Origin: Horticoccus luteus
GTDB lineage: Bacteria; Verrucomicrobiota; Verrucomicrobiia; Opitutales; Opitutaceae
Length of the DNA: 32,000 nucleotides
Direction of reading: 5' to 3'
Assembly (NCBI RefSeq): GCF_019464535.1
Contig: NZ_CP080507.1
Location: forward strand, 1,170,001-1,202,000
Part shown: in pieces, positions 1 to 32,000 of the stretch
Position numbering within the stretch: the stretch's first letter is position 1
Layout of the letters: each line of letters opens with the position of its first letter
Position numbers and translations under genes: made by a program
The notes under the pieces: model-generated
Told to the model about the DNA's origin: nothing
Databases searched by the model: none
Seen by the model: the letters and a program-made list of their open reading frames with translations, nothing else

Positions 1-1760
1 GCGAGGCGTTTCTCCAGTACAGCCACCGCTTCGCCGAGTGAGGTGACGAGATCCTCAACGCGCGAGGAGCGGAGGCGTTGTTTCAGCGGGCCGACCGCGG
101 CGTCGCGCGACCACAGGCCGAGCACGATCGGCGGACGAATGCGGGCGCGCAGGAAGCGCCGGATCACGTGTTGCGCGGCGGAAAATCCGCCCGGGGGGAG
201 GGAAGAGACAAAGACGAGGCGAGTCGGCTCTTGTTCGATGCGTTGGATGTTCTCTTCCGGTTTCGTGGTGATGGAGGCCACGTCCATTTCTATTCCGCGT
301 TGCAGGAGCAAGTGGCGCAACATGAGCGCAACGATTTCATCGGCGTCGTCGCGGGCCGGCACGGCAAAGAGTCCCCGGGCGTCGGCGGCGAGCGGCGTAT
401 TCGGCTCGGCTTCGGGGTTGCGCTCCAACTCGGCGATCAACTCGCGGCACTCTTCGAAGATAAACGTCTGCCGCACTTCGGCGAGGGCGCCGTGATGGCG
501 ATCCTGTTCGGCGAGTTGAAGCGCGGGGAGGAGAATGTCGTCGTAGAATTCCAGCAGGGAGCGCTCTTCAATGTAGGTGAGCGCGATGGACTCCATTTCG
601 TCGGCGTCCATCGCGAGCATGCGTTGATAAAAGCGCACGGGCGGAGCGAGCACGGGATCGCTGCCGAGCAAGACGCTGAGAAATTTCAGGCCGGGCACAT
701 ATTTGCCGATGACCATGAGGCAAACGGTCATGGGGGTGGAGAGAAAGAGTCCGGCGGGGCCCCAGAGCCACGTCCAGAAAACCGCTGCAACGAGGAGCGC
801 GACGTTGGAAATGCCCGTGCTCGCGCCGTAGAGGACGACTTCGACGACGTTGTTGCTGATCAACTCCATCACGACGAAGAGGCCGACGACGTAGATCAAT
901 TTCATCCAGCCGGGATCGACGGCGAACGCGAGGACCACGGGAAAAATGGCGGCGATCCATGGTCCGAGGAAGGGGATGAAGCGCAGCAGAGTGGCGAGGA
1001 GGCCCCAGAGCAGGGCGTTGGGTATGCCGATGAAAAACAGCCCGAGGCCGATGGGAACGCCGTAGGTGGCGTTGACGATGAGTTGCATGCCCAAGTAGCG
1101 CGAGACGCGTTGGGCGGCATCATCGAGCGCTTGGGTCGCCATGTTCATCTGACCCGAACTGACGACGTTGAGGAAGCGGTCGCGGAGGTCTTCGCGTTGA
1201 AACAACATCGCGATCACAAAAACAATCACGATGCCGGCGGTGCCGAGCGGGCCGAGGACGGGAGCGAGGATTTCGCGCGCGACCTCCACGGCCGAACCAT
1301 CGGATTTCATGACGACGGGGACTGGGCCAGGCTCCGCGGGCGCGGTGGCTGCATCGGTCGGCACGTGTTCGGAAGGGGCTTGGAGTTGTTTGCGGACGTT
1401 TTCGACCACCCCGGACGCGCGGGAGATCGCCTCGGGCGCGTGGGGCGCCTTCATCGCCGCGATTTTGTGATGGATGTTTTGCTCGTAGTTCGGAAGTTGC
1501 CGGGCGAGGTCGAGCAATTGGGCGCCGACCAACCAGCCGACGCCGCCCAGCACCGCAAAGGCGAGCGTCACGGTGGCAATGATCGCGGCGGTCTTGGGCA
1601 ATCCCCAACGCGTGAGACGGACGACGACGGGCGTGAGAAGGAACGCGAGGAGAATGGCCATCGCGACCGGGATCATCACATCCTTGGCGAGCCGCAGGAT
1701 GGCGACCACGAGGGTGACAGTCGCGAGCGTTACGAAGCCGCGAAGCGGCACACTATCCAT
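1..1760 (-). CDS. AI-2E family transporter (PerM/UPF0118-like); 3' end cut by the window edge; long cytoplasmic C-terminal extension
   Basis: Absent from the ORF track because it runs off the window. My manual minus-strand translation from the ATG (rc of 1758-1760) gives MDSVPLRGFVTLATVTLVVAILRLAKDVMIPVAMAILLAFLLTPVVVRLTRWGLPKTAAII..., then a multi-TM body (..LLRFIPFLGPWIAAIFPVVLAFAV.., ..FWTWLWGPAGLFLSTPMTVCLMVIGKY..) typical of AI-2E/PerM permeases. The 675-aa plus ORF 78..2105 is its antisense shadow. A GTG at 1770-1772 is an alternative start. Confidence 0.8.
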   Translation of the reverse strand, partial: MDSVPLRGFVTLATVTLVVAILRLAKDVMIPVAMAILLAFLLTPVVVRLTRWGLPKTAAIIATVTLAFAVLGGVGWLVGAQLLDLARQLPNYEQNIHHKIAAMKAPHAPEAISRASGVVENVRKQLQAPSEHVPTDAATAPAEPGPVPVVMKSDGSAVEVAREILAPVLGPLGTAGIVIVFVIAMLFQREDLRDRFLNVVSSGQMNMATQALDDAAQRVSRYLGMQLIVNATYGVPIGLGLFFIGIPNALLWGLLATLLRFIPFLGPWIAAIFPVVLAFAVDPGWMKLIYVVGLFVVMELISNNVVEVVLYGASTGISNVALLVAAVFWTWLWGPAGLFLSTPMTVCLMVIGKYVPGLKFLSVLLGSDPVLAPPVRFYQRMLAMDADEMESIALTYIEERSLLEFYDDILLPALQLAEQDRHHGALAEVRQTFIFEECRELIAELERNPEAEPNTPLAADARGLFAVPARDDADEIVALMLRHLLLQRGIEMDVASITTKPEENIQRIEQEPTRLVFVSSLPPGGFSAAQHVIRRFLRARIRPPIVLGLWSRDAAVGPLKQRLRSSRVEDLVTSLGEAVAVLEKRL

Positions 1761-1970
1761 TTTGGGTTGCACGATGTGGGGCGCAAACGAGCCGAGGAGC
1801 AGAGCATCCCGGCGGTGGGCGGCAAGTTGCTGACAGGCCGGCGGCTGTACAGTTCGGTGCGCCGGGAGCGACGACGAAAGATAGTCGGGCGGGTGCCAGG
1901 TGAGCGAATGAGGGCAGGCGACTGCCGTTCCAAGAGCGCGCCGGGGCTGTCGCGTCACGATCGATCAGCG

Positions 1971-2003
1971 CGGGCAATGCGCTGGCGGAACGCGCAATGC
2001 CCG
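1971..2003 (-). terminator. Hairpin just downstream of the 2014 stop codon (12-bp arms, one A.A mismatch, 9-nt loop); no U-tract
   Basis: cgggcaatgcgc (1971-1982) pairs with gcgcaatgcccg (1992-2003). It lies 11 nt after the stop of the minus-strand gene at 2014. The missing T-run makes an intrinsic-terminator function uncertain. Confidence 0.3.
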
Positions 2004-2013
2004 TCTGGAGTTC

Positions 2014-2988
2014 TTAGGCGCCCCGCGGTGTTCCTTCGGCAAACATCGGCACGGGAAACCATGCGGCCCAAGCGGGCGATGTGCGGCGTCGGTTCAGTTG
2101 AGTGACGGGCAGCGAGGGGTGGAGCAACGTGGTCCACTGGGAGAGGCTTGATTCCGTTTTCAACAAATGCTGGCAGCGACCGAGGAGCAATGCGTCGAGC
2201 AGCGCCTGGCGAGCTTTCGTCACCGGATTCCCGTGGTTCATGAAATGCACGCCGGTGAGGTCGCCGGAGCGCAGCACGTCCGGCGCGCTGGCCACCGGGC
2301 GCCCGTGAAATTCGGAGCCGATGGCGCTCACGAAAGAGAGGGAGTCGGTCGCGAAGAACACACGATCGAAAGACCCGGTTTCGAGCAGCGCGGCGGCGGC
2401 CTCCAGCATCGCCGCCGGAGTGACCGGGTCCGCTTCGGTGTGCTTGTCGCTGCCGCGGAAGTGCAGGCCGAGTGTGGGCTCGCCGCCCATGAAGCGGGCG
2501 TGATAATCTTCGAGGGTGGCGCTCAGTGCAGGAGCGAGGGTGAAATGCGCATGCAGGAAGGCGGCGAGCTCCGCGCGTTCCCAGGCTCGGGCCCGGCGCA
2601 GCGAAGGGGGAACGTCGTTCCATTGCGTGAGTACGAACTCGGGAGCGCCGGGCGGAACATCCAGATCGGTTGGCTGGCGGTAGAGTTCCGCGAGCCAATC
2701 GTAGCTGCCGTCGGGCCGGCCATAGTGAGGGGTGGTGAAGCGGAACTTGGGGCGCAGTCCACGCTCGTGGCACGCCGTCAGGACCAACACAGCCATGTTG
2801 AAATGAGCGCCCAATCCGCCGGCAGGGGCATTGATACGAACGGGCAGGACTCCCGGGGCGGTCGCGAGCGCCTTTTCGTTGGCGTGGTGGACGCGGGAGA
2901 GGCGCGCGATCTCCCGGCGGCGACCGAGAGCGATGCGGGCGCGGGCAAGCAAATGCGTGGGCGAAAGGGACACGGTGGCGGCAGACAT
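2014..2988 (-). CDS. Hypothetical protein, possible fucosyltransferase-superfamily (GT11/GT23-like) glycosyltransferase
   Basis: Protein-like composition, unlike the overlapping R-rich 1955..3145 ORF. Motifs: PAGGLGAHFNMAVLVL (compare GGLGNQMF motif I), GLHFRGSDKHTE (compare HxRRGD(K/Y) motif) and ALLDALLLGRCQHLLKTESSLSQW (compare the C-terminal D..lm..c.h.I.snStFSwW motif). ATG at 2988 is preferred; the track start at 3066 is a TTG. Confidence 0.6.
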   Translation of the reverse strand: MSAATVSLSPTHLLARARIALGRRREIARLSRVHHANEKALATAPGVLPVRINAPAGGLGAHFNMAVLVLTACHERGLRPKFRFTTPHYGRPDGSYDWLAELYRQPTDLDVPPGAPEFVLTQWNDVPPSLRRARAWERAELAAFLHAHFTLAPALSATLEDYHARFMGGEPTLGLHFRGSDKHTEADPVTPAAMLEAAAALLETGSFDRVFFATDSLSFVSAIGSEFHGRPVASAPDVLRSGDLTGVHFMNHGNPVTKARQALLDALLLGRCQHLLKTESSLSQWTTLLHPSLPVTQLNRRRTSPAWAAWFPVPMFAEGTPRGA

Positions 2989-3385
2989 GAGACACCCTAG
3001 GCCCGAGTTGCACGCCGCGGTTGCTCGGAGAATTTCCGCGACGGCAGGTGGGGCGGATTGCTTCAAGCGCGGGCGTGACCACCGGCTCAGGGCGCAGCGG
3101 ATGGCGGAGCAGCGGGCCTGCTGAGTCCTTGTTTACCATCTCCATGATGGCGCAGATAGAATCGGCCCAGTGTGCGTTCCGGAGGCGACCCCATGGCGAC
3201 TTTCCCGCGGAAGAGTAGAGTTAGCGTATGTTCGCAACTCACTGCACTTGCGCTTGCGGCCGGGCCTCCCGGCTGCGATCCGCGGCGGCGAGTTGAGGAC
3301 AGACCGGGTGCGGTCGCGAGCCGGGAGAGCTCGTGATGCGGCGCGCCGGAAACTGAAACTAAACGCAACCCCCATCAGGAATCCT

Positions 3386-4759
3386 ATGAAAAACCACTCA
3401 AAATCACTCACCTGCGCGGCGGTCGGCGCTTTGGTTCTGTGTCTCGCGCCTATGGCGGGAGCGCGGACCAGCGCAGACAGCAGCAGCATGGATCAGTCGA
3501 CGAATAAAGATTACCGGAGCGACAACGGCTCGGCCCGCAGCTCGCGAATGGCAATGAAGGACGCCCGCAAAGAACACAGCGCGCAAAAACTCATGGGTCG
3601 CGCCGTGGTCGGTTCGGACGGCGAAAAGCTGGGCGACATCAATGATTTCGTCATCAACCCTGACAACGGCCGCATTGAATATGTGGTCGTGAGTTCGGGC
3701 GGCGTGCTCGGAATCGGCGATACGCTGCATCTCGTGCCCGCCGCTGCATTGACACCCGCAACCGCCACCACGAGTGCGTCCGCCGGATCGATGTCGGCAT
3801 CGATGTCGAGCGACAAGTTCTCCGTCAATATCGACAAAGCGAAATGGAAAGACGCGCCGAAGTTCCAGAAGGATCAGCTGGCGTCAGTGAATGACCAGCG
3901 GATGCAACTCGATCAGTATTACGACGTGAAAGCGGACACGATGAAGTCGAAGTGGCACAAGCATTCCGACAAGAATGCGGACATGAATGCGCAGTGCGTT
4001 CTGGCCAGCGACGTCATCGGCAAGAACATCCGCTCCGGCGATCAGAAGGTGGGCAACATCGATGACCTGGTCATCACGTGGTCTGATCATCGCGCCGCGA
4101 TTCTTCTCGATCCCGATCATGACTTCGTCGCGACTGACCGCTCCAATGTGGGTGCGGGCACGACCAACGAAGATATGAGCGCCGGCCGCTCGGGCGTGAG
4201 CGCCAACAGCAGCCGTCGGATGACGGGTAATGGGAAATACGTAGTGAGCTTCGACAAGGTCGAGATCTCCGGCACGGGTCGTGATTCCGTCACGACTTCG
4301 CTGACGAAAGACCAGTTCGTGGCGGCCACCGCGGGTTCTGCCGCGACGGCGGGCGTGATGAATCGGGATGGAGTCTACGCCTGGCAGGGCTGGGATGCGG
4401 ATCCGGGCATGAACGTTTCGGTCCATACGACGAATGACTCGAGCGGCTGGAAGAGCCAGTCAACCACGACGGGCATCACTTCGCCCGGCGGCATGACCAC
4501 GGTGATGAGCAACGACGCTGCGAATAGCAGCCGCGCTGCGACTGACCAGGCGACGGTTGAATCTGTTCGCCGGGTGTTGAACGACGGTTCGCTGCCGGCG
4601 GCGGCTCGTCAGGTGCAGGTCTCGCAGGAAAACGGCAAGCTCGTGCTTACGGGCACCGTGCCGAGCAAAGACCTGAAGAACACGATTGAAGACAAGGTGG
4701 AAAAAGCCGCCAACGGTTGGGATGTGGACAACCAGATCTCCGTTTCGGAAAAGAACTGA
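3386..4759 (+). CDS. Secreted protein with two PRC-barrel domains and a C-terminal BON domain
   Basis: Internal ATG at 3386 is preceded by AGGA (3377-3380). Signal peptide: MKNHSKSLTCAAVGALVLCLAPMAGA. PRC-barrel-like segments: LMGRAVVGSDGEKLGDINDFVINPDNGRIEYVVVSSGGVLGIG and ASDVIGKNIRSGDQKVGNIDDLVITWSDHRAAILLD. BON-like C-terminus: VESVRRVLNDGSLPAAARQVQVSQENGKLVLTGTVPSKDLKNTIEDKVEKAANGWDVDNQISV. Followed by a strong terminator. Confidence 0.85.
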   Translation: MKNHSKSLTCAAVGALVLCLAPMAGARTSADSSSMDQSTNKDYRSDNGSARSSRMAMKDARKEHSAQKLMGRAVVGSDGEKLGDINDFVINPDNGRIEYVVVSSGGVLGIGDTLHLVPAAALTPATATTSASAGSMSASMSSDKFSVNIDKAKWKDAPKFQKDQLASVNDQRMQLDQYYDVKADTMKSKWHKHSDKNADMNAQCVLASDVIGKNIRSGDQKVGNIDDLVITWSDHRAAILLDPDHDFVATDRSNVGAGTTNEDMSAGRSGVSANSSRRMTGNGKYVVSFDKVEISGTGRDSVTTSLTKDQFVAATAGSAATAGVMNRDGVYAWQGWDADPGMNVSVHTTNDSSGWKSQSTTTGITSPGGMTTVMSNDAANSSRAATDQATVESVRRVLNDGSLPAAARQVQVSQENGKLVLTGTVPSKDLKNTIEDKVEKAANGWDVDNQISVSEKN

Positions 4760-4784
4760 GCGCCTCACAACAGTGAGCTCTCTC

Positions 4785-4817
4785 AAGGCGCGGCCATGGC
4801 GGCCGCGCCTTTTTTTT
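4785..4817 (+). terminator. Rho-independent terminator of the PRC/BON gene
   Basis: aaggcgcggcc (4785-4795), loop atggc, ggccgcgcctt (4801-4811), with an 8-T run at 4810-4817. The T-run overlaps the stop codon (4816-4818) of the convergent DUF2237 gene. Confidence 0.8.
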
Positions 4818-5187
4818 AGGCCGTCGCATGACGACGGAGCACATCCTCGGGTATGACTTCCAGTGAACGCGCATGGGTCGCGGCCAAGGCAACGGGAGCG
4901 GCGCAGCCGGATTCCACCGCGGCCAGCCAGCGACTCGCGCAGACGCACCAGCGATCGCCCGGCACGAGCCCCGGAAATGAGAACTCGGGGCGCGGCGTGG
5001 ACAAGTCGTTCCCATGCGCTCGACTGAAGGCTAAAAACTCCGCGGTCACTTCGACGCAAACGGTGTGGCAACCGTGGTCCTCGGCGCAGGTGTCACAACG
5101 GCCGTTGCGGAAAAATCCCGTCAGCGGGTGGGTGGAACACGGCTTCAACGGGCCGCCGAAGACGTTGCGCGAAGGAAGCGAGAGCAT
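4816..5187 (-). CDS. DUF2237 family protein
   Basis: 123 aa: NVFGGPLKPCSTHPLTGFFRNGRCDTCAEDHGCHTVCVEVTAEFLAFSRAHGNDLSTPRPEFSFPGLVPGDRWCVCASRW. This matches my recollection of the conserved DUF2237 pattern (PC..P.TGF.RdG.C.T...D.G.HtVC...T.eFL.fs...GNDLSTP...FPGL.pGDrWClCa.RW). Confidence 0.85.
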   Translation of the reverse strand: MLSLPSRNVFGGPLKPCSTHPLTGFFRNGRCDTCAEDHGCHTVCVEVTAEFLAFSRAHGNDLSTPRPEFSFPGLVPGDRWCVCASRWLAAVESGCAAPVALAATHARSLEVIPEDVLRRHATA

Positions 5188-5251
5188 GGAGTGAGTCGGT
5201 CGCGGTGTGCCAACAAAGGCAACTGCGGGGCGCGGGCAGACGAATCGACTT

Positions 5252-5767
5252 CTACTCGTAGCTGATGTCCGTCACGCGGAGCTCTTGCCGACCGGCCGGC
5301 GAGGAGAATTCCACCGAGGAGTCGCGGTGGGCGTTGAGCAAGGCACGGGCGATGGGCGACTGGTGGCTGATCGTCCCCGCCGCCGGGTCGGCTTCGTCGA
5401 CCCCGACGATGCGATAGCGAACTACGCCGCCGGTTTTACTTTCCACCGTGACGGTCGCGCCGAACTGCACGACATCATGAGGCGGCGGAGGAGGTGGAAC
5501 GATCTCCGCGGTCTGCAAGGTCAGTTGCAGTTGGCGCACCCGGCTGTCGAGGCGCTGCAGCTCGGCTTTTTCGTCGGCATCGCTGGCCGCCCGGGCGGCC
5601 AGGCCCGGTCGTTCCGTGATGCTCAAACGGGTGATTTCCTCCTGCAGCACGGCGGCGCCGCGGGGCGTGAGATAGTGCTTGCCGCCGATGAGCAGCGAGA
5701 GCGGGAGCGCCGGCGGAGAAGCGGGTTCGGGCTGCAGGTCATCTTCGCGGAGAAAGGCTTTGCTCAT
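5252..5767 (-). CDS. GreA/GreB-family protein (non-canonical, short coiled-coil, hexaproline linker)
   Basis: The C-terminal domain VQFGATVTVESKTGGVVRYRIVGVDEADPAAGTISHQSPIARALLNAHRDSSVEFSSPAGRQELRVTDISY fits the Gre C-terminal FKBP-like domain (..y.iVG..Ead...g.IS..SPia.All...). The N-terminal YLTPRGAAVLQEEITRL fits the Gre coiled-coil start, but the GDxSENAEY acidic tip is absent. Confidence 0.8.
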   Translation of the reverse strand: MSKAFLREDDLQPEPASPPALPLSLLIGGKHYLTPRGAAVLQEEITRLSITERPGLAARAASDADEKAELQRLDSRVRQLQLTLQTAEIVPPPPPPHDVVQFGATVTVESKTGGVVRYRIVGVDEADPAAGTISHQSPIARALLNAHRDSSVEFSSPAGRQELRVTDISYE

Positions 5768-5835
5768 GGGAGAACGCTACTCGGACGAGGAGAAACGACA
5801 ACCCGCCGGCGGTGATGTGGCGTTCATTCGTGGAT

Positions 5836-5866
5836 ACAAAAAAGCCCGGTCAGTGAAGACCGGGCT
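5836..5866 (-). terminator. Rho-independent terminator (minus strand) after the small Lys-rich ORF / yihY-like gene
   Basis: Minus strand reads agcccggtc-ttcact-gaccgggct followed by tttttt (plus-strand A-run 5838-5843). The stem is 9 bp, perfect. Confidence 0.75.
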
Positions 5867-5887
5867 GAATGCTAGCGAAGCGAATCC

Positions 5888-5977
5888 TTACCGCTTTTTC
5901 TTAGCCGCCGGTTTTTTGGCAGCAGGCTTTTTCACGGCTTTGGTTTTCGCTTTGGCTTTACTCTTGGGGGTAGGCAT
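5888..5977 (-). CDS. 29-aa Lys/Ala-rich basic peptide (histone H1-tail-like), hypothetical
   Basis: Manual translation: ATG (rc of 5975-5977) MPTPKSKAKAKTKAVKKPAAKKPAAKKKR TAA (5888-5890). It is too short for the ORF track. It sits 21 nt upstream of a strong intrinsic terminator and 72 nt downstream of the yihY-like stop. No clear SD sequence. Confidence 0.5.
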   Translation of the reverse strand: MPTPKSKAKAKTKAVKKPAAKKPAAKKKR

Positions 5978-6049
5978 GACCCGAGCATTCAGCGCACTCG
6001 CCTCCTTCGGTGCAATGGCAATTTGCAAAAGTGAGCGCGAAATTTTGCT

Positions 6050-7027
6050 TCAAGATTTCTCGCCTCGTCCGTGACCAACGGTGTCCGCCGCGAACGCGCC
6101 GCGCTGACCAAGCGGGCGTTCCGGCCCCGGCGTGGTGTCGCGCGCGGTCTGGCGTTCCATCTCCGCATTGAGTTCTGCGCCGAGGAGCACGACGTAGGCG
6201 GTGAGGTAGAGCCAGAAGAGAAAAATGACGATGGCGCCGAGCGACCCGTAGGTGCGATCGTAGCTCCCAAATTTGGATACGTAGAACGAAAAGCCCACGC
6301 AGGCGGCGATCCAGAGCGTGGCGGCGACCATCGCCCCGCCGCTCAACCAGGACCAGCGGGCGGGCCGCCGTGACGGCCCGAAGCGATAGAGGGCCGACAC
6401 GCCACTGGCGAAAAGAACAACCAAGCAGGGCCACCGCAGGCAGGCCACGAGCATTTCCGTGCCGGCGGAAACACCCGCGCGGCGGGCGGCGAGAGGCACG
6501 GCGGCGAGCAGGCCGATGACGACCAGCACGCCGAGAATGGCGGCGAAGGTGAGCGCGAGTGATCGCACGAGCAGGCGTAAAAAGCCGCGGCGTTCGGTTT
6601 CGTTGTAGGCGATGTTGAGTCCGGCGATGAGGGCCCGCGTCGCCCGCGCGCTGCTGTAGAGCGCGAGGACCACACCGATCACGGCTCCCCAGCCGGCGGC
6701 CGTGGTGTTGCCGGTGATACGGCTGATTTGCTCCTGCACCAAAGGCATGACCTCTCCCGGCAAAACGCGGGCGAGGAGTTCCAAGTGCGCGGCAATGGTG
6801 GACGGATCAGCGACCAGCGCGTAGAGCGAGATGGTCGCACCCAAGGCGGGCACGGCGGCGAAAAACCCATAGTAGGCAACGCCGGCGGCAACGATGGAGA
6901 GGTTGTCCGCGGCGAGCTTTTGCCGCGTGCGCGCCAGGATATCCAGCCAACCGCGCGCAGGGAGTTCGCCGGGATGATGGGCGGACCGGCCGCGAGCATC
7001 CGCGGCGGAAGCGGGGTTGATGGTCAA
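6050..7027 (-). CDS. YihY/virulence factor BrkB family membrane protein
   Basis: 325 aa: RGWLDILARTRQKLAADNLSIVAAGVAYYGFFAAVPAL..., multiple TM segments, ...YGSLGAIVIFLFWLYLTAYVVLLGAELNAE is characteristic of the YihY/BrkB (formerly 'RNase BN') family. The start is a TTG (rc of 7025-7027); there is no ATG upstream of the conserved N-terminal region. Confidence 0.85.
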   Translation of the reverse strand: MTINPASAADARGRSAHHPGELPARGWLDILARTRQKLAADNLSIVAAGVAYYGFFAAVPALGATISLYALVADPSTIAAHLELLARVLPGEVMPLVQEQISRITGNTTAAGWGAVIGVVLALYSSARATRALIAGLNIAYNETERRGFLRLLVRSLALTFAAILGVLVVIGLLAAVPLAARRAGVSAGTEMLVACLRWPCLVVLFASGVSALYRFGPSRRPARWSWLSGGAMVAATLWIAACVGFSFYVSKFGSYDRTYGSLGAIVIFLFWLYLTAYVVLLGAELNAEMERQTARDTTPGPERPLGQRGAFAADTVGHGRGEKS

Positions 7028-7121
7028 GGGTTCAGCGGGCCAGATCCAACGTGAGGGCGTTGCGAGCTGCGCCCCGTCGAGACGTAAAACTCACCGGGGT
7101 CGAAGCCGGGCGGCGAAGGGC

Positions 7122-8060
7122 TCAGGCGGACGCGCTATTGCCCGGCGCGTTGGCCGACGACGCACCGGCGACAGAGTGGTCGCCGCTGGCGGCGGTCGAT
7201 TCCGTGACGGCCGGTTGCGAGAAGGCGGCGTCGTTCTTGGCATGAACTTCCTCTTTGACGGCCTGGGAGGCGGCGGCGGCGACGCGTTTGCCGCGCTCCA
7301 ATACGTCGCGGCCCGCTTCGCGGGCGCGAGTCCGCAGGCGATCGGCCGTGGGGCCGGCGAGTTCTTTCATGCGGCGTGGCGTGGGCAGGGCGAGGCCGAT
7401 GGCGACTCCGGCGGCGAGGCAACCGAGGCCGAGCGCAAGCGGATGGTCTTCGGCCGTGTGCACCACGCCGTCGCGAGCTTTGCCGTAAATCGCCCGGCTG
7501 CGATCGGCGACGCGGGAGCCGATCTCCGTCGCGCGATCGCGGAGATGGGCGGCGCCTTCATAGAGGGCGTCTTTGGCACCGCTGGCTTTGGCGCGGAGCG
7601 CGCCGGCGGCGGCATGAAGTTTGCCTTCGGCGTCGGCGCCAGATTCATCCGTTTCAAAATCGGAATAGTCGGCGGAGCCGGAGGTGCCTTCTTGAAAGTA
7701 GCTGTAAGGAACCGGCGAGGAGTCATCGTCGTCGGAACGCGGAGAGGAGGAAGAATGATGCAGGCGGTTGTAAACCAGCCATGCCAAGCCGCCGCCGATG
7801 AGGAGCGCGGGAATGGGGTTTTCTTTCACGGTGGAAACGACCGCGTTTACGGCGGTGTTGGCGGTATCTTTGATTTTCTGGTTCATAGCACTTTCTCCGG
7901 AATGGTTTTTGGAACGGAAAAGACCAATGGCCTCGTCGAGTAGGTGTCGGCCATGCAAACGCGAGGTGAGCGCATCGATGGTGTCGTCCATCCGCTGACG
8001 CGTCTCGGCGATTTCTGCGCGGATGGCTTCGGGTTCCGAGGGGTCAGGCGACGGATTCAT
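7122..8060 (-). CDS. DUF3618-like membrane protein (third gene of the stress-type operon)
   Basis: Internal ATG at 8060: MNPSPDPSEPEAIRAEIAETRQRMDDTIDALTSRLHGRHLL matches the DUF3618 N-terminal pattern (..eIe.tR..l..T.daL..rl.p). Two predicted TM helices: NPIPALLIGGGLAWLVYNRL and HPLALGLGCLAAGVAIGLALP. It overlaps the upstream gene by 17 nt. The track's 8147 start would overlap by 104 nt and adds an R/K/P-rich stretch. Confidence 0.7.
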   Translation of the reverse strand: MNPSPDPSEPEAIRAEIAETRQRMDDTIDALTSRLHGRHLLDEAIGLFRSKNHSGESAMNQKIKDTANTAVNAVVSTVKENPIPALLIGGGLAWLVYNRLHHSSSSPRSDDDDSSPVPYSYFQEGTSGSADYSDFETDESGADAEGKLHAAAGALRAKASGAKDALYEGAAHLRDRATEIGSRVADRSRAIYGKARDGVVHTAEDHPLALGLGCLAAGVAIGLALPTPRRMKELAGPTADRLRTRAREAGRDVLERGKRVAAAASQAVKEEVHAKNDAAFSQPAVTESTAASGDHSVAGASSANAPGNSASA

Positions 8061-8490
8061 GCACGGAGTGAAGTTTGGCGCGGCCCCAGTTTTTGTTTTT
8101 CTCGAGCGACGCGAGGGTTTGCTCGGGCACGAGGGTGTCTTTGGCAAAGGCGTGCTTGGCGCGGGCGAGCATCACGGCGCCGACGATCGCAATGAGCAGA
8201 CCGACAACGGTGCGGCCGAGCCAGACGGCGACTTCCGGATCCATGCCGGTGTGCCTCAAGCCGAACGCAAGGAGGTCGCCGGCGCCGAGGAGGAGCACAA
8301 TCAAGCCGGCGTAAGCAATCATGCCGCCGACGGCGAGCTTGATGGCCTGGCCGGCCTTTTCGGAGAGCTTGTCGGTGATCTCCGCTTTGGCCAAAGCGAC
8401 TTCTTGCGAGAGGAGGGTCATGCCCTCGTCACGCAATTGCTGAAGCAGTTGGACGATGGAAGCCGGGTGGGGGTTGGTGTCGGGGTTCAT
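8044..8490 (-). CDS. Phage-holin-family / Holin-X (DUF1469, YqjE-like) membrane protein
   Basis: 148 aa: N-terminal amphipathic SIVQLLQQLRDEGMTLLSQEVALAKAEITDKLSEKAGQA, followed by two TM helices (AIKLAVGGMIAYAGLIVLLLGAGDLLAF; VWLGRTVVGLLIAIVGAVMLA). This is the layout I associate with DUF1469 'putative holin-X' proteins. It starts 11 nt after the upstream gene. Confidence 0.75.
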   Translation of the reverse strand: MNPDTNPHPASIVQLLQQLRDEGMTLLSQEVALAKAEITDKLSEKAGQAIKLAVGGMIAYAGLIVLLLGAGDLLAFGLRHTGMDPEVAVWLGRTVVGLLIAIVGAVMLARAKHAFAKDTLVPEQTLASLEKNKNWGRAKLHSVHESVA

Positions 8491-8501
8491 GACGGTCGAC
8501 C

Positions 8502-9092
8502 TTACATCGGAGGCGAAGCAGGGCCGCCGGGGTTGTCGGTGCGCGCGGTGCGGGGGGCATCGCCGTAGGGTGCCCAGCCGAGCGAGTCGGCGTCAGAGGC
8601 GCCGCTGCGGGGTTTGGGCGTCTCGCGAGCGGTGGCGGTCACCAGGTTGCCCACGACAAGGCCGGCGACGAAAAGGCCGCCGAAGAACACGATGGGATTG
8701 CGGCGAGCAAGGCCTTCCAAGTCGCTTTGGAGCTTAGAAAAATCGTTGGCGCGGAGGTAATCCGCGGCTTTTTGAATGCGATCGGCGACGGCGTGAGTGA
8801 CCCACGCAATGTTGGGATCTTCGTTTTCCATTTGCGCGGCGGTGGAATGCATCGCGGAGCCGTAAGCACCGACATGGCGGGCCGCGCGGTCCTTCTGCTC
8901 TTCGGCGAGATGCGCGGCTTGCTCCTTGGCCTGACGAGCGGCGGATTTCAGTTGTTCACCGGCGTCGCGGAGGAGGCCACCGGCGGCGTCTTTGAAGTCG
9001 GCGGCCTGGCCGCGTGGGCTTTCGGGGGAAGCGCCCCCGCCGGGCTCGGCATCGTGGCGGCGCAGGCTGGGAGAGATGTTCGGCAGGTTCAT
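8502..9092 (-). CDS. Hypothetical coiled-coil protein with a near-C-terminal membrane anchor (first gene of the stress-type operon)
   Basis: Internal ATG at 9092 preceded by GGAAAGAG. 196 aa: charged, helical N-terminal part (AADFKDAAGGLLRDAGEQLKSAARQAKEQAAHLAEEQKDRAARH...), then LARRNPIVFFGGLFVAGLVVGNLV (TM) and a Pro/Gly-rich tail. The track's longer version (start 9419) is R/S/P-rich and overlaps the divergent AKR start. Confidence 0.65.
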   Translation of the reverse strand: MNLPNISPSLRRHDAEPGGGASPESPRGQAADFKDAAGGLLRDAGEQLKSAARQAKEQAAHLAEEQKDRAARHVGAYGSAMHSTAAQMENEDPNIAWVTHAVADRIQKAADYLRANDFSKLQSDLEGLARRNPIVFFGGLFVAGLVVGNLVTATARETPKPRSGASDADSLGWAPYGDAPRTARTDNPGGPASPPM

Positions 9093-9417
9093 AGGCTCTT
9101 TCCAGAAGGTTGGGTTGAAGGTGCGGGAATCACGGTGGCCGGAGCTCGCGATTTCCTCGCGGCGCAAATGCGCGGAGAGAGGAAGTTGAAGAGCGCTGGA
9201 GCGTGGACGCCACTCTACCGCGAGAGTGGGCGCGCGGGTATCCGGAGCCTTCCGCGTTGAGCGGGTGTATTCGGCTGGCGACGGAGGCGGGGCGAAAGAG
9301 TAAGCGGTATGGGAAGGCGACCTATGCGCGCCACATCGTTTGCCGGAGAGACTTGCCCGCGGGTTCCGGGCGGGCGTGGATTTGACGCGTGCGCAGGGCT
9401 TCACATTATCAGCGCGC

Positions 9418-10284
9418 ATGAGCGCTCACGCCGATTTGGCTTTTCCGGATAGCACCGCGGGCTTGCGCGCGAATGCAGTGTTGAACAATGGCTACGTTTT
9501 GCCGTGGGTGGGGCTGGGCGTTTTTCAAATCAAGAGTGACGCGCAGACGGCGGCGGTGGTCCGGACGGCGATCGAGCAGGGTTACCGCGGGATCGATACG
9601 GCGTCGCTGTATGGCAACGAGCGCGGGGTCGGCGAGGCGGTGCGCAGCTGCGGCGTGCCGCGCGAGGAATTATTCGTTACCACCAAAGTCTGGAACGACG
9701 CGATGCGCGCGGACAAGGTGGCGGAGGCGTTTGAGGAAAGCATGCGCCGCCTCGGGCTGGAGTATCTCGATCTCTACCTGCTGCACTGGCCGATCAAAGG
9801 GCACATGGTTTCCTCTTGGCGCGCGTTGGAGACGTTGCACCGCACGGGGCGCGTGAAGGCGATTGGCGTGAGCAACTACATGATCGCGCACTTCGAAGAA
9901 TTGCTGCCGCACGTGGAAATAAAGCCGATGGTCAATCAGATCGAATATCATCCGTATCTCCAGAGTCCGGCGTTGATCGACTACTGCCAGACGCGTGGCA
10001 TTCAGGTGCAGGCGTGGAGTCCCTTGATGCAAGCGGGAGCATTGCTGCGCGATCGCACGCTGGTGGAGATCGGCGCGCGCCATGGGAAGAGCGCGGCGCA
10101 GGTGGTGCTGCGGTGGGACTTGCAGACGCGCGTGGCCACGATTCCGAAATCCGCCGATCCCAAGCGCATTGCCGAGAATGCCGATCTGTTCGACTTCGCG
10201 CTGGACGCGGACGAAATGGCGGCGATCGCGCGACTCGATCGTGGTCAGCGGTGCGGCGCCGACCCGCTTAACTTTCGCTTCTGA
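9418..10284 (+). CDS. Aldo/keto reductase (2,5-diketo-D-gluconate reductase-like, DkgA/YtbE type)
   Basis: VLNNGYVLPWVGLGVFQ, GYRGIDTASLYGNERGVGEA, LFVTTKVWN, LDLYLLHWP, AIGVSNY, NQIEYHPYL, IQVQAWSPL and ATIPKSADPKRIAENADLFDF are classical AKR motifs. ATG at 9418. Confidence 0.9.
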   Translation: MSAHADLAFPDSTAGLRANAVLNNGYVLPWVGLGVFQIKSDAQTAAVVRTAIEQGYRGIDTASLYGNERGVGEAVRSCGVPREELFVTTKVWNDAMRADKVAEAFEESMRRLGLEYLDLYLLHWPIKGHMVSSWRALETLHRTGRVKAIGVSNYMIAHFEELLPHVEIKPMVNQIEYHPYLQSPALIDYCQTRGIQVQAWSPLMQAGALLRDRTLVEIGARHGKSAAQVVLRWDLQTRVATIPKSADPKRIAENADLFDFALDADEMAAIARLDRGQRCGADPLNFRF

Positions 10285-10296
10285 TCAACGGGGCGT

Positions 10297-12075
10297 TCAA
10301 GACGTCGCGGTGCCGACGTCAGCGGCCTCGGCGTCGAAATCGCGTTGCGAGTCCACTTGAGCACGCCAGAGGCGGGCGTAGCGGCCGCCGGCGGCGACCA
10401 GTTCGTCATGCGTGCCGGATTCGGTGATACGGCCATGATCGAGGACGACGATGAAGTCGGCGCGACGCACGGTGGAGAGGCGGTGGGCGATGACGAGCGT
10501 GGTGCGATCCGCGACCAGCGTTTCGATGGCTGACTGAATGGCGGCTTCGGTGAGCGTGTCGACGCTGGCCGTGGCTTCATCGAGGACGACGATGGGCGGG
10601 TTTTTGAGAATGACGCGGGCGATGGTGAGGCGCTGTTTTTCGCCCTGCGAGAGGCGGATGCCGCGTTCGCCGACCCGCGTGTGCACGCCGTCGGGGAGGC
10701 GTTGCACGAAATCCCACGCGGCGGCGGCGCGGAGGGCGGCGGCGATTTGTTCTTCGCTGGCGGAGGGGGCGGCCAGCCGCAGGTTTTCGGCGATGGTGCC
10801 GTTGAAGAGAAACGGCTCCTGCGCGACGTAGCCGATGTGTTGCCGCAGTTCGTCGAGATCGAGTTCGCGCACATCGACGCCATCGAGCGTCAAACGTCCG
10901 GCGGTGACGTCGTAGTAGCGCAGCAGGAGATTCGCGAGGGTGGACTTCCCGGCGCCAGTGTGGCCGACCAGAGCGGTGACGCGACCGGCGGGGAGGGTGA
11001 GCGAGAAATCCGCGATGACGGGCGGGCGCTCCGGATAGGCATGGCTGACGTGTTCGTAGCGGACCTCGGGCACGCCGCGGGGAAAAGGCTTGGGGGCGAC
11101 GGGCGACGCGATGAGGACGGGATGATCGAGAATTTCCCACACGCGATCACTGGAGGCGCGCGCCGCAGAGAGCAGATTGTTGAGGTTGTTGAGCTGGCTG
11201 ACGGGTTGGTAGAGCAGCGAACAATACGCGAAGAACGCGATGAATGCGCCCAGCGAGAGTTGATGCTGCATCAGCAGCGAGCCGCCCACGCCGAGGACAG
11301 CGACGGCGCCGAGGCTGGAGATGAAGTTTGTGCCGGGGCCGTGCAGCGACCAGCGATACATGGCGCGAAGAGTGGCGTCGCGAAGGCGACCGGCGGCGGC
11401 GAGGAAGCGGCCGCGTTCACGGTTTTTCAGGGCGAAGGAACTGATGAGGCGGTTGCCTTGAATGTCTTCGATGAGCAATGCGTTCATATCGCCGGCGGCT
11501 TCGCGCGTGGCTTTCCACAATTTGCGGCCGGCGCGGAAATGAAGGCGGCCGAGGAGAAGGACGATGGGTAGTGGCGCGATCGTCAGCGCGGCGAGCATCG
11601 GTTGCTGAATGAAGAGGATGATCGCGATGCCGAGAATCGTGAGAATGCTGACGGTGCCCTGTTCCGTGCCATCGAGGAGGACGCGTTCGACGTTTTGCAC
11701 ATCTTCGATCACGCGGGAGGCGATTTCGCCGGATTGGCGTTGATCGTAGTAGGATACCGGGAGGTCGAGGAGCTTGGCGTGCAAGTCGCCGCGCAGGTCG
11801 ACGAGGATCTTTTGCTCGAGCGTGTTGTTGACGCGGATGCGCAGGGAATTGAGCGCATCGCGCATGAAATAGCAGGCAGTGAGGGCGGCGACGCCGGTCC
11901 ACAGCAAGTCCCGGCGGCCGGGGGCAATCACGTCGTCGACGATCCATTTGATCACCTGTGGAATCGCGATGAGGAAAAGGGTGCTCCCGATCGCGAGTGA
12001 GAGCGTGAGCGCGAAGAAGCCGCGATAGCGGAAAACGTAAGAGGAGACGCGGCGGACGGGTTGCATGCGGAGCAC
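10297..12075 (-). CDS. ABC transporter ATP-binding/permease fusion (MsbA-like type I exporter)
   Basis: An N-terminal 6-TM domain, then Walker A GHTGAGKST, signature LSQGEKQR and Walker B IVVLDEATS, plus the H-loop IAHRLST. The track start 12075 is a GTG; an ATG at 12066 (MQPVRRV...) is an equally plausible start. Confidence 0.9.
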   Translation of the reverse strand: MLRMQPVRRVSSYVFRYRGFFALTLSLAIGSTLFLIAIPQVIKWIVDDVIAPGRRDLLWTGVAALTACYFMRDALNSLRIRVNNTLEQKILVDLRGDLHAKLLDLPVSYYDQRQSGEIASRVIEDVQNVERVLLDGTEQGTVSILTILGIAIILFIQQPMLAALTIAPLPIVLLLGRLHFRAGRKLWKATREAAGDMNALLIEDIQGNRLISSFALKNRERGRFLAAAGRLRDATLRAMYRWSLHGPGTNFISSLGAVAVLGVGGSLLMQHQLSLGAFIAFFAYCSLLYQPVSQLNNLNNLLSAARASSDRVWEILDHPVLIASPVAPKPFPRGVPEVRYEHVSHAYPERPPVIADFSLTLPAGRVTALVGHTGAGKSTLANLLLRYYDVTAGRLTLDGVDVRELDLDELRQHIGYVAQEPFLFNGTIAENLRLAAPSASEEQIAAALRAAAAWDFVQRLPDGVHTRVGERGIRLSQGEKQRLTIARVILKNPPIVVLDEATASVDTLTEAAIQSAIETLVADRTTLVIAHRLSTVRRADFIVVLDHGRITESGTHDELVAAGGRYARLWRAQVDSQRDFDAEAADVGTATS

Positions 12076-12144
12076 GCACGAAGACGAGCTTCCGCGCGCG
12101 GGGCAACTGCGGGCGGGTGTTTGCGGGAACTGCGGCGCGCGAAA

Positions 12145-13074
12145 TTATTTCACGCCGCTGGCGAGAAGCGTTTCGAAAAACGGTTCGGTGGTCTCGTGGG
12201 CGACGGCGGCGACCGCAACTTTGACGAAGCCGGCCCGCTTTAAAAATTGGTGCAACGCGCTCTCTTTGAAACCGAGCCAAACGTCGGCGTAGAGTTCGCG
12301 TGCCTTGGCGAATTGATGCTCGTTCAGGTCGAGCACAAGGATCTGCCCACCGGGCCGGAGTATGCGATACGCCTCGGCCACGGCGGCTTGGGGATGCTGG
12401 GCGTGATGCAAGGCCTGGCTGAGAATCGCGAGATCGACCGAGGCGTCGGGCAGCGGGACGTTCTCAATGTCGCCGAGTTTGTAGGCGAGATTGGCGAGAC
12501 CGTTTTTCTTCGCGAGGGCGGTGCCGACTTCGACCATCCGGGGAGAGTTGTCGATGCACCAGACTTGTTGCGCGCGCTGCGCGAGCAGTTGTGAGATGAG
12601 GCCTTCCCCGGCGCCGAGGTCGGCAATCACGATGGCGGGCGTGATGCGCAACGCGAGGTGACCGATCGCTTCCCAGGAGCGGCCGGGGCAATAGTTTTTA
12701 CCGAGGCGCCCGGCGATGAGATTGAAATACTGCTCTGATACGCGGCGGCGTTTTTGGAGAATGCGATCCAGGTTGTCGTGGTCGTCCTGCAAGGCGGGCA
12801 ACTCCGCCACGGTGTCGATCGCGGCTTGCAGGAGAGCGGCGGGCTTGGGTGGCAGGGCGCGACGGAGGGAGTAGAAGGCGTTTTTCCCTTCCCGGCGGTC
12901 CGAGACGAGGCCGGCTTGGCGAAGCTGGGCGAGTTGTGACGAAATGCGGGACTGGCCCATGCCGAGGATTTCCTGGAGTTCCGCGACCGAGAGTTCTTCG
13001 CGCGCGAGAAGAGCCAGCAAGCGCAGGCGAGTGGGGTCGGACAGGGTTTTCAGTATGTCCCAGGGAGCGTTCAC
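12145..13074 (-). CDS. ArsR/SmtB-family HTH regulator fused to a class I SAM-dependent methyltransferase domain
   Basis: N-terminus LSDPTRLRLLALLAREELSVAELQEILGMGQSRISSQLAQLRQAGLVSDRREGKNAFYSL is an ArsR winged helix. C-terminal half has VIADLGAGEGLIS (SAM motif I), VWCIDNSPRM, LPDASVDLAILSQALHH and LRPGGQILVLD (Methyltransf_11-like). Confidence 0.9.
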   Translation of the reverse strand: MNAPWDILKTLSDPTRLRLLALLAREELSVAELQEILGMGQSRISSQLAQLRQAGLVSDRREGKNAFYSLRRALPPKPAALLQAAIDTVAELPALQDDHDNLDRILQKRRRVSEQYFNLIAGRLGKNYCPGRSWEAIGHLALRITPAIVIADLGAGEGLISQLLAQRAQQVWCIDNSPRMVEVGTALAKKNGLANLAYKLGDIENVPLPDASVDLAILSQALHHAQHPQAAVAEAYRILRPGGQILVLDLNEHQFAKARELYADVWLGFKESALHQFLKRAGFVKVAVAAVAHETTEPFFETLLASGVK

Positions 13075-13154
13075 GCGAGCGCAGGGTGAAAGGGCACCGC
13101 GCGGAACGCAATCGTGCAGCCGGGCAGGGCGGAGGCGGTCCGCAAGAGCGGGAA

Positions 13155-13184
13155 ACGAAAAACCCGCCTCAGGTGAGGCGGGTT
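13155..13184 (-). terminator. Rho-independent terminator after the long greA
   Basis: aacccgcctc (13161-13170) / loop aggt / gaggcgggtt (13175-13184). On the minus strand the 10-bp stem runs into tttttcgttt. Confidence 0.75.
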
Positions 13185-13218
13185 GAAGAAATGCGGGAAA
13201 GCGCGAACGGAAATTCGA

Positions 13219-15066
13219 TCAAGCTTTCTGATCGGCGTAGCGGCTGATGGAGACGACCGTATAGGTCTCTTCCGTCGCACCGGTCTTCACCGTCACGACG
13301 TCGCCGGGACGCTTGGTGAGCAAGGCAGCGCCGAGAGGCGTCTTGTAGGAGATCACGTGGTTTTCGGGATCGCTGTCCCACGCGCCGAGGATCGTGTAGC
13401 GGCCTTCCTGATTCGACGCCTGGCTGCGCACGGTGACAATGGTGCCGATGCTGATTTGATCGGTGGCGGAATCCTTGAAGTCGGTGACGCGGGCACGGCC
13501 GAGGTCGCGTTCCAAGAGAGTCTTTTGCGCCATGAGAACCTGCTGGTCCTGCTTGGCCATTTTGTATTCCGAGTTTTCCTTGAGATCGCCGTGCTCGCGG
13601 GCGGTGGCGATGGCCTTGGAGTTTTCCGGAATCTTTTTGGAGACGATGTTTTCGTATTCCTCGCGTTTGCGGTCGTAGCTGGCGCGGGAGACGAGCAGCT
13701 GCTCTTCCTTGCTCTCGGCGTCGGCGGCGACGAGCGACTGGATGTTCGGGAAAATCTTAATGAAACGGGCGAGGAGCGATTTTTTGGTGAGCTCTTCGAA
13801 GCCTTGGTTGAGCATCAAGGTATTCGCGAGATCGCGCGCAGTTTCGGGATCGGCGGTCGAGAGAAGATCGGCGATCAGCTCGGTGTCTTCACTGAGAATG
13901 TCGGCGAGCGGGATGCGGCGGGCGCTGGAGGCCTGCAGCGCTTCGTAATCGATGGCGAAGAAGATGGCGTTAAGCAGCCGCGGGGTGATGAGGTCGTTGA
14001 GCAGCTTGGCGAATTTCTTCGAGTGGCGGTTCTTGACGATCCAGAGGAGGACGGGCGCGCGAAGATTCTGCTCGGTTTGCCAGCGCTTGAGCGTCGCGGC
14101 GAGTTCGTCGGCGTAGCCGCTTTCCACGAGGAAATTAATGCACTCGGTGGTGAACTTGCCCTGGGAAGTCTTGAGCAAGGTGAAGAGGATTTCGCGGCTT
14201 TCGAGCGGATGCGTTTCCTTGATCAGCTCGAGGAAGTCGCGCTGGAAGGGCACCGGAATTTTTTCCGCGATGTCGGGCAAGTCGCGGACGTTCGCGATAA
14301 GTTCGGCCTGGGTCGGCGAGAAAACCTCGGTGGATCCCGTGGCTTTGGCGAGCAAGTCGCGAACGGACGCGCCGTAGAGGCGCTCCGCGGCATCGAGCTG
14401 GTTGCTGTCCTTGACGGAGTCCGCCACGCCTTGGAGGACGGCGGAAAAGTCGCTTTTGGCGGGTTGCTTGCCGATGTCGGTGACGAGCTCGTCCGCCAGG
14501 ATGATGCGGCGGCGGGCGGAGCGGGTGCCGGTGAACTGCTCGACGATTTCGTCTTCGGTCGAAACCGGAACTTCACGGAGCACGTAGCACTCGGTCTTTT
14601 TCTCGGGAACGGCGATGCGCGGGTCTTTCGCGACGGCCTTTTTGGCGCCGGACCACCATTTCTTGAACTTCTCTTCGCCGATCACTTGGGCGAGCGTGAT
14701 TTCGAGGTCGATGGCCGTGGTCGCGTGATTCGGATAGGCTTGGAGCGCCTCGACGATCAGTTGCGCCGGGTTGTTCGCGATCAGATCGGAAATCTTTTCC
14801 GATTCGGTCTCTTTGCGCACCATCAAGTGCTTCGCGGGCAGCACTTCGAGGGTGTTGACGCAAAAGGCGGGGTCCATCGACTGGCCCTGCTTGGTTTTGA
14901 AGTCGATGATGAGGCGTTGCGCGGCCTCATCGTAGTCCTTGATGCGTCCGAAACCCCAACTGCGATGAATGCAGTAGGCACCCGGCTCCATCGCCTCAAG
15001 TTTGGCTTTTGCCGTCTTGAGAGACGGGTTTTTGGCGATGAGTGCGGAAGCTGCTTCTGAATTCAT
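13219..15066 (-). CDS. greA: Long-form transcription elongation factor GreA (~615 aa; ~460-aa N-terminal extension + canonical GreA)
   Basis: The C-terminal ~155 aa are canonical GreA: ATAREHGDLKENSEYKMAKQDQQVLMAQKTLLERDLGRARV (acidic-tip coiled coil) and IGTIVTVRS...YTILGAWDSDPENHVISYKTPLGAALLTKRPGDVVTV. Start taken at the internal ATG 15066 (MNSEAASALIAKNP...); the track's extra 73 aa upstream are R/S-rich and overlap the divergent rsmB. Confidence 0.85.
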   Translation of the reverse strand: MNSEAASALIAKNPSLKTAKAKLEAMEPGAYCIHRSWGFGRIKDYDEAAQRLIIDFKTKQGQSMDPAFCVNTLEVLPAKHLMVRKETESEKISDLIANNPAQLIVEALQAYPNHATTAIDLEITLAQVIGEEKFKKWWSGAKKAVAKDPRIAVPEKKTECYVLREVPVSTEDEIVEQFTGTRSARRRIILADELVTDIGKQPAKSDFSAVLQGVADSVKDSNQLDAAERLYGASVRDLLAKATGSTEVFSPTQAELIANVRDLPDIAEKIPVPFQRDFLELIKETHPLESREILFTLLKTSQGKFTTECINFLVESGYADELAATLKRWQTEQNLRAPVLLWIVKNRHSKKFAKLLNDLITPRLLNAIFFAIDYEALQASSARRIPLADILSEDTELIADLLSTADPETARDLANTLMLNQGFEELTKKSLLARFIKIFPNIQSLVAADAESKEEQLLVSRASYDRKREEYENIVSKKIPENSKAIATAREHGDLKENSEYKMAKQDQQVLMAQKTLLERDLGRARVTDFKDSATDQISIGTIVTVRSQASNQEGRYTILGAWDSDPENHVISYKTPLGAALLTKRPGDVVTVKTGATEETYTVVSISRYADQKA

Positions 15067-15145
15067 GATTGCGAAAGTGAGGGCCTGAACGGGAAAGTTG
15101 AGCGGACAATCACCTGCATTGTCAAACCGTGTGTCACCGTCCGCT

Positions 15146-16465
15146 ATGAGCTCTCCTTCGAATTTATCGTCTACCAGTGCCTGGTCGGCTGCTGCGCAGC
15201 TGGTCGCGCGCTGGCTTGAACGTCGGGAGCGCGTGGATGCGCTGCTGGAAAATCTTCCGCCCAAACTCGGCGCGGCCGAGCGCACGCGCGCCCACGGTCT
15301 CGTGCTCGGGGTGGTGCGGCATCATGCGCGGCTCGATGCAGCCACACGCGCGTGGCTGGCTCATCCGGCGCGGCCGATCACGCAGGCGGCGTTGTTGCTG
15401 GCGGGTTTTGAACTGATCGAATCGTCCGGCGAAATGCCGGATGGCCTGGCGGCGAAGATCGTGCATCACGCGGTGGAGCAGACGAAGCATCTGGCGAGCC
15501 CGGCGGAGGCGCGGCTCGTCAACGCCATCGTGCGCAAGCTGGCGACCTCGCTGCCCGCGCAGCCGGTGCCGGGACGGCTCGCGGACGCGGCGGCGCTGGC
15601 GGAGTATTTCTCCCATCCGGTCTGGCTGGTGCAACGCTGGCTCGCGCAGTTTGGCGCTGAGGCCACACGCCGGCTGCTCGAATGGAATCAGTCGCCGGCA
15701 CCGGTTTACGCGCGCTGGCGCGCCGGGGCGACAGCCGCGGGCGAAGCCGCGGTGGCGGTGCCCGATTTTCTCCGGCCGACGCAATGGGCGGGTTTTTACG
15801 AAGTGCCGCCGGGCCATTGGCGCGAGGTGGAGCGGTTGCTCGCGGCGGGGCAGGTTTATTTGCAGGATCCGTCGACGCGCCTGGCCGTCGAACTTCTCGC
15901 GCCGCAGCCGGGAGAAATGGTGGTCGACCTGTGTGCGGCGCCGGGCGGCAAGAGTGTGCTCATCGCGGATACGATGGGCGCGGGCCGGCTCGTCGCGTTC
16001 GACCTGCCGGGGGTGCGGCTGGATCGGTTAAAGGAAAATCTTGCGCGGACACGGGGCGTGGAGGTGGCGCTCGTGCAGGGCGATGTGTTGAAGGATGCGG
16101 GCAAGCTGCTGATCGAGCACAATCTGCCGTCGAATTATCCGGCGGTGCTGCTCGATGCTCCGTGCTCCAACACCGGCGTGATGCGGCATCGCGTGGACGT
16201 AAAATGGCGTCTGCAGGCGGGCGATTTCGCGCGGCATGCCGAGCAGCAACGGAAGATGTTGGTGGCGGCCGGGCGGCTCGTGCTGCCGGGCGGACGGCTG
16301 ATTTATTCCACGTGCAGCATTGATCCGGAGGAAAACGAGCAGGTGGTGGCGGCGTTTGTCGCGCAGACCCGCGGTTTGTTTTCCCGGGAGACAGAGGCGA
16401 TGGCGTGGCCGTGGGAATCGGCGCACGATGGTGCGGCAGTTTTCCGTCTGCGGCGGGCTGGTTGA
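15146..16465 (+). CDS. rsmB: 16S rRNA (cytosine-C5)-methyltransferase, RsmB/Sun (NOL1/NOP2/Sun) family
   Basis: NusB-like N-terminal region, then VVDLCAAPGGKS (SAM motif), LLDAPCSNTGVMRHRVDVKWR and GRLIYSTCSIDPEENEQVV (the two catalytic Cys motifs). ATG at 15146 preferred over the TTG at 15098. Confidence 0.85.
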   Translation: MSSPSNLSSTSAWSAAAQLVARWLERRERVDALLENLPPKLGAAERTRAHGLVLGVVRHHARLDAATRAWLAHPARPITQAALLLAGFELIESSGEMPDGLAAKIVHHAVEQTKHLASPAEARLVNAIVRKLATSLPAQPVPGRLADAAALAEYFSHPVWLVQRWLAQFGAEATRRLLEWNQSPAPVYARWRAGATAAGEAAVAVPDFLRPTQWAGFYEVPPGHWREVERLLAAGQVYLQDPSTRLAVELLAPQPGEMVVDLCAAPGGKSVLIADTMGAGRLVAFDLPGVRLDRLKENLARTRGVEVALVQGDVLKDAGKLLIEHNLPSNYPAVLLDAPCSNTGVMRHRVDVKWRLQAGDFARHAEQQRKMLVAAGRLVLPGGRLIYSTCSIDPEENEQVVAAFVAQTRGLFSRETEAMAWPWESAHDGAAVFRLRRAG

Positions 16466-16470
16466 GCGCG

Positions 16471-17700
16471 TCAGGGGACGAGCGAGAAAACGGGGATGCG
16501 GCGCTGAAACTCGTCGCGGCCGTTCAGAAACGTGAAGACGATCACGCCCCCATCGGCGACGAGTTCCTCATAGCGGCCGAGCGGCCAGGCGCTCACCGGC
16601 TCGCCGTTGATGCGCGTGATGAGATCGCCGGTCTGCGCGCCGGCCGCGGCGGCGGGTGAGTCGGGCACGACCGTGGCGACGCGCCAGTAAGCGGGGGTTT
16701 TATTGAAACTCAGACCGGAACTGAGGCGCGGCGTGGGCGGGATCGGCTCCATCGATTCGCGGTAAAAAGTCACCTGACTGCGCTCTTGGTCGAACGTGAC
16801 CGTAAAGTGGCGGAGAATGTCGCCGCCGATGGCGGAAAGTTCGTCCGTGAGATCGACCACCGGTCGCACGAGTTCATAGTTGCCGATCACCAAGCGCTCG
16901 CGCACCCGGCCGATTTGTTGGGTGCGGTCGCCGGTCAAGGTGCCGACGGAAACGCCCGTGCGCGGCGGGCGGACGAACGTGGGGTGGAGGCCGAGAGGAT
17001 TCAGGTGGAGGGCGGCATCGCTGCCGGAATCGATGAGGGCGACAAACGATTGATCGCCGAGCCGCACGGAAATGAGCGGCGTTTTCTGGCGGTTGTTGAA
17101 GGGAACGACGGAGCCCGGGAGCAACGCGGGAGAGTGGCGCGGCGCGAGCAGCACGCGGGAGTGAGGATAGTCGAGCGTCAGGATCGTCTCGCGGAAGAGC
17201 GGAAAGCCGAGGATGCCGTCGATCTGTACGCCGAGGTGCGCGGAGATCGCGGAGCAGTCGTAAACGAGGGCCGGCACGCTTTCGAACAAGGCGTCGCCGA
17301 GCTTCAGCCGCCGCAGCACGGTGCCGGGCAGTGTGGCAACGGTGCCATCGGCCGATCGGACATGGGCCGCGGGCACGCCGCCGGCGGGGCCTTTGATGCC
17401 TTGACTGGCGGCAAACTCGGCGCTGACCAGCGTGACGGACGAGCCCGTATCGATGATAAAGCGCGCAGGGCGGCGCTTCTCCCATTTGGCCTCCACGATG
17501 AGGTAGTTGCCGAGGAACTGCGTTGGCAGCTCGGTCTGGCGTTTATCGAGGGTGGTGCGGCCGGGTCGCGGCGGTTCATGCCGCCACGGCCACACGGTGC
17601 AGCCGCCAGCCAACGCGACGCAGACCAGAGCCAGCAGGAGCCGGGCGAAGCGCCCCGCGGCTATTTTTGCGGGCGGGGAAGGGGCAACGCGAGAAACCAT
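16471..17700 (-). CDS. Lipoprotein with tandem retropepsin-like aspartic protease domains and a C-terminal PDZ domain
   Basis: Internal ATG at 17700. Signal peptide plus lipobox: RFARLLLALVCVALAGGC. Two D(T/S)G motifs: FIIDTGSSVTLVS and ALIDSGSDAALHL. PDZ-like: VATVVPDSPAAAAGAQTGDLITRINGEPV. It overlaps the 3' end of the upstream MFS gene by 40 nt. Confidence 0.8.
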   Translation of the reverse strand: MVSRVAPSPPAKIAAGRFARLLLALVCVALAGGCTVWPWRHEPPRPGRTTLDKRQTELPTQFLGNYLIVEAKWEKRRPARFIIDTGSSVTLVSAEFAASQGIKGPAGGVPAAHVRSADGTVATLPGTVLRRLKLGDALFESVPALVYDCSAISAHLGVQIDGILGFPLFRETILTLDYPHSRVLLAPRHSPALLPGSVVPFNNRQKTPLISVRLGDQSFVALIDSGSDAALHLNPLGLHPTFVRPPRTGVSVGTLTGDRTQQIGRVRERLVIGNYELVRPVVDLTDELSAIGGDILRHFTVTFDQERSQVTFYRESMEPIPPTPRLSSGLSFNKTPAYWRVATVVPDSPAAAAGAQTGDLITRINGEPVSAWPLGRYEELVADGGVIVFTFLNGRDEFQRRIPVFSLVP

Positions 17701-18971
17701 GGTGCCAACACGATCGCGGCCGCCAGCAGGTAAGTCACGGTGGCGCCCTGCCACCAGTAGAACAAACATGCCACGACCGGCCCGATGCCGCGGGCCAGGG
17801 AACCGAGAGAGCGGAAGACGCCCAACGTGCGACCCTGCTGCGCGGGTGGGCTATAAAGCGACACGAGGGAGGATACGGACGGGTTGATCAAACCAGCGCC
17901 CACGCCGATGGCGCCGAGGCCGGTGTAGAGCAGGGCCGCACCGCGGGACAAACCGACCAGCGCGATGCCGAGGCACACGCAGAGCAGGCCCGTGAGCAGC
18001 ACGGGTTTCTCGCCAAAGCGGGGCACGGCGCGCCGCACCAGACCGCCTTGCGTGAAGATCAGCACGAGCCCGAGGAAAACGAAAATCTTGAACATATCGG
18101 TCGGTTCATACGCGAACCGATCCTTGGCCAAGAAGGGCAGGGAAAACTCCATGCCGCTAAACGCCAGGGTGAAGATGAAGTAGAGCCAGTTCGTGCGGCG
18201 GGCGGGACCGGCTTTGGCGTGGAGCAGTTCGTGCAACGGGTGGCGGATGCGGACACGCTCGTTTTCGCCGCTGTGCGCCGGGTCGAGCGTTTCGCGAAAG
18301 CGCACCGCCACCCAGACGAGGTTGACGAGGCTGAAGGCAAACGCGAGCAGCGCCGCGAACGAGAACGGGTTAACGCCGAAGCGCGTCAGGCCGGGATGAT
18401 GCAGCGTGAAATCGTGGAACGCAGCGAGGCTGCCGATCGCAGGGCCGAACAGAAAACCGAGGCCGAACGCCACGCCGATGATGCCCATGCCCTTGGCGCG
18501 ATTTTCGCGCGTGGTCACGTCGGCGACGGCGGCAGTCGCGACCGACAAGTTGCCGGCGAAAGCGCCACCGATCAGACGGGCGACGATGAACAACAAGAAC
18601 GATCCGCTGAAAAACCACAGCACGTAGCTCAGGGTCGTGCCGGCGACGGTCATCAACAGCACACGGCGCCGGCCGATGCGATCGGACAACGTTCCCCACA
18701 GAGGAGCGAACAGGAATTGGAGGAACGCGTAGAGCGAGCCGAGGACGCCGCCAAACAAGACCTCGCGGTAGTTGCTATGCGAACCGGCGAGGCGCGCGAA
18801 ATGATCGATCTGCGCGAGCAGCCAGCCCAGTCCGCCGCCCGAACCGTCCGCGCGCAGGTAATGTTCCAGAATCGCGGGGAAGAGCGGGAAGATGATCGTG
18901 AAGCCGAGCAGATCGATGAAGATCGTGAGAAAGATCACGCCCAGGGAGAGCGGACGTTCCGGCGACTTCAT
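17661..18971 (-). CDS. MFS transporter (drug:H+ antiporter / TetA-like)
   Basis: 12-TM-like profile. MFS motif A: GTLSDRIGRRRVLL. N-terminus LSLGVIFLTIFIDLLGFTIIFPLFP is typical of the TCR/TetA-like subfamily. ATG at 18971 chosen; the track start 18989 is a GTG. Confidence 0.85.
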   Translation of the reverse strand: MKSPERPLSLGVIFLTIFIDLLGFTIIFPLFPAILEHYLRADGSGGGLGWLLAQIDHFARLAGSHSNYREVLFGGVLGSLYAFLQFLFAPLWGTLSDRIGRRRVLLMTVAGTTLSYVLWFFSGSFLLFIVARLIGGAFAGNLSVATAAVADVTTRENRAKGMGIIGVAFGLGFLFGPAIGSLAAFHDFTLHHPGLTRFGVNPFSFAALLAFAFSLVNLVWVAVRFRETLDPAHSGENERVRIRHPLHELLHAKAGPARRTNWLYFIFTLAFSGMEFSLPFLAKDRFAYEPTDMFKIFVFLGLVLIFTQGGLVRRAVPRFGEKPVLLTGLLCVCLGIALVGLSRGAALLYTGLGAIGVGAGLINPSVSSLVSLYSPPAQQGRTLGVFRSLGSLARGIGPVVACLFYWWQGATVTYLLAAAIVLAPWFLALPLPRPQK

Positions 18972-19064
18972 TGAGGAGGTGAGGGTCACGAGGGTGGCAA
19001 CAGATACGCTTCAACCGCGGGATGCAACGCGCACAAGGATGCGCGGCGTCGACGCGGTCGGAGT

Positions 19065-20330
19065 TTACAGGTGATACGGCAGCGGATAGCGCGCCGTGAG
19101 CGCGAGCACGCGTTGCTTCACGTTCGCGATCGCCTCGGCCTGCCCGGGTGTGCCGATGGCGGCGAGCACCGTGTCGATGCAAGCGGCGATCTCGACCATG
19201 TCGGTTTCGTTCATGCCGCGGGTGGTGACGGCGGGTGTGCCGAGGCGGATGCCAGACGCTTGAAACGGCGAACGCGTTTCGAACGGCACGGTGTTTTTGT
19301 TACACGTGATGTTGGCGTGATCGAGCGTCTCTTGGGAGACTTTGCCGGTGAGCTCGGCGAATTTGCCCCGCAGATCGACGAGCATGAGGTGATTGTCGGT
19401 GCCGCCGGAGACGATTTTGTAGCCGTGCCCCAGCATCGCGGCGCAAAGCGCCTGCGCGTTCTTGATGATTTGCGCGGAGTAGGTCTTGAACTCGGGCTTG
19501 AGGCATTCGCCGAAGCAAACGGCTTTGCCGGCGATGACGTGCATGAGCGGCCCGCCCTGCGTGCCCGGGAAAACCGCGGAGTCGACCGCTTTCGCGTGCG
19601 CCGCGCGGCAAAGGATGAGGCCGCCACGGGGGCCGCGCAGCGTCTTGTGCGTGGTGGTGGTGACGAAATCGGCGTGGGGAACGGGGGAAGGATGCACGCC
19701 GGCGGCGACAAGGCCGGCGATGTGGGCGATGTCGGCGAAGAGGTAAGCGCCGTTGGCGCGGGCGATTTCGCCCATGCGCGCGAAATCGATCGTGCGGGAG
19801 TAAGCGCTGGCGCCGACGGTGATCATCTTCGGCTTCTCGCGCGCGGCGACCGCGGCGAGTTCATCGTAATCGAGGCGGCCGTTGTCCTCGCGGACGCCGT
19901 ATTGGCAGAATTGATAGAGTTTGCCGGAGAAGTTCGCGGGATTGCCGTGCGTGAGATGGCCGCCGTGCGAAAGATTCATGCCGAGCACCTTGTCGCCGGG
20001 CGAGAGCACGGCGGCGTAGACGGCGGTGTTGGCCTGCGCGCCGGAGTGCGGCTGCACGTTCGCGTAGTCGGCGCCGAAGAGCTGCTTCGCGCGGTCGATC
20101 GCGAACTGCTCAACTTTGTCCACCTGCTCGCAGCCGCCATACCAGCGTTTGCCGGGGTAGCCTTCGGCATATTTGTTGGTGAGCACACTGCCCTGAGCCT
20201 CCATCACGGCTGGGTAGGTGAAGTTTTCGGAGGCGATGAGTTCGACGTGGCTTTGCTGACGCGCGAGTTCGGCGGAGATGGCAGCAAAGACGTCGGGATC
20301 GAGGGTTTTAAGCGGCGCGGCGTGGAGCAT
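19065..20330 (-). CDS. glyA: Serine hydroxymethyltransferase
   Basis: Internal ATG at 20330: [37 protein letters not shown]..., [39 protein letters not shown] and [14 protein letters not shown] (PLP-lysine motif). The track's N-terminal 48 aa are R/S-rich. Confidence 0.95.
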
Positions 20331-20521
20331 GACGTGCCCGCGAATCACGCCCAAGCGCTCCGCGGAGGCAAAGGTTTTTCTGCGGATTCGTGCGAGTCGC
20401 CTGTCGCGCGGAGCTGACGAGCGGCGTGAGGGCCGACGTTGGTCACGTGGGCTTCCTGCCGCGGAAGAAAGCACGCGGGCGGAGGGCGCGCTGCGAGCGG
20501 ATGCCGGCGCCGGGACGTCGC

Positions 20522-21016
20522 TTATTGAGCGCGGGCCGGAGAGACGAGCGTCTCAAGAAAGCGCACCAAGCTCGGGATGGCCTCGACCATTTCGTCGCGG
20601 CAGCGTTCGTAAACGGGCAGCGGAGCGCCGTAGGGATCGGCGATTTCCCGGGGCGAACCGGCCGGCATGAACTCGCGGAAAAGGTGCAGGTGCGGTGGCA
20701 CTGGCTCGGCTTGCAGGTGGATCAACGTGCGGTGCGATTCGCTCATGCAGATGACGGCGAGCGCTTCATCGATGAGCTTTTGAGTGAGCGGCTGGCTGCG
20801 GTGGCCGGCGATATCGATGCCGACTTTGCGCAACGCCGTTACGGAGTGCTCGGAGACGAGTTCGCCGTTGCGCGCGGCAACGCCGGCGGAAATCACCCGC
20901 AAGGAACGCAAGGGGCCCGACTGCCCCGCGAGGGCATGACGCAACAATCCCTCACCCATTGGGCTACGGCAGATGTTGGCCGTGCACACCATGATCACCG
21001 GACCGGAAGCAGACAT
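20522..21016 (-). CDS. Low-molecular-weight protein-tyrosine phosphatase
   Basis: [17 protein letters not shown] (CX5R(S/T) P-loop) and the DPYG general-acid motif near the C-terminus; 164 aa. Confidence 0.9.
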
Positions 21017-21085
21017 GGCGGTGAATGGATAAGATTCTGCCGCAAAAGCAAAACCCGACTGGCCGCGTCGCGGCGCGAGGGTCGG

Positions 21086-21763
21086 CTAGATTTTCTTCAA
21101 CGCGACCAACGCCCGGTGCAGTTGCACGGCGCGCTGGAGCACCGCATCGACCGGCGCAGCGGGTGGAGGAGCCGGCGGGGCCGCGGGCGCAGCGGAAGCT
21201 TCGTCGCCGCCGACGTCCGCATCCTCGTCCGCTTCGGCTTGGGCCGGGGCGAGCCGATCACGCGCGAGCGCCGCTTCGTCGTGGCGTTCCTTGTGGGGCT
21301 CGGCGGCAATCAAATCGGCGATCGCCGTGCCGTTTTCGAGTGCGTCATACGCCCGACGGTCCTCGGTGGGGGAAATCGCAACGGTGATATCGGCGGTGGC
21401 GTGGCGGCTCGCAGACTCCAAAGTGAGGACGCCCGGCCGGCCCGGCGCGGCGGTCGCCGCTTGGCGCAGGGAGGAACTCGTTTGAGTGTTGAGGAGAACG
21501 AAGACGGCGCGTTTGGCGTTGCCGCGAAAATCGAGCCAAGCGGCCAAGGCGGTCGCAGCGTCGCGATCGCCGGTGACGTTGCGCAAATCGAGGACGACGG
21601 CGCCCGCTTTCAGCTCGGATGGAGGCAGATCGGCGGGAAGATGGTGGGCGCGGTAATACGTGAGGCCGCCGCCGAGATCCTGAGTGAGCGGCGTGGCGGA
21701 GGCGAAAACGGCGACGCTTAAAACCCCGAGGGCGACAAAGGCGGAGCGGAGAAAGGTTTTCAT
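21086..21763 (-). CDS. Secreted hypothetical protein with an acidic/Pro-Ala-rich C-terminal half
   Basis: Internal ATG at 21763 forms an ATGA overlap with the purD stop (21760-21762). Signal peptide: MKTFLRSAFVALGVLSVAVFASA. The segment GAVVLDLRNVTGDRDAATALAAWL resembles the S41-peptidase 'vIlDLRnN.GG' strand, but I see no catalytic Ser/Lys motifs. The track's first 159 aa are R-rich shadow. Confidence 0.7.
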   Translation of the reverse strand: MKTFLRSAFVALGVLSVAVFASATPLTQDLGGGLTYYRAHHLPADLPPSELKAGAVVLDLRNVTGDRDAATALAAWLDFRGNAKRAVFVLLNTQTSSSLRQAATAAPGRPGVLTLESASRHATADITVAISPTEDRRAYDALENGTAIADLIAAEPHKERHDEAALARDRLAPAQAEADEDADVGGDEASAAPAAPPAPPPAAPVDAVLQRAVQLHRALVALKKI

Positions 21764-23052
21764 CGGCGGTGAAGCTGGCGCGCACCAATGTCGCGACGGT
21801 AATACTTGGAGCGGCACTCGATCGCAGCGCAAACCGCATAGGCGTCGGCGGCGGCCTTTTCGAGGGTGGGCGCAATCGCGGTCACGCCGAGCACGCGTCC
21901 GCCGTTGGTGGTGAAGTTGCCGTCCTGGTCGCGCGCGGTGCCGGCGTGCAGAATCGCCACACCGCCCGGAATCGTGGTGGGCAGTTGAATCACATCGCCG
22001 CGCGGATAAGCGTCGGGATAACCGCGCGCGGCGATGACGACGCAAACGGCGTGGGCTGATTTCACGCGCAGCGTGTAACCCGCGAGGCTGCCTTGGGCGG
22101 CGCGCCAGAGGAGATCGAGAAGATCGCTTTCGAGGCGCGGTAGCACGACCTGCGTTTCCGGATCGCCGAAACGGGTGTTGTATTCGAGCACGCTCGGACC
22201 GTGTGCGGTGAGCATGACGCCGATAAAAAGGGTGCCACAAAACGCCATGCCCTCGTCGGCGATCGCGTTGACGGAGGGTTGCACGATGTCGCGCTCGATT
22301 TGCGCGAGGAGGTCGGGGGTGACGATGTCGGCGGGCGAGTAGGTGCCCATGCCGCCGGTGTTGGGGCCGGTGTCGCCATCGCCGATGCGTTTGTGGTCCT
22401 GCGAGGTGGGCAAGACGACGTAGTCGCGGCCGGAGACGACGACGAGGATCGAGGTTTCTTCGCCGACGAGACAGTCTTCGATCAGGATCTGGCTGCCGGC
22501 GGCGCCGTATTTATTGCCGGCGAGCATGTCGCGCACGGCGCTCTCAGCTTCGGTGAGCGTGGCGGCGACGACGACGCCTTTGCCCGCGGCGAGTCCATCG
22601 GCCTTGATCACGATCGGGATCGGGCGCGTGCGCACGTAGGCGAGCGCGGAGTCGAGTTCGGTGAAGAAACCAGCGGCGGCGGTGGGGATCGCGTATTTCA
22701 GCAGCAGTCGTTTTGTGAATGTCTTTGACGCTTCGAGGCGGGCCCCGTCGGCGGTGGGGCCGTAAACGGCGATGCCGGCGGCTTGCAACGCATCGGCGAG
22801 ACCGAGGGAAAGCGGCACTTCCGGGCCGACGACGACGAAGTCGACGTGTTCGCGGCGCGCGAGTTCGACGAGGCCGGAGACGTTATCCGCGGCGACGGAG
22901 AAACAGGTGGCGTGTTGGGCGATGCCGGCGTTGCCGGGTGCGCAGGAGACGCGGGGGCGGGCGGGCGAGTTGCGCAGCGCGAGAACGAGGGCGTGTTCGC
23001 GACCGCCGGAGCCGACGACCAGGACGTGACGAGGGAGTGCGGTTGAAGCCAC
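21760..23052 (-). CDS. purD: Phosphoribosylamine--glycine ligase
   Basis: HVLVVGSGGREHALVLAL, VVVGPEVPL, IKADGLAAGKGV, ILIEDCLVGEE, VLEYNTRFGDPE and GGRVLGV are full-length PurD (ATP-grasp) motifs. GTG start (rc of 23050-23052). Confidence 0.95.
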   Translation of the reverse strand: MASTALPRHVLVVGSGGREHALVLALRNSPARPRVSCAPGNAGIAQHATCFSVAADNVSGLVELARREHVDFVVVGPEVPLSLGLADALQAAGIAVYGPTADGARLEASKTFTKRLLLKYAIPTAAAGFFTELDSALAYVRTRPIPIVIKADGLAAGKGVVVAATLTEAESAVRDMLAGNKYGAAGSQILIEDCLVGEETSILVVVSGRDYVVLPTSQDHKRIGDGDTGPNTGGMGTYSPADIVTPDLLAQIERDIVQPSVNAIADEGMAFCGTLFIGVMLTAHGPSVLEYNTRFGDPETQVVLPRLESDLLDLLWRAAQGSLAGYTLRVKSAHAVCVVIAARGYPDAYPRGDVIQLPTTIPGGVAILHAGTARDQDGNFTTNGGRVLGVTAIAPTLEKAAADAYAVCAAIECRSKYYRRDIGARQLHRR

Positions 23053-23381
23053 GCGGCGAAAAACACAGAGCCGCGCGCGAGTGGCAAGGCCGGGTTACGG
23101 CAGCAAAGAGTTTTCACGATAGCTGCCACGCGCCGGCTCGCCCAAGCAGATTTTGATCCGGGGCGCACCGGCGAGCGCGACGCCGCGGATGGCATCCAAG
23201 GGAGCAGAGGGCGGGGCGAGTGCGACCGCTTACCGCGCGTTCGCACGCCCGATTATTCGCAAGGTGGAATGTTAACAGCGCGCGGACGATGCGTGCCAAG
23301 TGCATTCGCGAATGGACCACGCCACAGTGAAAATCCCGAGCAGGAGGGCGCTTCCGGCCATGACGGGCGCCCATTGCCGCA

Positions 23382-23399
23382 CATGGTGGGCCCACCATG
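23382..23399. repeat. Perfect 18-bp palindrome catggtgggcccaccatg in a gene-poor gap (possible operator or hairpin)
   Basis: Read directly: c23382..g23399 is self-complementary over all 9+9 positions. It lies ~90 nt upstream of the candidate small ORF at 23489. Confidence 0.5.
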
Positions 23400-23488
23400 C
23401 GAGGCGCCCCAATTCGACCGGTTGCGTTACAGCCAGCCAAGCCCCAGACCTGCCGGCCAACGGTCTTTGCCCATATTGGAACGGTGCG

Positions 23489-23761
23489 ATGCTGGGCGTC
23501 TTTCTGGAATCGTCGTTGCTACAGCCCATTCTTCCGGCGCAACTCCGGCGAGCTTTTGCGGAACGCCCGGGCTCTCGCCTCAAGTCCGCAGACATTCATT
23601 CGCGATGGCTTGCTGCGGGCACGGAGAGATTGATGGCGCTCGGGCCGACCCTCGTCTTCATGGGCGCCCTGATGCTCGCTGGGGCAATATGGTTGTGGGC
23701 ACGCCGGCCGCGAATGCGCGATGATGACGAGGATGGTTTGGTTGGCGGAGTAATCCAATAG
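23489..23761 (+). CDS. Candidate 90-aa single-TM hypothetical protein (weak call)
   Basis: MLGVFLESSLLQPILPAQLRRAFAERPGSRLKSADIHSRWLAAGTERLMALGPTLVFMGALMLAGAIWLWARRPRMRDDDEDGLVGGVIQ has one clear hydrophobic helix followed by positive then acidic residues. Third-position GC is moderately high. No homology recognised, and competing ORFs exist on both strands. Confidence 0.3.
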   Translation: MLGVFLESSLLQPILPAQLRRAFAERPGSRLKSADIHSRWLAAGTERLMALGPTLVFMGALMLAGAIWLWARRPRMRDDDEDGLVGGVIQ

Positions 23762-23945
23762 CTCAATAGGCAGGCCCTGATCTTCTGACTAGAGTGGCAT
23801 GTGGCACGCGTGGCGGAGCCAAGTCCCGGCCAAAGCGCGCGTACCTCCGCCCTGTGTCATGCACGGCCGCTCGCCGAAATTGGCGGAAATAAACCGAGCA
23901 AGTTCGGCGCGGTGGCTCGGCGCATTTCGACGGAACTGAGGCGAG

Positions 23946-24671
23946 CTACGCAAAGGCACCCACGGCATTGAAGCCATAAGGCCGTTTTTCTCCCGACGCG
24001 AGGAGCACCAGATCTTCGGGGTAAGTGATCTTCACGTTGCGCGGCGAGCCTTCCACGAGATGCACGGGGGTGTCGGTATGCATCACCAGCGCCGCGGTGC
24101 TGTCTTCGAGCCAGTTGTTTTCGGCGGCGAGCGCATAGGCGTGTTCGAGCAGGGAGCGCCGGTAGCCGTGCGGGGTTTGCAGCGTGACGACGTCTTTTCT
24201 CGGGAGCGCGCGTTCGAGGACGCCGTCGCGGGAAAGAGCGATGCTGTCGCGCACGGGAATCGGAAGGTAGGACACGACGGCGTCGTGCTCACCGAGCGCG
24301 GCGATGATCCGCCGGATTTCGGTCGGCTGCACCCACGGGCGCGCGACTTCGTGGATCAACAAATACGGCGTATGCGTCGCGGCGATCAGCCGGCGCAGCG
24401 TGTCCTGACGGGTGTCGCCGCCGGCGACGCATTCGACGGGAACCGACAGCGAGAGGGCTGCGACCTGTTGGTGCGAAGAGGAGAGGTCGCAGGCGCGCAC
24501 GCCGACGACGATGCGCCCAACCAGCGGCTCCATGAGCTGCACGGCGTGCTGGAGGAGCGTAGCTCCACCGAGTTCGAGGAAAGCCTTGGCGATGCCGCCG
24601 AGGCGGCGGCCTTCCCCGGCGGCGAGAATGACGGCGGTGAGGTCGCGCGAAGAAACAGGGGAAGTCGGCAT
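23946..24671 (-). CDS. ispD: 2-C-methyl-D-erythritol 4-phosphate cytidylyltransferase
   Basis: TAVILAAGEGRRLGG..KAFLEL, VAGGDTRQDTL, LLIHEVARPWV, VVTLQTPHGYR and NVKITYPEDL fit the IspD motif series (AAG.G.R, GG.tR.dSv, iHDaaRP, QTPq.F, N.KiT.peDL). Confidence 0.85.
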   Translation of the reverse strand: MPTSPVSSRDLTAVILAAGEGRRLGGIAKAFLELGGATLLQHAVQLMEPLVGRIVVGVRACDLSSSHQQVAALSLSVPVECVAGGDTRQDTLRRLIAATHTPYLLIHEVARPWVQPTEIRRIIAALGEHDAVVSYLPIPVRDSIALSRDGVLERALPRKDVVTLQTPHGYRRSLLEHAYALAAENNWLEDSTAALVMHTDTPVHLVEGSPRNVKITYPEDLVLLASGEKRPYGFNAVGAFA

Positions 24672-24796
24672 GCGGGCGTGGGTTGAAGGTTGGCTGGCGA
24701 TGGCAGACCGCAGCCTTCCGGTAACGTTACGCCCGTCCCTCCATTCGCCGCATAGGCTTTAGATTTGCCGCGGCGTCAGGTTTTCCCTGATGGCGC

Positions 24797-26707
24797 TTAG
24801 AGCACTTGCAGCGTTTTGCGATAAAACGCCACGACTTCGTCGGGATCGTCGGTAAAAAGGACGTAGTCGGCCATCCACGCGGGGGCCCGTTTCGAGCGGA
24901 TCATTTCGCGGAATTGTTTGCGCAGGTCGGTCCAGTAGCTCGCGTTGAAAAACACGTAGGGAACGCGGGGGCGGATGCCGAGTTTGAGGTTGCAGAGCTC
25001 GATGCCGATTTCCTCGAGCGTGCCGACGCCGCCGACGTTGAAGATACAGAAATCGGCGCTCTCGAACCATTTTTGGCGAAAGTGGCGTGCCGATTCTTGA
25101 AAGGTGTTGAAGAAATCCACGCCGAGCTCGGGCGGTTGGGCTTCGAGTTCGAGGAAACATGCGCCGGTGAGGGCGCCTTTGTTGCGGGCTTGGTCGGTAG
25201 CGAGCCGCATGACGCCGCCGCCTCCGCCGGTGAGCACGCCGAGATTACCGCCGAGGAAGCCGGTGAGCTTGTCGACGAGGGAGGAGATACGGTCGGTGTC
25301 GGCTTGGTCGAGGCCGACGGCGGAGCCGTAGAATGCGAGGATGGTGGATTCCTGGAACTTGCGGGCCATCTCCTCGCGGACGAAGAAACCGTGGCCGCGT
25401 TTGTAGGTGTGCAGATAGAGATCCTGCGTGACCTCATCATACCAGTAAACCTGCATGCCGATGGCGTTGAACGTATCGAGGCGGGCGTGGGCGTTGCTGG
25501 AGAGAAAATAGCCGTGGGTGCGGGAGGCGTGGCGGAAGATGATGCGCTTGAGCTTCACGTCGCCCAGGCGGGTGATGAGTTCGATGTGTTCGAGCAGGTC
25601 AGGGAAGTAGTCGACGACCAGCGTGTCGGCGGAACCGGGCGCGCTGTCGAGTGCTTGGATGAGCGTGCGGCTGCCGAGCGGGCACGCCTCGCCTTCCAAG
25701 AGGTGGCGCAACTCCTCGTCATTGACGCGGACGAGGCTGGTGCGGTTCTCCATGGTGGCGCTCTGGCCGCGCACAGTGATTTTGGTTTTCGGCGCCGGGG
25801 CGTTGTTTTCGCGAGGCGGGGATTCGTCGAGGCACTTGAACAGGCTGGTGGTGGTGCTGAGGAGGCGCTGGCGTTTTTTGGTGAGGGTTTTCAGTTCGGG
25901 ATCCGAAAACGGAGGCGCGCCGTATATTTCGACGGAGACGACGGGATTCACCACGGGTTGATCACCGGTGTTGTAGATCTCCAGCATGACATTGGTGCCA
26001 AACGTCTTCACCGGATCGAGCAGGACCGCGCTGGTGTGCAGGCCAAAGTTGCCGGCGCCTTGGTTGAGCACGACGAAGTGTTCTTTGAGATACATCGAGC
26101 AACTCGTGAGGATGCCCGACTGCGGCGGGATCATGAGGGGCGAAGCGTCGTGGCGGATCTGGACTTGGTCGAGGTAGCTGCGGCCGGCCTCGCCACTGAC
26201 GACGTGTTCGAAATTGGGGCGGAGGAGCTTGGGGTTGAGCGTGTAGTTAACCTGGTGCGGGGTGAGGAAGACGCGTCCGAGGCTGTCGATGCTGATGGTC
26301 TCGGGCAGCTTGAGGCGGTTTTCCTGAAGGGCAGCCCAGATGGCGGCGGTGGAGAGTTTGACGGCGGCGGGCGCGTAGAAGAGCCGCCCGACGGGGACGC
26401 CGGGGCGAAGGAGTTTCTTCCAATAGCTGGCGTGCGGAAAGCTGCCGTCGAAAATAAAGGCTTCGGCTTCCACCGCGAGGCGGTTGCCATCGACCACGGG
26501 TGGATGGGTGATGATCATCTCGATGCCGATGCGGGCGAGGGAACTGCGCTCGGTGAACTTGAGCGCGGCGAGATGGGTTTTCAGATATTCAAACTCGGCG
26601 GGATGGCGGGGCCAGAAGGCGAGGCTGAGCGTGACGGCGCGCTCGTCCTTGTTTTTCACGGTGAGAATCTGGCCGTCCTGGCTGGTCCAAAATTGGTCGA
26701 CTTGCAT
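24797..26707 (-). CDS. 636-aa multidomain protein: two dCTP-deaminase/dUTPase-fold repeats + unknown middle domain + C-terminal LOG (TIGR00730) domain
   Basis: Repeat 1: FTERSSLARIGIEMIITHPPVVDGNRLAVEAEAF...LLRPGVPVGRLFY (compare E. coli Dcd [33 protein letters not shown]...LRPGMLIGALSF). Repeat 2: GLHTSAVLLDPVKTFGTNVMLEIYNTGDQPVVNPVVSVEIY. LOG domain: ILAFYGSAVG, GVLTGGGGGVMRLA, CIFNVGGVGTLEEIGIE. ATG at 26707 preferred; the track start 26734 is a GTG. Confidence 0.85.
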   Translation of the reverse strand: MQVDQFWTSQDGQILTVKNKDERAVTLSLAFWPRHPAEFEYLKTHLAALKFTERSSLARIGIEMIITHPPVVDGNRLAVEAEAFIFDGSFPHASYWKKLLRPGVPVGRLFYAPAAVKLSTAAIWAALQENRLKLPETISIDSLGRVFLTPHQVNYTLNPKLLRPNFEHVVSGEAGRSYLDQVQIRHDASPLMIPPQSGILTSCSMYLKEHFVVLNQGAGNFGLHTSAVLLDPVKTFGTNVMLEIYNTGDQPVVNPVVSVEIYGAPPFSDPELKTLTKKRQRLLSTTTSLFKCLDESPPRENNAPAPKTKITVRGQSATMENRTSLVRVNDEELRHLLEGEACPLGSRTLIQALDSAPGSADTLVVDYFPDLLEHIELITRLGDVKLKRIIFRHASRTHGYFLSSNAHARLDTFNAIGMQVYWYDEVTQDLYLHTYKRGHGFFVREEMARKFQESTILAFYGSAVGLDQADTDRISSLVDKLTGFLGGNLGVLTGGGGGVMRLATDQARNKGALTGACFLELEAQPPELGVDFFNTFQESARHFRQKWFESADFCIFNVGGVGTLEEIGIELCNLKLGIRPRVPYVFFNASYWTDLRKQFREMIRSKRAPAWMADYVLFTDDPDEVVAFYRKTLQVL

Positions 26708-26852
26708 GGGGAAAAGGGGGCGACGATGGCGCACGGAGCGGACCGACTCAAGCGGGGACTAATTGGTTGCTTTCGGGGCCGGGCGCTGGCACATCCGACA
26801 ATTTACGGCACAAAGTTACAGCCGTCCGTTTCCCAGACCACTCCACTCCGAT

Positions 26853-27725
26853 ATGAAATCCACCTCCCTCCTCACCGCCTGCGCGTTGAGCCTCGCCGCT
26901 GTCGCGGCCGTGAGCGCACAGGAAGTCAAATTTTCGATCCCGGGCGCGCAAAGCGCGGCTCCGGCTGAGAATGCTGCCCCGGCGACGAAGTCGGCGCCGG
27001 GCGCGACGACCGCCCCCGCCGCGGCGCCCGCGCCGTCCTTCACGGACGCGCAGTTGATGGAGGAACTGGGTTGGTTCATGGGCAAGCGCCTTTCGATCAG
27101 CAATCTCGACCTCACGCCCGCCGAAGCGACGGCGCTCGGCAAAGGCATCCAGGCGGCGGCGCTCGACAAAGACGCTCCCTACGCGCTCGAGCAGGCTGGT
27201 CCCTTGATGGACGACCTCGTCCAGAAGAAGCAGGGCGCGTATCTGGAGAAGTTGAAGGTGCAAAACCTCAACGCCGCCACGGCGTTCTTCAGCAAGCTCG
27301 GTGAAAACAAGAACGTCGTTTCGCAGCCCGACGGCTTGCGCTACGAAATCTTGCAGCCGGGCACCGGTCCGTATCCGAAGGCGACCGATACCGTGAAAGT
27401 GCACTACACGGGCAAGCTGATCGACGGCACGATTTTTGATACGTCGCTCCAGCCGCGCCAGCAGGGCGGCGCAGTCGAGCCGGCGGAATTTCGTCTCGAC
27501 AGTGTGATCACTGGCTGGACCGAGGGTCTGCAAAAGATCAACAAAGGCGGCAAAATCCGCCTCTACGTGCCGCCGCAACTGGCCTACGGCGATGAGCCGA
27601 AGGGTGCGATTCCTCCTGGCTCGGTGTTGATCTTCGACATCGAACTGCTCGACATCATCCCCGCCGCCGCGGCGCCCGCGCCGACCGTGACGCCTGGCCC
27701 CACGACTCCGTCGAGCGGCAAATGA
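26853..27725 (+). CDS. FKBP-type peptidyl-prolyl cis-trans isomerase (FkpA/Mip-like, secreted)
   Basis: Internal ATG at 26853. Signal peptide: MKSTSLLTACALSLAAVAAVSAQ. Mip/FkpA-type helical N-domain, then VKVHYTGKLIDGTIFDTS, VITGWTEGLQKINKGGKIRLYVPPQLAYG and SVLIFDIELLDI (FKBP_C). Confidence 0.9.
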   Translation: MKSTSLLTACALSLAAVAAVSAQEVKFSIPGAQSAAPAENAAPATKSAPGATTAPAAAPAPSFTDAQLMEELGWFMGKRLSISNLDLTPAEATALGKGIQAAALDKDAPYALEQAGPLMDDLVQKKQGAYLEKLKVQNLNAATAFFSKLGENKNVVSQPDGLRYEILQPGTGPYPKATDTVKVHYTGKLIDGTIFDTSLQPRQQGGAVEPAEFRLDSVITGWTEGLQKINKGGKIRLYVPPQLAYGDEPKGAIPPGSVLIFDIELLDIIPAAAAPAPTVTPGPTTPSSGK

Positions 27726-27754
27726 GCCCGCGCTGATTCCGAATCGTTTTGACC

Positions 27755-27783
27755 AACCTCCGGCTTTGCGCCGGAGGTTTTTT
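27755..27783 (+). terminator. Rho-independent terminator of the FKBP gene
   Basis: aacctccggc (27755-27764), loop tttgc, gccggaggtt, with a 6-T run at 27778-27783. It abuts the stop of the convergent threonine aldolase gene (27782). Confidence 0.8.
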
Positions 27784-28852
27784 ATTGGGCGCTGACGACG
27801 GCGCGAAGGTCGCCGAGGAAGGCGTCGAGGTCTGCGGGCTGCGTAGCCCATGAGCACATCAGGCGATAGCCGTGCTCACCCATCATCGCGTAGAAATGCC
27901 AGCCGCGGGCGAACAGGCCCTGCGCAACCGCGGGCGGAAGTTCGACGAAGACGGCGTTGGCTTCGACCGGCGCGAGCAGGCGCAGTGCGGGGAACGCCCC
28001 CAGTTCGCGGCCGAGACGCGCCGCCATCGCGTTCGCATGGGCGGCGTGGCGCAGCCATGCGTCGTCGCGCAACAACCCCAGCCATTGGGCGGCGAGGAAA
28101 CGCATTTTGGACGCGAGTTGGCCGGACTGTTTGCGCCGGTAGGCGAATTCCGCAGCGAGGGAGCGATTGAAGAACACGATCGCTTCCGTGCCGGCGGCGC
28201 CGTTTTTCGTGCCGCCAAAGCTCAGGACGTCGACGCCCGCTCGCCAGGTGAGATCCGCCGGCGTGGCGCCGGGGCGATCGCGCAGCGCGGCGGCGGCATT
28301 GGCGAACCGGGCGCCGTCGAGATGGACGGCGAGATTGTGGCGGCGGGCCGTCGCAGTGAGCGCCGCGATTGCGGCGGGCGAATACACGGTGCCCCATTCG
28401 GTGCTTTGCGTCAGCGAGAGCACGCGGGGTTTCGACGCGTGCACCTCGTGGTGCGACGACGCGGCCTGGTCGACCACGTCGGGCGAAAGTTTACCGAGCG
28501 AACCGGGCAATGGCACGACGCGGGCGCCGCCGGAAAAGAATTCGGGCGCCGCGCATTCGTCGCGTTCCACGTGGGCGTCGGCGTGCGCGAGGATCGCGTG
28601 ATAACTTGAACAAATGGACGCGAGGGACAGCGCGTTGGCGGCCGTGCCGTTATAGACGAAGAAGACTTCGCAGTCGGTCTCGAACAACGCGCGGATCCGA
28701 TCGGTGGCTTCGTGCGTGATGCGGTCGTGACCGTAGCTGGGCACGTGTCCGCGATTAGCCTCCGCGAGGGCGGCCAGGACCTCGGGGCAGACGCCGGCCG
28801 TATTGTCGCTGGCGAAAGCGTAGTTGTGCGCGGTCGGCGAGGCGTCGGGCAT
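27782..28852 (-). CDS. ltaE: Low-specificity L-threonine aldolase (beta-eliminating lyase family, PLP-dependent)
   Basis: YAFASDNTAGVCPEVLAAL, FVYNGTAANALSL, LSLTQSTEWGTVY, HLDGARFANA and LSFGGTKNG (PLP lysine). ATG at 28852; the track start 28858 is a TTG two codons upstream. Confidence 0.85.
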   Translation of the reverse strand: MPDASPTAHNYAFASDNTAGVCPEVLAALAEANRGHVPSYGHDRITHEATDRIRALFETDCEVFFVYNGTAANALSLASICSSYHAILAHADAHVERDECAAPEFFSGGARVVPLPGSLGKLSPDVVDQAASSHHEVHASKPRVLSLTQSTEWGTVYSPAAIAALTATARRHNLAVHLDGARFANAAAALRDRPGATPADLTWRAGVDVLSFGGTKNGAAGTEAIVFFNRSLAAEFAYRRKQSGQLASKMRFLAAQWLGLLRDDAWLRHAAHANAMAARLGRELGAFPALRLLAPVEANAVFVELPPAVAQGLFARGWHFYAMMGEHGYRLMCSWATQPADLDAFLGDLRAVVSAQ

Positions 28853-28939
28853 GGGCAAGAGGTTGTGAGGCGGAGGAAGGCGTCGCGAATCGATTTTTCA
28901 GGTTTGGCAAGGGGCGACAGCGGCCGTTTGGTGACCCGA

Positions 28940-29491
28940 ATGAATGCGGCGGACGTCAATCTTTACCTCGTGGGCTTTATGGGCACGGGGAAGACGACGA
29001 TCGGACGGGCGGTCGCGGCGCGGGTCGGCTTTCAATTCATCGACAGCGATCACCAGATCGAGCGAGAGCAGGCGAAGACGATCCCGGAGATTTTTGCGGA
29101 AAAGGGGGAGGCGGCATTTCGGGCGATGGAGCGCGCCTTCGTCGTCGAGGGGCACCCCGGCACGCGGGCGGTCGTCGCCTGCGGGGGAGGGCTGGTCGTG
29201 CAACCGGGCAATCTTAGCGAACTGCAGGCGCGCGGCGTGGTGATTTGCTTGCACGCTTCCGTGGAGTCGATCCTCGCGCGCACGTCGCGTTTCCGGCATC
29301 GGCCGTTGTTGGAGGTCGAAGATCCGGCGGCGCGGATCCGGGAACTTTACGCGGTGCGGGCACCGATCTACCGCCGTGCGGGGTCGATGATTCTCACGGA
29401 TGCGCGGCCGCTGGGGGATATCGTGAATCACGTGCTGCGCGCGTGGCGTCACGAGGCGAAGGATTGGGTGCGGCAACGGTCGGCCACGTAG
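28940..29491 (+). CDS. aroK: Shikimate kinase
   Basis: Internal ATG at 28940: MNAADVNLYLVGFMGTGKTTIGRAVAARVGFQFIDSDHQIE (Walker A plus the DSD shikimate-binding motif), FRAMER, VVACGGG and RPLL. Confidence 0.9.
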   Translation: MNAADVNLYLVGFMGTGKTTIGRAVAARVGFQFIDSDHQIEREQAKTIPEIFAEKGEAAFRAMERAFVVEGHPGTRAVVACGGGLVVQPGNLSELQARGVVICLHASVESILARTSRFRHRPLLEVEDPAARIRELYAVRAPIYRRAGSMILTDARPLGDIVNHVLRAWRHEAKDWVRQRSAT

Positions 29492-29557
29492 GGCGTCAGC
29501 GCGAGGACGCGGTGGGCGGCGCACGGCATGGAGCCGCTCGAGCCAGCCGGCGATCCA

Positions 29558-29968
29558 CTATTTGCCAGCGCCGAAAATCTCGTTGGTCCACTGGGTGAAT
29601 TGGGCGGGCGGCCGAACGGGTCGGCCCGTCAAATCGATGAACGCGTGCACGGTGTAGCCGGTGGCGAGAAGTTCTTCGCCGCGGAAGACCTCGTATTCGA
29701 GGCGGATGCGCAGCAGGGGCTTTTCGCGCAGGGTGACGACAAGCGTGACGGTGTCGTCGTAAACGGCCGGGCGGAGATAGCGCGCGTTGACTTCGAGCAC
29801 GGGGAGGCGGAAGCCGTCTTGTTCGAGCTGCCGGTAGGGCATCCCGTGTTCTTTCAAAAGGTGCGTGCGCGCCACTTCGAACCACGGGAGATAGTTGGCG
29901 TGATAGACGACGCCCATCATATCCGTCTCGGCGTAACGAACAGTTACCTGGGTGCGCGCTTGGATCAT
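29558..29968 (-). CDS. Acyl-CoA thioesterase, 4HBT/YbgC hotdog family
   Basis: 136 aa: VRYAETDMMGVVYHANYLPWFEVART... (YbgC-type catalytic Asp motif). ATGA overlap with the upstream GT4 gene stop (29965-29968). Confidence 0.85.
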   Translation of the reverse strand: MIQARTQVTVRYAETDMMGVVYHANYLPWFEVARTHLLKEHGMPYRQLEQDGFRLPVLEVNARYLRPAVYDDTVTLVVTLREKPLLRIRLEYEVFRGEELLATGYTVHAFIDLTGRPVRPPAQFTQWTNEIFGAGK

Positions 29969-31101
29969 GAGAGGTCGTTGAAAAGCAACTCGGCGGAGCG
30001 CCGCCAGGTATTTCGATGGGCCCAGCCGCGGCCCGCGGCGGCGAACTGCGCGCGCAATCCTTCGTCGTCGATCAAACGGGCGAACGCGGCGGTCAACGAA
30101 AGCGAGTCGCCCGGGCGCACGAGAAAGCCGGTGACATCGGGCACGACCGCTTCGGGCACGCCGCCGATGGCATGTCCGACGATCGGGAGGCCATGGCCTG
30201 CCGCTTCCAAGTAGACGAGGCCGAAGCCCTCGACGCTGTCGCCATGATCGACGCTGGTCAGCGCGAAGATGTCGGCCTGTCGATAGAGGTTTTCGAGTTC
30301 GGCGTCCGGCACGCTGCCGAAAAAGCGCACGGTGAGGCCGCTTTGGGCGGCTTCGGCGCGCAGCAGGTTTTCATAACCGCGCTTACTTTGACCGCCGACG
30401 ATCCAGTATTCCAAGCGGGCCCGGGTGGCGGGCGGCAGGGCGGCGAGGGCGCGCAGGGTGAGCAATTGCCCTTTTCGCGGATGCAGGCGGCCGACCGTGA
30501 GCACCACGATATGACCGGATTCCCGCGCCGTCGGCACCGCGGCCGTGCGTTCGCTCGCCGACCGCAGGGCGCCCGGCGTGAGGCACGTTTTGTGGGCGGC
30601 TTCAGGGAAGCGCGACACGAGCAACTCGCGGGTGTATCGGGAAAGCGTGCTGACGCGATCCGCCTGACGAATCAACCGCCGGGTGAGCCAGCGCGTGATG
30701 GGTTTACGATGAAACTGCAGGATCTCGGAGCCGTGAAACGTCAACACGAGCCGATGAGGGCGGATGCCGCCGAAGAATTGCAGCGCCATCATGGCGAGCA
30801 TCGGACCGGGCTCCGGGAGGAAGAGGATGCCGCGGCGCAGGCGCCTGCGGTGCCAGACCAGTTCCCATGCCAGGCGCGCCTGGCAGACAAAGTCTTGCGA
30901 ACCTTTAAGGGACAATCGCCGCACGGGGAAAGGCCAGACCGGTTCACGTTCCGCGGGCGCCGCTTGCGCCCACACTTCAACGGAGCGCCCGGAGTCGGCT
31001 GCCGCGCGCGCCATTTCTTCCGCGAACGTGGCGATGCCGCCGCGCACGGGATGGAATTCGTGCGTGAGGAGGAAGATGGGCGGAAGCGCGTCGACAGGCA
31101 T
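29965..31101 (-). CDS. Glycosyltransferase family 4 (GT-B, RfaG-like)
   Basis: 378 aa: FLLTHEFHPVRGGIATFAEEMA (GT4 N-domain), ...DIFALTSVDHGDSVEGFGLVYLEAAGHGLPIVGHAIGGVPEAV (E-x7-E region). Confidence 0.9.
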   Translation of the reverse strand: MPVDALPPIFLLTHEFHPVRGGIATFAEEMARAAADSGRSVEVWAQAAPAEREPVWPFPVRRLSLKGSQDFVCQARLAWELVWHRRRLRRGILFLPEPGPMLAMMALQFFGGIRPHRLVLTFHGSEILQFHRKPITRWLTRRLIRQADRVSTLSRYTRELLVSRFPEAAHKTCLTPGALRSASERTAAVPTARESGHIVVLTVGRLHPRKGQLLTLRALAALPPATRARLEYWIVGGQSKRGYENLLRAEAAQSGLTVRFFGSVPDAELENLYRQADIFALTSVDHGDSVEGFGLVYLEAAGHGLPIVGHAIGGVPEAVVPDVTGFLVRPGDSLSLTAAFARLIDDEGLRAQFAAAGRGWAHRNTWRRSAELLFNDLS

Positions 31102-31289
31102 ACACGGACGGCGTCCTCTGGCGGATGGCGGACGCGACGAATCGGCGTTTGTGGGCGGTTAACCGGTTGGGGGCAAGCGCGACCCGCATCGATGGACTGG
31201 TGGGGAACTTCGTTCGCGGCGGTGGGACGAACCGGCGGAGTTTGAAATAGGGTTTGAAAGGTAGCCGTGCGACATACAAACAGACGCGA

Positions 31290-32000
31290 ATGGGAGATGT
31301 AGTCCAACCTATCACGGGCAGCAACAAGCCGTTCCCGACGCCTTTGGCGCCGCTGACGGCGGACGACGAAGCCGTGTTGCGGGAATCGCTGAAGCGGTGC
31401 TCACCGTCGGCGGTGGAAGCGGCAGTGCAGTTTCGTAAGACCGGTAATGCGGATCATCTTCCGAGTGTCATCATCGGTGTGATCGAACGCTTCGTGGAGC
31501 CGGACCTGCGGGCGAAACTCAAAACGCCGGACGATGACTTGCGGCTGATCGAGGACTTGGGGATCGATTCGCTGACGATGATGGAAATCGTTATCCTGGT
31601 GGAAGAAGTGCTTCATACGACGATCAACAACGATGAGTTGCGGAATCTGCGCACGGTGGGAGACGTGAAGACGTTCATCGACTGCAAGGTGAGGGGACTG
31701 CCGATGCCGAAGCCCACGAAATTTTTACCGATCGAGCACATCGGCGCTGTGATGCCGATTCAGCCACCCTTCCTGTTTTTGAACGAAGCGTCGGTCAGTT
31801 CGGTGGCGGCAAACGCCAAATATAAGATCACCGGCCAGGAGTTTTTTCTGCAGGGGCATTTCAAGGACAACCCGGTGATGCCGGCGTCGATCATGCTGGA
31901 AGCGCTGGGCCAGCTCGCGGTGCTGTATTTGCTCGAAGGCCATGTGCCCGAGCCGAACAAAGTCGTCAGTTCGGCGATGATCTTTTTCACCGGCTGCGAA
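31290..32000 (+). CDS. Acyl carrier protein domain fused to a FabZ/FabA-like 3-hydroxyacyl-ACP dehydratase domain (3' end cut by window edge)
   Basis: Absent from the track because it runs off the window. Manual translation from ATG 31290: MGDVVQPITGSNKPF...DDLRLIEDLGIDSLTMMEIVILVEEVL (ACP 'DSL' phosphopantetheine site), then ...MPIQPPFLFLNEASV...KYKITGQEFFLQGHFKDNPVMPASIMLEALGQLAVLYLL (compare FabZ LPHRYPFLLVD...GHFP..PvMPGVL.iEAmAQ). An in-frame stop lies at 31248-31250; a TTG at 31254 is an alternative start. Confidence 0.8.
   Translation, partial: MGDVVQPITGSNKPFPTPLAPLTADDEAVLRESLKRCSPSAVEAAVQFRKTGNADHLPSVIIGVIERFVEPDLRAKLKTPDDDLRLIEDLGIDSLTMMEIVILVEEVLHTTINNDELRNLRTVGDVKTFIDCKVRGLPMPKPTKFLPIEHIGAVMPIQPPFLFLNEASVSSVAANAKYKITGQEFFLQGHFKDNPVMPASIMLEALGQLAVLYLLEGHVPEPNKVVSSAMIFFTGCE

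Follow-up and report, generated by a model that had tools for sequence, protein, structure and literature searches.

The gene at positions 24797..26707 on the minus strand of the window (the whole 32,000-nucleotide stretch of Horticoccus luteus DNA that was analyzed) encodes a protein in which the catalytic residues of a dCTP deaminase (Dcd) are divided between two barrels of one bacterial chain. This division is new here. The protein has four folded parts, which are a truncated Dcd-fold barrel, a complete Dcd-fold barrel, an alpha/beta domain and a type-II-like LOG domain. With a probability of about one half, we read it as a chromosomal housekeeping enzyme of the pyrimidine-nucleotide pool that combines one composite Dcd-type site with an N-glycosidase acting on nucleoside 5'-monophosphates (NMPs).

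The coding sequence is complete (636 amino acids and a stop), as seen from the open reading frame list, the translation and an identical NCBI protein. It runs from an ATG at 26707 to a stop codon at 24797-24799. The product is 100% identical to the annotated “LOG family protein” of Horticoccus luteus, which also has 636 residues. An in-frame GTG is present upstream of the ATG, at 26734. It was rejected as the start codon because the homologs and the identical NCBI protein begin at MQVDQFW. The Dcd-like/LOG fusion is a single real, strongly conserved bacterial gene. An earlier note, made from the sequence alone, had described tandem Dcd-fold repeats followed by a stretch that it could not assign and by a LOG domain; this architecture was recovered by fold searches, Pfam and profile alignment. 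All features given below lie on the minus strand.

The N-terminal 270 residues have the Dcd fold in the AlphaFold2 (AF2) model, which has a pLDDT of 88.9 and a pTM of 0.86. A Foldseek search of the PDB with this region (about 270 residues) returned exclusively Dcd or bifunctional DCD-DUT enzymes as the top 15 matches (probability 1.00, E 4.5e-6 to 4.5e-3, TM to target 0.53-0.68), with trimeric dUTPases next. In a viral structure library, the best matches were phage dCTP deaminase/dUTPase. The query-normalized TM-scores against Dcd are only about 0.4, which is expected because one Dcd chain covers only one of the two barrels. No Dcd or dUTPase model of Pfam or NCBIfam matched at E up to 1 (query; for Pfam also 19 relatives), and the N-terminal half had no match of any kind in Pfam, NCBIfam, PADLOC or PHROGs (query; Pfam in 20 members). 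A family profile of residues 1-270 gave only noise against PDB sequences. Since family models do not detect this half, the similarity to Dcd is visible only in profile-profile and structure comparisons.

Module 1 (residues 1-116; 26360..26707) is a truncated Dcd-like barrel in which only the motif II/IV side of the active site is left; it is modeled with a pLDDT of around 90. With hhalign, residues 53-113 (ERSSLARIG...PGVPVGRL) align to residues 109-162 of E. coli Dcd with an E-value of 2e-5, in agreement with the earlier match of residues ~50-115, including RSSLAR, to the Dcd core. Module 2 (residues 117-270; 25898..26359) is, from Foldseek and hhalign, a complete Dcd-like barrel in which motif III and the deaminase Glu remain and RSSxxR is lost. 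Its residues 224-252 align to E. coli Dcd 121-147 with an E-value of 4e-3 and a probability of only 7-9%. The N-terminal profile match to Dcd that had been anticipated is thus present in hhalign, alongside the Foldseek result, and absent from Pfam and NCBIfam. The Foldseek matches to Dcd and DCD-DUT span 164-194 aligned columns, equal to a whole Dcd chain. From these lengths we assign them to module 2, because only this module is long enough. The likeness of module 2 to Dcd comes mainly from the fold search, and the sequence match is weak. The earlier note had placed the second barrel at residues 215-290; it was right that MLEIYN is kept and RSS absent, and the extent is really about 117-270. 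A comparison of module 1 with module 2 in hhalign gave no signal of internal duplication (E 0.07-0.12). What had been called tandem repeats are indeed two Dcd-fold modules; they are not independent repeats, and they keep complementary halves of one Dcd site.

Residue conservation was counted in an alignment of 39 sequences from three phyla. Motif II (RSSLARIG; 26525..26548) is in barrel 1. By this alignment and the hhalign register, R54, S55, R59 and G61 are equivalent to R110, S111, R115 and G117 of E. coli Dcd and are kept in 38/39, 39/39, 38/39 and 39/39 sequences, respectively. The motif IV region (PGVPVGRL; 26381..26404) matches PGMLIGAL of Dcd in the hhalign register. Here G107 is invariant (39/39), and R108 (37/39) occupies the position of the motif IV Gln or Ala. 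A conserved D11-G12 pair (SQDGQI; 26666..26683) is found in 36/39 and 37/39 sequences, and D11 may be the motif I aspartate. Motif III and the catalytic Glu are in barrel 2 (HTSAVLLDP...MLEIYN; 25970..26038). The residues H224, A227, D231, P232, E243 and N246 are equivalent to Dcd H121, A124, D128, P129, E138 and N141, with conservation of 39/39, 35/39, 38/39, 37/39, 39/39 and 38/39. The same barrel has a family-specific motif, TSCxMxLxxH (T201, C203, L207 and H210; 26078..26107), conserved in 36-37/39.

Neither barrel alone has the full set of Ser111, Arg115, Glu138 and the motif III Asp128. Barrel 1 has S55 and R59, with L, F or V at the Glu position across the family; the acidic residue that the earlier note saw there, in LE(F)YN, is not conserved. 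Barrel 2 has D231 and E243, and a variable loop replaces RSSxxR. The set is complete only across both barrels. In sequence, barrel 1 keeps the phosphate-side motifs II and IV, and barrel 2 keeps motif III, which binds the pyrimidine, together with the deaminase Glu; each has lost the part kept by the other. In the trimers of Dcd and dUTPase, neighboring subunits build one active site (dUTPase-superfamily review, PMC12524310). By analogy, the complementary retention of motifs in the fusion protein appears to mirror two such subunits.

Residues 271-339 (25691..25897) consist of a long helix (272-295), a low-complexity linker (299-317) and short helices in the AF2 secondary structure. The linker is predicted to be disordered (pLDDT <50). 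This is the least conserved segment, with 65% identity within Opitutaceae and 10% across phyla. The middle alpha/beta domain (residues 340-455; 25343..25690) has a confident AF2 model and conserves YFPN..EH, FRxAS..F.S..DH.R and W422. It has no Pfam match in the query and its relatives (20 members scanned), in agreement with the earlier description of a linker followed by ~120 unassigned residues. Profile comparison showed no similarity of the middle domain to the LOG domain or to the barrels. Against the PDB, its profile gave only marginal matches to the thioredoxin domain of DsbC (E 0.045 or worse), which we keep as a lead. Three stand-alone “middle + LOG” proteins (P0225, P0226 and P0243) were rejected as evidence of an independent module; they look like truncated gene calls.

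The C-terminal residues 456-636 (24800..25342) form a LOG (Lysine_decarbox/SLOG) domain, which Pfam, PDB sequence and Foldseek searches place closest to the type-II LOGs. With a type-II-like fold and the catalytic Arg and Glu intact, it is predicted to be an NMP phosphoribohydrolase. PF03641 matches residues 544-626 with 36.7 bits against a cut-off of 27 (E 5.5e-9) and was matched in all 20 family members scanned. The NCBIfam model TIGR00730 scored 31.7 bits, far below its cut-off of 96.35. The domain matches the PDB sequences 5zi9, 1wek, 9us2 and 5wq3. Foldseek against LOG crystal structures gave an E-value of 1.9e-11 and TM-scores to target of 0.72-0.82, indicating a Rossmann-type LOG fold. 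The nucleotide-binding motif TGGGGGVM (GGGxGxM; residues 493-500; 25208..25231) has T493, G494-G496, G498 and M500 each conserved in at least 37/39 sequences. The stretch at 25010..25087 contains R544 and, within GGxGTLEE, E566 (each 38/39), which align to the catalytic Arg and Glu positions of type-II LOGs (5zi9 alignment). In VGGVGTLEE (residues 558-566), G559, G560, G562, T563 and E566 are each conserved in at least 38/39, and the leading Pro is replaced by V, I or T. Type-II LOGs have the motifs PGGxGTxxE and GGGxxGxM, with Arg155 and Glu178 as catalytic residues in CgLOGII (PMC5379747). The LOG domain had been recognized before from GGGGGVMRLA and VGGVGTLEEI, and the PF03641 score and both motifs confirm it.

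The type-II LOGs of known structure (C. glutamicum Cg1261, PDB ID: 5WQ3; T. thermophilus TT1465, 1WEK; S. coelicolor, 5ZI9; N. meningitidis YgdH, 9US2) have the same Rossmann-type fold, with TM-scores to target of 0.72-0.76, and share the GGGxGxM and GGxGTxEE motifs and the catalytic Arg and Glu. In place of the short helix or disordered tail of these proteins, the fusion protein has a structured extension of 455 residues before its LOG domain. It also differs in the absent first Pro of PGGxGTxxE and in the TIGR00730 score below the cut-off.

In the reading that we favor, the two barrels would play the part of adjacent subunits in a Dcd trimer and together make one composite Dcd-type site per chain, in which S55, R59 and R108 would adjoin H224, D231 and E243. 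This site would bind a cytosine (deoxy)nucleoside triphosphate. It would probably deaminate the bound nucleotide, because it still has the Ser, the Arg and the Glu, and may also hydrolyze it to the monophosphate. The LOG domain would cleave the N-glycosidic bond of a nucleoside 5'-monophosphate to give the free base and (deoxy)ribose 5-phosphate. The middle domain may be a coupling or ligand-binding element. In this way, the fusion protein would control or drain part of the pyrimidine nucleotide pool.

The best structural matches, homotrimeric Dcd and bifunctional DCD-DUT (E. coli, PDB ID: 1XS1/1XS4; M. tuberculosis, 2QLP; B. halodurans, 4XJC; M. jannaschii, 1OGH), share the jelly-roll fold and have the equivalents of R110, S111, R115, H121, A124, D128, E138 and N141 in register. 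Unlike Dcd, the fusion protein has two barrels per chain, each with half of the site, and barrel 1 is truncated. It lacks HMM-level membership, has Arg at motif IV and carries two further domains. No counterpart is evident for the C-terminal lid with which Dcd covers the triphosphate. Several observations count against the favored reading: the missing N-terminal match in Pfam, NCBIfam and PDB-sequence profile searches, the weak sequence match of module 2, the missing lid, the motif IV Arg in place of Gln or Ala, the LOG motif without its leading Pro, the low TIGR00730 score and the lack of a conserved operon partner pointing to a pathway. In addition, coupling the two activities in series, from dCTP through dUMP to uracil, would eliminate the precursor of dTMP, which would be metabolically odd.

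The closest precedent for such a chain is viral. The monomeric two-domain dUTPases of herpesviruses (EBV, PDB ID: 2BSY; PRV, 8ZWQ) have a duplicated barrel with one composite site. Conservation is limited to the motifs that face this site, and those on the faces not in use have degenerated (PMC12524310). At the level of sequence, the fusion protein shows a complementary retention of motifs. The motif order is reversed, with II, IV and then III in the fusion protein and III followed by I/II/IV/V in the herpesvirus enzymes. Unlike these dUTPases, the fusion protein is bacterial, is joined to a LOG domain and has Dcd-type residues, including the deaminase Glu. In the viral library, the herpesvirus dUTPases superpose on the N-terminal model with an RMSD of 8.9-18 Å and a TM-score of at most 0.35, and none of them is among the top 50 PDB Foldseek matches. 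The boldest form of the composite-site idea strikes us as rather improbable. It would mean that, for the first time, a cellular member of the dUTPase/Dcd superfamily is built as a single chain (a pseudo-dimer), with one metal-independent composite deaminase site wired to an N-glycosidase. A (d)CTP-type nucleotide, possibly non-canonical or modified, would be deaminated, dephosphorylated and split into base and sugar phosphate.

A less probable but serious alternative to the favored reading is that the Dcd-like barrels serve as an allosteric sensor with no catalysis of their own; binding of a pyrimidine (d)NTP to them would turn the LOG nucleosidase on or off. The earlier note had offered both a catalytic and a sensing role. 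The analogy is PpnN (E. coli YgdH), a (p)ppGpp-stimulated nucleotide 5'-monophosphate nucleosidase. Its LOG core also lies inside a larger multidomain protein and is controlled by (p)ppGpp bound to the flanking domains, so that nucleosidase activity is linked to a nucleotide signal. PpnN structures are among the fold matches of the fusion protein. However, they match in the LOG core alone (around 200 of 450 residues), the flanking domains are unrelated and the Pfam matches are limited to LOG/SLOG. Dcd itself binds the feedback inhibitor dTTP. Consistent with a sensor, enzymes of the DCD family are allosterically regulated by dTTP (PMC4827122), the lid and the HMM-level similarity to Dcd are lost, and motif IV has an Arg. 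A sensor would also avoid the odd destruction of dUMP. However, the equivalents of the deamination-specific S111, R115 and E138 are kept in 39/39, 38/39 and 39/39 sequences, a stronger conservation than one would expect if the barrels did no more than bind a ligand, and allostery in the fusion protein is hypothetical.

It is very unlikely that the resemblance of the N-terminal half to Dcd is fortuitous or that of a generic beta-barrel, leaving a LOG enzyme with a long unrelated extension. The absence of an HMM-level match to any Dcd or dUTPase family and the query-normalized TM of only about 0.4 could be read in this way. However, the 15 best PDB matches come from one enzyme family with probability 1.00, the independent viral library agrees, and the conserved residues coincide one for one, in register, with the catalytic and binding residues of Dcd.

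The family is large. More than 1000 homologs were scored, and 579 matches were found in a scan of species-representative genomes. They span three phyla, in Opitutales, Planctomycetota and Chromatiaceae, with full-length relatives in the latter two groups. The word “orphan” in the earlier note therefore does not apply. Its statement that no protein with this architecture has been characterized holds: there is no Pfam, NCBIfam or PADLOC model for the N-terminal half, and a literature search for a Dcd/dUTPase-LOG fusion found nothing relevant. Family members are currently annotated as “LOG family protein” or “AMP nucleosidase”. Across Opitutaceae, the median identity of the fusion protein is 78.8%, compared to 80.9% for SHMT, 72.2% for purD and 60.8% for aroK, and all four domains are conserved. 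The constraint on the gene is housekeeping-grade. It stays syntenic with purD and FKBP in around 80 Opitutaceae genomes. A conserved operon was considered and rejected, as the adjacency to purD/SHMT is found only in closely related Opitutaceae and is gone in Planctomycetota, Chromatiaceae and other distant members.

This setting bears on an anti-phage role, in which a defense-type dCTP deaminase joined to a nucleotide-degrading or SLOG sensor domain would deplete dNTPs. Both dCTP deaminases and SLOG domains are known, as general background, to occur in defense systems (review PMC13276650), and the fusion protein has the dUTPase-superfamily deaminase fold in common with the anti-phage enzymes. 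However, it has no match in PADLOC or PHROGs. In ten contexts from three phyla (the window and nine others), no defense or mobile genes were found as neighbors, and housekeeping genes were present instead. The purD/FKBP synteny and the SHMT-like identity are the opposite of what is seen for patchy, fast-evolving defense genes. We thus regard such a role as highly improbable, and the earlier caveat that metabolism is at least as likely as defense was well placed. An assembly error or frameshift fusing two adjacent genes is excluded, because the length of the homologs is constant across phyla at ~614-666 residues (two very divergent members have 693 and 765) and independent assemblies, among them the complete genomes of cultured Thermochromatium tepidum and Thiocapsa rosea, give the same uninterrupted architecture in more than 1000 proteins.

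The Dcd-like/LOG proteins are an uncharacterized family in three phyla that looks like part of housekeeping nucleotide metabolism and not of phage defense. Neither Pfam nor NCBIfam detects the 455 residues before the LOG domain, and the composite site provides a testable hypothesis for this housekeeping-constrained family. The residues S55, R59, R108, D231, E243, R544 and E566 are targets for mutagenesis, and Horticoccus luteus, Thermochromatium tepidum and Thiocapsa rosea are cultured sources. The single-chain “monomerised” design of the dUTPase superfamily has been placed exclusively in herpesviruses (PMC12524310). If the composite-site model is true, bacteria also evolved this design, in the deaminase branch and with the two domains the other way round. 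The proposed coupling of a (d)CTP-recognizing site to an NMP N-glycosidase could bring to light a new point at which the pyrimidine pool is controlled. If deaminase and N-glycosidase do act in a single chain, Opitutales, Planctomycetota and purple sulfur bacteria would have an unrecognized one-enzyme route for draining or sanitizing the pyrimidine dNTP pool, functionally analogous to the eukaryotic DCTD/DNPH1 axis.

The fusion gene, at window positions 24797–26707 on the minus strand (ATG at 26707, stop at 24797–24799 by ORF listing and translation), is a single gene of a wide family. Its 636-residue product has a dCTP deaminase (Dcd) fold, split Dcd catalytic residues and a competent-looking LOG domain, and its character is that of a housekeeping protein. 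The homologue search returned it at 100% identity as an NCBI protein of Horticoccus luteus (Opitutaceae, Verrucomicrobiota). It is already in the databases, where it is annotated solely by its LOG domain (“LOG family protein” at NCBI, “AMP nucleosidase” in UniRef).

No model in Pfam, NCBIfam, PADLOC or PHROGs matched residues 1–270 of the fusion protein or of 19 relatives, and the family profile of this region matched no PDB sequence. The region was modelled separately with AlphaFold (pLDDT 88.9, pTM 0.86). The 15 best PDB matches of this model all belong to dCTP deaminases or bifunctional dCTP deaminase-dUTPases (E 4.5e-6 to 4.5e-3, probability 1.00, TM to target 0.53–0.68), namely 4XJC, 2QLP, 2V9X/1XS4, 3KM3, 4A6A, 1OGH/1PKK and 4DHK. 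Trimeric dUTPases came lower in the list. In the viral structure library, independently of the PDB search, phage dCTP deaminase/dUTPase proteins were the best matches. The top 15 alignments span 164–194 columns, i.e. the whole Dcd chain. We infer that they fall on module 2 (residues 117–270), because only these residues can hold a whole Dcd chain in order. A chance resemblance to Dcd is unlikely. The earlier note had proposed tandem Dcd-fold repeats, and this is borne out by the motifs (RSSLARIG at 54–61, PGVPVGRL at 102–109 and HTSAVLLDP...MLEIYN at 224–246) as well as by fold matches that are all Dcd or DCD-DUT.

The E. coli Dcd reference sequence used for comparison was identical to 1XS1. 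Profile–profile alignment matched residues 53–113 of module 1 (residues 1–116) to Dcd 109–162 (E 2e-5) and residues 224–252 of module 2 to Dcd 121–147 (E 4e-3 to 5e-3), so each module aligns with one and the same catalytic stretch. Residue conservation was counted in an alignment of 39 sequences from three phyla. Module 1 keeps R54 (38/39; Dcd R110), S55 (39/39; S111), R59 (38/39; R115) and G61 (39/39; G117), together with G107 (39/39) and R108 (37/39) of motif IV and D11-G12 (36–37/39). It has lost the Glu138 equivalent, where the family has L, F or V; the acidic residue first noticed in this module is peculiar to the H. luteus sequence. Module 2 keeps H224 (39/39; Dcd H121), A227 (35/39; A124), D231 (38/39; D128), P232 (37/39; P129), E243 (39/39; E138) and N246 (38/39; N141). 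A variable loop stands where RSSxxR would sit, and the lack of RSS already seen in H. luteus is a trait of the family across the 39 sequences. In this alignment, conservation in the two modules is strikingly complementary.

Active sites of the DCD family lie in inter-subunit clefts (PMC4827122). In the single-chain, two-domain herpesvirus dUTPases, domain 1 contributes motif III and domain 2 motifs I, II and IV to one site, and motifs on the faces left unused are decayed (PMC12524310). The fusion family shares this logic of a split site in one chain, but the domain order is reversed: module 1 supplies motifs II and IV (possibly I), and module 2 supplies motif III and the deaminase glutamate. 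The herpesvirus enzymes also superpose badly (RMSD 8.9–18 Å), and the arrangement is therefore analogous, without membership of that family. By this analogy, the two barrels may form one composite Dcd-type site per chain.

Barrel 2 also contains the near-invariant, family-specific residues T201, C203, H210 and H224 (residues 201–224, window 26036–26107). For C203 and H210, the listed E. coli Dcd catalytic residues offer no equivalent. This Cys/His/His cluster might point to a metal or redox site; canonical Dcd is not known to require a catalytic metal.

In the AlphaFold model, the barrels are followed by a long helix (residues 272–295) and a disordered stretch (299–317), which is the low-complexity linker already seen in the sequence; conservation along the protein is lowest in this linker segment. 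Residues 340–455 (window 25343–25690) form a confident α/β domain of order β-α-β-α-β-β-β-α, with conserved YFPN..EH, FRxAS, F401, S403, R409, W422 and F442. No Pfam family matches this middle domain, and it resembles neither the barrels nor the LOG domain. Its profile gave marginal matches only, all to the DsbC thioredoxin domain just past CxxC (best E 0.045). The predicted topology is compatible with a thioredoxin fold, DsbC-type cysteines are missing, and we treat the resemblance as a lead only. Stand-alone proteins of middle plus LOG domain were considered and rejected, as the shorter entries appear to be truncated gene calls.

The C-terminal LOG domain (residues 456–636) was correctly recognized in the earlier note. 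TGGGGGVM (493–500) and VGGVGTLEE (558–566) are present, Pfam PF03641 matches at 36.7 bits (gathering score 27), and TIGR00730 matches only under its cut-off. The nearest solved structures by sequence are the type-II LOGs 5ZI9, 1WEK, 9US2 and 5WQ3. The full-length AlphaFold model (mean pLDDT 85, pTM 0.82) retrieves LOG crystal structures at E 1.9e-11 (TM to target 0.72–0.82); the match to PpnN is confined to the LOG core. For type-II LOGs, the defining paper gives a PGGxGTxxE motif and, as catalytic residues, Arg155 and Glu178 (PMC5379747). R544 and E566 occupy these positions and are kept, along with the glycine motifs, in 38/39 of the cross-phylum sequences. With these elements conserved, the domain looks catalytically competent.

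The composite site would bind a cytosine (deoxy)nucleoside triphosphate and probably deaminate it, and this activity would somehow be linked to that of the LOG domain, which would split the N-glycosidic bond of a nucleoside monophosphate. In the strongest alternative reading, the barrels serve solely as a PpnN-style allosteric sensor acting on the LOG nucleosidase. The loss of the Dcd lid fits such a sensor, and destroying dUMP would be metabolically odd, but the three residues that specifically serve deamination chemistry are invariant.

The neighbours in the window are ispD, purD, an FKBP isomerase, a beta-eliminating lyase, shikimate kinase, a thioesterase and a GT4 glycosyltransferase. In 66/79 related Opitutaceae loci, purD follows the fusion gene in the same orientation, in most cases within ~150 bp; SHMT lies ~2.6 kb beyond purD, and the FKBP gene is divergent and upstream. 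In H. luteus, ispD (window 23946–24671) stands between the fusion gene and purD, with no terminator-like site between the fusion gene and ispD in the window. As no ispD was found beside the fusion gene in any of those loci, its position suggests an insertion or rearrangement specific to the lineage. On both strands of the ~0.9-kb purD–ispD gap (23053–23945), the only ORFs are short and rich in arginine/proline, and no Rfam family or tRNA was found there. GC skew is positive in all 1-kb bins but one (27001–28000, −0.009; maximum 0.22) and climbs almost monotonically when cumulated over 1–32000, yet many genes around the fusion gene are on the minus strand.

The purD/SHMT/FKBP synteny stops beyond related Opitutaceae. 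Among distant relatives, one copy has a HAD hydrolase gene next downstream and another adjoins ilvC/leu genes; in Chromatiaceae the copies lie divergent to yebC-ruvCAB, and the genes around Planctomycetota copies are unrelated. Median identity over the Opitutaceae loci is 78.8% for the fusion protein, 80.9% for SHMT, 72.2% for purD and 60.8% for aroK. The fusion protein is as conserved as SHMT and more so than purD or aroK, and all four of its folded domains are conserved (72–86%). A role in defence is unlikely: apart from one transposase near the Thermochromatium tepidum copy, the contexts examined contained no defence or mobile-element genes, in agreement with the caution raised earlier about housekeeping neighbours.

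Contrary to what had been supposed, the gene is no orphan. A word-indexed search scored >1000 homologues, the best 120 of which are 78–84% identical and nearly all 634–637 aa, with a few longer gene calls to 665 aa; taxon-named entries among these 120 are Opitutaceae/Opitutales or Verrucomicrobiota. When the N-terminal 455 residues alone served as query, exhaustive HMMER searching matched 148 clusters (50% identity), with full-length members of 614–666 aa and identity down to ~25%. Scanning one genome per GTDB species gave 579 matched stretches with confirmed relatives. A profile from divergent members reached named Planctomycetota proteins and cultured Chromatiaceae (T. tepidum, Thiocapsa rosea, Thiocystis violacea and Marichromatium bheemlicum), nearly all ~650–670 aa. 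Since the uninterrupted architecture recurs in independent complete genomes, a frameshift or two-gene fusion is excluded, and an artefact is unlikely.

A 720-aa antisense ORF (window 24806–26968, plus strand) spans the entire gene and looks like a typical high-GC shadow ORF; with the real gene the shorter of the two, a choice by ORF length alone would fall on the wrong strand. The 600-aa metagenomic protein P0232, in which family residues 319–387 are joined to GARS_N and GARS_A (purD) domains, is probably no genuine fusion but a frameshifted or misassembled call that mirrors the fusion gene–purD adjacency. P0249 (693 aa) and P0262 (765 aa) are very divergent full-length members. P0249, by appearance from a low-GC organism, has a degenerate motif II (EKTILAQLG) and a changed LOG motif (GGIGTDFE), with the LOG-site Arg-Gln apparently kept. 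It may represent a naturally occurring variant with partial loss of function, of use for separating the two activities.

The Dcd-like pseudo-dimer and the four-part architecture carry no annotation in Pfam, NCBIfam, PADLOC or PHROGs, and no description of either was found in the literature searched. Confirmation of the composite deaminase site and of its functional coupling to the LOG domain would raise the interest of the family.
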